This document shows, in pieces, positions 1 through 43,281 of a stretch of 43,281 bases of DNA. How positions within the stretch are numbered: the stretch's first letter is position 1; each line of letters opens with the position of its first letter. Made by a program: the position numbers and the translations under genes. The DNA comes from a virus (taxonomy: Duplodnaviria; Heunggongvirae; Uroviricota; Caudoviricetes): the IMG/VR virus record IMGVR_UViG_2909298281_000002, one strand, 5' to 3'. The notes beneath the pieces were generated by a model, which saw only the letters and a program-made list of their open reading frames with translations, did no database searches and had not been told where the DNA came from.

Positions 1-1254
1 ATGCTGGAACAAATGGGCATTGCCGCGAAGCAAGCCTCGTATAAATTAGCGCAACTCTCCAGCCGCGAAAAAAATCGCGTGCTGGAAAAAATCGCCGATG
101 AACTGGAAGCACAAAGCGAAATCATCCTCAACGCTAACGCCCAGGATGTTGCTGACGCGCGTGCCAATGGCCTTGGCGAAGCGATGCTTGACCGTCTGGC
201 ACTGACGCCCGCACGGCTGAAAGGCATTGCCGATGATGTGCGCCAGGTGTGTAACCTCGCCGATCCGGTGGGGCAGGTAATCGATGGCAGCGTACTGGAC
301 AGCGGCCTGCGTCTTGAGCGTCGTCGCGTACCGCTGGGGGTTATTGGCGTGATTTATGAAGCGCGCCCGAACGTGACGGTTGATGTCGCTTCGCTGTGCC
401 TGAAAACCGGTAATGCGGTGATCCTGCGCGGTGGCAAAGAAACGTGTCGCACTAACGCTGCAACGGTGGCGGTGATTCAGGACGCCCTGAAATCCTGCGG
501 CTTACCGGCGGGTGCCGTGCAGGCGATTGATAATCCTGACCGTGCGCTGGTCAGTGAAATGCTGCGTATGGATAAATACATCGACATGCTGATCCCGCGT
601 GGTGGCGCTGGTTTGCATAAACTGTGCCGTGAACAGTCGACAATCCCGGTGATCACAGGTGGTATAGGCGTATGCCATATTTACGTTGATGAAAGTGTAG
701 AGATCGCTGAAGCATTAAAAGTGATCGTCAACGCGAAAACTCAGCGTCCGAGCACATGTAATACGGTTGAAACGTTGCTGGTGAATAAAAACATCGCCGA
801 TAGCTTCCTGCCCGCATTAAGCAAACAAATGGCGGAAAGCGGCGTGACATTACACGCAGATGCAGCTGCACTGGCGCAGTTGCAGGCAGGCCCTGCGAAG
901 GTGGTTGCTGTTAAAGCCGAAGAGTATGACGATGAGTTTCTGTCATTAGATTTGAACGTCAAAATCGTCAGCGATCTTGACGATGCCATCGCCCATATTC
1001 GTGAACACGGCACACAACACTCCGATGCGATCCTGACCCGCGATATGCGCAACGCCCAGCGTTTTGTTAACGAAGTGGATTCGTCCGCTGTTTACGTTAA
1101 CGCCTCTACGCGTTTTACCGACGGCGGCCAGTTTGGTCTGGGTGCGGAAGTGGCGGTAAGCACACAAAAACTCCACGCGCGTGGCCCAATGGGGCTGGAA
1201 GCACTGACCACTTACAAGTGGATCGGCATTGGTGATTACACCATTCGTGCGTAA
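1..1254 (+). CDS. proA: gamma-glutamyl phosphate reductase (glutamate-5-semialdehyde dehydrogenase)
   Basis: 417-aa ORF from ATG at 1 to TAA at 1254; full-length match to the enterobacterial ProA sequence as I recall it; sits immediately upstream of thrW as in E. coli. Confidence 0.97.
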
Positions 1255-1368
1255 ATAAAACCGGGTGATGCAAAAGTAGCCATTTGATTCACAAGGCCAT
1301 TGACGCATCGCCCGGTTAGTTTTAACCTTGTCCACCGTGATTCACGTTCGTGAACATGTCCTTTCAGG

Positions 1369-1444
1369 GCCGATATAGCTCAGTTGGTAGAGCAGCGCAT
1401 TCGTAATGCGAAGGTCGTAGGTTCGACTCCTATTATCGGCACCA
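1369..1444 (+). tRNA. thrW: tRNA-Thr (anticodon CGU)
   Basis: 76-nt sequence GCCGATATAGCTCAGTTGGTAGAGC...GGTTCGACTCCTATTATCGGCACCA with cloverleaf features, anticodon loop TTCGTAA and encoded CCA end; known prophage integration target next to proA. Confidence 0.95.
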
Positions 1445-1460
1445 TTTAAATCAATAAGTT
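1400..1460. other. putative attL junction (3' end of thrW abutting the integrase gene)
   Basis: The integrase stop codon lies 15 nt after the tRNA CCA end. P22-type integrases recombine within the 3' part of thrW. Core limits cannot be set because no attR copy was found in the window. Confidence 0.4.
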
Positions 1461-2622
1461 ACACATCATTAGTACCTTCCTTATTTTTTGACTGGGACAA
1501 ATTTGGGACCGATGGGTTCAGAATCGAGTCTATTTGCCGTGCGTGTTCGGTAAGGTGATTAGGCGCGAGGTGAGCATATCGACGAACCATTTCGATAGAC
1601 TCCCAGCCACCCATTTCCTGTAACACTGACAACGGGACTCCGGCTTGAACCAGCCAACTTGCCCAGGTGTGTCTCAAGTCGTGAAATCTGAAATCATCAA
1701 TACCAGCTCGTCTCAGCGCCGCTTTCCAGGCTGTGTTTGCGTCATACCGCATCTTCCTTACTGTTGGCGCTTTCGTTCCGTCTGGTTTGGTACAGCTTTC
1801 CTTGTACACAAATACCCAACGGTGATGATTCCCGATTTGTTTTTTCAAAACGCGACATGCAGTATCATTCAGCGCAACGCCGATTGCGCGGTTTGATTTA
1901 CTCTCTTCCGGGTTTATCCATGCCACCCGGCGCTGCATATCTATTTGTTGCCATTCAAGGTTGATGATGTTCGAGCGTCTTAAACCTGTTGCCAGTGCAA
2001 ATTCAACAACAGACTTTAATGGCTCCGGACATTCATCAATCAGCCTTTGTGCTTCATGGGGCTCCAGCCAGCGGATCCGTTTATTCTTTGGTTGAGGCAC
2101 TTTAATAATTGGTGCCTTATCCAGCATTTTCCATTCACGCTCTGCGGCTCTTAGTAGGGCCTTTATAAATGAAAGATGCGTAGCCTTCGTTGCAACGGAC
2201 GCTGGTTTTGGCGTGTATTCTGGAACAGGTTTCCCTTTTTTTCTGCATGCTTCTGCCCTGAGTTTCCAGTTTTCCTCATGACGCCGGTTCGTCATTTTCT
2301 GCATTGCTGAATAAATTTTTGATTCAGTAATGTCTCTTAGTTGCATTCCTGCGAAATGTTGAAGCCAGAATCCGATCCGGCTTTTGTCATCGTCCAGTGA
2401 TTTTTTATGTGCTTTCTCTTCAAGCCACCTGACACACGCTTCCTCGAACGTTATATCAGGTATTTCACCAAGTTTGCTGACCCGCCATGCTTCAGCCTTT
2501 AGCTTGTCATGGAGTTCTGTCGCCTGCCTTTTGTCCTTTGTTCCAAGAGACTGTTTAAATCTTTTACCGTTCGGCAATGTGAAACTGGCGTACCATATTT
2601 CACCTCTGCGGAAGAGTGACAT
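1459..2622 (-). CDS. int: tyrosine site-specific integrase (P22-type)
   Basis: 387-aa ORF; near-identical over its length to the phage P22 integrase as I recall it (N-terminus [31 protein letters not shown]-terminal catalytic region with [10 protein letters not shown] and RYAHL); adjacent to thrW. Confidence 0.95.
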
Positions 2623-2849
2623 TTTCTTTCCTCTGTTATGCCATCACCCGCGCTCACCTGGACAGTATGCAGCGGAGACTGAAGAGCCGCAATGCAGGCT
2701 TGTCGAGTTGTGAGGTAAGGAGATTTATTCTTAGTGGGATCTTTGCGTGTTGCCTGAAGACGCCCTGTGCGTATCCAGTTAATGGCAGTCGGTCTGGATA
2801 TTTTGAGAAAATGACAGGCCTCATCGAGTGTGAGGCTGTATGGCTCCAT
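2499..2849 (-). CDS. xis: excisionase
   Basis: 116-aa product starting [38 protein letters not shown], matching P22 Xis as recalled. ATG at 2849 overlaps the upstream stop (TAATG). The track ORF (2499..2933) has a 28-codon 5' extension that I reject. The 3' end overlaps the int start in another frame. Confidence 0.8.
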
Positions 2850-3154
2850 TATTTCACCTCTTGCTGTGACATTGTTGAAAAATGGATACCAGCTCGTTGC
2901 TGCCAGACGATCCAACCGAGAGTCATATCCCATGCCATGTATTCGTTATCGCCGTTTTTTGCTCTCCGACGATCTACTAAGTCACCGAAACGCTTTTCCA
3001 TGAATAATTCATAAGATTCGCGTTCATCTGGTTCTACTTCCAGAGATAGGAGTGCGATTTCATAAGCACGGCGCTCAATATCGTCTCGCACGTCAAGGCT
3101 GCTGATACGCTCTTTAATTTCTTTAATCAGTTCTTTGTCGGTAAAAGTGGTCAT
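2849..3154 (-). CDS. hypothetical early-left operon protein (YfdT-like by size and position)
   Basis: 101-aa ORF; ATG at 3154 overlaps the upstream stop; GGAG Shine-Dalgarno upstream. No domain recognised. Confidence 0.7.
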   Translation of the reverse strand: MTTFTDKELIKEIKERISSLDVRDDIERRAYEIALLSLEVEPDERESYELFMEKRFGDLVDRRRAKNGDNEYMAWDMTLGWIVWQQRAGIHFSTMSQQEVK

Positions 3155-3516
3155 TATGCTCCAGCCTCCGGTGCTTTTGGCATTACTGCCCAGTGAGTGA
3201 TATTGACGTTTTCAAGGTCCCCGACCTGAAATGTCCACTGCCATTCTCCGGTTTCTTTTTGTCCCCAGGTGTACCAGAGAGAACGCCAGCCAATCAGCCA
3301 GCCTTCTCCGTTAGCATCAAATAACAGAACACTTTCATTTGCTGGTGGCAGTTCAGTTGACACTGGTATTACTTTGTTTTCCAGTGCTGCACATTTAGCT
3401 TCAAGCGCATCGAATTTACGTACCAGGTATTCAGCATCCGTTTCATTCACTTTCAGGTCTCGTGGTACACATCTCCCGCGAAGAAACCCTTCCATTTCGA
3501 AAACATTCATGCGCAT
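3154..3516 (-). CDS. hypothetical early-left operon protein (YfdS-like by size and position)
   Basis: 120-aa ORF, ATG at 3516 with GGAG about 10 nt upstream; Trp-rich C-terminal half; overlaps the end of the upstream gene. Confidence 0.7.
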   Translation of the reverse strand: MRMNVFEMEGFLRGRCVPRDLKVNETDAEYLVRKFDALEAKCAALENKVIPVSTELPPANESVLLFDANGEGWLIGWRSLWYTWGQKETGEWQWTFQVGDLENVNITHWAVMPKAPEAGA

Positions 3517-4043
3517 TTGCGTAACTCCGATAACTCGTTAAAACGTTCCATAAACATCCCGTAGGCATGGCCCGGAGCCAGTGGAATAACTTTGAACATC
3601 TCTGTTGCCGGGATACCTTCCAGTACTGGCCAGAAAGAGCCATCATCAAGCCCGAGATCGCGGCGTTCGGTTGCCAGCATGATGAGATCGGCATATTTCA
3701 CAGGCGTGCTCATAACCGTGGGTAACCCGTATTTCTCACGGATTACGGCGTCTATTTTTTCTTCCATCCGTTTATAGTCAGGAAGAAGGCGTTTCAGCGG
3801 CGCGGGGATGTCCTGGCAATACGCTTCTGTTGCATCATGCATTAACGCTTCAAAAGCAAATTCCTGCGGCACCAGCTGGCTGCAAAGCACCGCATGTTGG
3901 GCGACACTGTAGAAGTGTGAAAGATGACCGGCAAAGCGACAGATATTTGAAAGGGAAACCGCGATATCGTTAATCACGATGTCGTCTTTATTTATCCTGT
4001 CATAATAAAAATGCTTCCCGGAAAAAGTTTTAATAAATGACAT
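3507..4043 (-). CDS. HD-domain phosphohydrolase (YfdR-like)
   Basis: His and His-Asp metal-ligand motifs (FAGHLSHFYSVAQHAV ... MHDATEAY). Start set at the ATG at 4043 (MSFIKTF...), which has GGAG 8–9 nt upstream; the track start at 4073 is a GTG without a ribosome-binding site. Confidence 0.8.
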   Translation of the reverse strand: MSFIKTFSGKHFYYDRINKDDIVINDIAVSLSNICRFAGHLSHFYSVAQHAVLCSQLVPQEFAFEALMHDATEAYCQDIPAPLKRLLPDYKRMEEKIDAVIREKYGLPTVMSTPVKYADLIMLATERRDLGLDDGSFWPVLEGIPATEMFKVIPLAPGHAYGMFMERFNELSELRKCA

Positions 4044-4136
4044 TTTGTTCTCCGCGTATATGTGCTGCACCACGCTGAATTCTGGTAAAAGGAAGCCCTC
4101 ACCATCCGGCGATTATTGAGTCAATTACGTTTCCAT

Positions 4137-4158
4137 AAATGCCCCCGCAGGGGCATTT
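4137..4158 (-). other. intergenic palindromic hairpin AAATGCCCC-cgca-GGGGCATTT between the YfdQ-like and YfdR-like genes
   Basis: Perfect 9-bp inverted repeat with a 4-nt loop seen directly; not followed by a U-run on either strand, so more likely an RNA stability or processing element than a strong terminator. Confidence 0.4.
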
Positions 4159-4170
4159 GCAGTAATGAAA

Positions 4171-4995
4171 TCAGGCGGTGAAAGTACCAATAAAGGTTTC
4201 TACTTTGCTGTCTTTGAATTTCTCAACAAGCAGATCACGAAATTCGTTAGCCATTTCTTCCTGCACCGCCTCCAGCTGAATAATGCGCAGAACCAGTACA
4301 GGACGATCGCCAGTGATAATGCTGAGGCGTAATTTAAATGGACGTTCTTTCAGACCTTCAAACGGAACGCATTTAAATTCAAATGCCACTGGCATAATAT
4401 CTTTGGTTTTCGCTTCGACAGACTCCATCAGGGAGCGTTTGCCGCTGAAGTCATTATCTTCAAAATCAGCGGTCTGGTTTGCTTCAATCGTGATTTTACG
4501 GACAGCCGCAGCCGCTTTTGTTGCCTGAATAGCGTCACCATTAGCATCAAAGCCCACAAGGTAGTCGGCCCAGTCTTCAATCCATTCTGCCAGTGACTTC
4601 TGGGAATGACGCTCGCCATTAACAGACAACAGAGCAGAGAACGGTGCTGTCTTTTTCAGTTTGAGAGTGGCGGTGTTATCTGCGTGACCTGGTTCATCAA
4701 TAGTACCCAGGTTAAGCACACTGACGGCTCGCATATTATCGGCATCGATAAAGCAGCGGGTGCCTTCATCTGCAAGATCTTTAGAATAACGGGTAAAGTC
4801 ATCGATGCTGGCAGTGGAAAGCGCACCACGGAAACGGAAGCGATTTAAATTAAATTTTTCCAGATCATGAATGCGGAAATTCTCAGGCAATGCCACAGCA
4901 TCGGCACCAATCTTACTGATAATTTCATTAACACCCTGAGCAGAAATAAGAGCATGGATTTGATTAATTGCGGTTGCGTCTAAGTTCTGAGACAT
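4171..4995 (-). CDS. DUF2303-family protein (YfdQ-like)
   Basis: 274-aa ORF beginning [20 protein letters not shown], matching E. coli CPS-53 YfdQ in length and sequence as recalled; GAGGA Shine-Dalgarno 8 nt upstream. Confidence 0.85.
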
Positions 4996-5060
4996 AATAA
5001 GTCCTCACTATATAAAGATATTCAGTGATGAGATAAATAATCAGTTAATTAAGAACGATA

Positions 5061-5423
5061 TTAATGACCTGCTGCGCGAAGTTTTCCGTCAGGTTCACCG
5101 GCAAGAGTCAGTAATTGTCCCTGGTCTTCCTGCAGAATAGTCAGGCGACCACCGCGATTGACATACATCGGCGTTTCGGTGGTGTCTTCTTCAGAAATTT
5201 TCCCGCGGTTAGTCGGGCGAACATATGAGAGTTTGTGTTTGATTTTCACACGGTTCTCATCAAACGGTTCGATTTCCAGGTTGAGCGAGACCTTACCTTT
5301 GGTTTTCGTGTTCATCACACCGGAAGCGACTTCACTGAGAACAGCGCCGATTTTGGTTTCAAATACGCCGCCGTCCAGCTCCCCGATAAATGCCTGCACA
5401 TCAGTACTGCGTTCGCTAGCCAT
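5061..5423 (-). CDS. YfdP-like phage protein
   Basis: 120-aa product from the third in-frame ATG (MASERSTDVQAFIGELDGG...), which has a GAGGAG Shine-Dalgarno 8 nt upstream. The track ORF (to 5654) starts at a TTG and runs through structured leader sequence. Confidence 0.75.
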   Translation of the reverse strand: MASERSTDVQAFIGELDGGVFETKIGAVLSEVASGVMNTKTKGKVSLNLEIEPFDENRVKIKHKLSYVRPTNRGKISEEDTTETPMYVNRGGRLTILQEDQGQLLTLAGEPDGKLRAAGH

Positions 5424-6014
5424 TTTGCTGCTCCTCATCATATCGACCCTGCAAGGTCGGTTGGTTTCTCCACAAAACAGAGAAGAACACCTGCGGTGAC
5501 TGCCGCCCGGATGGATTGGGTTATGAGCCCGTCGTCCGGTGATGCTCTTCTCTGTTTTGTAAAAAGAGCGGTACCAGCCGGAAGCAAGGGTACAAACTGG
5601 TACCGCCAAAGCAGTGGCTGTTGTGGTGGGGTTGTCACTCAGGCGTATGGTCAACCTGACAATCCGGTGTCCTCAACGGGGAAAGAGTAACCCCGCCATA
5701 CTTACCGCCGCGCCATTTCGCGGATTACCACAACGCTGAGAGCACTTAGCCAGTTACGGCACCACACTTTGTCGCGGCTCCATAAATGCCCTCATCGTTG
5801 CACCCTGGTCTCTTCCCAGGCGTCAAACCGAATCGCCACGCTGGTTAGGCGTCTTATCAGCATCATCATTGACTTGCACATTCCGGCTACCTGGTTTGTT
5901 TGCTCGAGCAAGGAGTGGATTGTCCCCTTTAACGTCACCAGACCGCTAACGACGCATGTGCCATACGCCGTGTTACAACCAAATTTTGTTTTAATCTTGC
6001 CTGTGTTGTGTTTC

Positions 6015-6056
6015 TTTTAGATACATTATGTATCTCATGGGTACATTGTCAAGTAT
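6015..6056 (-). promoter_or_regulatory. candidate PL-like early-left promoter with overlapping operator palindromes
   Basis: On the minus strand: TTGACA (plus 6047–6052), 17-nt spacer, ATAATG (plus 6024–6029). Overlapped by the palindrome GATACATAATGTATC and a GTACA half-site also present in the cI–cro intergenic region. Confidence 0.45.
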
Positions 6057-6080
6057 AAAAAAACCTGCCGAAGCAGGTTC
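6056..6080 (-). terminator. rho-independent terminator downstream of cI
   Basis: Minus-strand hairpin AACCTGC-ttcg-GCAGGTT followed by a run of seven T, starting 12 nt after the cI stop. Confidence 0.6.
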
Positions 6081-6091
6081 ATAAATATTGA

Positions 6092-6766
6092 TTAGGCCTT
6101 TATTGTGTATCTTCTTGGTTTTCCCGAGAAAATCACTGTACCAATTATAGAGCAATTACCGTTAATCTTAATGTAAGGCTCAGGCCAGTTTGGGTTTAAT
6201 GCTTTGAGATAACGCTGTGTTCCATCTTCTATCAATCGCTTGAAGGTGGTTTCGCCTGTATCGTGCATCAATGCAATAACGTCGTCACCGTGGCAGGCAG
6301 GGACTTCGGGATCAACAAAAATCATGTCTCCAGGGCGGTACTCATCAATCATTGAATCACCAATCACCCGCAAGATATAAGTCATTTCGCCACAGGGTAC
6401 AGGGCAGGGGTACGTTTCTGCTGTGCTCAAATCAACCTCAGAATAGCCAACTTCTTTCCATGCTCCGGCCTGTACCCATGATATGACAGGGACTAACGTT
6501 ATTTGTTTGTTAGTGATTGAAACATCAGGTTTTTTTGTGATGTTCGTTGTCTGGTGTTCTTGATCAAGCCATCCGACAGGCAGGTCGAAACATTTTTCGA
6601 TGTGCCGTGCCATGCTGTCACCGATATTTTTAGTAGCGCCATCCCCCATAAACCTGCTGGTTTGGGTTGGCTCGCGATCAATCATGGTGGCAAAGGATGA
6701 ATTTCCGCCAACACCATCTCTCAGTTTTCTGGCGTTAGACCGCCGGATGTCATGGATTGTTTTCAT
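6092..6766 (-). CDS. cI: CI-type prophage repressor (HTH domain plus LexA-like S24 autopeptidase domain)
   Basis: 224 aa; N-terminal helix-turn-helix; Ala-Gly cleavage site (VQAGAWKE); Ser nucleophile in GDSM and a downstream Lys (TFKRL); divergent from cro across an operator-rich intergenic region; no Shine-Dalgarno, consistent with a leaderless PRM-type message. Confidence 0.9.
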   Translation of the reverse strand: MKTIHDIRRSNARKLRDGVGGNSSFATMIDREPTQTSRFMGDGATKNIGDSMARHIEKCFDLPVGWLDQEHQTTNITKKPDVSITNKQITLVPVISWVQAGAWKEVGYSEVDLSTAETYPCPVPCGEMTYILRVIGDSMIDEYRPGDMIFVDPEVPACHGDDVIALMHDTGETTFKRLIEDGTQRYLKALNPNWPEPYIKINGNCSIIGTVIFSGKPRRYTIKA

Positions 6767-6856
6767 AACGAAATTAAAACCTTTGTACCGATAAGGTACA
6801 AGTATCTTGAAGGTTCATTTCAATCATGTAATATGTATACCGTAGGTACATATTGT
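6767..6856. promoter_or_regulatory. immunity switch region (OR operators with divergent PRM and PR)
   Basis: Perfect palindrome TTGTACC-gataa-GGTACAA (6784–6802) and a second GTACA-containing site near 6832–6853; PR-like TTGAAG (6807–6812), 16-nt spacer, TAATAT (6829–6834) upstream of cro. Confidence 0.6.
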
Positions 6857-7057
6857 ATGAAAGCGTATTGGGACTCTTTAACCAAAGAACAGCAGGGCGA
6901 GTTGGCCGGAAAAGTTGGCTCAACACCTGGCTACTTACGGCTGGTTTTCAATGGTTATAAAAAAGCCAGTTTTGTGCTGGCGAAAAAACTTGAGCAATGC
7001 ACGTCAGGTGCAATTACGAAATCTGACTTAAGACCGGATATCTATCCGAAAGATTAA
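6857..7057 (+). CDS. cro: Cro-like helix-turn-helix regulator (YdaS/Cro family)
   Basis: 66-aa product from the ATG at 6857 (MKAYWDSLTKEQQGELAGKVGSTPGYLRL...); the track ORF from 6752 would overlap the cI start and operators. Divergent from cI. Confidence 0.8.
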   Translation: MKAYWDSLTKEQQGELAGKVGSTPGYLRLVFNGYKKASFVLAKKLEQCTSGAITKSDLRPDIYPKD

Positions 7058-7088
7058 CAGAACACCTTCAATTTTTAACCACAGAACG

Positions 7089-7652
7089 ATGAGGCTAACC
7101 GTGGGTAAGTATCACTGGAAAGTAGAAAAACAGCCTGAGTGGTACGTGAAAGCTGTCAGAAAAACTATCGCAGCGTTGCCGGGTGGTTACGCTGAAGCAG
7201 CTGACTGGCTGGATGTAACAGAGAACGCATTATTTAACCGCCTTCGTGCCGATGGCGATCAGATTTTCCCGCTGGGATGGGCAATGGTTTTACAGCGCGC
7301 GGCTGGCACTCACTACATTGCGGATGCTGTCGCACAGTCTGCTGGTGGGGTGTTCGTATCGCTTCCTGAAATTGAGGAAGTAGAGAACGCCGATATAAAC
7401 CAGCGCCTGCTGGAAGTCATCGAACAGATCGGGAATTACTCAAAGCAGATTCGTTCGGCAATCGAAGATGGGGTCGTGGAGCCACACGAGCAGACAGCAA
7501 TTAATGATGAGTTGTATCTGTCAATTTCGAAGCTCCAAGAGCATGCAGCACTGGTCTACAAAATCTTTTGCGCTCCAGAAAAGAGTGACGCCCGCGAGTG
7601 TGCAGCTCCGGGCGTCGTGGCGTTTTGTGTCTGTGGAGAAACTAACGCATGA
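7089..7652 (+). CDS. early regulatory protein in the cII position (possibly YdaT/CII-like)
   Basis: 187-aa ORF directly after cro; family assignment is by position and weak recall only. Alternative GTG start at 7101 has a better Shine-Dalgarno (GAGG). Confidence 0.65.
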   Translation: MRLTVGKYHWKVEKQPEWYVKAVRKTIAALPGGYAEAADWLDVTENALFNRLRADGDQIFPLGWAMVLQRAAGTHYIADAVAQSAGGVFVSLPEIEEVENADINQRLLEVIEQIGNYSKQIRSAIEDGVVEPHEQTAINDELYLSISKLQEHAALVYKIFCAPEKSDARECAAPGVVAFCVCGETNA

Positions 7653-8485
7653 ACAGTTTAACGGCAAATAACCGTTTGTCGCAACAGCTGGTGGTCAGCG
7701 TCGCTGAACACCTGTTGTTACGGCATGAATGCAGATTACCAAATCACCTGGCTGTAAGTAACCACAGAGAACTTTACCTGACTGTGGGGGGCGAGTTGTG
7801 CAGGAACTTAACCGCTGGTTTAGTGACGGAAGAGGACTTTATGTTCATGTTATTCGTTGGGAGCCAGAAACACAGCGCGTTATCTATCTTCGCAAAGACT
7901 ACCCGCATGAGTGCTTTAGTCCTTTGTGGAAATTCAGGCGTGATTTTATTGAGTGTGAAGGACCACCAGCACATTGATTCTGCCATTCCGGGACGTTACA
8001 CTGTTCAGGCACCTTATAAAGCGGGTGCCGGGATTGGCGTCCTGGAATTGATCAAGGCGATATATGACGCGCCAGCGTCTTTTTTATCGTCCGCATTTGC
8101 TCACATCAAAGTTATGGTGGGCTGGGCGGGGGCATCGAAAGATGCGCCGGTTTCCTTGATCACCGGTTACGCCAACCCCGTTCAGTTCACCACCAGCGAA
8201 ATTGGCGTTTCCGGTGGTGGAAGTATTTCACCGATCAAGGAGGCTGCCATCATGGCTACTGTCCCAGCCCTCACTCGTCTGAATGATGAAGACTTACATA
8301 AACTCAGTTATGTAACAACAGCACTACGTGCTCTGCGCAAGGTAACTCTTTCAGATCCGCAGGCGCATCAACTTCTGGTAGAAACCCTTCTTAACTTGCA
8401 GGCTGAACGTATTCGTTTGGCGGATAAGGCTAATCTTCATATTCACCGTCTCCTGAATATCAGCGGAGGGCATCGTCATGCTTAA
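7649..8485 (+). CDS. hypothetical replication-region protein
   Basis: 278-aa ORF; ATG overlaps the upstream stop (ATGA), indicating translational coupling; no motif recognised. Confidence 0.65.
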   Translation: MNSLTANNRLSQQLVVSVAEHLLLRHECRLPNHLAVSNHRELYLTVGGELCRNLTAGLVTEEDFMFMLFVGSQKHSALSIFAKTTRMSALVLCGNSGVILLSVKDHQHIDSAIPGRYTVQAPYKAGAGIGVLELIKAIYDAPASFLSSAFAHIKVMVGWAGASKDAPVSLITGYANPVQFTTSEIGVSGGGSISPIKEAAIMATVPALTRLNDEDLHKLSYVTTALRALRKVTLSDPQAHQLLVETLLNLQAERIRLADKANLHIHRLLNISGGHRHA

Positions 8486-8714
8486 TCCGTTGATCCTCAA
8501 TATTCACCGTTTACTTCAGCGTAAAAAAATATCAATTCCTACAGTTGGGCAGTGGTACACCACACCTGCAGGGCATGTTCTACGTGTTAGCCTGGTTGAC
8601 CGTGAATGCCAGAAGGTGATTTGTGAACCGCTTGGCCGTAATTACCGCGTCAGTATGCCGCTTATAGCCTTTCGCTCCGGAAAAAACATGAAGCATCTCG
8701 GAGGTGCAGCATGA
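8478..8714 (+). CDS. hypothetical small protein
   Basis: 78-aa ORF with GGAGGG Shine-Dalgarno 8 nt upstream, overlapping both neighbouring genes at start and stop. Confidence 0.55.
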   Translation: MLNPLILNIHRLLQRKKISIPTVGQWYTTPAGHVLRVSLVDRECQKVICEPLGRNYRVSMPLIAFRSGKNMKHLGGAA

Positions 8715-9529
8715 GTATGGAGCTGATGGTTAAAGCGATGAAAATTCGAGTGGGTAATCCATTGCGAAAACTGGTTCTGATCAAGCTGGCTGATAATGCC
8801 AGCGATCAGGGTGAGTGCTGGCCCAGCTACCAGCATATTGCTGACCAGTGCGAGATTAGCAAACGTTCTGTGATGAATCATATTGCGGCCCTTTGTGAGT
8901 CCGGGCTGGTAAAAAAAGTCACCCGGAAAGGTGAAAAAGGTAACTCAAGTAATATCTATCTCCTTCATCTGGATGGTGCAGGAGATTCACTAGGGGGTAG
9001 TGCAAATAATTCACTATCTGGTGCAGCAAATTCACCAGGTAGTGCAGGAGTTGCACTAGGGGGTAGTGCAGGAGATTCACCCAGAACCAGTCACTCTTTT
9101 GAACCAGTCAAAGAACCAGTCAATGAACCAATAGCTGTTGGTGCATCTGCTGATGAGTCTGTGCGAGTTCGTTCAAACCGACCGGAATACTCTCCGGAGT
9201 TTGAGCAGGCATGGCTGGCATATCCCAAACGTGCTGGTGGCAATTCAAAATCTGCAGCCTTCAAAGCCTGGAAAGCCCGTTTGAATGAGGGGGTAAACCC
9301 CGAAACCATGCTGGAAGGTGTGAAACGCTATGCGGGCTGGGTATCTGCGATGGGTAACAGCGGCACACAATTTGTGAAACAGGCTGTCACGTTCTTTGGT
9401 CCGGATCGTCATTTCGAAGAATCCTGGGAAGTTCCTGCGGTATCTGCAGCCAGACGTGAGGACCCGTACTTCAAAGCCAGTTACGACAACGTGGACTACA
9501 GCCAGATCCCGGCAGGATTCAGGGGGTGA
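8711..9529 (+). CDS. replication initiation protein (O-like, N-terminal HTH domain) containing the origin iterons
   Basis: 272 aa; N-terminal winged-HTH replication-initiator-like region (LVLIKLADNASDQGECWPSYQHIADQCEISKRSVMNHIAAL); GGAGGTG Shine-Dalgarno; internal low-complexity linker encoded by direct DNA repeats, as in lambda O. Confidence 0.8.
   Translation: MSMELMVKAMKIRVGNPLRKLVLIKLADNASDQGECWPSYQHIADQCEISKRSVMNHIAALCESGLVKKVTRKGEKGNSSNIYLLHLDGAGDSLGGSANNSLSGAANSPGSAGVALGGSAGDSPRTSHSFEPVKEPVNEPIAVGASADESVRVRSNRPEYSPEFEQAWLAYPKRAGGNSKSAAFKAWKARLNEGVNPETMLEGVKRYAGWVSAMGNSGTQFVKQAVTFFGPDRHFEESWEVPAVSAARREDPYFKASYDNVDYSQIPAGFRG
8976..9131. repeat. putative origin of replication: five about 15-bp iterons plus three GAACCAGTCA repeats
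   Basis: Iterons GTGCAGGAGATTCAC and variants at 8976, 9000, 9021, 9042 and 9066, spaced 21–24 bp; then GAACCAGTCA at 9084, 9101 and 9113; all inside the initiator gene. Confidence 0.7.
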
Positions 9530-9531
9530 TC

Positions 9532-10020
9532 ATGAGTCTTTTGAATGAAGTTCAGAAATTCATTGAAGCCCATCCGGGGTGTACTTCCGGAGACATTGCG
9601 GATGCTTTTGCAGGTTACTCACGGCAGCGCGTTCTGCAGTCAGCAAGCAAGTTACGTCAGAGTGGGCGTGTGGCTCACCGTTGTGAAGGGGATACACGCA
9701 GACATTTCCCGCGCCAGACAAAGATATCGCCGGAGGCGGAACGGCAACCAGTTCGTGAAACCAGACCTGTGCGCAATTTCTATGTCGGCACTAACGACCC
9801 GCGGGAGATTTTATGCCTGACCCGCCAGGCTGAAGAACTGGAGTCCAGGGGCTTATACCGTCGTGCTGCAACGGTGTGGATGGCGGCATTCCGTGAAAGC
9901 CACTCCCAGCCAGAACGAAACAATTTTCTGGCGCGTCGTGAGCAGTGTTTACGGAAAAGCAGCAAGCGCGCTGTATCGAGTGATGAGTGGTATCTGTCAG
10001 GGAATTACGTGGGGGCGTAA
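9532..10020 (+). CDS. PerC-like transcriptional regulator with N-terminal wHTH-like region
   Basis: 162 aa from the ATG at 9532 (AGGGGG Shine-Dalgarno). C-terminal region LYRRAATVWMAAF...RREQCL fits the PerC/Pch family signature as I recall it. No Walker motif, so not a helicase loader. Confidence 0.6.
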   Translation: MSLLNEVQKFIEAHPGCTSGDIADAFAGYSRQRVLQSASKLRQSGRVAHRCEGDTRRHFPRQTKISPEAERQPVRETRPVRNFYVGTNDPREILCLTRQAEELESRGLYRRAATVWMAAFRESHSQPERNNFLARREQCLRKSSKRAVSSDEWYLSGNYVGA

Positions 10021-10346
10021 TGACGACGTTAACTCAATGCCAGCAGCAGGTGCTGGATATGCTGATTTCTTACCAGAAAGAGCGTGGCTTTCCGCCAACC
10101 AATCAGGAGGTGGCAACCATGCTGGGATACCGTTCGGTGAATGCAGCGGTGGAGCATCTTCGCGCACTGGAGAAAAAAGGCGTCATCACGATAAAGCGTG
10201 GTGTGGCCCGGGGGATCACGCTTCATACCGCGGTGAAGGACGACGACAGCGAGGCGGTCGGGATTATCCGCTCACTGCTTGCCGGTGAGGAAAACGCAAG
10301 GCTGCGTGCAACTCACTGGTTACATGAGAGAGGCCTGAAAGTATGA
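10020..10346 (+). CDS. LexA-family DNA-binding-domain protein lacking the peptidase domain
   Basis: 108 aa from the ATG at 10020 (TAATG overlap, GGGGG upstream). Aligns by eye to LexA residues 1–90 (MTTLTQCQQQVLDML..GFPPTNQEVATMLGYRSVNAAVEHLRALEKKGVI...ARGITL) and keeps an Ala-Gly (LLAGEEN), but ends before any S24 catalytic domain. Confidence 0.75.
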   Translation: MTTLTQCQQQVLDMLISYQKERGFPPTNQEVATMLGYRSVNAAVEHLRALEKKGVITIKRGVARGITLHTAVKDDDSEAVGIIRSLLAGEENARLRATHWLHERGLKV

Positions 10347-10732
10347 AGCTGATCCTGCCTTTCCCGCCCAGCGTGAACACCTACTGGCGACACCCCAACA
10401 AAGGGGCATTTGCTGGTAAGAGCCTGATAAGCGCGGCGGGGCGAAAATTTCAGAGCGCGGCGTGCGCAGCAATAGTTGAGCAGTTACGTCGTCTGCCAAA
10501 ACCAACGTCGGCACCTGCTTCAGTGGAGATCGTGTTGTTTCCTCCGGATAACCGGATCCGCGATCTGGACAACTATAACAAGGCGCTGTTTGACGCCCTG
10601 ACCCACGCGGGTGTGTGGGAAGACGACAGCCAGGTGAAAAGAATGCTGGTGGAGTGGGGACCGGTTATCCCGGAAGGGAAGGTCGAGATCACTATCAGTA
10701 AGTACGAGAAAACGGCGGGTGCAGCCGCCTGA
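10343..10732 (+). CDS. rusA: Holliday-junction resolvase RusA
   Basis: 129 aa; RusA-family pattern (PPSVNTYWRH ... RDLDNYNKALFDALTHAGVWEDDSQV); usual position between the replication genes and Q. Confidence 0.9.
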   Translation: MKLILPFPPSVNTYWRHPNKGAFAGKSLISAAGRKFQSAACAAIVEQLRRLPKPTSAPASVEIVLFPPDNRIRDLDNYNKALFDALTHAGVWEDDSQVKRMLVEWGPVIPEGKVEITISKYEKTAGAAA

Positions 10733-10751
10733 TTAAGAGGAGAAACGAAGT

Positions 10752-11549
10752 ATGAATAATCTGATGGTTATTGATGGTATTGAAGTTCGTCGTGATGCTT
10801 ATGGGCGTTACAGCCTGAACGATCTGCACAGGGCTGCTGGTTCTCTGGATAAGCATAAGCCTGCATTCTGGCTCCGCAATGAGCAAACTGAACGTTTAAT
10901 AAGCGAGTTGCAGATTTGCAACTCGGTCAATATAGAACCAGTTAACGTTATTCGTGGCGGAAATAACCAGGGGACGTATGTCTGCAAAGAACTGGTGTAT
11001 GCCTATGCAATGTGGATCAGCCCGTCATTCCATCTGAAGGTGATCCGTACTTTCGACATGGTAACCAGTGCACCGGAAAAATTATCCGGACAGGCTGCTG
11101 ACAAGATGCAGGCTGGTGTGATTCTGCTGGACTTTATGCGCCGGGAATTAAACCTGTCTAACTCTTCAGTGCTTGGAGCCTGTCAGAAACTCCAGGAGGC
11201 TGTTGGCTTACCGAATCTGGCACCGCGCTATGCCATTGATGCTCCTGCTGACGCGCCTGATGGCTCAAGCCGCCCCACGCTGTCACTGAGTGCACTGCTG
11301 AAGCAGTATGGTATCCGCCTGACAGCTAATCAGGCATATCACCAGATGGTGAAGCTGGGGATCGTCGAGCAGCGCGAACGATACAGTCGTACCGCGATTA
11401 ACAACATCAAAAAATTCTGGTCGCTGACAGCGAAAGGCTGCATGTTCGGCAAGAACATCACCAGTCCCGCAAATCCGCGCGAGACGCAGCCGCATTTCTT
11501 CGAATCCCGATTCCCTGAGCTGTTAAAGCTGCTCGATACCGTACATTGA
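10752..11549 (+). CDS. KilA-N domain protein (antirepressor-like)
   Basis: 265 aa with N-terminal KilA-N-like region (IDGIEVRRDAYGRYSLNDLHRAAG...KPAFWLRNEQTERLISEL); AAGAGGAG Shine-Dalgarno. Confidence 0.8.
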   Translation: MNNLMVIDGIEVRRDAYGRYSLNDLHRAAGSLDKHKPAFWLRNEQTERLISELQICNSVNIEPVNVIRGGNNQGTYVCKELVYAYAMWISPSFHLKVIRTFDMVTSAPEKLSGQAADKMQAGVILLDFMRRELNLSNSSVLGACQKLQEAVGLPNLAPRYAIDAPADAPDGSSRPTLSLSALLKQYGIRLTANQAYHQMVKLGIVEQRERYSRTAINNIKKFWSLTAKGCMFGKNITSPANPRETQPHFFESRFPELLKLLDTVH

Positions 11550-11556
11550 GGTGATC

Positions 11557-12546
11557 GTGAGAGCACTACTGACCCCTGAAATTGCCCCGCGTATGGGGAT
11601 CGTATTGTTCAGACCAGGTTCAGAGCTGATGCCCCTATTTATGCAGGGGCGTGTCCTGCTGGAGCCTGAGCCGGAACGTTATTCATCTTTCGCCAGTGGT
11701 GCCGTTCCGGCGGCATCACAACCGCTGGCGGATGATCCTGCCGTTCGGGCCGTGTTCCGCAATGAGGCAGTGATCCGTCGTGCTGGTGGCGTGGAATGTC
11801 TTGAAAGCTGGTTACTTCGTGAAAAAGGCTGTCAGTGGCCTCATTCCGACTGGCACAGCGAGAACATGACCACAATGCGACATGCTCCGGGCGCAATCCG
11901 TCTGTGCTGGCACTGCGATAACCAGCTGCGCGATCAATTCACGGAACGGCTGGAATCAATGGCAACGGATAACTGTGCCCGCTGGGTGTTGTCTGTCGTG
12001 CGTCGGGATCTCGGTTTTGATGATAGTCACGTTGTGACAATGCCGGAACTGTGCTGGTGGCTGATTCGTAATGACCTGGCGGATGCCTTACCGGAAAGTG
12101 CAGCCCGTAAGGCACTTAGATTACCGAAGCCTGTTGTGCCGTCTGCTACCCGGGAAAGTGACCTTGTGCCTTCGGTTCCTGCCACCAGCATCATCCAGGA
12201 TAAAGCGAAAAAGGTGCTGGCGCTGAAAGTGGATCCTGAGTCGCCGGAGTCTTTTATGTTACGCCCAAAACGTCGCCGCTGGGTTAATGAAAAGTACACG
12301 CGCTGGGTTAAGACACAGCCGTGTGCATGTTGTGGAAAGCCCGCTGATGATCCCCACCACCTGATAGGTCACGGTCAGGGTGGAATGGGTACAAAAGCGC
12401 ATGATCTCTTTGTGTTGCCTTTGTGCAGAAAGCATCACGACGAGCTGCATGCGGATACCGTGGCATTTGAAGAGAAGTATGGCTCCCAGCTGGAGCTGAT
12501 ATTTCGTTTTATCGATCGTGCGCTGGCAATTGGCGTGCTGGCCTGA
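11557..12546 (+). CDS. DUF968-domain protein (YdfU-like, Cys/His-rich C-terminus)
   Basis: C-terminal CACCGK...HHLIGHGQGG...CRKHHDELH motif typical of DUF968 proteins. Start uncertain: GTG at 11557 has GAGG 6 nt upstream; the track uses GTG at 11551. Confidence 0.75.
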   Translation: MRALLTPEIAPRMGIVLFRPGSELMPLFMQGRVLLEPEPERYSSFASGAVPAASQPLADDPAVRAVFRNEAVIRRAGGVECLESWLLREKGCQWPHSDWHSENMTTMRHAPGAIRLCWHCDNQLRDQFTERLESMATDNCARWVLSVVRRDLGFDDSHVVTMPELCWWLIRNDLADALPESAARKALRLPKPVVPSATRESDLVPSVPATSIIQDKAKKVLALKVDPESPESFMLRPKRRRWVNEKYTRWVKTQPCACCGKPADDPHHLIGHGQGGMGTKAHDLFVLPLCRKHHDELHADTVAFEEKYGSQLELIFRFIDRALAIGVLA

Positions 12547-12575
12547 TTTTGTGGAGAATTTTGTGGAGAAGGTTG

Positions 12576-12926
12576 ATGCGTGATATGTATGAAGTATTGG
12601 ACCTCTGGGGAGCATGGGCTGCAGCAGATAACAGTGGTGTGGACTGGCAGCCTGTTGCTGCAGGGTTTAAAGGTTTACTACCTCATGGAAAGAAAACACG
12701 CCAACAATGCGATGATGATGAAGGAATCATGATTGACAGCTGTGTTGCGCGATTGCGGAAATATAAGCCAGAAGAATATGAACTGATCATTGCTCACTTT
12801 GTTATCGGTATTTCACTCCGTTCAATAGCAAAGAAACGGAAATGCTCTGACGGGTCAATCAGAAAACAACTTCAAGCAGCAATAGGAGTGATTGAAGGTA
12901 TTTTGTTGATTATTAAGCCCCTGTAG
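12576..12926 (+). CDS. late-gene antiterminator Q (QuuD-like)
   Basis: 116 aa from the ATG at 12576 (GGAGAAGG Shine-Dalgarno); LDLWGAWAAADNSGVDWQPVAAGFKGL...CDDDEG pattern matches the DLP12 QuuD-type family as recalled. Confidence 0.85.
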   Translation: MRDMYEVLDLWGAWAAADNSGVDWQPVAAGFKGLLPHGKKTRQQCDDDEGIMIDSCVARLRKYKPEEYELIIAHFVIGISLRSIAKKRKCSDGSIRKQLQAAIGVIEGILLIIKPL

Positions 12927-12934
12927 GGCTTAAT
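12912..12934. terminator. convergent-gene hairpin ATTAAGCCC-ctgta-GGGCTTAAT spanning the stops of Q and the cassette membrane gene
   Basis: Perfect 9-bp inverted repeat seen directly; no U-run on either side, so terminator function is uncertain. Confidence 0.35.
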
Positions 12935-13514
12935 AATTCATATGAATTCTGTTTCCGAGATAATATAATCCAAAGAAAGTTGATACTAAGAGTTGCCAAA
13001 CGAGGAAAGTAAATACAACAGTATAAACCATTAAAACAATACTGTTTTGATAGACATTGATTAATGGTGAAAATATAGCATTAAGTATTATTATAACAAT
13101 GCTTAATGCTGTTAAAAAAGAGAATAGCATGCAAAGAAATAAGCGTCTGGTCAGAACCTCCTCTGAATTTACTACTTTTCCATTTTCTTTTGTTACTTTT
13201 ATTTCAATAGAGGCATTTCTTTCATTGCTAATCAATGGTAAATCAATCTCAGCTCTATTGAAAGTTGCTATGGCGGCCAGAGCGGCAATATAAAACCCTG
13301 GTAGGTTAGAGATAAATGAAACGATTGATTTAATGAAACCATTGTCATCAAATAAATCTTTGACAGGGATTTTTAATAGAATGAAAAGTACTGCTGTGAT
13401 AGAAGTAAGTAGAATTGGTGCTACCCAATCATATGCAGCTTTGCCGCTAATACCTTTAATAAAAAGATATCCAAACGGCTTGCCTAGATGAGAGAAAACT
13501 GAAAGTATTGGCAT
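12930..13514 (-). CDS. predicted four-helix integral membrane protein (second gene of the accessory cassette)
   Basis: 194 aa; ATG with GAGG 8 nt upstream, 7 nt after the upstream stop; four hydrophobic segments (about residues 25–47, 60–85, 125–150, 155–185); about 30% GC against about 50% for the flanking phage DNA. Confidence 0.8.
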   Translation of the reverse strand: MPILSVFSHLGKPFGYLFIKGISGKAAYDWVAPILLTSITAVLFILLKIPVKDLFDDNGFIKSIVSFISNLPGFYIAALAAIATFNRAEIDLPLISNERNASIEIKVTKENGKVVNSEEVLTRRLFLCMLFSFLTALSIVIIILNAIFSPLINVYQNSIVLMVYTVVFTFLVWQLLVSTFFGLYYLGNRIHMNY

Positions 13515-13521
13515 AATAACC

Positions 13522-14544
13522 TCACATCAAATCTATCATTTTCACAACAAACTCTAGTTCAATTTTAACATATGAATCCTTCAGGCGCGAATTAAAGTTA
13601 TCGATAATGCTTTTCTTAATAAATGTTTTTTCTAAATTATTAAGATTGATGTTTGAGGTTTTGAAATCAACCTGCCTTGGTTTATTTGTTTCAGGATCTT
13701 GGAATTTAACCTTTAATTTATCATAACCACCATTCATTTTTTTATTGAAATGAGATGCTACATTTTTAATCCATCCAATAACATTGTCACCATGATTTGG
13801 AAGTAATTTTAATGTACTTTCAGTCGGAATGTAAGGTGAATTAACATCAGGAGCATTAATTGTTCCGAATTGATCCTTGACTAATATGACATCTGATAAT
13901 CCTTTTTGGCTTATTTTATTAAAAAGCTCCTTGTCTAACATTCCTGTAAATTCAAATATTGGTTTGTATCGTATTTTTACTTCTTTTTTTGATGTTGTAG
14001 AAATAACGTTAGTTGGATGTTTTGCGGTAAATAAGTCTTCATTGTCTTTCGCTACTTCAAAGAGAATTTTGTCTAAAAAACTATTTAACCGGGCCGTAGA
14101 TACACCTGGGGTAGATGTACAAATCATATCATAGGTTCTTTTATTTCCATTTAATGATATGACAACATAGGTAGAAACTTCATAGCCTTCACCTTGTTCA
14201 TATTTTGGTTGGATTTCAACGCGTTCATTAGTATTTGTATTTTTTACAACGGTAGTACTTCCATTTTTATCAACACTATTAATAAGAAGGACAATATGCG
14301 TGGGTGAGTTATCTGGAAGTAAAGGATAAAGTTGTACATCTTGGAGAGTAACTACAATATTCCCAGAATCATATGAATGAACGAGTCCCTTTTGTTTAAC
14401 AATCAATGGGGCAAGCATGTACATTTCCGGAACAGGACATATACACTGGGCTTTTACCTCTTGTGTTGCCTTGGTTCTAAACTTTGTGTCAATGGTCAGA
14501 CTATGATGAGTAACGAGTCTTTCGCTAGCATTTAATTTTGCCAT
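13522..14544 (-). CDS. hypothetical soluble protein (first gene of the accessory cassette), no recognisable domain
   Basis: 340-aa ORF, ATG at 14544; no Walker, HxD or nuclease motif seen; Lys/Asn-rich and AT-rich codon usage; tightly coupled to the downstream membrane gene. Confidence 0.8.
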   Translation of the reverse strand: MAKLNASERLVTHHSLTIDTKFRTKATQEVKAQCICPVPEMYMLAPLIVKQKGLVHSYDSGNIVVTLQDVQLYPLLPDNSPTHIVLLINSVDKNGSTTVVKNTNTNERVEIQPKYEQGEGYEVSTYVVISLNGNKRTYDMICTSTPGVSTARLNSFLDKILFEVAKDNEDLFTAKHPTNVISTTSKKEVKIRYKPIFEFTGMLDKELFNKISQKGLSDVILVKDQFGTINAPDVNSPYIPTESTLKLLPNHGDNVIGWIKNVASHFNKKMNGGYDKLKVKFQDPETNKPRQVDFKTSNINLNNLEKTFIKKSIIDNFNSRLKDSYVKIELEFVVKMIDLM

Positions 14545-14581
14545 GAAATCATCCGATTATGATTTTTCGATTTATTTGTTA

Positions 14582-14610
14582 ATCTTACAAAAACGCTAAC
14601 GCGTACGCAA
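14582..14610 (-). promoter_or_regulatory. candidate sigma70 promoter for the accessory cassette
   Basis: Minus strand TTGCGT (plus 14605–14610), 17-nt spacer, TAAGAT (plus 14582–14587), about 35 nt upstream of the 340-aa gene start. Confidence 0.35.
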
Positions 14611-14655
14611 AAATTATTGTATCGTGTTAAGAGTGGTTACTTCGCCACACAGCTT

Positions 14656-14685
14656 AAACCCGCCGTCGAGCGGGTTTTGTCGTTT
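14656..14685 (+). terminator. tR'-like intrinsic terminator in the late leader (PR'/qut expected just upstream)
   Basis: AAACCCGC-cgtcga-GCGGGTTT hairpin followed by TGTCGTTTCT, about 145 nt upstream of the holin; analogous to the lambda 6S terminator that Q overrides. No PR' hexamers could be pinned. Confidence 0.5.
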
Positions 14686-14829
14686 CTGGGGCTGGGGATT
14701 CGTTGGTCCTGGTCTATTCCGCAGTTATCCATTGGTTCGGCTTCTTTGACGTTTCCGCTTCTAATTTGCTGTACATGATGTTCCCTCAATTTGCACCTGC
14801 TGTATCAGCGAGGTGAGAGATAACTACAA

Positions 14830-15156
14830 ATGCCTCATAACCCAAATACCTGGCTGGAGTTGTTCCAGAGCTGGTGGTGTGGAGACACACCGCTGGGCGC
14901 AGTGATTATGTCGATCGTTATGGCTGGCTTGCGCATTGCCTATTTTGGCGGTGGTGGTGGCTGGAAACGAAAAACGCTCGAGATTTTGCTCTGTGGTGCT
15001 CTGACGCTGACTTTTGCATCCGCTCTTGAGTATGTCGGATGGCCTAAATCTCTTTCTGTTGCCATTGGTGGCGGCGTTGGGCTGATCGGGGTCGATGCTA
15101 TTCGTGGGGCTGCAATGAGAGTAATCGGTAATAAGTTTGGTGGCTCTAAGGAGTAA
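14830..15156 (+). CDS. holin (lambda S family)
   Basis: 108 aa with three hydrophobic segments and a charged C-terminus; first gene of the lysis cassette, directly upstream of the endolysin. Confidence 0.85.
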   Translation: MPHNPNTWLELFQSWWCGDTPLGAVIMSIVMAGLRIAYFGGGGGWKRKTLEILLCGALTLTFASALEYVGWPKSLSVAIGGGVGLIGVDAIRGAAMRVIGNKFGGSKE

Positions 15157-15159
15157 TTT

Positions 15160-15636
15160 ATGCAGGTACTAAATTCCCAGCGTAAAGCTTTCCTGGATAT
15201 GGTGGCATGGTCAGAGGGAACGGATAACGGGCGACAACCGACACGTAACCACGGTTATGACGTTATTGTCGGTGGAGAACTCTTCACTGATTACTCCGAT
15301 CACCCTCGCAAGCTTGTCACGCTAAACCCGAAACTCAAATCAACAGCTGCAGGCCGTTATCAACTTCTTTCGCGCTGGTGGGATGCTTACCGCAAGCAGT
15401 TAGGGCTGACAGACTTCTCTCCTAAAAGCCAGGATGCTGTTGCATTACAGCAGATTAAAGAGCGTGGCGCTTTACCGATGATTGATCGCGGCGATATTCG
15501 TCAGGCTATCGATCGTTGCAGCAATATCTGGGCGTCGTTACCTGGTGCAGGTTACGGTCAGTATGAACATAAAATCGGTGACCTGATTTCCCGGTTTAAA
15601 GAGGCTGGTGGGGTGGTAAATGAAGTTGAGCTATAA
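15160..15636 (+). CDS. R: endolysin (lambda R-type lytic transglycosylase)
   Basis: 158 aa, near-identical to lambda R as recalled (QRKAFLDM.AWSEGTDNGRQ.TRNHGYDVIVGGELFTDYSDHPRKLVTLNPKLKST); AAGGAG Shine-Dalgarno. Confidence 0.95.
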   Translation: MQVLNSQRKAFLDMVAWSEGTDNGRQPTRNHGYDVIVGGELFTDYSDHPRKLVTLNPKLKSTAAGRYQLLSRWWDAYRKQLGLTDFSPKSQDAVALQQIKERGALPMIDRGDIRQAIDRCSNIWASLPGAGYGQYEHKIGDLISRFKEAGGVVNEVEL

Positions 15637-16012
15637 GCTGGTTATCGCTGCATTCTTCTTTACTGTCATCGGTTCTTTCATCTGGTCTGCCAACCACTAC
15701 TACAGCAAATATCAGCACGAAAAGAAACATGCTGATGAGGCTGTACAAAATGCTGAATCTGCAACAGCCATTACCCGTAACGTCCTGCAATCACTGCAAA
15801 TCGTCAATACAGTTATAGAGGTTAACCAGCATGCAAAACAGCAGATCGCACTGGAGTCACAGAGAACCCAGAAAGATATCAAAGTGGCTGTTGCGGATGA
15901 TGATTGTGCTGCACGCCTTGTGCCTGCTGCCGCTGCTGAGCGGTTGCGGAAGTACGCGGACAGTTTACGTACAAGTTCCGGCAGTACCACTCCCGACGAA
16001 TCTGATCGCTGA
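15620..16012 (+). CDS. i-spanin (Rz-like)
   Basis: 130 aa with an N-terminal transmembrane helix and a charged periplasmic domain; overlaps the endolysin end and contains the Rz1 start in another frame. Confidence 0.8.
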   Translation: MKLSYKLVIAAFFFTVIGSFIWSANHYYSKYQHEKKHADEAVQNAESATAITRNVLQSLQIVNTVIEVNQHAKQQIALESQRTQKDIKVAVADDDCAARLVPAAAAERLRKYADSLRTSSGSTTPDESDR

Positions 16013-16154
16013 AACCTCGCAACCAGTTATTCCTGAGCCGCTGACTTTTGAGGGCAGCCTAGATTTGAACGTTAGTCTGTTATCGGCGTTGGGTCAATGT
16101 AACCTTGACAAGGCTAGCATCAGACGGATTGAACAATCACGATTCTCACAATAG
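15897..16154 (+). CDS. o-spanin lipoprotein (Rz1-like)
   Basis: Starts inside Rz in another frame; signal peptide with lipobox (MMIVLHALCLLPLLSGC) and a proline-rich mature region. The track ATG at 15831 would add a hydrophilic extension atypical of a signal peptide. Confidence 0.7.
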   Translation: MMIVLHALCLLPLLSGCGSTRTVYVQVPAVPLPTNLIAETSQPVIPEPLTFEGSLDLNVSLLSALGQCNLDKASIRRIEQSRFSQ

Positions 16155-16330
16155 CGAGTTTTTATCATAAGAAAGGTGCTTTTCACTAAATCCCTGCATT
16201 TGAAGCTGAAGATGGAAAGAAACGCTACTGGGTATACTACTACTGGTCGCTTATTCTGAATCAGAAGAGAACGGCGTCCTTCAGCTCGAAGAGTCGGCTA
16301 TAAACAGGCACTTTGGGTGCCTGTTAATGA

Positions 16331-16726
16331 TTAGTCCTGCATGAATCTCTCTCTTTCTATTTCATAACCGTCGCTTTCTTCTCGGCAGTTTTGACATAAG
16401 AGATCTCCATAGTAACCTTGTAAGTTATAAGCTTCTTCTAGCTCATAGCCAGAGATAACCTTAGAGCAACCGTTATGGTGCCCGCCTGGATTTCTAACAC
16501 CACCACATGGGTGAGAAAGGAAAGGTTGCAATACCCTCTTTTGCGGTGCAGAAAGACTATCAAATCCTTTGGTTACAGCTAACTTAGCGATTCCACTAAC
16601 TTTGCCATCTTCATGATAAAATGCGTCACAATTAAGCATTGTATTGAGTAATGATTCTACTTCGTCAGACACTGGAAATACCTCTCTATAAACAAAAGTA
16701 ATAGCTATCACACAAAGTTTAAGCAC
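16331..16726 (-). CDS. hypothetical Cys/His-rich protein (YbcV-like by position)
   Basis: ORF in an AT-rich island after the lysis genes; C-terminal C-x8-HH-x2-C ... C-x2-C cluster. Start uncertain: GTG at 16726 (131 aa) or ATG at 16639 (102 aa), neither with a clear Shine-Dalgarno. Confidence 0.55.
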   Translation of the reverse strand: MLKLCVIAITFVYREVFPVSDEVESLLNTMLNCDAFYHEDGKVSGIAKLAVTKGFDSLSAPQKRVLQPFLSHPCGGVRNPGGHHNGCSKVISGYELEEAYNLQGYYGDLLCQNCREESDGYEIERERFMQD

Positions 16727-16844
16727 ATAAACTAAAATAAATCAAAATGTTAATGATAATCGTATAGTAAAAAGAAAAGGCTGAAGTAGCCGAGAGGTAG
16801 CAATAGCAGGTTAAGGCAGGCACTTAGTAAGTGCCTGCCACTGG

Positions 16845-17054
16845 TTAGTAACAAGATGGTGTATTGTTGAATCTGTAAGAGAGGCGAACTATTTCAGAAA
16901 CCCCTTTTCGGTTTAACAATCGCCTTATATTCTCTGGATTTTTGTAAATAAAAGGATTCCTTAGATCCTCGAACACTCCTCCTGCAATGCAAATCAAATA
17001 TTCCAGATCTTCTTGTGTTGGTAAGGTTGAAAGTTTGTTATTTGCATTATTCAT
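16845..17054 (-). CDS. hypothetical small protein (YbcW-like)
   Basis: 69 aa from the ATG at 17054 with AGGAG 9 nt upstream (MNNANNKLSTLPTQEDLEYLICIAGGVFEDLRNPF...); resembles DLP12 YbcW as recalled. Confidence 0.6.
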   Translation of the reverse strand: MNNANNKLSTLPTQEDLEYLICIAGGVFEDLRNPFIYKNPENIRRLLNRKGVSEIVRLSYRFNNTPSCY

Positions 17055-17175
17055 TTTACAGCTCCTAATTATTGCCGTTATTGGCGTGGTGCATGATAGG
17101 AAGTTTGTGATTTTTAACGGTAGCTGGGGCAAGCTTTTTGTGAATCCTATGCACATCATCAAATCGAGTTTTTTA

Positions 17176-17451
17176 ATGCCACAACGAACCCCAAAAGCCT
17201 GCCGTGTTCGCGGCTGCCGCCATACCACTACTGACCCGTCAGGCTACTGCGAAAGCCACAAAAGCGAAGGCTGGAAGCAATACAAGCCAGGCCAGTCCCG
17301 ACACCAGCGCGGTTATGGTTCGCGGGGTTGTCCCTCATGCTCGCCAGTCCTGTGCGGGGGTGGAAGAAACAGGACACTCACACAGATTCTTGTAGGTCGA
17401 TGCTATTCCTTTCTGGATTATCCCGATGCCATTCATGCAAGGGCTGTATAA
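17176..17451 (+). CDS. Cys-rich ORF resembling the N-terminal zinc-binding part of cos-phage HNH endonucleases; no H-N-H motif
   Basis: MPQRTPKACRVRGCRHTTTDPSGYCESHKSEGWKQ...HQRGYGS resembles the start of HK97 gp74-type HNH proteins as recalled, but no HNH catalytic motif follows in any frame. No Shine-Dalgarno. May be a remnant. Confidence 0.3.
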   Translation: MPQRTPKACRVRGCRHTTTDPSGYCESHKSEGWKQYKPGQSRHQRGYGSRGCPSCSPVLCGGGRNRTLTQILVGRCYSFLDYPDAIHARAV

Positions 17452-17499
17452 GACGTTCGTCATGGCTGTCAGGCTGACGGGTCCTCCCGGTGGGGTGGC

Positions 17500-17690
17500 C
17501 TGCCACGGGGCGGGAGCGTCGCGGAAAAAGGCTAGTTTTTGAAATTTCATTCGTCATCACCACTACTTTAATATATTGATATTACAGTGGTTTTATTTTT
17601 ATGGTGTCGATTTTGATTGTTTTTTGTTCATCACTAACACCGTTTGCCTAAAGTTGTTCGCAAGATGCATGTTTAAAACATTCTGGAGCG
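17500..17690. promoter_or_regulatory. cos region (cosN-like nicking site and terminase-binding region)
   Basis: ACGGGGCGGGAGCGTCGCGG at 17505–17524 resembles lambda cosN ACGGGGCGGCGACCTCGCGGG as recalled; an AT-rich stretch with a shared TTCGTCAT motif follows, directly upstream of the Nu1-type small terminase. Confidence 0.55.
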
Positions 17691-17693
17691 GGT

Positions 17694-18188
17694 ATGGATC
17701 GAGAGTTGAAAAATCTGACGCTGAATATCAGTCAACTGGCGGCACTGTCAGGTGTACATCGCCAGACTGCTGCGGCAAGGCTGCAAAATCTACCCGTTGC
17801 AGGGGGGCATGAAAGCAACCTCAAGCTTTATCGGGTGGTTGATATTGTGTCGGCATTTCTGGCATTACCACCGCCGGTTGCAGAAGGCGAAATGGACGCG
17901 CATGAGCGCAAAGCCTGGTATCAGTCTGAACGTGAGCGTCTTAAGTTCGAACAGGAAACGGCGCAACTCATTCCGGCCAGTGATGTCAGACGGGAGTTTG
18001 CCATCTGGGCAAAAGCGGTCGTGCAGGTGCTGGAGACATTACCGGATATTCTGGAACGTGACTGCGGTCTGCAGCCTGCCGCTGTGAGCCGTGTTCAGTC
18101 CATTATTGATGATCTGCGCGATCAGATAGCCCTGCGGGTGACCGAAGCAGGTGCGGATGATGAGGAGGAATTACAGCAGGAGGAGTAA
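17694..18188 (+). CDS. terminase small subunit (lambda Nu1-like)
   Basis: 164 aa with N-terminal HTH (LNISQLAALSGVHRQTAAARL); overlaps the large-subunit start (TAATG). Confidence 0.85.
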   Translation: MDRELKNLTLNISQLAALSGVHRQTAAARLQNLPVAGGHESNLKLYRVVDIVSAFLALPPPVAEGEMDAHERKAWYQSERERLKFEQETAQLIPASDVRREFAIWAKAVVQVLETLPDILERDCGLQPAAVSRVQSIIDDLRDQIALRVTEAGADDEEELQQEE

Positions 18189-20290
18189 TGCTGAATCAGG
18201 AAACCGCAAAGGCAGCACGAACCGATTCAGGTTATATCCTTCGCGCACCGAGACGAATGCAGGTTGCTGATGCCGTTGCTCAATATATGCGGGTGCCCAT
18301 GGGGGCCGGGAACTCAGTCCCGTGGGATCCGCTGGTGGCACCGTATGTTATTGAGCCGATGAACTGCCTGGCCTCGCGTGAATACGACGCAGTGATATTT
18401 GTTGGCCCGGCACGAACCGGCAAGACTATCGGCCTGATTGACGGCTGGGTGATTTACAACGTGATTTGCGATCCTGCGGATATGCTGATCATTCAGATGA
18501 CGGAGGAAAAAGCCCGCGAACACTCCAAAAAACGACTTGCCAGAACGTTTCGCGTCAGCCCGGAAGTGGTCAGTCGCCTGAGTCCGAACAAAAATGACAA
18601 CAACGTTTATGACAGAACATTCCTTGCTGGTAACTACCTGAAAATCGGCTGGCCGTCAGTCAATATCATGTCCTCATCAGATTATAAATGCGTCGCGCTG
18701 ACGGATTATGACCGTTTTCCGGAAGATATTGATGGCGAGGGGGATGCTTTCTCTCTTGCCTCAAAACGTACCACAACATTTATGTCCAGTGGTATGACGC
18801 TGGTGGAGAGTTCCCCCGGCAGGGATGTGAAGGATGTGAAATGGCGACGGACTTCACCGCATGAGGCTCCACCAACCACGGGGATACTGTCGCTCTATAA
18901 CCGTGGCGATCGCCGTCGCTGGTACTGGCCCTGTCCACACTGTGGTGAGTATTTTCAGCCCTGCGGCGATGTGGTTGCTGGTTTCCGTGATATTGCCGAT
19001 CCCGTGCTGGCAAGTGAGGCGGCTTATATTCAGTGTCCTTCCTGTTCAGGACGGATTATGCCTGAACAAAAACGTGAGCTGAACGGACGTGGGGTCTGGT
19101 TGCGGGATGGTGAATCCATCAATGCGGATGGCAGTCGTTATGGTGATCCCCGACGCTCACGTATTGCGTCATTCTGGATGGAGGGTCCGGCAGCTGCTTA
19201 CCAGACACTCTCGCAACTCGTTTACAAACTGCTTACTGCAGAACAGGAATACGAGACAACCGGAAGTGAAGAAACACTCAAGACGGTTATCAATACCGAC
19301 TGGGGATTACCTTATCTTCCCCGCGCCAGCATGGAGCAACGAAAAAGTGAACTGCTTGAGCAGCGGGCAGAGCCAGTTCCTTCCCGCAGTGTGCCGGATG
19401 GCGTTAATTTCCTTGTGGCGACAGTGGATGTGCAGGCGGGACGTCATCGCCGTTTTGTGGTTCAGGTAACGGGCTATGGCAGCCGTGGCGAACGCTGGAT
19501 TATTGATCGTTACAACATCACGCAGTCATTGCGCGGTGACAGCGACGGGGAGAGCCAGCGAATTGATCCGGCCAGCTATCCGGAAGACTGGGATGTCCTG
19601 CTGACGGATGTTTTTCATAAAAGCTGGCCGCTGGCCTCCGATCCTTCTCAACAAATGCGACTGATGGCAATGGCGGTGGACTCCGGCGGTGAAGACGGGG
19701 TCACTGATAATGCCTATAAATTCTGGCGTCGTTGCCGTCGTGATGGCCTTGGTAAACGTATTTACCTGTTTAAGGGTGACAGCATCCGGCGCGCAAAACT
19801 GATCAGCCGTACATTCCCTGATAACACCGGACGAACGGGCCGCCGGGCGCAGGCCGCAGGTGATGTGCCGCTCTGGCTTCTTCAGACGGATGCCCTGAAA
19901 GACCGGGTGAATAACGCGTTATGGCGTGACTCGCCAGGTCCAGGCTATGTGCATTTCCCTGACTGGCTGGGGAGCTGGTTTTACGACGAACTGACGTATG
20001 AAGAGCGGAGCAGTGACGGGAAATGGAGTAAGCCGGGTCGCGGTGCCAACGAAGCTTTTGACCTGATGGTGTATGCCGAGGCTCTGGTCATTCTGCATGG
20101 ATACGAAAAGATCCGCTGGCCGGATGCACCGGAGTGGGCGAGCCGGGAAACCTGGCTGGAGTGTGTCCCGGACAGTACCGAACCGTCACCCACACCGGAA
20201 CCGGTATCCACGCCTGTTAAAAAACAAAAACGGAAGAAAACAGTAACTGACGATGTTAACCCCTGGCTGACTTCCGGAGGATGGTTATGA
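18188..20290 (+). CDS. terminase large subunit (lambda gpA family)
   Basis: 700-aa ORF with GpA-family organisation, including a Walker-A-like segment (VGPARTGKT) and Cys clusters; follows Nu1 and precedes the portal. Confidence 0.9.
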   Translation: MLNQETAKAARTDSGYILRAPRRMQVADAVAQYMRVPMGAGNSVPWDPLVAPYVIEPMNCLASREYDAVIFVGPARTGKTIGLIDGWVIYNVICDPADMLIIQMTEEKAREHSKKRLARTFRVSPEVVSRLSPNKNDNNVYDRTFLAGNYLKIGWPSVNIMSSSDYKCVALTDYDRFPEDIDGEGDAFSLASKRTTTFMSSGMTLVESSPGRDVKDVKWRRTSPHEAPPTTGILSLYNRGDRRRWYWPCPHCGEYFQPCGDVVAGFRDIADPVLASEAAYIQCPSCSGRIMPEQKRELNGRGVWLRDGESINADGSRYGDPRRSRIASFWMEGPAAAYQTLSQLVYKLLTAEQEYETTGSEETLKTVINTDWGLPYLPRASMEQRKSELLEQRAEPVPSRSVPDGVNFLVATVDVQAGRHRRFVVQVTGYGSRGERWIIDRYNITQSLRGDSDGESQRIDPASYPEDWDVLLTDVFHKSWPLASDPSQQMRLMAMAVDSGGEDGVTDNAYKFWRRCRRDGLGKRIYLFKGDSIRRAKLISRTFPDNTGRTGRRAQAAGDVPLWLLQTDALKDRVNNALWRDSPGPGYVHFPDWLGSWFYDELTYEERSSDGKWSKPGRGANEAFDLMVYAEALVILHGYEKIRWPDAPEWASRETWLECVPDSTEPSPTPEPVSTPVKKQKRKKTVTDDVNPWLTSGGWL

Positions 20291-20499
20291 ACCAGAATGA
20301 TATCGAAGCCATGATTCAGCGTTATACGGAAGCTGAAATGGCGGTGCTGGACGGAAAATCCGTCACCTTTAATGGTCAGCAGATGACCATGGAAAACTTA
20401 TCTGAGATCCGGCAGGGACGGCAGGAGTGGGAGCGCCGCCTTGCGGCTCTGATTACACGACGACGGGGGCATCCCGGGTACCGGCTGGCGAGGTTCTGA
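20287..20499 (+). CDS. head-tail joining protein (gpW-like)
   Basis: 70 aa ending ...RRRGHPGYRLARF, like the lambda W C-terminus; GGAGG 6 nt upstream of the ATG at 20287 (alternative ATG at 20281). Confidence 0.7.
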   Translation: MNQNDIEAMIQRYTEAEMAVLDGKSVTFNGQQMTMENLSEIRQGRQEWERRLAALITRRRGHPGYRLARF

Positions 20500-22007
20500 T
20501 GGCAATTCTTGATGATGTGATTGGCGTTTTTTCACCAGGATGGAAAGCGGCAAGGCTGCGTTCCCGTGCGGTGATCCAGGCTTATGAGGCCGTAAAAACG
20601 ACGCGGACACACAAAGCCCGGCGGGAAAACCGAACTGCCGACCAGTTAAGCCAGTACGGGGCCGTGTCGTTACGTGAGCAGGCCCGTTACCTTGATAACA
20701 ACCACGATCTGGTTATTGGTGTATTTGACAAGCTGGAAGAACGGGTGGTGGGGAAAAACGGAATTATTGTCGAGCCACATCCGGTATTACGCAATGGAGC
20801 CATTGCCCGTGACCTGGCTGCGGAGATTCGCACCCGATGGAGTGAATGGTCTGTCAGCCCGGAAGTCACCGGGCAGTTTACCCGTCCGATGCTGGAACGT
20901 CTGATGCTGCGTACCTGGCTGCGCGATGGTGAGGTGTTTGCCCAGATGGTTTCCGGGCGCATAAACAGCCTGACGCCTTCTGCCGGTGTTCATTTCTGGC
21001 TGGAGGCGCTCGAGCCGGACTTTATTCCCATGACCAGTGATGAGAGCAACAGGCTGAATCAGGGCGTGTTTGTTGATGACTGGGGGCGTCCCGAAAAATA
21101 TCTGGTGTATAAAAGCCGTCCCGTATCCGGACGGCAGATGGAAACCAAAGAAGTGGATGCAGAGCGAATGCTGCATCTTAAATTTGTTCGCCGTCTGCAC
21201 CAGATGCGCGGGACGTCTTTGTTGTCCGGTGTGTTGATCCGCCTCAGTGCCCTGAAAGAGTATGAAGATTCTGAGCTGACTGCAGCAAGGATCGCCGCTG
21301 CTCTGGGGATGTACATCCGCAAAGGCGACGGACAGAGCTATGAACCGGATGGTAATGGCAGCAAGGATAAGGAACGCGAGCTTACCATTCAGCCAGGCAT
21401 TATTTACGACGATCTGAAACCCGGCGAAGAAATCGGAATGGTGAAGTCGGATCGCCCCAATCCTAATCTTGAAACTTTTCGTAATGGTCAGTTGCGTGCA
21501 GTGGCGGCTGGCAGTCGTCTGAGTTTTTCCAGTACTGCGCGCAACTATAACGGCACTTACAGCGCCCAGCGTCAGGAGCTGGTTGAATCCACTGATGGCT
21601 ACCTGATCCTGCAGGACTGGTTTATTGGTGCCGTCACCCGCCCGATGTACCGTGCCTGGCTGAAACAGGCTGTGGCATCCGGTGTTATCAGGCTACCCCG
21701 CGATCTTGACCGTTCTTCACTGTATACCGCGGTGTATTCCGGACCGGTGATGCCGTGGATTGACCCTGTTAAGGAGGCTGAGGCCTGGAAAATCCAGATT
21801 CGTGGTGGAGCGGCGACAGAATCAGACTGGGTACGTGCTGGTGGTCGTAATCCGGATGATGTCAAACGTCGGCGCAAGGCCGAAATTGATGAAAACCGCA
21901 AGCTGGATCTGGTATTTGATACCGATCCGGCCAGTGATAAAGGAGGTAGCAGTGCCGCAACGAAACGACAGGAGCCGCAGCACACCAACAACCAGTCCGA
22001 AGAATAA
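20499..22007 (+). CDS. portal protein (lambda gpB family)
   Basis: 502 aa from the ATG at 20499 (overlaps the W stop, TGATG); follows the terminase. The track ORF has a 24-codon 5' extension. Confidence 0.85.
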   Translation: MAILDDVIGVFSPGWKAARLRSRAVIQAYEAVKTTRTHKARRENRTADQLSQYGAVSLREQARYLDNNHDLVIGVFDKLEERVVGKNGIIVEPHPVLRNGAIARDLAAEIRTRWSEWSVSPEVTGQFTRPMLERLMLRTWLRDGEVFAQMVSGRINSLTPSAGVHFWLEALEPDFIPMTSDESNRLNQGVFVDDWGRPEKYLVYKSRPVSGRQMETKEVDAERMLHLKFVRRLHQMRGTSLLSGVLIRLSALKEYEDSELTAARIAAALGMYIRKGDGQSYEPDGNGSKDKERELTIQPGIIYDDLKPGEEIGMVKSDRPNPNLETFRNGQLRAVAAGSRLSFSSTARNYNGTYSAQRQELVESTDGYLILQDWFIGAVTRPMYRAWLKQAVASGVIRLPRDLDRSSLYTAVYSGPVMPWIDPVKEAEAWKIQIRGGAATESDWVRAGGRNPDDVKRRRKAEIDENRKLDLVFDTDPASDKGGSSAATKRQEPQHTNNQSEE

Positions 22008-22020
22008 TTCCTGGTTCAGG

Positions 22021-23979
22021 ATGCAGGCTGGTCATCAGAGTGACGCGGATATTTATATTTATGACGAGATTGGTTTCTGGGGTGTTACGGCGAAGCAGTT
22101 TATCAGTGATCTGAATGCACTGGGCGATATCACCCACATTAATCTCCATATCAATTCACCGGGTGGCGATGTCTTTGAAGGCATCGCCATTTTTAATGCA
22201 CTGAAAACACATGGTGCGTCCATTACCGTTTATGTCGACGGAGTGGCGGCATCAATGGCGTCGGTCATTGCGATGGTGGGAAACCCGGTCATTATGCCGG
22301 AAAACACTTTCATGATGATTCATAAACCATTTGGCTTTACGGGCGGTGATGCGGAGGACATGCGCACCTATGCCGACCTGCTCGATAAAGTTGAGGCGGT
22401 TCTCTTACCCGCTTATGCACAGAAAACCGGGAAAACCACCGATGAAATTGCTGCCATGCTGGCGGATGAGACCTGGATGTCCGGAGCCGAATGTCTGGCT
22501 CATGGATTTGCTGACCAGGTGACGCCAGCCGTTAAGGCAATGGCATGTATTCAGTCAAAACGTACAGAGGAATTTAAAAAGATGCCGGAATCTATTCGAA
22601 ACATGATTACTCCGCCACGCAACAGTGCTCCACGCGTACCGGATGATGAACCAGCAGCCCCCCGGACGCCAGTGCAGGCAGCAGCACCCGTGGTGGATGA
22701 AAACAGCATCCGTGCGCAGGTACTGGCAGAGCAAAAAGCGCGTGTAAACGGTATTAATGATCTGTTTGCCATGTTTGGCGGGCGTTATCAGGCGCTGCAG
22801 GCTCAGTGCCTTGCCGATCCTGAGTGTTCGCTGGAGCAGGCCCGCGAGAAGCTGTTGAACGAGATGGGGCGAGAGTCCACGCCATCCAATAAAAATACCC
22901 CGGCTCATATTTATGCCGGTAACGGTAATTTTGTGGGGGACGGGATCCGCCAGGCGCTGATGGCGCGTGCCGGATTTGAAAAAACCGAACGTGATAATGT
23001 CTACAACGGGATGACCCTGCGTGAATATGCCCGTATGTCACTGATTGAACGGGGTATTGGGGTTTCCAGTTATAACCCGATGCAGATGGTCGGTGCGGCG
23101 TTCACACACAGTACGTCTGACTTCGGTAATATTCTGCTGGATGTTGCGAACAAAGCCATTCTGCAGGGCTGGGAAGATGCCCCTGAAACCTATGAACAGT
23201 GGACGCGGAAAGGCCAGTTGTCTGATTTTAAAATTGCCCATCGTGTGGGTATGGGGGGCTTCAGTGCTCTGCGTCAGGTGCGTGAAGGGGCGGAATATAA
23301 ATACGTCACCACCGGAGATAAACAGGCCACTATTGCACTGGCGACCTATGGCGAGCTGTTCAGTATCACCCGTCAGGCCATTATCAATGATGATCTGAAT
23401 ATGCTGACCGATGTCCCGATGAAGCTGGGCCGTGCGGCGAAATCCACTATTGCCGATCTGGTTTATGCCATTCTGACGTCTAACCCGAAAATCTCCACAG
23501 ATAATGTAAGCCTGTTCGATAAAGCGAAACATGCAAACGTACTGGAGAGCGCTGCAATGGACGTGGCATCGCTGGATAAAGCCCGCCAGTTGATGCGCGT
23601 TCAGAAAGAGGGGGAGCGTCATCTGAATATTCGTCCTGCGTTCGTACTGGTACCGACGGCGATGGAATCTGTTGCTAACCAGGTCATTCGCTCCTCAAGT
23701 GTCAAGGGGGCTGACATTAACGCCGGTATTATTAACCCGGTGAAAGATTTTGCGACCGTTATTGCAGAGCCTCGTCTTGATGATAACAGCCAGACCACCT
23801 TCTACCTGGCTGCGTCAAAAGGCTCCGATACGATTGAAGTGGCTTATCTCAACGGTGTGGATACGCCATATATTGATCAGATGGAGGGCTTCAGTGTGGA
23901 TGGCGTGACAACGAAAGTGCGTATTGACGCCGGTGTCGCGCCAGTTGATCACCGCGGTCTGGTGAAATGTACGGCGTAA
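22021..23979 (+). CDS. fused prohead protease (ClpP-like) / scaffold linker / HK97-fold major capsid protein
   Basis: N-terminal ClpP/S14-like region (INSPGGDVFEGIAIFNALKTHGASITVYVDGVAASMASVIA), a Pro/Ala-rich linker, and a C-terminal capsid-like domain. Start at the ATG at 22021 is uncertain. Confidence 0.8.
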   Translation: MQAGHQSDADIYIYDEIGFWGVTAKQFISDLNALGDITHINLHINSPGGDVFEGIAIFNALKTHGASITVYVDGVAASMASVIAMVGNPVIMPENTFMMIHKPFGFTGGDAEDMRTYADLLDKVEAVLLPAYAQKTGKTTDEIAAMLADETWMSGAECLAHGFADQVTPAVKAMACIQSKRTEEFKKMPESIRNMITPPRNSAPRVPDDEPAAPRTPVQAAAPVVDENSIRAQVLAEQKARVNGINDLFAMFGGRYQALQAQCLADPECSLEQAREKLLNEMGRESTPSNKNTPAHIYAGNGNFVGDGIRQALMARAGFEKTERDNVYNGMTLREYARMSLIERGIGVSSYNPMQMVGAAFTHSTSDFGNILLDVANKAILQGWEDAPETYEQWTRKGQLSDFKIAHRVGMGGFSALRQVREGAEYKYVTTGDKQATIALATYGELFSITRQAIINDDLNMLTDVPMKLGRAAKSTIADLVYAILTSNPKISTDNVSLFDKAKHANVLESAAMDVASLDKARQLMRVQKEGERHLNIRPAFVLVPTAMESVANQVIRSSSVKGADINAGIINPVKDFATVIAEPRLDDNSQTTFYLAASKGSDTIEVAYLNGVDTPYIDQMEGFSVDGVTTKVRIDAGVAPVDHRGLVKCTA

Positions 23980-24002
23980 ACGTCGCAGACAACAACTCTG
24001 AT

Positions 24003-24022
24003 GGCCCGTAAGGGCTTTTTTT
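24003..24022 (+). terminator. intrinsic terminator after the capsid gene
   Basis: GGCCC-gtaa-GGGC hairpin followed by seven T; a second hairpin CAGCCCC-tgaa-CGGGGCTG (24035–24052) has no T-run. Confidence 0.5.
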
Positions 24023-24065
24023 GTACCTGAAATCAGCCCCTGAACGGGGCTGTGCGGAGACAGTT

Positions 24066-24389
24066 ATGGCAAAGAATTTTGTAGAAGAAGGAAAAGCGGT
24101 GGCGATTGTTGCCAGTGCAGCCATCAGCAGCGGAGATCTGGTGCAGGTGGGCGATGTTTTTGCGGTGGCGCTGACCGATATTCCACAGGGTGAAACAGGC
24201 GACGGCATGACCGAAGGTGTGTTTATGCTGCCTAAGCTGAAAACGGATGACATGAAAACGGGTAAGAAGGTTTATCTGAAGGCCGGAAAAGTTCAGCTGA
24301 CTAACAGCGGCTCTGATCCGCTGGTCGGGGTTGTCTGGGCAGATGCCGGAACCAGTGCAGAAGAAGTGCCGGTAAAACTCAATGTCTGA
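24066..24389 (+). CDS. small head protein (DUF2190-like, putative decoration or head-completion protein)
   Basis: 107 aa from the ATG at 24066 (GGAG 7 nt upstream); position directly after the capsid gene. The track start at 24021 is not an ATG. Confidence 0.65.
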   Translation: MAKNFVEEGKAVAIVASAAISSGDLVQVGDVFAVALTDIPQGETGDGMTEGVFMLPKLKTDDMKTGKKVYLKAGKVQLTNSGSDPLVGVVWADAGTSAEEVPVKLNV

Positions 24390-24657
24390 TCCCTTTTCCC
24401 GGCTGGCAGCGCGTATGGATGCTATCACGGTCAGAAAGATGGGAAAGACAGCCTCGATTAATGATGTCGATATGACTGTGATCCCGGGAGAAACACTGGC
24501 AGAGCTGAATGCTCTGTCCGGACCTGCGGTCTCTCTGGTGGTGTTTTCTTCGGGATACCGCCCACGGCGCGGGGATCGCGTTGTTTATGACGGACAACAA
24601 TGGACGGTCACACGGCATGAACGCTTTAACGGTAAGCCAATGATCTTTATTGAGTAA
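24382..24657 (+). CDS. head-tail connector/adaptor protein
   Basis: 91 aa, overlapping the upstream gene; the family is often mis-annotated as a sugar transporter in Gifsy-type prophages. Confidence 0.65.
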   Translation: MSDPFSRLAARMDAITVRKMGKTASINDVDMTVIPGETLAELNALSGPAVSLVVFSSGYRPRRGDRVVYDGQQWTVTRHERFNGKPMIFIE

Positions 24658-24668
24658 AGAGGTGTGGG

Positions 24669-25247
24669 ATGAAGGGGCTTGAGAATGCCATCCGCAATCT
24701 GAACAGCCTTGATACCCGTATGGTGCCACAGGCCAGCGCATGGGCGATAAACCGTGTGGCACAGAAAGCGGTCTCGGTTACCACCCGGCAGGTTGCCGGG
24801 AATACCGTTGCGGGAGATAACCAGGTGAAAGGGATCCCCCTGAAACTGGTACGTCAGCGTGTCCGGGTGTTTAAAGCCAGTCCGTCAGGAAAAATGACGG
24901 CCAGGATCCGCGTTAACCGGGGCAATCTGCCTGCCATTAAGCTGGGGACAGCCCGGGTCAGACTGGCCCGGCGTGGTGGAAAACTGCAGTACCGTGGCAG
25001 TGTGCTGAAGGTGGGTAAATATCTTTTCCGGGATGCGTTTATTCAGCAACTGGCGAATGGTCGCTGGCATGTGATGCGGCGTATTGATGGCAAAAATCGT
25101 TACCCCATTGATGTGGTGAAAATCCCGCTGTCCGGACAGCTGACACAGGCATTTGAAGATGCCCGCGACCGCATCATTGCTGCGGAAATGCCGAAACAGC
25201 TGGGGTATGCACTGAAACAACAACTGAGGTTATGGCTGACCCGATGA
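24669..25247 (+). CDS. tail completion protein (lambda Z-like)
   Basis: 192 aa, same length and position as lambda Z, directly upstream of the U homolog. Confidence 0.7.
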   Translation: MKGLENAIRNLNSLDTRMVPQASAWAINRVAQKAVSVTTRQVAGNTVAGDNQVKGIPLKLVRQRVRVFKASPSGKMTARIRVNRGNLPAIKLGTARVRLARRGGKLQYRGSVLKVGKYLFRDAFIQQLANGRWHVMRRIDGKNRYPIDVVKIPLSGQLTQAFEDARDRIIAAEMPKQLGYALKQQLRLWLTR

Positions 25248-25645
25248 ACCGACATACACAAATCCGCCAGGTCGTACTGGCACGCCTTCGGGAACAGTGT
25301 AGAGACAGCGCCACGTTTTTTGACGGGCTTCCGGCATTTATTGATGCGCAGGAACTGCCTGCCGTGGCGGTGTGGCTGAGTGATGCTCAGTACACCGGAA
25401 AAATGACGGATGAAGATGACTGGCAGGCTGTTCTGCATATTGCTGTCTTCATCCGGGCACAGGCACCGGATTCAGAGCTGGATATGTGGATGGAGAGCAC
25501 CATTTTCCCGGCCCTGAATGATGTACCAGCACTTTCCGGACTCATCGACACCCTGATCCCTCTCGGTTTTAACTATCAACGTGATAATGAGATGGCCACC
25601 TGGGCGATGGCGGAAATCACGTACCAGATCACGTACACGAATTAA
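25232..25645 (+). CDS. U: tail terminator protein (lambda U homolog)
   Basis: 137 aa, clear similarity to lambda gpU (ATFFDG.PA..D....PAVAV.L..A.YTG ... PDSELD.WMES.I.P). Confidence 0.85.
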   Translation: MADPMNRHTQIRQVVLARLREQCRDSATFFDGLPAFIDAQELPAVAVWLSDAQYTGKMTDEDDWQAVLHIAVFIRAQAPDSELDMWMESTIFPALNDVPALSGLIDTLIPLGFNYQRDNEMATWAMAEITYQITYTN

Positions 25646-25650
25646 AGGAG

Positions 25651-26400
25651 GTGGCAATGACCACACCAAATCCACTGGCAAAAACGAAAGGTGCGGGAAC
25701 GACGTTCTGGATGTACACCGGCAAGGGCGATGCGTTTGCGAACCCTTTATCGGACACTGACTGGCTGCGTCTTGCGATGGTGAAGGATCTGCAACCTGGC
25801 GAAATGACCGCTGATGCAGAAGATGACACTTATCTCGATGATGAAGATGCAGACTGGAAAACGACAACCCAGGGGCAGAAATCCGTCGGTGATACTTCGG
25901 CGACGCTGGCCTGGCGTCCGGGTGACAGCGGGCAGAAAAAACTGGTTCAGTTGTTCGACTCCGGTGAAGTCTGCGCGTTTCGTATCAAATATCCCAACGG
26001 CACTGTTGATGTTTTCCGTGGCTGGCTGAGCTCACTGGGTAAAACCATTGCCTCAAAAGACGTGATGACCCGCACAGTGAAAATCAGCGGTGTGGGGCGT
26101 CCGTATCTGGCAGAGGAAGGCACTGAAACAGTGAGCGTTACCGGGCTGACGGTGGCACCGGCATCTGCCAGTGTAAAAGTGGGAGCAACCACCACGCTGA
26201 CCTTTACAGTAAAACCTGACGGAGCCAGTGACAAAGCGATCAGTGTGCATTCGACAGATCCACAGACTGCCACGGTGACCCTGAACGGGCTTGTGGCCAC
26301 GGTGAAAGGCGTGAAGCAGGGCAGTGTCAGCATTGTGGGCATGACTTCTGACGGCGATTTTGTGGCAGTGGCTGCGGTGGCTGTCAGCGCCGCAGGTTAA
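25651..26400 (+). CDS. V: major tail tube protein with C-terminal Ig-like domain (lambda V homolog)
   Basis: 249 aa, strong similarity to lambda gpV (KGAGTT.W.Y.G.GD..ANPLSD.DW.RLA.VKDL.PGE.TA ... IRFPNGTVDVFRGW). Confidence 0.9.
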   Translation: MAMTTPNPLAKTKGAGTTFWMYTGKGDAFANPLSDTDWLRLAMVKDLQPGEMTADAEDDTYLDDEDADWKTTTQGQKSVGDTSATLAWRPGDSGQKKLVQLFDSGEVCAFRIKYPNGTVDVFRGWLSSLGKTIASKDVMTRTVKISGVGRPYLAEEGTETVSVTGLTVAPASASVKVGATTTLTFTVKPDGASDKAISVHSTDPQTATVTLNGLVATVKGVKQGSVSIVGMTSDGDFVAVAAVAVSAAG

Positions 26401-26420
26401 CAGGACGATACTCATCATTT

Positions 26421-26445
26421 GCCCCGGTTATCCGGGGCTTTTTTG
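26421..26445 (+). terminator. intrinsic terminator after the major tail gene
   Basis: GCCCCGG-ttat-CCGGGGC hairpin followed by six T, immediately after the V stop. Confidence 0.7.
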
Positions 26446-26460
26446 CAGGTGGAGAACATG

Positions 26461-26847
26461 ATGTTTCTGAAACAGGGCACGTTTAATTATGAAAAGCAGT
26501 CCGTGGTGCTCAGTGAGCTGTCCGGGCTGCAGAGAATTGAATATCTGGCGTTTGTTCAGCAGCGAACGGCAAAGTTTGATGCCGAAGAGGGAGAACTGCC
26601 GGAGGCTGAACGACAGATTGCTTTTCTGCGGATGGGGATGGATATCAATGCCTGGCTGGTTTCCCGCTCACTGTGGAATGCGGAACAGTCTCAGGATGTT
26701 GAGACGCTTTGCGCATCCGTTATTACAACATGGTCGTATGATGCCCTGGGAGCGGGGGCGGAGATGGTTCTGTCGCTGAGCGGTATGGGAGTCATTGAGA
26801 ATGCCGGGGATTTGGAGCATGAGGTGCTGACGCCGGAAAAGTCCTGA
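26461..26847 (+). CDS. G: tail assembly chaperone G
   Basis: 128 aa from the ATG at 26461 (MFLKQGTFNYEK..., similar to lambda G); GGAG Shine-Dalgarno; the track start is a TTG. Confidence 0.8.
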   Translation: MFLKQGTFNYEKQSVVLSELSGLQRIEYLAFVQQRTAKFDAEEGELPEAERQIAFLRMGMDINAWLVSRSLWNAEQSQDVETLCASVITTWSYDALGAGAEMVLSLSGMGVIENAGDLEHEVLTPEKS

Positions 26848-27185
26848 CGCGGGAAATGCAGTTTGTCATGCGGCTTGCCCGGGAGTTCCGGCGGGCAGAC
26901 TGGCGGCGGATGCTGTCGGAAATGTCGGCCACTGAGCTTGGTGAGTGGGGCGATTATTTCCGGATGCAGAGCTTCAGTGATGTGTGGATGGATGCGCAGT
27001 TTGCCTCGCTGAAGGCATTGATCGTGAGAATGGTGTCCGGCAGCAGTGATGCTGCGGTGGCTGATTTCAGCCTTTTACCGGAAGAGAACGGGATACCGGA
27101 GCGAACGGACGAAGAACTGATGCATCTTGGGGAAGGTATTTCCGGAGGTGTGCGTTATGGACCAGATAGCCAACCTGGTCATTGA
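26461..27185 (+). CDS. tail assembly chaperone G-T fusion via a -1 translational frameshift
   Basis: The T-frame ORF (26823–27185) has no convincing independent start and overlaps the last eight codons of G in the -1 frame; slippery-like sequence G GAA AAG at 26835–26841, placed as the lambda G GGA AAG site. Confidence 0.55.
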
Positions 27186-30100
27186 TTTGGGGATTGATGC
27201 GGCAGAGTTTAAAAATGAAATTCCCCGTATCAAAAACCTTCTGAATGGTGCCGCCAGCGATGCAGAACGGTCTTCTGCCCGTATGCAGCGTTTTATGGAG
27301 CGTCAGACTCAGGCCGCCCGGCAGACAACGCAGGCGGCTTCTTCGGCTGCAACAGCCGCCTCCGTCCATGCGCAGACGGTGGAGAAGAACGCACAGGCTC
27401 ATGAACGCATGGCCCGCGAGGTGGAGAAAACCTGCCAGCGCATGGAGGCGCTGGGCCAGAAAATGCGCGAGGAACAGGCGCAGGCCATGGCTCTGGCGGA
27501 GGCTCAGGATAAAGCGGCTGCTGCGTTTTATCGTCAGATTGACAGTGTGAAACAGGCCAGTGCGGGGCTGCAGGAATTACAGCGTATTCAGCAGCAGATC
27601 CGACAGGCCAGAAACAGTGGCGGGATTGGTCAGCAGGATTATCTGGCGCTGATTTCTGAGGTTACGGCGAAAACCCGTGTTCTTACACAGGCTGAGGAAG
27701 AGGCTACCCGACAGAAAGTGGCGTTTATCCGTCAGCTTAAAGAGCAGGCAACCCGCCAGAATCTTTCTTCTTCTGAGTTGCTTCGTGCTAAGGCTGCCCA
27801 GCTGGGGGTAAGCAGTGCTGCAGAAGTGTATATCCGCAAAATGGAGCAGGCAGGAAAAGCCACGCATTCGCTGGGTCTGAAAAGTGCAGCGGCCCGCCAG
27901 GAGATAGGCGTTCTGATAGGTGAACTGGCTCGCGGCAATTTAGGTGCGCTGAGGGGATCCGGGATAACGCTGGCTAACCGTGCCGGATGGATAGACACAC
28001 TGATGTCACCGAAAGGCATGATGCTGGGCGGGGTTATTGGCGGTATTGCCGCGGCCGTCTATGGTCTGGGTAAAGCCTGGTATGACGGTCAGAAGGAGGG
28101 GGAAGAATTTAACCGCCAGTTGTCGCTGACGGGGCATTATGCCGGAGTCACTGCCGGGCAGCTGTGGACGCTTAGTCGTGCTATTTCCGGGAATGGTATC
28201 ACGCAACATGCTGCAGCCGGTGCGCTGGCTCAGGTGGTGGGGAGTGGTGCATTTCGTGGAAACGATATCGGTATGGTGGCGAGAGCTGCCGCACAGATGG
28301 AGCGATCGGTTGGCCAGTCGGTCAGCGATACCATAAATCAGTTTAAGCGGCTGAAGGATGATCCTGTAAATGCCGCGAAGGCTCTGGACAATGAGCTGCA
28401 TTTTCTTACTGCCACTCAGCTTGAGCAGATACGTGTCCTTGGGGATCAGGGACGGTCCAGTGATGCTGCACGGATAGCCATGTCTGCACTGGCAGAGGAA
28501 ACCGGTCGGCGTACTGCGGATATTGATAATAACCTCAATGCGCTTGGCAGTACGCTGAAGTATCTGTCTGATTTGTGGAGTCGTTTCTGGGATGCGGCCA
28601 TGAATATTGGTCGTGAAGACTCGCTGGATGAACAGATTGCCGCTTTACAGGAGAAAGTGTCGCGGGCGAAAAGACTCCCCTGGACGGCATCATCTTCTCA
28701 GGTTGAATACGATCAGCAGCGTCTTAACGATCTTCAGGAGAAAAAACGCCAGAAGGATTTGCAGGATGCAAAAGAGCAGGCAGAGCGGAATTATCAGGAG
28801 CAACAGAAACGACGTAATGCTGAAAATGCTGCACTGAACCGGATGAATGAAACGGAAGCAGCACGACATCAGCGTGAAATTGCGCGTATTAATGCCATGC
28901 AGTACGCCGACCAGGCTGTCAGGGATGCGGCGATACAACGTGAAAATGAACGTTACGAGAAAGCCCTGGCATCCGGTAAGAAAAAAACACGCGAAACCCG
29001 TAATGATGAGGCCACCCGGTTATTGCTGCAGTACAGTCAGCAACAGGCACAGGTGGAAGGGCAGATTGCTGCTGCAAGACAGTCAGCAGGCATTGCCACT
29101 GAAAAGATGACAGAAGCGCATAAACAGCTTCTGGCTCTGCAGCAGCGCATCAGCGACCTGGGCGGGAAAAAACTGACGGCAGATGAAAAGAGTGTGCTGG
29201 CCCGTAAAGATGAACTGATTCAGGCACTGACGCTGCTGGATGTAAAACAGCAGGAGCTTCAGAAACAGACGGCACTCAACGAGCTGAAGAAAAAAACAAT
29301 TCAGCTGACCAGTCAACTGGCTGAAGAAGAGCGCGCTCAGCGTCAGCAACATGACCTGGATATCGCCACGGTGGGTATGGGTGATCAGCAGAGGCAGCGA
29401 TATCAGGTACAACTGAGTCTTCGCCAGAAATACCAGCAACAGCTGGAGCAGTTGAGGCGGGATAGTGAGCAGAAAGGGACATATAACACGGATGACTACA
29501 GAAAGGCCGAGCAGGCGCTGACGGAGAGCCTGAACCGACAACTGAATGAGAATCGCCGTTACTGGCAACAGCTTGAAATTGCTCAGGGTAACTGGAAAAA
29601 CGGTGCTATGCGGGCGTTTCAGAATTTCACGGCAGATGCGGATAATGCGGCAGGCACTGCTGAGCAGATGCTTACAGCGGCATTTAACAGTGCAGGTAAT
29701 GCACTGGCAACGTTCTGTACTACCGGAAAACTGAACTTCAAATCTTTTACCGCCTCGCTCCTTTCTGATCTGGCAAAAATCATGGCCCAGATGTCCATGA
29801 TGCAGGCAGTTAAGGGGATTGGTTCGGCGTTTGGCTGGGGGAGTGCAGCAACTGCCAGTGTGACGCCCAATGCTGATGGTGGTGTTTATCAGTCTGCTGA
29901 TTTGAGTCGCTACAGTGGCACGGTGGTTAACCGTCCGACGTTTTTTGCTTTTGCAAAAGGTGCAGGTGTGATGGGGGAAGCTGGGCCTGAAGCCATTCTG
30001 CCTCTGCGTCGTGGTGCTGACGGTAAGCTGGGGGTTGTGGCGGATATTGGTGGTTCAGGTATGGCGATGTTTGCCCCGCAGTACAACATCGAGATCAATA

Positions 30101-30231
30101 ACGATGGCACGAACGGGCAGATAGGTCCGGCTGCCCTGAAGGTGGTTTATGACCTCGGGAAAAAAGCGGCAGCGGACTTTATGCAACAGCAGTCCCGTGA
30201 TGGTGGTCGGTTAAGTGGAGCATATCGGTAA
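27157..30231 (+). CDS. H: tail tape measure protein (lambda H-like)
   Basis: 1024 aa from the ATG at 27157 (GGAGG 8 nt upstream); long coiled-coil, Gln/Ala-rich central region; position between G-T and M. Confidence 0.9.
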   Translation: MDQIANLVIDLGIDAAEFKNEIPRIKNLLNGAASDAERSSARMQRFMERQTQAARQTTQAASSAATAASVHAQTVEKNAQAHERMAREVEKTCQRMEALGQKMREEQAQAMALAEAQDKAAAAFYRQIDSVKQASAGLQELQRIQQQIRQARNSGGIGQQDYLALISEVTAKTRVLTQAEEEATRQKVAFIRQLKEQATRQNLSSSELLRAKAAQLGVSSAAEVYIRKMEQAGKATHSLGLKSAAARQEIGVLIGELARGNLGALRGSGITLANRAGWIDTLMSPKGMMLGGVIGGIAAAVYGLGKAWYDGQKEGEEFNRQLSLTGHYAGVTAGQLWTLSRAISGNGITQHAAAGALAQVVGSGAFRGNDIGMVARAAAQMERSVGQSVSDTINQFKRLKDDPVNAAKALDNELHFLTATQLEQIRVLGDQGRSSDAARIAMSALAEETGRRTADIDNNLNALGSTLKYLSDLWSRFWDAAMNIGREDSLDEQIAALQEKVSRAKRLPWTASSSQVEYDQQRLNDLQEKKRQKDLQDAKEQAERNYQEQQKRRNAENAALNRMNETEAARHQREIARINAMQYADQAVRDAAIQRENERYEKALASGKKKTRETRNDEATRLLLQYSQQQAQVEGQIAAARQSAGIATEKMTEAHKQLLALQQRISDLGGKKLTADEKSVLARKDELIQALTLLDVKQQELQKQTALNELKKKTIQLTSQLAEEERAQRQQHDLDIATVGMGDQQRQRYQVQLSLRQKYQQQLEQLRRDSEQKGTYNTDDYRKAEQALTESLNRQLNENRRYWQQLEIAQGNWKNGAMRAFQNFTADADNAAGTAEQMLTAAFNSAGNALATFCTTGKLNFKSFTASLLSDLAKIMAQMSMMQAVKGIGSAFGWGSAATASVTPNADGGVYQSADLSRYSGTVVNRPTFFAFAKGAGVMGEAGPEAILPLRRGADGKLGVVADIGGSGMAMFAPQYNIEINNDGTNGQIGPAALKVVYDLGKKAAADFMQQQSRDGGRLSGAYR

Positions 30232-30560
30232 TGGAGACGTTTCACTGGAAAGTGCGCCCGGATATGAATGTGGTATCAGAGCCGAAAGTGGTGACAGTGA
30301 AGCTGGGCGATGGTTATGAACAGCGTCGTGCGGCGGGACTGAATAACCAGTTGTCGACTTACAGCGTGACGATACGTGTTCGTAAATGTGAACACCCATC
30401 TTTAAAAGCCTTTCTGGAACGGCACGGTGGCGTCCGCGCATTTCAGTGGACGCCACCTTATGACTGGAAGCCGATCAGGGTGGTTTGTCGTAAATGGTCG
30501 GCAAGCGTGGGGGCGCTGTGGGTAACCATAACGGCAGATTTTGAACAGGTCGTGGCATAG
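30231..30560 (+). CDS. M: minor tail protein M
   Basis: 109 aa, same length as lambda M and close similarity; ATG overlaps the H stop (TAATG). Confidence 0.9.
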   Translation: METFHWKVRPDMNVVSEPKVVTVKLGDGYEQRRAAGLNNQLSTYSVTIRVRKCEHPSLKAFLERHGGVRAFQWTPPYDWKPIRVVCRKWSASVGALWVTITADFEQVVA

Positions 30561-30569
30561 GAGGCCCTG

Positions 30570-31268
30570 ATGCAGGATATTTCACAGGAAACACATCATG
30601 AGACGACACGCCTCACTCAGTCAGCCCAGGTGGTGCTCTGGGAAATCGATCTGACAGTGGTCGGTGGTGAACGTTATTTTTTCTGTAATGAGCAGAACGA
30701 TAAAGGTGAGCCGGTCACCTGGCAGGGGCGACAGTATCAGGCGTATCCCATTCAGGGGACGGGATTTGAACTGAACGGCAAAGGCAGTGCTGCCCGTCCG
30801 ACACTGACGGTTTCTAACCTGCACGGCATGGTCACCGGGATGGCGGAAGACCTGCAGAGTCTGGTCGGAGGAACGGTGGTCCGGCGTAAGGTTTACGCCC
30901 GTTTTCTGGATGCGGTGAACTTCGTCAACGGAAACAGTGACGCCGATCCGGAGCAGGAGGTGATCAGCCGCTGGCGCATCGAGCAGTGCAGTGAACTGAG
31001 CGCGGTGAGTGCCTCTTTTGTACTGTCCACGCCGACGGAAACGGACGGTGCCGTTTTTCCGGGACGTATCATGCTGGCCAACATCTGCACCTGGACCTAT
31101 CGCGGTGATGAGTGCGGTTATCACGGTCCGGCGGTCGCGGATGAATATGATCAGCTGACGTCCGATATCACGAAGGATAAATGCAGCAAATGCCTGAGCG
31201 GCTGTAAGTTTCGCAATAACGTCGGCAACTTTGGCGGCTTCCTTTCCATTAACAAACTTTCGCAGTGA
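30570..31268 (+). CDS. L: minor tail protein L
   Basis: 232 aa, near-identical to lambda L as recalled (MQDI.QET...VVLWEIDLT.VGGERYFFCNEQN.KGEPVTWQGRQYQ). Confidence 0.95.
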   Translation: MQDISQETHHETTRLTQSAQVVLWEIDLTVVGGERYFFCNEQNDKGEPVTWQGRQYQAYPIQGTGFELNGKGSAARPTLTVSNLHGMVTGMAEDLQSLVGGTVVRRKVYARFLDAVNFVNGNSDADPEQEVISRWRIEQCSELSAVSASFVLSTPTETDGAVFPGRIMLANICTWTYRGDECGYHGPAVADEYDQLTSDITKDKCSKCLSGCKFRNNVGNFGGFLSINKLSQ

Positions 31269-31273
31269 ATCCC

Positions 31274-32017
31274 ATGACAGAGACAGAATCAGCGATTCTG
31301 GTGCACGCCCGGCGATGTGCGCCAGCGGAGTCGTGCGGCTTCGTGGTGAGAACACCGGAGGGGGAAAGATATTTTCCCTGCGTGAATATATCCGGTGAGC
31401 CGGAGGAGTATTTCCGGATGTCGCCGGAGGACTGGCTGAGTGCAGAAATGCAGGGAGAGATTGTGGCGCTGGTCCACAGCCACCCCGGTGGTCTGCCCTG
31501 GCTGAGTGAGGCCGACCGGCGGCTGCAGGTGCAGAGTGATTTGCCGTGGTGGCTGGTCTGCCGGGGGGCGATTCATAAATTCCGCTGTGTGCCGCATCTC
31601 ACCGGGCGGCGCTTTGAGCACGGGGTGACGGACTGTTACACGCTGTTCCGGGACGCTTACCATCTGGCGGGGATTGAGATGCCGGATTTTCATCGCGGGG
31701 ATGACTGGTGGCGTCACGGTCAGAATCTCTATCTGGATAATCTGGAGGCCACAGGGTTGTATCAGGTGCCGTTGTCATCAGCACAACCGGGCGATGTGCT
31801 GCTGTGCTGCTTTGGTTCATCGGTGCCGAATCATGCCGCCATTTACTGTGGTGACGGCGAGCTGCTGCACCATATTCCTGAACAACTGAGCAAACGAGAG
31901 AGGTATACCGACAAATGGCAGCGACGCACACACTCCCTCTGGCGTCACCGGGCATGGCGCGCATCTGCCTTTACGGGGATTTACAACGATTTGGCCGCCG
32001 CATCGATCTGCGTGTGA
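31274..32017 (+). CDS. K: tail tip assembly protein K (JAB/MPN-like plus NlpC/P60-like domains)
   Basis: Lambda K-like; JAMM-type motif HSHPGGLPWLSEAD. Start uncertain: the ATG at 31274 gives 247 aa, an internal ATG gives the 199 aa usually quoted for lambda K. Confidence 0.8.
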   Translation: MTETESAILVHARRCAPAESCGFVVRTPEGERYFPCVNISGEPEEYFRMSPEDWLSAEMQGEIVALVHSHPGGLPWLSEADRRLQVQSDLPWWLVCRGAIHKFRCVPHLTGRRFEHGVTDCYTLFRDAYHLAGIEMPDFHRGDDWWRHGQNLYLDNLEATGLYQVPLSSAQPGDVLLCCFGSSVPNHAAIYCGDGELLHHIPEQLSKRERYTDKWQRRTHSLWRHRAWRASAFTGIYNDLAAASICV

Positions 32018-32556
32018 AAACGGGGGCCGAAGCCATCCGGGCGCTGGCCATGCAGATCCCGGCGTTTCGTCAGAAGCTGAGCGACGGCTGGTATCAGGTA
32101 CGCATTGCCGGGCGTGATACAGGTGAAACGGAATTATCAGCCCGTCTTAATGAACCGCTGGCAAATGGTGCTGTGATCCATATCGTGCCGCGTCTGGCGG
32201 GAGCCAAAAGTGGCGGTGTGTTTCAGGCTGTGCTGGGGGCGGCTGTTATGGCGGTTGCTATATGGATGCCGGGGGTAGGAATTATGGCGAGTAATCTGCT
32301 GTTTTCTCTCGGTGCCAGTATGACGCTTGGCGGTGTTGCACAGATGCTGGCCCCTAAACCCAAAACCCCCCGCACACAGACAACGGATAACGGCAAACAG
32401 AACACCTATTTTTCTTCACTGGATAACATGGTTGCCCAGGGCAATGTTCTGCCTGTTCTGTACGGTGAAATGCGCGTGGGGTCACGCGTGGTTTCTCAGG
32501 AGATCAGCACGGCAGACGAAGGGGATGGTGGTCAGGTTGTGGTGATTGGTCGCTGA
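31915..32556 (+). CDS. I: tail tip assembly protein I
   Basis: 213 aa; N- and C-terminal regions near-identical to lambda I (MAATHTLPLASPGMARICLYGDLQRFGRRIDLRVKTGAEAIRALA...); overlaps the K 3' end. Confidence 0.9.
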   Translation: MAATHTLPLASPGMARICLYGDLQRFGRRIDLRVKTGAEAIRALAMQIPAFRQKLSDGWYQVRIAGRDTGETELSARLNEPLANGAVIHIVPRLAGAKSGGVFQAVLGAAVMAVAIWMPGVGIMASNLLFSLGASMTLGGVAQMLAPKPKTPRTQTTDNGKQNTYFSSLDNMVAQGNVLPVLYGEMRVGSRVVSQEISTADEGDGGQVVVIGR

Positions 32557-32616
32557 TGCAAAATGTTTTATGTGAAACCGCCTGCGGGCGGTTTTGTCGT
32601 TTATGGAGCGTGAGGA

Positions 32617-35600
32617 ATGGGTAAAGGAAGCAGTAAGGGGCATACCCCGCGCGAAGCGAAGGACAACCTGAAGTCCACGCAGTTGCTGAGTGTGATTGAT
32701 GCCATCAGTGAAGGGCCGATTGAAGGTCCGGTGGATGGATTAAAAAGCGTGCTGCTGAACAGTACGCCGGTGCTGGACAGTGATGGGAATACCAACATCG
32801 CCGGTGTCACGGTGGTGTTCCGGGCCGGTGAGCAGGAGCAGACTCCGCCGGAGGGATTTGAATCCTCCGGCTCCGAGACGGTGTTGGGTACGGAAGTGAA
32901 ATACGACACGCCGATCACCCGCGCCATCACGTCGGCAAACATCGACCGACTGCGCTTTACCTTCGGTGTGCAGGCACTGGTGGAAACCACCTCAAAGGGG
33001 GACCGGAATCCGTCGGAAGTTCGCCTGCTGGTTCAGATACAGCGTAATGGTGGCTGGGTGACGGAAAAAGACATCACCATTAAGGGCAAAACCACCTCGC
33101 AGTATCTGGCCTCGGTGGTGGTGGATAACCTGCCGCCGCGCCCGTTTAATATCCGGATGCGCAGAATGACGCCGGACAGCACCACAGACCAGCTGCAGAA
33201 CAAAACGCTCTGGTCGTCATACACCGAAATCATCGATGTGAAACAGTGCTACCCGAACACGGCACTGGTCGGCGTGCAGGTGGACTCGGAACAGTTCGGC
33301 AGCCAGCAGGTGAGCCGTAATTATCATCTTCGCGGGCGCATTCTGCAGGTGCCGTCGAACTATAACCCGCAGACGCGGCAATACAGCGGTATCTGGGACG
33401 GAACGTTTAAGCCAGCATACAGCAACAACATGGCCTGGTGTCTGTGGGATATGCTGACCCATCCGCGCTACGGCATGGGGAAACGTCTTGGTGCGGCGGA
33501 TGTGGACAAATGGGCGCTGTATGTCATCGGCCAGAATTGCGACCAGTCGGTGCCGGATGGCTTTGGTGGCACGGAGCCGCGCATCACCTGTAATGCCTGG
33601 CTGACCACACAGCGCAAGGCGTGGGATGTTCTCAGTGATTTCTGCTCGGCGATGCGCTGTATGCCGGTATGGAACGGGCAGACGCTGACGTTCGTGCAGG
33701 ACCGACCGTCGGATAAGGTGTGGGCCTATAACCGCAGTAATGTGGTGATGCCGGATGATGGCGCGCCGTTCCGCTACAGCTTCAGTGCCCTGAAGGACCG
33801 TCATAATGCCGTTGAGGTGAACTGGATTGACCCGGATAACGGCTGGGAGACGGCGACAGAGCTTGTTGAAGATACGCAGGCCATTCTCCGTTACGGTCGT
33901 AACGTCACGAAGATGGATGCCTTTGGCTGTACCAGCCGGGGCAGGCGCACCGCGCCGGGCTGTGGCTGATTAAAACGGAACTACTGGAAACGCAGACCGT
34001 GGACTTCAGCGTGGGTGCGGAAGGGCTTCGCCATGTGCCGGGCGATGTCATTGAAATCTGCGATGATGACTATGCGGGGATCAGCACCGGCGGGCGCGTG
34101 CTGGCGGTGAACAGCCAGACCCGGACGCTGACGCTCGACCGTGAAATCACGCTGCCATCCTCCGGTACCACGCTGATAAGCCTGGTTGACGGAAGTGGCA
34201 ATCCGGTCAGCGTGGAGGTCCAGTCCGTCACCGACGGCGTGAAGGTAAAAGTGAGCCGTGTTCCTGACGGCGTTGCCGGATACAGCGTATGGGGGCTGAA
34301 GCTGCCGACGCTGCGCCAGCGCCTGTTCCGCTGCGTGAGTATCCGTGAGAACGACGACGGCACGTATGCCATCACCGCCGTGCAGCATGTACCGGAAAAA
34401 GAAGCCATCGTGGATAACGGGGCGCACTTTGACGGCGACCAGAGCGGCACGGTGAATGGTGTCACGCCGCCAGCGGTGCAGCACCTGACCGCAGAAGTCA
34501 CCGCAGACAGTGGGGAATACCAGGTGCTGGCGCGATGGGACACACCGAAGGTGGTGAAGGGCGTGAGCTTCCTGCTCCGTCTGACCGTAACAGCGGACGA
34601 CGGCAGTGAGCGGCTGGTCAGCACGGCCCGGACGACGGAAACCACATACCGCTTCACGCAACTGGCGCTGGGGAACTACAGGCTGACAGTCCGGGCGGTA
34701 AATGCCCGGGGGCAGCAGGGTGATCCGGCGTCGGTATCGTTCCGGATTGCCGCACCGGCAGCACCGTCGAGGATTGAGCTGACGCCGGGCTATTTTCAGA
34801 TAACCGCCACGCCGCATCTTGCTGTTTATGACCCGACGGTACAGTTTGAGTTCTGGTTCTCGGAAAAGCGGATTACCGATATCAGGCAGGTTGAAACCAC
34901 AGCCCGCTATCTTGGTACGGCGCTGTACTGGATAGCCGCCAGTATCAATATCAAACCGGGCCATGATTATTACTTTTATATCCGCAGTGTGAACACCGTT
35001 GGCAAATCGGCATTCGTGGAGGCTGTCGGTCGGGCGAGCGATGATGCGGAAGGTTACCTGGATTTTTTCAAAGGAGAAATCGGGAAAACACATCTGGCCC
35101 AGGAGCTGTGGACGCAGATTGATAACGGTCAGCTTGCGCCGGACCTGGCTGAAATCAGGACGTCCATTACGAATGTCAGCAATGAAATCACGCAGACCGT
35201 CAATAAAAAACTGGAAGACCAGAGTGCGGCAATCCAGCAGATACAGAAAGTTCAGGTTGATACAAATAATAACCTGAACAGCATGTGGGCCGTGAAACTG
35301 CAGCAGATGAAGGACGGACGCCTTTATATTGCGGGTATCGGAGCCGGTATTGAGAATACGCCAGCAGGTATGCAGAGTCAGGTGCTTCTGGCTGCTGACC
35401 GGATTGCGATGATTAATCCTGCGAATGGCAACACAAAGCCGATGTTTGTTGGTCAGGGCGATCAGATATTCATGAACGACGTGTTCCTGAAACGCCTGAC
35501 GGCTCCGACCATTACCAGTGGCGGTAATCCTCCGGCATTTTCCCTGACACCGGACGGGCGGCTGACGGCGAAAAATGCCGATATCAGCGGTAACGTGAAT

Positions 35601-36095
35601 GCGAACTCCGGGGCGCTCAACAACGTCACGATTAACGAGAACTGTCGGGTTCTGGGAAAATTGTCCGCCAACCAGATTGAAGGCGATCTCGTTAAAACAG
35701 TGGGCAAAGCTTTCCCCCGGGACTCCCGTGCACCGGAACGGTGGCCATCAGGGACCATCACCGTCAGGGTTTATGACGATCAGCCGTTTGACCGGCAGAT
35801 TGTTATTCCGGCGGTGGCATTCAGCGGCGCTAAACATGAGCGGGAGAATAACGATATTTATTCGTCATGCCGCCTGATAGTACGGAAAAACGGTGCTGAA
35901 ATTTATAACCGTACCGCGCTGGATAATACGCTGATTTACAGTGGTGTTATTGATATGCCAGCTGGTCGCGGCCACATGACGCTGGAGTTTTCGGTGTCAT
36001 CATGGCTGGTAAATGACTGGTATCCCACAGCAAGTATCAGCGATTTGCTGGTTGTGGTGATGAAGAAAGCCACCGCAGGCATCAGTATCAGCTGA
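32617..36095 (+). pseudogene. J: tail tip / host-specificity protein J, split by a 1-nt deletion in a G-run (frameshift at 33938–33941)
   Basis: Track ORFs 32617–33969 (450 aa) and 33999–36095 (698 aa) together cover lambda J. The second frame is open from 33903 and reads ...[29 protein letters not shown] as in lambda. The run CCGGGGCAGG has four G where lambda has five as I recall, giving [12 protein letters not shown]-stop. The C-terminal 250 aa diverge from lambda. Confidence 0.7.
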
Positions 36096-36113
36096 ATTTT
36101 ATAACCCATATAC

Positions 36114-36140
36114 GGGCGCCAGAAATGGCGCCTTTTTTAT
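36114..36140 (+). terminator. intrinsic terminator after J
   Basis: GGCGCC-agaaat-GGCGCC hairpin followed by TTTTTTATT. Confidence 0.7.
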
Positions 36141-36162
36141 TGCAGAAAAGCGAGAGGTAATT

Positions 36163-36762
36163 ATGCGTAAAGTTTGTGCAGCCATTTTGTCCGCAGCCAT
36201 CTGTCTGGCCGTATCCGGTGCGCCTGCATGGGCGTCTGAGCAGCAGGCCACGCTGAGCGCAGGGTATCTTCATGCCCGTACGAACGCTTCCGGCAGCGAT
36301 AATCTGAACGGGATTAACGTGAAATACCGTTATGAGTTTACGGACACGCTGGGGCTGATTACGTCATTCAGTTATGCCAACGCTGAAGATGAGCAAAAAA
36401 CGCATTACAGCGATACCCGCTGGCATGAAGATTCCGTTCGTAACCGCTGGTTCAGCGTAATGGCGGGGCCGTCTGTGCGCGTGAATGAATGGTTCAGCGC
36501 GTATGCGATGGCGGGTGTAGCTTACAGCCGTGTGTCGACTTTCTCCGGGGATTATCTTCGCGTAACTGACAACAAGGGGAAAAAGCACGATGTGCTGACC
36601 GGAAGTGATGACGGTCGCCACAGCAACACGTCTCTGGCGTGGGGGGCTGGCGTGCAGTTTAACCCGACCGAATCCGTGGCCATTGATATTGCTTATGAAG
36701 GCTCCGGCAGTGGTGACTGGCGCACTGACGGTTTCATCGTGGGTGTCGGTTATAAATTCTGA
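36163..36762 (+). CDS. lom: outer-membrane protein Lom (Ail/Lom family)
   Basis: 199 aa with signal peptide; C-terminus ...VDIAYEGSGSGDWRTDGFIVGVGYKF identical to lambda Lom as recalled; GAGAGG Shine-Dalgarno. Confidence 0.9.
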   Translation: MRKVCAAILSAAICLAVSGAPAWASEQQATLSAGYLHARTNASGSDNLNGINVKYRYEFTDTLGLITSFSYANAEDEQKTHYSDTRWHEDSVRNRWFSVMAGPSVRVNEWFSAYAMAGVAYSRVSTFSGDYLRVTDNKGKKHDVLTGSDDGRHSNTSLAWGAGVQFNPTESVAIDIAYEGSGSGDWRTDGFIVGVGYKF

Positions 36763-36788
36763 TTAGCCAGGTAACACAGTGTTATGAC

Positions 36789-36816
36789 AGCCCGCCGGTT
36801 CAGGCGGGCTTTTTTG
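36789..36816 (+). terminator. intrinsic terminator after lom
   Basis: AGCCCGCC-ggttca-GGCGGGCT hairpin followed by five T. Confidence 0.7.
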
Positions 36817-36826
36817 TGGGGTGAAT

Positions 36827-39800
36827 ATGGCAGTAAAGATTTCAGGTGTACTGAAAGACGGCACAGGAAAACCGGTACAGAACTGCACAATCCAGCTGAA
36901 AGCAAAACGTAACAGCACCACGGTGGTGGTGAACACGCTGGCCTCAGAAAATCCGGATGAAGCCGGGCGTTACAGCATGGACGTTGAGTACGGGCAGTAC
37001 AGCGTTATTCTGTTGGTGGAGGGATTCCCGCCGTCACATGCCGGGACCATCACCGTGTATGAAGATTCCCGACCCGGTACGCTGAATGATTTTCTCGGTG
37101 CCATGACGGAGGATGATGCCCGTCCTGAGGCACTGCGCCGTTTTGAACTGATGGTGGAAGAGGTGGCGCGTAACGCGTCCGCGGTGGCACAGAACACGGC
37201 AGCCGCGAAGAAGTCAGCCAGCGATGCCGGCACATCAGCACGTGAGGCGGCAACCCATGCGACTGATGCTGCAGGCTCAGCACGCGCAGCCAGCACGTCA
37301 GCCGGACAGGCCGCGTCGTCGGCTCAGTCAGCATCTTCCAGCGCAGGAACGGCATCAACAAAGGCCAGTGAAGCATCGAAAAGTGCTGCTGCTGCAGAGT
37401 CCTCAAAAAGCGCGGCAGCTACCAGTGCCGCTGCGGCGAAAACGTCAGAAACGAATGCGGCAGCGTCACAACAATCAGCAGCCACTTCTGCATCCGCCGC
37501 GACCACGAAGGCGTCAGAAGCAGCCACCTCAGCACGGGATGCGGCGGCCTCAAAAGAGGCAGCGAAATCATCAGAAACGAACGCATCATCAAGCGCCAGT
37601 AGTGCCGCTTCCTCGGCAACGGCGGCAGGCAATTCCGCGAAGGCGGCAAAGACGTCTGAGACAAACGCCAGGTCTTCTGAAACGGCAGCGGGACAGAGCG
37701 CCTCGGCTGCGGCAGGCTCAAAAACAGCGGCTGCGTCGTCTGCCAGTGCCGCGTCAACAAGTGCCGGGCAGGCCTCAGCCAGTGCCACCGCCGCCGGAAA
37801 ATCGGCAGAAAGTGCCGCATCGTCTGCTTCAACAGCCACAACGAAGGCTGGCGAAGCCACTGAACAGGCCAGCGCAGCAGCGAGGTCTGCTTCCGCAGCG
37901 AAGACATCCGAGACGAACGCGAAAGCGTCGGAAACCAGCGCAGAATCCTCAAAAACGGCTGCCGCATCGTCCGCCAGTTCGGCGGCGTCATCGGCATCAT
38001 CGGCGTCTGCTTCAAAAGATGAGGCGACCAGACAAGCGTCCGCAGCGAAGGTCAGCGCCACGACAGCATCCACGAAGGCGACAGAGGCAGCTGGCAGTGC
38101 GACGGCGGCAGCACAGAGCAAAAGTACGGCGGAATCCGCGGCAACGCGCGCCGAGACAGCGGCAAAACGGGCAGAGGATATTGCATCCGCCGTGGCGCTT
38201 GAGGATGCAAGTACGACGAAAAAGGGGATAGTACAGCTCAGCAGTGCGACCAACAGTACGTCTGAAACGCTGGCGGCAACGCCAAAGGCAGTAAAATCAG
38301 CCTATGACAATGCAGAGAAACGTCTGCAGAAAGACCAGAACGGCGCTGATATACCCGATAAGGGACGCTTCCTGAACAACATTAACGCGGTCAGTAAAAC
38401 AGACTTTGCTGATAAGCGTGGTATGCGTTATGTGCGGGTTAACGCTCCTGCAGGTGCAACATCTGGAAAATATTACCCTGTTGTTGTTATGCGTTCTGCT
38501 GGCTCAGTAAGCGAACTGGCATCAAGGGTCATTATCACCACGGCAACGCGAACCGCAGGCGATCCGATGAATAACTGCGAGTTTAACGGATTTGTTATGC
38601 CTGGTGGCTGGACTGACAGGGGGCGTTATGCTTATGGAATGTTCTGGCAATATCAAAACAATGAACGAGCCATCCACTCAATAATGATGAGTAATAAGGG
38701 CGATGATTTGCGCTCTGTGTTCTATGTTGATGGCGCTGCTTTCCCTGTTTTTGCGTTTATCGAAGATGGCCTGTCAATATCCGCACCTGGTGCTGATCTC
38801 GTTGTTAATGATACGACCTATAAGTTTGGGGCAACAAATCCAGCGACTGAATGTATCGCGGCGGACGTTATCCTTGATTTTAAGAGTGGGCGTGGTTTTT
38901 ATGAGTCTCATTCGTTAATCGTTAACGATAACTTGTCGTGCAAAAAACTTTTTGCCACAGACGAAATTGTAGCGCGTGGTGGTAATCAGATTCGAATGAT
39001 AGGTGGGGAGTATGGGGCATTATGGCGTAATGATGGCGCTAAAACTTACCTGCTGCTTACCAATCAAGGTGATGTTTATGGTGGATGGAATACATTAAGA
39101 CCGTTTGCTATTGATAACGCAACCGGCGAACTGGTTATTGGAACCAAGCTGTCTGCAAGTCTGAACGGTAACGCATTGACAGCAACAAAGCTGCAAACGC
39201 CAAGACTGGTTTCTGGGGTTGAGTTTGATGGTTCAAAATATATTACTTTAACCGCCGCGCATGTGGCTGCTTTTGCCAGAAGGGCAACGGATACATATGC
39301 CGATGCGGATGGTGGCGTTCCCTGGAATGCCGAATCAGGCGCTTACAATGTCACCCGCTCTGGCGACAGCTATATTCTGGTTAACTTCTATACCGGAGTC
39401 GGAAGTTGCCGGACCCTGCAGATGAAGGCGCATTACAGAAATGGTGGTCTGTTCTACCGTTCTTCAAGAGACGGTTATGGTTTTGAGGAAGACTGGGCAG
39501 AAGTTTATACCTCGAAAAATCTTCCACCAGAAAGCTACCCAGTCGGCGCACCAATCCCGTGGCCATCAGATACCGTTCCGTCTGGTTATGCCCTGATGCA
39601 GGGGCAGACTTTTGACAAATCTGCTTACCCGAAACTTGCAGCCGCTTATCCGTCAGGCGTGATCCCTGATATGCGTGGCTGGACGATTAAGGGCAAGCCC
39701 GCCAGTGGTCGTGCCGTATTGTCTCAGGAACAGGACGGCATTAAATCGCACACCCACAGCGCCAGCGTATCCAGTACGGATTTGGGTACGAAAACCACAT

Positions 39801-40225
39801 CATCGTTTGATTACGGCACTAAATCCACGAATAACACTGGTGCGCATACTCATAGTTTAAGTGGCAGCACGAATGCAGCTGGTAATCACAGCCATAGAGA
39901 TGGCCGTCGATTTAACCCCAGTGTTTTTAAAGATACTTATCAATATGGTTATACAAGCTCAGGTCAAAATACCTGGGGTGTACAAGGCTCAGTAGGTATG
40001 TCTACGGGGTGGTTAGCTAATACCAGTACAGATGGTAATCATAGCCACTCACTGTCCGGCACAGCAGCATCTGCAGGTGCACACGCGCATACTGTCGGTA
40101 TTGGTGCTCATACGCACTCCGTTGCGATTGGTTCACATGGACACACCATCACCGTTAACGCTGCTGGTAATGCGGAAAACACCGTCAAAAACATCGCATT
40201 TAACTATATTGTGAGGCTTGCATAA
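36827..40225 (+). CDS. stf: side tail fibre protein Stf
   Basis: 1132 aa from the ATG at 36827; N-terminus matches lambda Stf ([37 protein letters not shown]); long Ala/Ser-rich repetitive shaft; C-terminus with repeated His-x-His boxes (GAHTHS, GNHSHS, GAHAHT, GSHGHT) ending ...[11 protein letters not shown]. Confidence 0.9.
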
Positions 40226-40806
40226 TGGCATTCAGAATGAGTGAACAACCACGGACCATAAAAATTTATAATCTGCTGGTCGGGACTAATGAATTTATTG
40301 GTGAAGGTGACGCATATATTCCGCCTCATACAGGTCTGCCAGCAAACAGTACCGATATTGCACCGCCAGATATTCCGGCAGGCTTCGTGGCTGTTTTCAA
40401 CAGTGATGAGGCATCGTGGCATCTCGTTGAAGATCATCGGGGTAAAACGGTTTATGACGTGGCTTCCGGCGACGCGTTATTTATTTCTGAACTCGGTCCG
40501 TTACCGGAAAATGTTACCTGGTTATCGCCGGGAGGGGAATATCAGAAGTGGAACGGCACAGCCTGGGTGAAGGATACGGAAGCAGAAAAACTGTTCCGGA
40601 TCCGGGAGGCGGAAGAAACAAAAAACAGCCTGATGCAGGCAGCGAATGAGCATATTGCGCCACTTCAGGATGCTGTAGATCTGGAAATCGCAACGGAGGA
40701 AGAAATCTCGTTGCTGGAAGCATGGAAAAAGTATCGGGTATTGCTGAACCGTGTTAATACAACAACTGCACCGGATATTGAATGGCCAGTAGCACCTATA
40801 GGGTAA
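40225..40806 (+). CDS. tfa: tail fibre assembly protein Tfa
   Basis: 193 aa, near-identical to lambda Tfa ([77 protein letters not shown]); ATG overlaps the stf stop. Confidence 0.95.
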
Positions 40807-41666
40807 ATTCGTAATGATTACCTAAATACGTTATTCTTTTGTTCAAAAAGTGATTTTGCTATAGGTAGGGAGTATGTTCTTGGATTAAGAATAAAAAATC
40901 GCCATGAAAGAGCTTCATGGCGAGTACATAAACGTACAAAATGTGATGAAAGTAGAGTGGCGTAAGCCACTATATTAAGATATGACAATAGCGAACAAAA
41001 GTAAATAACATTTTATGGACGTTTAATTGTTAATTATAAAAACTAGAGTGCCCGATATTGTTTATCTTGCTTTAAAATAATGTACTCAAACCAAATTTTT
41101 GAGCTAAAAGCTCAAATAATATAAATGCAATGATAATGTTTAATAAGACAATTAGCTTGCTTTGTATTTTCATTTCGGAATACTGTTAAGTAACTTTGAT
41201 GACCCTAACAATAGATCGGAATTTTCTTAGAGTCAATGGTCACTGTTTTTGTTTGCAAAGCAAATGTTTTGGTGGTTATAAGTTGTCTTAATATAGTCAC
41301 GCATGCAACTTGTTCCATGCGGAGATTAAAGATTGGAATATAACGCGAAGATGGAATTAAATTACATTTGCAATAATCAATTTATTATTACTCAATAATT
41401 ACCGATATTATTATTGTAAATTAATCATTAGAGTGCAAAAAGAAATATAACGGCAAAATAAGAGGACGATAGCTGAGAAAAAAGCGTGCTTTCCCAATCT
41501 GGGGCAAATCACGTCTGAATGACACCTGAAAACAGGTAGTAGCCTCAAGAAGGCTTGGAATATTCTTCTTTAATATTATGTAATTCATTGATTTTTCGTG
41601 TACGATTTTAAGACATTTATTCCAAGAAAAATTTTTAACTCTTTGATTTTTCGACTCTGTATCATC

Positions 41667-41727
41667 GGTCTCGAAAACCGGAGTAGGGGCAACTCTACCG
41701 GGGGGGCGAATCCCCCTCTCTCCGCCA
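41667..41727 (+). other. tRNA-Ser 3'-half fragment (pseudo-tRNA, probable att-site relic)
   Basis: GGTCTCGAAAACCGGAGTAGGGGCAACTCTACCGGGGGGGCGAATCCCCCTCTCTCCGCCA matches the anticodon stem-loop (anticodon CGA) through the 3' end of the serU-type tRNA-Ser as recalled, with an altered T-loop and no 5' half. Confidence 0.6.
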
Positions 41728-42310
41728 CTTTATCAATGACTTATCTCCCGACTTCCCGCCTTGCTTTTCCTAAACAGAACAATCGTAGAATATTCTTGAA
41801 GGGTTAGATCGTCACTGTTTTCTGTTCGATACTGTGACATTCAGCACTTGATTCGCTATGGATCTGACAGGAAGGTTTCGAGCGAAAATCTGCAGTTATT
41901 CAGTCGTTTTCTTATCGGTCACCATTATTCTTTTAGACATTGATCCTACAAAGCTGCCGCAAAGTTGGTGGTGGGAACTGAAGTTGCGTAGAGAAGGGGT
42001 CAATACCCGGAGGCAAACATGGGCTGGCAAAAGTGTAGCGGTATTAGGCGCAGCTATTTAGCCTAGTTATGTTTTATGAAAACTTGATATCATATAAGTG
42101 TCTTACTTATTGGCTGTAAATAAGGTTTTCTAAGGAATTGTTTCTTTAGTATCATTTGTAACTGTAACGGAATTTATAATCCTTTACTTTATTTTTACGG
42201 TGTTTTTTATCACACCCTATTTTTTATGTGGTTTTTTATACTGAAGTTTGGCAAAGTGAACTTTATATGCATATACTTCATCCTGGTTTCAGTTAAATTG
42301 GGTGGATGAT

Positions 42311-43054
42311 ATGGCAACTACATGTTCAGTTATATTGATTTTGGAGCCCTTTGATGTTTATTTCGGAAAAGAGAGTGTGTTTCTGGATAGAGGTTTATCT
42401 GTACTTGTCGACTCTAGCTATAGAGATTTTTTCCTGACATATCCTGAAAGAGTGATAGTGGCGGATTTTGGCGCTGAGTTTATTAGTCGCTATTTGAAAG
42501 CTAATAACTTAAGGGATATTTCTGATTGTAGGGAATATCCATCTTATTTAAAAATAAACTTTGCTGACTTCAGTTTAATTAAAGGATTAATTAGTTGGGC
42601 TAATCACTGTGCTGAATATATAGAAATTTTTGATGAGTCTATTGCTTTTACATGTCTCTCTGCATTTTCTTCTGAAAAACAATTTGGAGTATTTCTGTTT
42701 GGATGTTTGAAAAGCACAGGGGCTAAAGTTAAAACGATTATTCATACGGATTTATCTGCACCATGGCATCTTAAGGATATATCATCAAGATTATATCTCA
42801 GCGAAAGTTTACTAAAGAGGAAATTGAAAGAAGAGGGGGTATCATTCAGTAAGATCCTACTTGATGAGAGGATGCAAATGGCTGAATATTTACTCAGCAC
42901 TCGTTGTTATCCTATTAGTAAAGTAGCTAAGGTCTGTGGTTATGCCAGTGTCTCATACTTTACTTATGTATTTAGACGTTATTTTGGTGTTTCTCCAAGT
43001 CAATACTCTCAGAGGAGTTCAGAAAGTAAAATTCTTACTCACCAGGGAATCTAA
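42311..43054 (+). CDS. AraC/XylS-family transcriptional regulator (AppY/EnvY/GadX-like)
   Basis: 247 aa from the ATG at 42311 (the track start is a GTG at 42302); C-terminal AraC-type double HTH (WHLKDISSRLYLSESLLKRKLKEEGVSFSKILLDERMQMAEYLL...YASVSYFTYVFRRYFGVSPSQY); lies in very AT-rich DNA. Confidence 0.8.
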   Translation: MATTCSVILILEPFDVYFGKESVFLDRGLSVLVDSSYRDFFLTYPERVIVADFGAEFISRYLKANNLRDISDCREYPSYLKINFADFSLIKGLISWANHCAEYIEIFDESIAFTCLSAFSSEKQFGVFLFGCLKSTGAKVKTIIHTDLSAPWHLKDISSRLYLSESLLKRKLKEEGVSFSKILLDERMQMAEYLLSTRCYPISKVAKVCGYASVSYFTYVFRRYFGVSPSQYSQRSSESKILTHQGI

Positions 43055-43057
43055 TCA

Positions 43058-43281
43058 TTGTTCTTGCCCCCTTATTTCCAGACAGGGGGTGTATCTTAAG
43101 TTAACGTTACCCGCTGACGTCGATATTCTCGCGGAGAGCGATAACCCAACGCACTGTGCGGATGGTTTTCATTGTAATGTTCGATCGCCACTGCAAGATT
43201 ATGCAATGCCGTTCTTATATTCGGTTTCGGCATGAACGCGATGTAGTCTTCCTTCATCGTTTTCACGAACCTTTCTGCCAT
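43058..43281 (-). mobile_element. IS2-like insertion sequence (IS3 family), terminal part only; continues beyond the window
   Basis: Terminal inverted-repeat-like sequence, minus strand TGTCTGGAAATAAGGGGGCAAGAACA, resembles the IS2 end as recalled; adjacent transposase C-terminus; starts 3–6 bp after the AraC stop. Confidence 0.6.
43096..43281 (-). CDS. IS3-family transposase OrfB, C-terminal fragment truncated by the window edge
   Basis: ...[16 protein letters not shown]...[22 protein letters not shown] matches the conserved C-terminal end of IS2-type transposases; the ORF is open to the window boundary. Confidence 0.7.

Follow-up and report, generated by a model that had tools for sequence, protein, structure and literature searches.

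The window analysed here, meaning the whole stretch of 43,281 nucleotides, begins with proA, the intact tRNA-Thr(CGT) gene thrW (positions 1369-1444, plus strand) and a gene for a 387-residue tyrosine integrase (1459-2622, minus strand). The thrW gene was called by ARAGORN and matched the Rfam tRNA family with 71.8 bits, and it forms the attL of a resident prophage. The integrase is an open reading frame with hits to the tyrosine recombinase family, and its 3' end abuts thrW. A thrW-type att core spans 1399-1462 (plus strand); its second copy, the attR, lies outside the window, within which no other direct repeat of 1399-1462 was found.

At the opposite end of the window, the tail fibre assembly gene tfa (open reading frame at 40225-40806, plus strand) is the last structural gene before a cargo region. 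It is annotated as a tail fiber assembly protein in GN4751, ev099, mEp332 and VG48B2. The cargo region is composed of an AT-rich phage arm (40807-41665), nucleotides 29-90 of a serU gene (41666-41727), a piece of the bacterial serU-yodB spacer (41728-42005), a right-end remnant of ISEc33 (42006-42060) and an AraC-family regulator gene of the YdeO/GadX-like type (42302-43054), all on the plus strand. The region closes with a remnant of an IS3-family transposase gene (43096-43281, minus strand), an open reading frame that the window end cuts off and the final element ahead of the place where the thrW attR is expected. In relatives, the remnant is annotated as a partial "integrase core domain-containing protein" or as ISEc48-like.

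The serU relic (41666-41727, plus strand) reads CGGTCTCGAAAACCGGAGTAGGGGCAACTCTACCGGGGGGGCGAATCCCCCTCTCTCCGCCA and is identical to nucleotides 29-90 of K-12 serU, encoding tRNA-Ser(CGA), at 59 of 62 positions. It extends from the second base of the anticodon stem to the CCA, with the CGA anticodon at 41672-41674, and the alignments divide it into a core (the anticodon stem-loop) and a B' part comprising the variable arm, the T arm, the 3' acceptor strand and CCA. The three mismatches to K-12 serU all fall within the T-loop (41705 T>G, 41706 T>G and 41708 A>G). A reading made from the sequence alone (hereafter, the sequence-only reading) had described the segment as the 3' portion of a serU-type tRNA-Ser with T-loop substitutions and no 5' half. 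The alignment confirms the type, the portion and the location of the substitutions, while the length of 61 nt given there was close but one base short of the actual 62 nt.

The 5' half is indeed absent. A search of the whole window for the 28 nt of the serU 5' half, allowing up to three mismatches, gave no match. ARAGORN, run on the whole window, called thrW as the sole tRNA and did not call the relic, and Rfam yielded no tRNA match at the relic either at the gathering threshold or at E ≤ 10. Permissive Rfam hits nearby were limited to a weak opposite-strand match to a plastid 3'UTR model and a sub-threshold sX4 hit. We rejected the two as spurious, the former being a reflection of the tRNA-Ser-like sequence. 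The relic has neither the 5' acceptor strand nor the D arm of a functional tRNA-Ser, is not detected by tRNA finders, and has no tRNA function.

The similarity to the serU locus reaches beyond the tRNA. In the alignment, the match passes the CCA by 278 nt, up to position 42005, through the chromosomal spacer between serU and yodB, a continuation that the sequence-only reading had missed. The relic thus belongs to an alignment with the K-12 serU locus that spans 340 nt (96.8% identity, E = 3e-163), which excludes a chance match. The captured bacterial DNA at 41728-42005 (plus strand) corresponds to the first 278 nt downstream of serU in the direction of yodB, and is collinear with positions 2968-2691 of the K-12 locus L003. 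The spacer belongs to the core genome: of 5,426 complete E. coli genomes, 5,389 contain a match to it. In an O169:H41 strain, the native serU locus is free of prophage and has exactly the spacer allele of the window, from which we conclude that the transfer went from chromosome to phage. There, the allele runs on normally beyond +278, and we therefore rejected a special chromosomal breakpoint at that position.

On its right side, the spacer is joined at 42005/42006 to the last ~55 nt of the IS630-family element ISEc33, and the two sequences share nothing at the joint. As judged by matches to the ends of ISEc33, the remnant (42006-42060, plus strand) contains the end of the transposase gene, the terminal inverted repeat and the TA. 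The joint falls inside ISEc33, away from the terminus of the element; an IS insertion or a terminus-adjacent deletion was therefore rejected as its source. It is a homology-free novel joint of the type found in specialised transduction. The AraC-family gene that follows is AT-rich cargo, and it always accompanies the relic block. Its best NCBIfam match is YdeO, with 147 bits against a cut-off of 348 that it does not reach, and it carries an AraC family regulator annotation in every related locus. A promoter-like site is located nearby, at 42248-42277.

A counterpart of the left side was found in a lambdoid prophage that resides at serU itself, in strain 190. Positions 40664-42005 of the window are 97% identical to the right end of this prophage, and the portion from the end of tfa through the AT-rich stretch (40664-41665) is 97.4% identical to its attR arm. 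In strain 190, mtfA and an intact serU precede the P' arm and the integrase gene at the left end of the prophage; toward its right end, J, lom and the tail fibre gene lead to tfa and the AT-rich arm, after which come the partial serU, the spacer and yodB. The AT-rich arm of the window (40807-41665, plus strand, GC content 0.29-0.35) likewise ends at T41665, where identity to serU starts, and corresponds to the P arm of a serU-type attP. Eight genomes contain tandem-prophage junctions at which an arm of the window type is fused to the core, a P' arm and a serU-type integrase gene, and the arm is therefore a genuine attP P arm. Within it, the 11-mer CTTGGAATATT at 41554-41564 (plus strand) is a candidate for an arm-type site bound by the integrase. 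Two tandem copies of this 11-mer stand in the P' arm of the strain 190 attL, at a place equivalent to that of three TTGGTAT repeats in the attP of Citrobacter phage Chris1 (ON041214), and the 11-mer gives only two hits with at most one mismatch over the whole window.

The relic starts at serU nucleotide 29. The native attR sites of strain 190, SerU-LTIIb and MB15 share this start base, and the attP of Chris1 does too. In GenBank record KU052038 (phage SerU-LTIIb), the same partial tRNA-Ser is annotated as a pseudogene at the native attR. In strain 190, the serU gene reconstituted at attL contains a phage-supplied compensatory G..C pair in the variable arm, whereas attR retains the host A..T pair, which maps the crossover to the anticodon stem-loop (CGGTCTCGAAAACCGGAGT). 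The host A..T pair is also that of the window. The window segment combines a phage P arm on its 5' side, a copy of the tRNA gene from the crossover region to the 3' end, and native DNA of the tRNA locus on its 3' side (the 278 nt collinear with the K-12 spacer). With P arm, core, B' and host flank in this order, it is an attR and not an attP. The earlier suggestion that it is a 3' partial copy of the kind that a tRNA-targeting tyrosine integrase leaves at the distal junction thus holds.

The site is not the attR of the resident integrase. Among complete genomes, GN4751 is the closest, and its prophage is a mosaic relative with ends ~99% identical to the window; the counterpart of the 387-residue protein there is annotated as an integrase beside tRNA-Thr. 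GN4751 contains an identical 64-nt thrW repeat 263 nt past the position that matches the window end, just before yagP and paoD. This genome supplies the position of the thrW attR for the window, and it follows that the relic, the spacer, the IS debris and the AraC gene all lie within the thrW-bounded prophage. The sequence-only reading was therefore correct in denying that the relic is the thrW attR; it had also suggested looking for a thrW-derived attR further downstream. The relic does not mark a present element boundary with an intact copy of the same tRNA gene at the far end: the gene at the far end is thrW, ~1.8 Mb from the serU locus on the K-12 map, and the host flank of the relic stops after 278 nt at the IS fragment.

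The block is not confined to this prophage. Positions 41400-43281 of the window are present in the deposited genomes of phages ev099, mEp332 and PhiR70_1 with 98.1-98.6% identity, and, as far as deposited records tell, the block is DNA that these phages package. In each of the three, host DNA contiguous with a prophage-type att junction is found inside a phage genome. All three encode a lambda-sized integrase, and in ev099 and PhiR70_1 the block is located between tfa and a 356-residue integrase/excisionase pair. In VG48B2, OkiPb01706 and 22AR0750, the block occupies the right end of prophages inserted at the lambda att site, beside ybhB and bioA. At the thrW locus, it is carried by E7476 and by O157:H7, where it belongs to a degraded lambdoid remnant that is followed by a P4-like element. 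The present carriers contain complete integration modules of other specificity.

Among 5,426 complete E. coli genomes, 537 carry the 42005/42006 joint, as do 30 IMG/VR contigs; no exact match to it was found among 185,579 species-representative genomes. The joint and the flank alleles are the same in all transplanted copies that we examined, and we take this identity to mean that the block has a single origin. On the strength of these comparisons, the simplest reading of the shared joint, and the one it indicates, is a single capture followed by dissemination.

Taken together, the segment is very probably a fossil attR (P-O-B') with 278 bp of serU-adjacent host DNA, captured by a phage and now carried as cargo. 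In the scenario that we propose, an ancestral lambdoid phage would have integrated at serU by means of a tyrosine integrase with its crossover in the anticodon stem-loop. A single illegitimate recombination event 278 bp outside the prophage would then have fixed the attR and the adjoining host DNA in a phage genome. This could have happened by aberrant excision similar to that of lambda bio, with a new int-attP module acquired afterwards. Alternatively, it could have happened by homology-facilitated illegitimate recombination between an incoming phage and a serU lysogen, through one homologous crossover in the tail-fibre region and one illegitimate crossover. In the latter case, the incoming phage would already have contained the ISEc33-AraC cargo, and no defective intermediate would be necessary. 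A chimeric query composed of the ISEc33 interior and the AraC upstream sequence, designed to detect the intermediate before the deletion, returned no genome with a full ISEc33 beside the AraC gene, and the two routes are therefore indistinguishable. By either route, the captured block would have joined the non-essential region between the tail-fibre genes and attP. Modular recombination may then have spread it among lambdoid phages until it came to stand beside integrases of other specificity, of the thrW type here and of the lambda type in ev099.

That imprecise excision brings host DNA into virions is established and has been reviewed, together with morons and cargo genes at prophage ends (PMC13492144), and serU is a recognised lambdoid prophage site (PMC7067040). 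Our literature search found no paper describing a serU relic inside phage genomes, and nothing relevant on ev099 or mEp332.

The history of the block after its capture is more complex on the left side. The same block is located behind two unrelated left arms, joined at the same core base. Arm A is the AT-rich lambdoid arm of the window, ev099 and others (9 of 30 IMG/VR loci), while arm B is a pinE-GIY-YIG arm, as in O157:H7 TR01 and E7476 (21 of 30 IMG/VR loci). Both arms also occur at a native serU attR beside yodB, the AT-rich one in strain 190 and the GIY-YIG one in MB15, where it ends an e14-like prophage. Independent captures behind the two arms were rejected, given the identical right joint and flank alleles. 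A block of single origin behind two genuine serU-type P arms implies that the left arm was exchanged at or through the relic after capture, and the relic may thus not be entirely inert.

One such exchange can be followed in the lineage of the window itself. From 41705 rightward, the window and GN4751 share the block haplotype of a clade that is otherwise found behind the GIY-YIG arm, whereas on the left their arm most resembles those of lambdoid phages that carry the block. This mismatch between haplotype and arm places one breakpoint in 41665-41705, an interval that holds the integrase core. If homologous crossovers were distributed uniformly over the ~1.9 kb concerned, a breakpoint would fall in this interval by chance in ~2% of cases.

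The retained core and complete P arm, the two genuine serU-type P arms in front of one block and the position of this breakpoint all speak for the relic as a still usable site, which a co-resident serU-type Int, with or without Xis, could recombine with serU-type att sites. Such activity would be compatible with a fossil origin, and the 340-nt homology could serve the same exchange via RecA or Red. We nevertheless regard continued use of the site as rather unlikely. The breakpoint argument is post hoc and concerns one lineage. Furthermore, 41705/41706 is a mutational hot spot at which both GT and GG occur on both arms, and once the hot-spot sites are set aside the interval widens to 41666-41878 and the chance expectation rises to ~11%. 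Other mosaics (L021, L047) display ordinary homologous recombination within the block. Integration into a relic copy at thrW or att-lambda predicts hybrid sites, of which none was identified; the P-O-P' junctions that we did find are explained by tandem lysogeny, and several serU-type int genes are frameshifted. Were the site live, serU-type integrases or recombination with the serU locus of the chromosome could swap right arms between prophages at thrW, att-lambda and serU, or rearrange the chromosome, and phages with unrelated integrases would be linked in one recombination network.

The sequence-only reading had offered two origins for the relic, and the data contradict both. The first was an older or second integration at this locus, in which a serU-specific phage would have inserted beside the thrW prophage. 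Integrations of this kind do leave partial 3' tRNA copies, and tandem or nested elements are common at thrW, as illustrated by O157:H7, where a P4-like element follows the thrW attR repeat. Yet neither the serU gene nor its 5' half is present at the locus, and the 278 nt past the CCA are the spacer of a distant chromosomal site. In addition, the block lies between the thrW attL and attR, and the identical right joint recurs in deposited phage genomes and at other chromosomal loci, including the lambda att site. We therefore consider a second integration here very improbable.

The other proposed origin, an attP remnant, appears slightly less probable still; we took it as the P-O-P' of a serU-specific module, left behind when the int module was replaced. 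In its favour, serU nucleotides 29-90 do occur in attP sites with the same start base, both in Chris1 and in Klebsiella phages. In attP and attL sites, however, the CCA is followed within ~20 nt by a diverged P' arm with three TTGGnATAT repeats and then int, as seen in the strain 190 attL and in Chris1. Instead of a P' arm and its cognate int, the window has the near-identical host spacer after the CCA, and its variable-arm pair is the host A..T rather than the G..C of the strain 190 phage.

The T-loop substitutions (41705-41708, plus strand) allow the later fate of the relic to be followed through alignments of its copies. The TT>GG change at 41705-41706 is common to the window, GN4751 and several IMG/VR copies, while the A>G change at 41708 is found in the window alone among all copies aligned, and most other copies retain the native T-loop. 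None of the complete genomes matches 41560-41800 at 100%, the best reaching 99.6%. Across the copies, the T-loop forms a series (GGGGGTT, GGGGGGT, GGGGGGG), to which one 1-nt contraction and one IS insertion are added. In dislocation-type mutagenesis, substitutions next to a homopolymer extend the run. The T-loop changes fit young, neutral, run-extending substitutions at the G5 run.

Conservation points in the same direction. Variable alignment columns number 5 of 62 in the tRNA part and 8 of 278 in the flank, both small samples. Of the five, two are gaps that BLAST end-trimming produced in mEp332, which leaves three real substitutions. Within these small numbers, the tRNA part appears to be conserved no better than its neighbours, and the pattern fits a fragment that decays neutrally, free of selection. 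That the fragment is kept for an RNA function (for instance as a decoy, as a tRNA-derived fragment or as a signal in the processing of the neighbouring cargo gene) is extremely improbable. The tRNA part is perfect in most copies, but it is no more conserved than its surroundings and tolerates base changes, the loss of one nucleotide and an IS insertion. Neither a promoter-like nor a terminator-like site was found associated with the relic, and RNA family matches are absent save for the spurious plastid hit.

The relic leaves the general understanding of these systems unchanged, but it has practical and evolutionary consequences. A partial tRNA gene inside a prophage need not be an island boundary, and this one would mislead any delimitation of thrW-locus elements by tRNA fragments, that of the O157:H7 Sp1 region included. 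It also provides unusually clear natural evidence that the att-proximal cargo regions of lambdoid phages gain chromosomal DNA by illegitimate events. This DNA comes from a former integration site, and the attR, the flank and the novel joint are still readable. The product has reached ~10% of the complete E. coli genomes as well as the GenBank genomes of ev099, mEp332 and PhiR70_1, and it provides each carrier phage with 340 bp of serU-locus homology, a possible substrate for exchange between prophages.

In comparison with known systems, the relic is a well-resolved case of two established kinds: att-site pseudo-tRNAs, and host DNA captured at prophage ends. It is closest to the pseudo-tRNA-Ser at the attR of serU lambdoid prophages (SerU-LTIIb, strain 190), with which it shares the sequence, the start base, the P arm and the 278-nt spacer. 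Those copies, however, stand where prophage and chromosome truly meet, run on into yodB and are matched by an intact serU at the opposite prophage end, whereas the copy in the window is cut at +278 by an IS fragment, lies inside a thrW-bounded prophage and is found in phage genomes. The attR sites of K-12 cryptic prophages are similar in being 3' tRNA fragments left by a tyrosine integrase, as in the 59-nt thrW repeat at the right end of CP4-6 (positions 36207-36265 of the K-12 locus L004). Repeats of the CP4-6 type delimit their own element, while the relic marks a boundary that is no longer at this place. The attP of Chris1 has the same serU identity from the same base to the CCA, but continues into its P' arm with three TTGGTAT repeats and an integrase gene, where the window continues into host DNA.

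The specialised transducing phages lambda bio and lambda gal arise by aberrant excision. The block resembles them in its P-O-B' att junction, its contiguous host DNA from one side and its illegitimate novel joint within a phage genome. Unlike these laboratory isolates, it is natural, old and widespread, and contains only 278 bp of host DNA; its carriers are non-defective and have integrases of other specificity, and the mechanism of capture is in this case a proposed one. Finally, the block is similar to morons as an AT-rich insertion in the non-essential region from the tail-fibre genes to attP, with an autonomous regulator gene and IS debris. It differs from them in that it still bears the scar of a past chromosomal excursion, an attR with its host flank.

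The tRNA-Ser relic shows signs of decay in the copies of its block. At the border of its T-stem and T-loop, a run of G residues (window 41700-41708) forms a graded series, GGGGGTT, GGGGGGT and GGGGGGG, among copies that include the IMG/VR loci carrying the block (L018-L047), and the run is contracted by 1 nt in L018 and L020. The series was found behind left arms of both types, the AT-rich lambdoid arm and the pinE-GIY-YIG arm. It reflects either a recurrent hot spot of run extension or exchange directly to the left of the run. In one of these loci, L024 (IMGVR_UViG_2537561945_000005), an insertion of ~1.35 kb, presumably an IS, breaks the relic copy in the T-loop region, and this interruption provides further evidence that the tRNA fragment is dispensable.

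At the attL of the strain 190 prophage (L010 12710-12799), the prophage has restored a serU gene in which one pair of the variable-arm stem is changed from A-T to G-C in a compensatory manner. This change is supplied by the phage, and lysogens of the strain-190 phage therefore express a slightly altered tRNA-Ser(CGA). When complete genomes were searched with the relic region, the attR place alone was matched in many records, which is consistent with the same serU variant at their attL. In an O169:H41 strain (NZ_CP062824 157851-162976), yodB is absent between serU and zinT, and the serU flank is the same allele as that of the captured block (99.2%).

Chromosomal P-O-P' junctions, in which the window-type P arm is joined to the core, the P' arm and a serU-type integrase, were found in eight complete genomes (for example NZ_CP027544 1319934-1320572 and NZ_CP176406 2016245-2016780), and point to prophages arranged in tandem. 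At these junctions, several integrase genes are frameshifted or disrupted by an IS.

The AT-rich AraC-family gene (window 42302-43054, + strand), preceded by a promoter-like site (42248-42277, + strand), is a constant companion of the relic block. It matches YdeO/GadX-like regulators best, though far under the family cut-offs, and could be one of the GAD/LEE-type regulators borne by EHEC prophages. The gene is carried by the deposited phage genomes ev099, mEp332 and PhiR70_1, by att-lambda prophages and by the thrW region of O157:H7. In the latter, represented by strain TR01 (L005 10812-10858 and 11020-12201), the relic block is followed by the thrW attR repeat, which in turn directly precedes a P4-like integrase together with satellite genes. 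Evidently, a second element took over this thrW 3' copy as its attachment site.

Within the prophage, the IS009 sRNA family gave a strong, full-length Rfam match (window 40568-40766, + strand; 214.5 bits against a gathering score of 117). The match lies wholly within the tail fiber assembly ORF (40225-40806), and the 'sRNA' family may just be a conserved segment of the tfa gene. Matches to isrK (8009-8085, + strand; 64 bits) and to the C4 antisense RNA (8110-8197, + strand; 82 bits) are adjacent in the early region. Because the two lie side by side, they suggest a c4-antirepressor immunity module of the P1/P7 type within a thrW lambdoid prophage.

Finally, we compared the window with its closest complete relative, the GN4751 prophage. 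The integrase end and the right end are ~99% identical and the structural genes ~97%, whereas the immunity/replication segment and the segment proximal to Q and lysis (window 5990-9454 and 12542-17308) are unrelated or diverged. This pattern is that of a typical lambdoid mosaic.

Follow-up and report, generated by a model that had tools for sequence, protein, structure and literature searches.

A probable cargo slot with patE and a serU attR remnant at the right end of a lambdoid prophage integrated at thrW

Lambda carries a non-essential slot, the b region, between its tail-fibre genes and attP. Imprecise excision, known from lambda genetics, yields phage genomes that contain attR together with adjacent host DNA. 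Phages SfI, SfII, SfIV and SfV, like P22, ST64T and L, integrate at thrW. The regulator Z0321 of CP-933H (O-island 8) has been named PatE in the literature; in EHEC (EDL933) it is reported to activate gadE/gadBC/hdeAB and to increase acid resistance, and stationary-phase expression of patE from the lysogen is described as dependent on RpoS. Phage mEp332 is described in the literature as a plaque-forming lambdoid phage that is maintained as a K-12 lysogen.

The window (the whole stretch of DNA that was analysed, 43,281 nt) has thrW near its left end, at 1369–1444, and stops within a truncated insertion sequence. Positions 40807–43281 lie between tfa, the last tail gene, and the phage attachment arm. 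The relevant features are as follows.

1369–1462, plus strand: attL, with thrW tRNA-Thr(CGT) at 1369–1444 (ARAGORN, Rfam tRNA)
1459–2622, minus strand: tyrosine integrase of the thrW-specific SfIV/SfII/SfV/P22 type (Pfam Phage_integrase, E 3e-48)
40225–40806, plus strand: tfa, tail fibre assembly protein, last structural gene (PHROG 105, E 2e-98; annotation in relatives)
40807–41665, no strand: AT-rich non-coding phage spacer, 859 bp, GC 0.305 (99.2% identity to MSHS 133 DNA from tfa to the serU attR)
40899–40923, minus strand: predicted intrinsic terminator for leftward transcription, an 11-bp stem followed by TTTTTTATT (terminator scan)
41030–41203, minus strand: unusually conserved block with a 33-aa hydrophobic ORF at 41072–41173, minus strand (10-copy comparison)
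41666–41727, plus strand: fossil serU attR core, last 62 nt of tRNA-Ser(CGA) (alignment to serU, both unoccupied and with a prophage, and to the E2386 thrW locus)
41728–42005, plus strand: host flank copy, 278 bp of the serU-yodB intergenic region (~97% identity to the empty serU locus)
42006–42060, plus strand: 3'-end stub of an IS630-family element, 55 bp (92.9% identity to an element of plasmid pJNE23-001_1)
42061–42310, plus strand: AT-rich patE leader, GC 0.288 (composition and promoter scan)
42311–43054, plus strand: patE, AraC/XylS-family activator, 247 aa (Pfam HTH_18, HTH_AraC; PHROG 1450, E 2e-94)
43059–43281, minus strand: ISEc48-like stub, IS3 family, IS2 group (Pfam rve_3; IS2-like inverted repeat aligned)

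After tfa, the order of parts is spacer, serU attR fossil, IS630-family stub, leader, patE and ISEc48/IS2-like stub.

At the left end, an intact thrW tRNA adjoins the integrase gene. The att core extends from 1399, in the anticodon loop, to 1444, with an 18 bp shared extension up to 1462, and these 64 bp are identical to the attR of strain GN4751 and to the thrW of O157. In tblastn comparisons the enzyme shows 100% identity with the integrase of SfIV, 99.5% with that of SfII, 98.5% with that of SfV and 90% with those of ST64T and L. Integration at thrW by this SfIV/P22-type enzyme would have placed int beside thrW (attL) and the cargo beside attR. The prophage shares with the Sf phages and the P22-like phages the integrase type and an att core that begins in the thrW anticodon loop, but it is otherwise lambda-like (lambda-type tail, J, Lom, stf/tfa), and its cargo is patE and not O-antigen-modification genes.

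No thrW-derived repeat is present in 40700–43281, the longest match to 1300–1560 being 10 bp (1.2 expected by chance), and the preliminary description was correct in recognising no thrW attR here. Its proposal that the prophage end had been eroded by an insertion sequence is not supported. The prophage of the closest relative, strain GN4751, has the same integrase and matches the window at 99.5% identity at the thrW/int end and 99.3% at the right end (range 99.3–99.7%). In it, a perfect thrW core repeat (46 bp; 64 bp with the extension) is found 263 bp past the position that corresponds to the window end; it lies on the right-hand side of the insertion-sequence stub and is preceded by the conserved phage arm. 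The junction of stub, arm and attR occurs in 140 genomes. The core repeat is also found at the far end in O157 and strain 98234, and with one or two changes in E2386 and PS1Phumofeces1. GN4751 has only two thrW cores, both perfect, and since they flank the whole element, Int/Xis could excise it as one unit.

Extrapolated from these near-identical relatives, an uneroded thrW attR would start some 263 bp past the end of the window, and the predicted right end would consist of a phage arm of about 190 bp (GTGGGACAAAACTGAGACACATAAGG...), the thrW core ATTCGTAATG...GGCACCATTTAAATCAATAAGTTAC and a yagP' LysR fragment. For the source genome itself this is an extrapolation because the window ends 28 bp short of the point at which thrW-type and lambda-type right ends diverge; no complete genome identical to the window was found in the genome collection searched. 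The boundary, left open in the preliminary description, appeared so because the window stops short of attR: it is indeed absent from the window, but the prophage can be taken to run from thrW to the core repeat just past it, with patE and the AT-rich DNA as phage cargo.

Two short candidates for attR were rejected. ATTCGTAATG at 40807 is identical to the 10 nt with which the thrW core begins, but 1.2 such 10-mers are expected by chance, and prophages at serU and the Qin site have these bases after tfa as well. The weak attR proposed near 41910 (TTATCGGTCACCA, 41912–41924) is a chance match that lies within the serU-flank copy and is therefore not a thrW remnant; a nearly identical string occurs at the unoccupied serU site.

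It is highly probable that the AT-rich stretch lies inside the prophage as the phage's own cargo slot, and does not belong to the chromosome past an eroded prophage end. The genomes of three lambdoid phages obtained as isolates (ev099, mEp332 and PhiR70_1) contain 40807–43281 in full, at 98.4–98.8% identity and between tfa and attP/int; their integrases are of the lambda type, not the thrW type. At thrW in PS1Phumofeces1, the same prophage backbone has different genes between tfa and the arm/attR, and the slot is thus exchangeable. It would correspond in position to the lambda b region, extending from the last tail gene to the phage arm of the attachment site. The regulator is a known one, and such a slot is ordinary for lambda-like phages.

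The DNA following tfa is AT-rich, as described earlier (GC 0.346 for 40807–43060 versus 0.511 for the remaining prophage), but not uniformly so. The spacer (0.305), the leader (0.288) and patE (0.347) have the low GC that would be expected of H-NS-silenced DNA (0.29–0.35 versus 0.51 for the prophage), and the two serU-derived parts (41666–42005) have values of 0.66 and 0.42. The earlier statement that ORFs of at least 60 aa are lacking in the first 1.5 kb or so after tfa was not strictly accurate, as ORFs of 69 aa (41598–41807) and 67 aa (41858–42061) exist; both, however, extend over intergenic sequence or sequence derived from a tRNA and can hardly be genes.

By sequence comparison, the spacer is the stretch that normally forms the right end of serU-integrated lambdoid phages. 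It is shared with ev099, mEp332 and PhiR70_1, and prophages at the Qin site (ydfJ) have its first 575 bp after tfaQ. No diverged homologs were found among the phages searched. The terminator scan gave six sites versus 1.8 expected in shuffled sequences, the strongest being that at 40899–40923. Across ten copies, the block at 41030–41203 has one variable site in 174 bp, compared with 39 in the 405 bp of its flanks (naive Fisher p = 9e-6). The lone change is synonymous in the 33-aa ORF, leaving the peptide identical in all ten, and the leftward RNA 41205–40885 folds with z = -3.5. The block gave no Pfam, PHROG or Rfam match, and the peptide has two entries, both unnamed, in a collection of 15 billion proteins. 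The block is a candidate for encoding a small membrane peptide or a small RNA. The search of the region for small RNAs and short ORFs, suggested in the preliminary description, thus returned this conserved ORF but no Rfam small RNA and, for ORFs of 33–69 aa, no Pfam or PHROG family. Rfam (gathering; E <= 1) found nothing in 40807–43281 except a weak minus-strand match to 'Plastid-psbl-rps4' within the serU fragment, which presumably reflects tRNA-Ser-like sequence. Upstream, a match to Rfam IS009 (40568–40766) falls within tfa.

Next to the spacer is a serU attR fossil with its host flank (41666–42005), which the preliminary description overlooked. The core fragment extends from the anticodon loop to the CCA and matches serU at 59 of 62 positions, the three substitutions all being in the T arm. 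Lacking the 5' half, it is not a tRNA gene, and neither ARAGORN nor the Rfam tRNA model called it. Its left limit is the exact phage/host junction of the MSHS 133 serU lysogen, which has the same tfa and spacer. The serU locus itself is present in 5405 of 5426 E. coli genomes. An active site would have an intact serU attL and a serU-type integrase; the window has a single serU core and a thrW-type integrase, and the serU site is thus a fossil. The flank is joined illegitimately to the IS630-family stub, whose plasmid match covers the last 34 nt of a transposase gene and the next 22 nt, and this junction is found in 537 genomes.

The spacer, the 62-nt core and the 278-bp flank would together represent the attR of an earlier lysogenic stage at serU, probably captured by imprecise excision or illegitimate recombination, after which the captured flank would have been cut off at the junction within the IS630-family element. 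An ISEc48-like element may then have landed 4 nt past patE, to be truncated later, and the whole block has presumably since spread by recombination among lambdoid phages with different integrases. patE would be the working gene of the slot, and the rest debris that records its history. The arrangement resembles that of the lambda-bio/gal specialised transducing phages in having attR and adjacent host DNA in a phage genome. It differs in that the host DNA is only 278 bp and ends in an insertion-sequence stub, and in that its source, serU, is not the site that the phage uses at present (thrW or att-lambda). Lambdoid prophages at serU (MSHS 133, the CP-933U-like espJ prophage and phage SerU-LTIIb) have the same attR core and flank, and MSHS 133 is close also in its tail fibre genes (95–97% identical) and its post-tfa spacer (99.2%). 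Those prophages, however, have a serU-type integrase and, at attL, an intact tRNA, whereas here the attR is an orphan in a thrW prophage. An attR fossil of a different site in viable phages is a neat evolutionary footprint, and it provides a compact, datable record of how a cargo slot was assembled (flank capture, insertion-sequence hits and recombination between phages). Literature searches on ev099 and on serU attR fossils returned nothing useful.

Two other readings of this block were considered. The prophage might end near tfa with its own attR lost, the spacer, serU fragment, patE and insertion sequence then being an older, decayed thrW island of the CP-933H kind to which a newer phage had fused, giving a locked-in chimera. 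At thrW in O157:H7, E2386 and 98234, the serU fragment, patE, insertion sequence and attR do follow a phage right arm that is decayed or of another kind (GIY-YIG/pin type), and two different right arms abutting the same serU core show that recombination has occurred in the region. This history is nevertheless decidedly unlikely, given that the contiguous block from tfa to the insertion sequence is packaged in isolated phages and that the only two thrW cores of GN4751 enclose an excisable unit; moreover, a block acquired from a resident remnant would still belong to the present prophage.

The second reading is that the serU fragment is not inert, and that serU-specific integrases could use it as a secondary attB, or that it offers a portable patch of homology for right-arm exchange. 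The two unrelated right arms join it where the core begins; one does so at CGGTCTCG, the second 4 nt to the left of that. The GIY-YIG/serU junction is found in 802 genomes, compared with 537 for the flank/IS630 junction, and Klebsiella and Citrobacter phages use the same core as attP. Such a role is very doubtful, because at the loci examined there is neither a serU-type integrase nor a second serU core beside the module, the three T-arm substitutions in the window's copy are as expected for decaying DNA, and ordinary homologous recombination explains the arm swaps. Were it true, serU-specific phages could integrate into, or exchange right arms with, a prophage resident elsewhere, and the meeting of two unrelated arms with the fragment exactly at the core boundary would be explained. 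A broader proposal, that the orphan attR is the natural, fixed scar of a capture of the specialised-transduction type, perhaps acting as a secondary attB or homology patch, and that the strongly conserved 33-aa ORF, which has a terminator of its own, encodes a possible unrecognised small toxin or membrane peptide, is speculative and, taken as a whole, unlikely.

The cargo-slot reading accords with the distribution of its regulator gene, which the preliminary description had correctly placed in the AraC family (42302/42311–43054; the start is ATG 42311 in RefSeq and GTG 42302 for the longest ORF). HTH_18 (residues 161–238) and HTH_AraC both score above gathering and form the C-terminal AraC-type double helix-turn-helix. 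The protein is identical at 241 of 247 residues (98%) to the product of the sole AraC gene of CP-933H, at its right end, in O157:H7 WS4202. That gene is Z0321/PatE, equated by position, annotation and literature, the record having no locus tag. The gene is found in 654 of 5426 complete E. coli genomes (~12%) and at no fewer than three attachment loci (thrW, att-lambda beside ybhB-bioA, and beside intS/argW). Together with the three isolated phages and the identity to CP-933H, this bears out the earlier suggestion of horizontally acquired cargo. The opposite view, that the gene is conserved core chromosome beside pao/yagP and the AT-rich DNA ordinary intergenic sequence, is refuted and has practically no probability left: the gene does adjoin yagP'/paoD backbone in several strains, but it is restricted to that minority of genomes, is missing from the same backbone at the same locus in PS1Phumofeces1, and occurs also at att-lambda, at argW and in phage genomes.

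As in CP-933H of EDL933, no further gene separates patE from an IS3-family stub and, beyond it, the thrW attR, and the same serU fragment and IS630 stub are found upstream. There, the gene sits in a 10-kb remnant behind a GIY-YIG/pin arm; here, with six amino-acid differences, it follows a tfa-spacer arm, and the surrounding lambdoid prophage of 42 kb seems complete and has an intact integrase. PatE is thus not confined to the CP-933H remnant but moves with intact lambdoid phages that form plaques and have two or more types of integrase among them, which is relevant to the spread of acid tolerance by lysogenic conversion. In the present host, patE would be such a lysogenic-conversion function. 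Its best sigma-70-like site is at 42248–42277 (TTGGCA-18-TATACT), with GGTGG 7 nt ahead of the ATG; this promoter is a prediction only, as promoter-like sites are not enriched over shuffled sequences.

The likeness to AppY and EnvY noted in the preliminary description is real but distant, and does not amount to close kinship. Identity is 28% to AppY and 39% to EnvY over 127 aa (C-terminal half), and the NCBIfam models give 147 bits for YdeO (cutoff 348) and 112 for GadX (cutoff 500); with YdeO so far below its cutoff, the protein is not an ortholog of AppY, EnvY, YdeO, GadX or PsrA/PsrB. It belongs, with AppY (DLP12), EnvY, YdeO, GadX and PsrA/PsrB (EHEC prophages), to the AraC/XylS regulators of the YdeO/GadX clade. 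AppY is comparable also as a post-tfa cargo gene of a lambdoid prophage that feeds into acid-resistance control; the tfaX-appY region of DLP12 and the window have only tfa sequence in common.

The IS2-like element reported downstream of patE is an IS3-family remnant, as its minus-strand coding sequence from 43096 and IS2-like repeat at 43059 indicate, but it is a dead stub and not an element. A complete insertion sequence would have both terminal repeats, orfA and orfB; the window holds one terminal repeat, TGTTCTTGCCCCC at 43059 (4 nt past the stop codon of patE), and, in the stretch that starts at 43096 and reaches the end of the window, the last 61 codons of orfB. The stub is 70.7% identical in amino acids to IS2 InsD and 95.7% identical in nucleotides to ISEc48, and in relatives only 210–453 bp of it survive.

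The window opens with proA and thrW, and a lambda-like prophage occupies it beyond the integrase. This integrase is identical to that of the Shigella phage SfIV (100%) and close to those of SfII (99.5%), SfV (98.5%) and the P22-like phages ST64T and L (90%). The tRNA gene thrW is the integration site of SfIV, SfII, SfV, ST64T and L. The features relevant here are:

1–1254: proA, at the start of the window
1369–1444: thrW, tRNA-Thr(CGT)
1459–2622, minus strand: tyrosine integrase, 387 aa
36821–40225: tail fibre, 1134 aa, among the last structural genes
40225–40806: tfa, the last structural gene
40923–40899, minus strand: strong, leftward intrinsic terminator
41072–41173, minus strand: 33-aa hydrophobic ORF (MKIQSKLIVLLNIIIAFILFELLAQKFGLSTLF), within the block 41030–41203
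42061–42310: AT-rich patE leader, 250 bp, following an IS630 stub
42311–43054: patE, AraC gene, 247 aa, with Pfam domains HTH_18 and HTH_AraC

Megablast against 5426 complete E. coli genomes resolved the stretch after tfa into pieces of differing history. The preliminary description had treated it as an AT-rich island, which holds overall (GC 0.346 for 40807–43060, against 0.511 for the prophage) but not uniformly, the values being 0.305 in 40807–41665, 0.66 in 41666–41727, 0.42 in 41728–42005, 0.288 in 42061–42310 and 0.347 in the AraC gene. Nor is it devoid of ORFs of at least 60 aa, as had been thought: there are mechanical ORFs of 69 aa (41598–41807) and 67 aa (41858–42061), both without a family match and spanning tRNA-derived or intergenic DNA.

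The piece 41666–42005 is about 97% identical to a locus found in 5405 of the 5426 genomes, made up of the 3′ part of serU, tRNA-Ser(CGA), with its downstream flank. Three loci were aligned with the window: an empty serU site (strain S30), the occupied serU site of the true lysogen MSHS 133, and the E2386 thrW locus. Identity to serU starts at CGGTCTCGAAAACCGG, within the anticodon loop, covers 62 nt up to the CCA, continues through 278 bp of the serU-yodB spacer and ends abruptly at 42005. The lambdoid prophage that occupies serU in MSHS 133 has an intact tRNA and an integrase at the left end and, at the right end, a related tfa, an 859-bp spacer (99.2% identical to that of the window) and then the serU core. 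Because this lysogen has the same spacer followed by the core, 40807–42005 is the right-hand end of a prophage inserted at serU, plus the attR and some host flank. The 5′ half of the tRNA is missing, and the fragment at 41666–41727 escaped both ARAGORN and the Rfam tRNA model; it is a fossil. Its T arm has three substitutions in the window (41712–41717; GGGGGGGCGAATCCCCC against GGGGGTTCAAATCCCCC) and two in GN4751 (L001 13013–13014), the closest relative, and these show decay of a non-functional copy; the serU cores of E2386 and O157:H7 are unchanged. The motif TTATCGGTCACCA, previously proposed as a weak thrW attR, sits within the DNA copied from the serU flank and is not an attR remnant.

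In O157:H7, E2386 and 98234, the serU core is joined by a different right arm (GIY-YIG/pin type), whose junction lies 4 nt to the left, as might be expected if the fossil still acted as a secondary attB or offered homology through which arms are exchanged. However, the loci examined showed no serU-type integrase and no further serU core next to the module, and such a continuing role is therefore improbable. The orphan serU attR that viable phages carry is a small and apparently unremarked evolutionary footprint.

Some variation was also seen at serU itself. The functional, prophage-rebuilt serU at attL of MSHS 133 (L005 8307–8368) has two variable-arm substitutions (GGAGTGGGGGCAACTCCACC) that look compensatory. 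In the serU lysogens MSHS 133 (L002 5196–5588) and A36 (L016 4535–4927), the annotation shows no yodB between the attR flank and zinT, which lie about 390 bp apart rather than ~1165 bp; this looks like a deletion adjoining the prophage.

Positions 42006–42060 align at 92.9% identity with the final 34 nt of a transposase gene of the IS630 family and the next 22 nt, so that the serU flank is fused to the interior of an IS stub by an illegitimate junction, found in 537 genomes. The patE leader that follows contains the strongest sigma-70-like site of the region (42248–42277), and GGTGG lies 7 nt upstream of the ATG at 42311. Since promoter-like sites were not enriched relative to shuffled sequences, this promoter is only a prediction. 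Beyond patE, the reported IS2-like element is indeed an IS remnant (Pfam rve_3; 70.7% aa identity to IS2 InsD; 95.7% nt identity to ISEc48), but a stub rather than a whole element, comprising a single IS2-like terminal repeat from 43059, 4 nt past the AraC stop, and the last 61 codons of orfB.

The AraC-family gene was likewise correctly recognised, its product matching Pfam HTH_18 and HTH_AraC, but the suggested affinity to AppY and EnvY does not amount to orthology (28% identity to AppY; 39% to EnvY over 127 aa), and the protein is not a YdeO ortholog either (147 bits against a cutoff of 348). It shares 241 of 247 aa with the product of the sole AraC gene of prophage CP-933H in O157:H7, which also lies directly ahead of an IS3-family stub and the thrW core repeat. 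By its position that gene corresponds to Z0321, listed in published accounts as ‘putative regulator (prophage CP-933H)’ of O-island 8 with 6-fold RpoS dependence. Z0321 is patE, whose AraC/XylS-type product activates gadB, gadC, gadE and hdeAB, increases acid resistance and reduces the expression of some LEE genes. PatE matches a full-length phage protein family (PHROG 1450, E 2e-94), and the gene is carried by 654 of the 5426 genomes. Both the regulator and this type of cargo slot are already known.

Four lines of evidence agree in indicating that 40807–43281 is phage and not chromosome: isolated phages, several att sites, the attR of GN4751 and an exchangeable slot in PS1Phumofeces1. The isolated lambdoid phages ev099, mEp332 and PhiR70_1 cover 100% of the stretch at 98.4–98.8% identity; the gene order in ev099 is tail fibre, tfa, block, two transposase stubs, attP, int, xis, and mEp332 is plaque-forming and maintained as a K-12 lysogen. 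The block occurs at prophage right ends at att-lambda (adjoining ybhB-bioA), further at thrW, and also beside intS/argW. The earlier idea that the regulator is acquired cargo finds support and can be made specific, as patE resides in the phage's own cargo slot. In PS1Phumofeces1, the same backbone at thrW ends in the same arm and in an attR that differs at two positions, but the genes from tfa to the arm are wholly different (a 410-aa hypothetical protein, FlxA-like and ‘4-fold beta flower’ proteins; L022 1274–4462), and the slot is therefore exchangeable. The two attR changes, both in the T arm (T to G, A to C), may be paired.

As previously noted, no thrW-derived attR is recognisable here: 40700–43281 contains no such repeat, and the longest word it shares with 1300–1560 is the 10-mer ATTCGTAATG at 40807, where 1.2 are expected by chance. 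GN4751 matches the window at 99.5% over 6 kb of the thrW-int end and at 99.3% over 40073–43281. It has just two perfect matches to the 46-bp thrW core, one being thrW itself. The second begins 263 bp past the equivalent of the last base of the window, with the IS stub on its left and a yagP′ LysR fragment and paoD on its right; the match to attL continues for 18 bp past the core, so that the repeat totals 64 bp, and the core is preceded by about 190 bp of conserved phage arm. This position, and the occurrence of the junction of stub, arm and attR in 140 genomes, argue against the proposal that the IS eroded the prophage end. The thrW-type and lambda-type right ends part at the equivalent of 43309, 28 bp beyond the window, and none of the complete genomes searched was identical to the window, so the attR of this genome can only be inferred; since the left end has a thrW-type integrase and the window resembles GN4751 more closely than it does lambda-type phages, it probably lies beyond the window end.

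Integration by an SfIV-type Int at the thrW core would place the cargo slot next to attR. Most likely, PatE would be made from the lysogen and feed the host GAD/Hde acid-resistance circuit, a form of lysogenic conversion, and the low GC of its leader would fit H-NS control. The spacer, fossil attR and IS stubs would be non-functional records of assembly, for which we infer the following order: (a) attR and host flank would have been taken from a serU lysogen, presumably via imprecise excision or illegitimate recombination; (b) the captured flank would have been truncated at an IS630-family element; (c) an ISEc48-like element would have inserted directly after patE and been truncated later; and (d) recombination would have spread the block among lambdoid phages.

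A search for small RNAs and short ORFs gave no Rfam match in the stretch after tfa, but did reveal a conserved candidate, the 33-aa ORF. Among ten copies (including Qin-site copies, ~96% identical), the 174-bp block 41030–41203 has one variable site against 39 in 405 bp of flanks (naive Fisher p = 9e-6, which treats ten related copies as independent). The peptide is the same in 10/10 copies, the sole nucleotide change being synonymous; leftward RNA over the ORF has a folding z of −3.5, and the ORF lies upstream of the leftward terminator at 40899–40923. It lacks a clear Shine-Dalgarno sequence and matches neither a known family nor an Rfam model, and the peptide occurs only twice, both times unnamed, in a large protein collection. 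It is possibly a small membrane peptide, a toxin or a small RNA.

Several related arrangements were observed. In O157:H7 (L006 21510–22899) and 98234 (L007 10245–11670), the thrW attR after patE is reused by a P4-like element with its integrase directly downstream, a case of tandem thrW occupancy. In strain C3 (L017 3647–8086), the GIY-YIG-serU′-patE-IS block directly adjoins intS and argW, in vegetative order (cargo, then int) and not at the prophage far end, which suggests a rearranged or tandem element. In the thrW island of E2386 (L003 1–3477), the DNA upstream of the patE block includes an anti-phage gene, Avs2 (AVAST type 2). Within the prophage of the window, Rfam gathering-level matches in the early region are the Hfq-binding RNA isrK (8009–8085) and C4 antisense RNA (8110–8197), close to an e14-like repressor region (ymfK/ymfL). 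A full-length match to IS009 (214 bits) at 40568–40766 falls within the 3′ half of tfa, where it is coding sequence.
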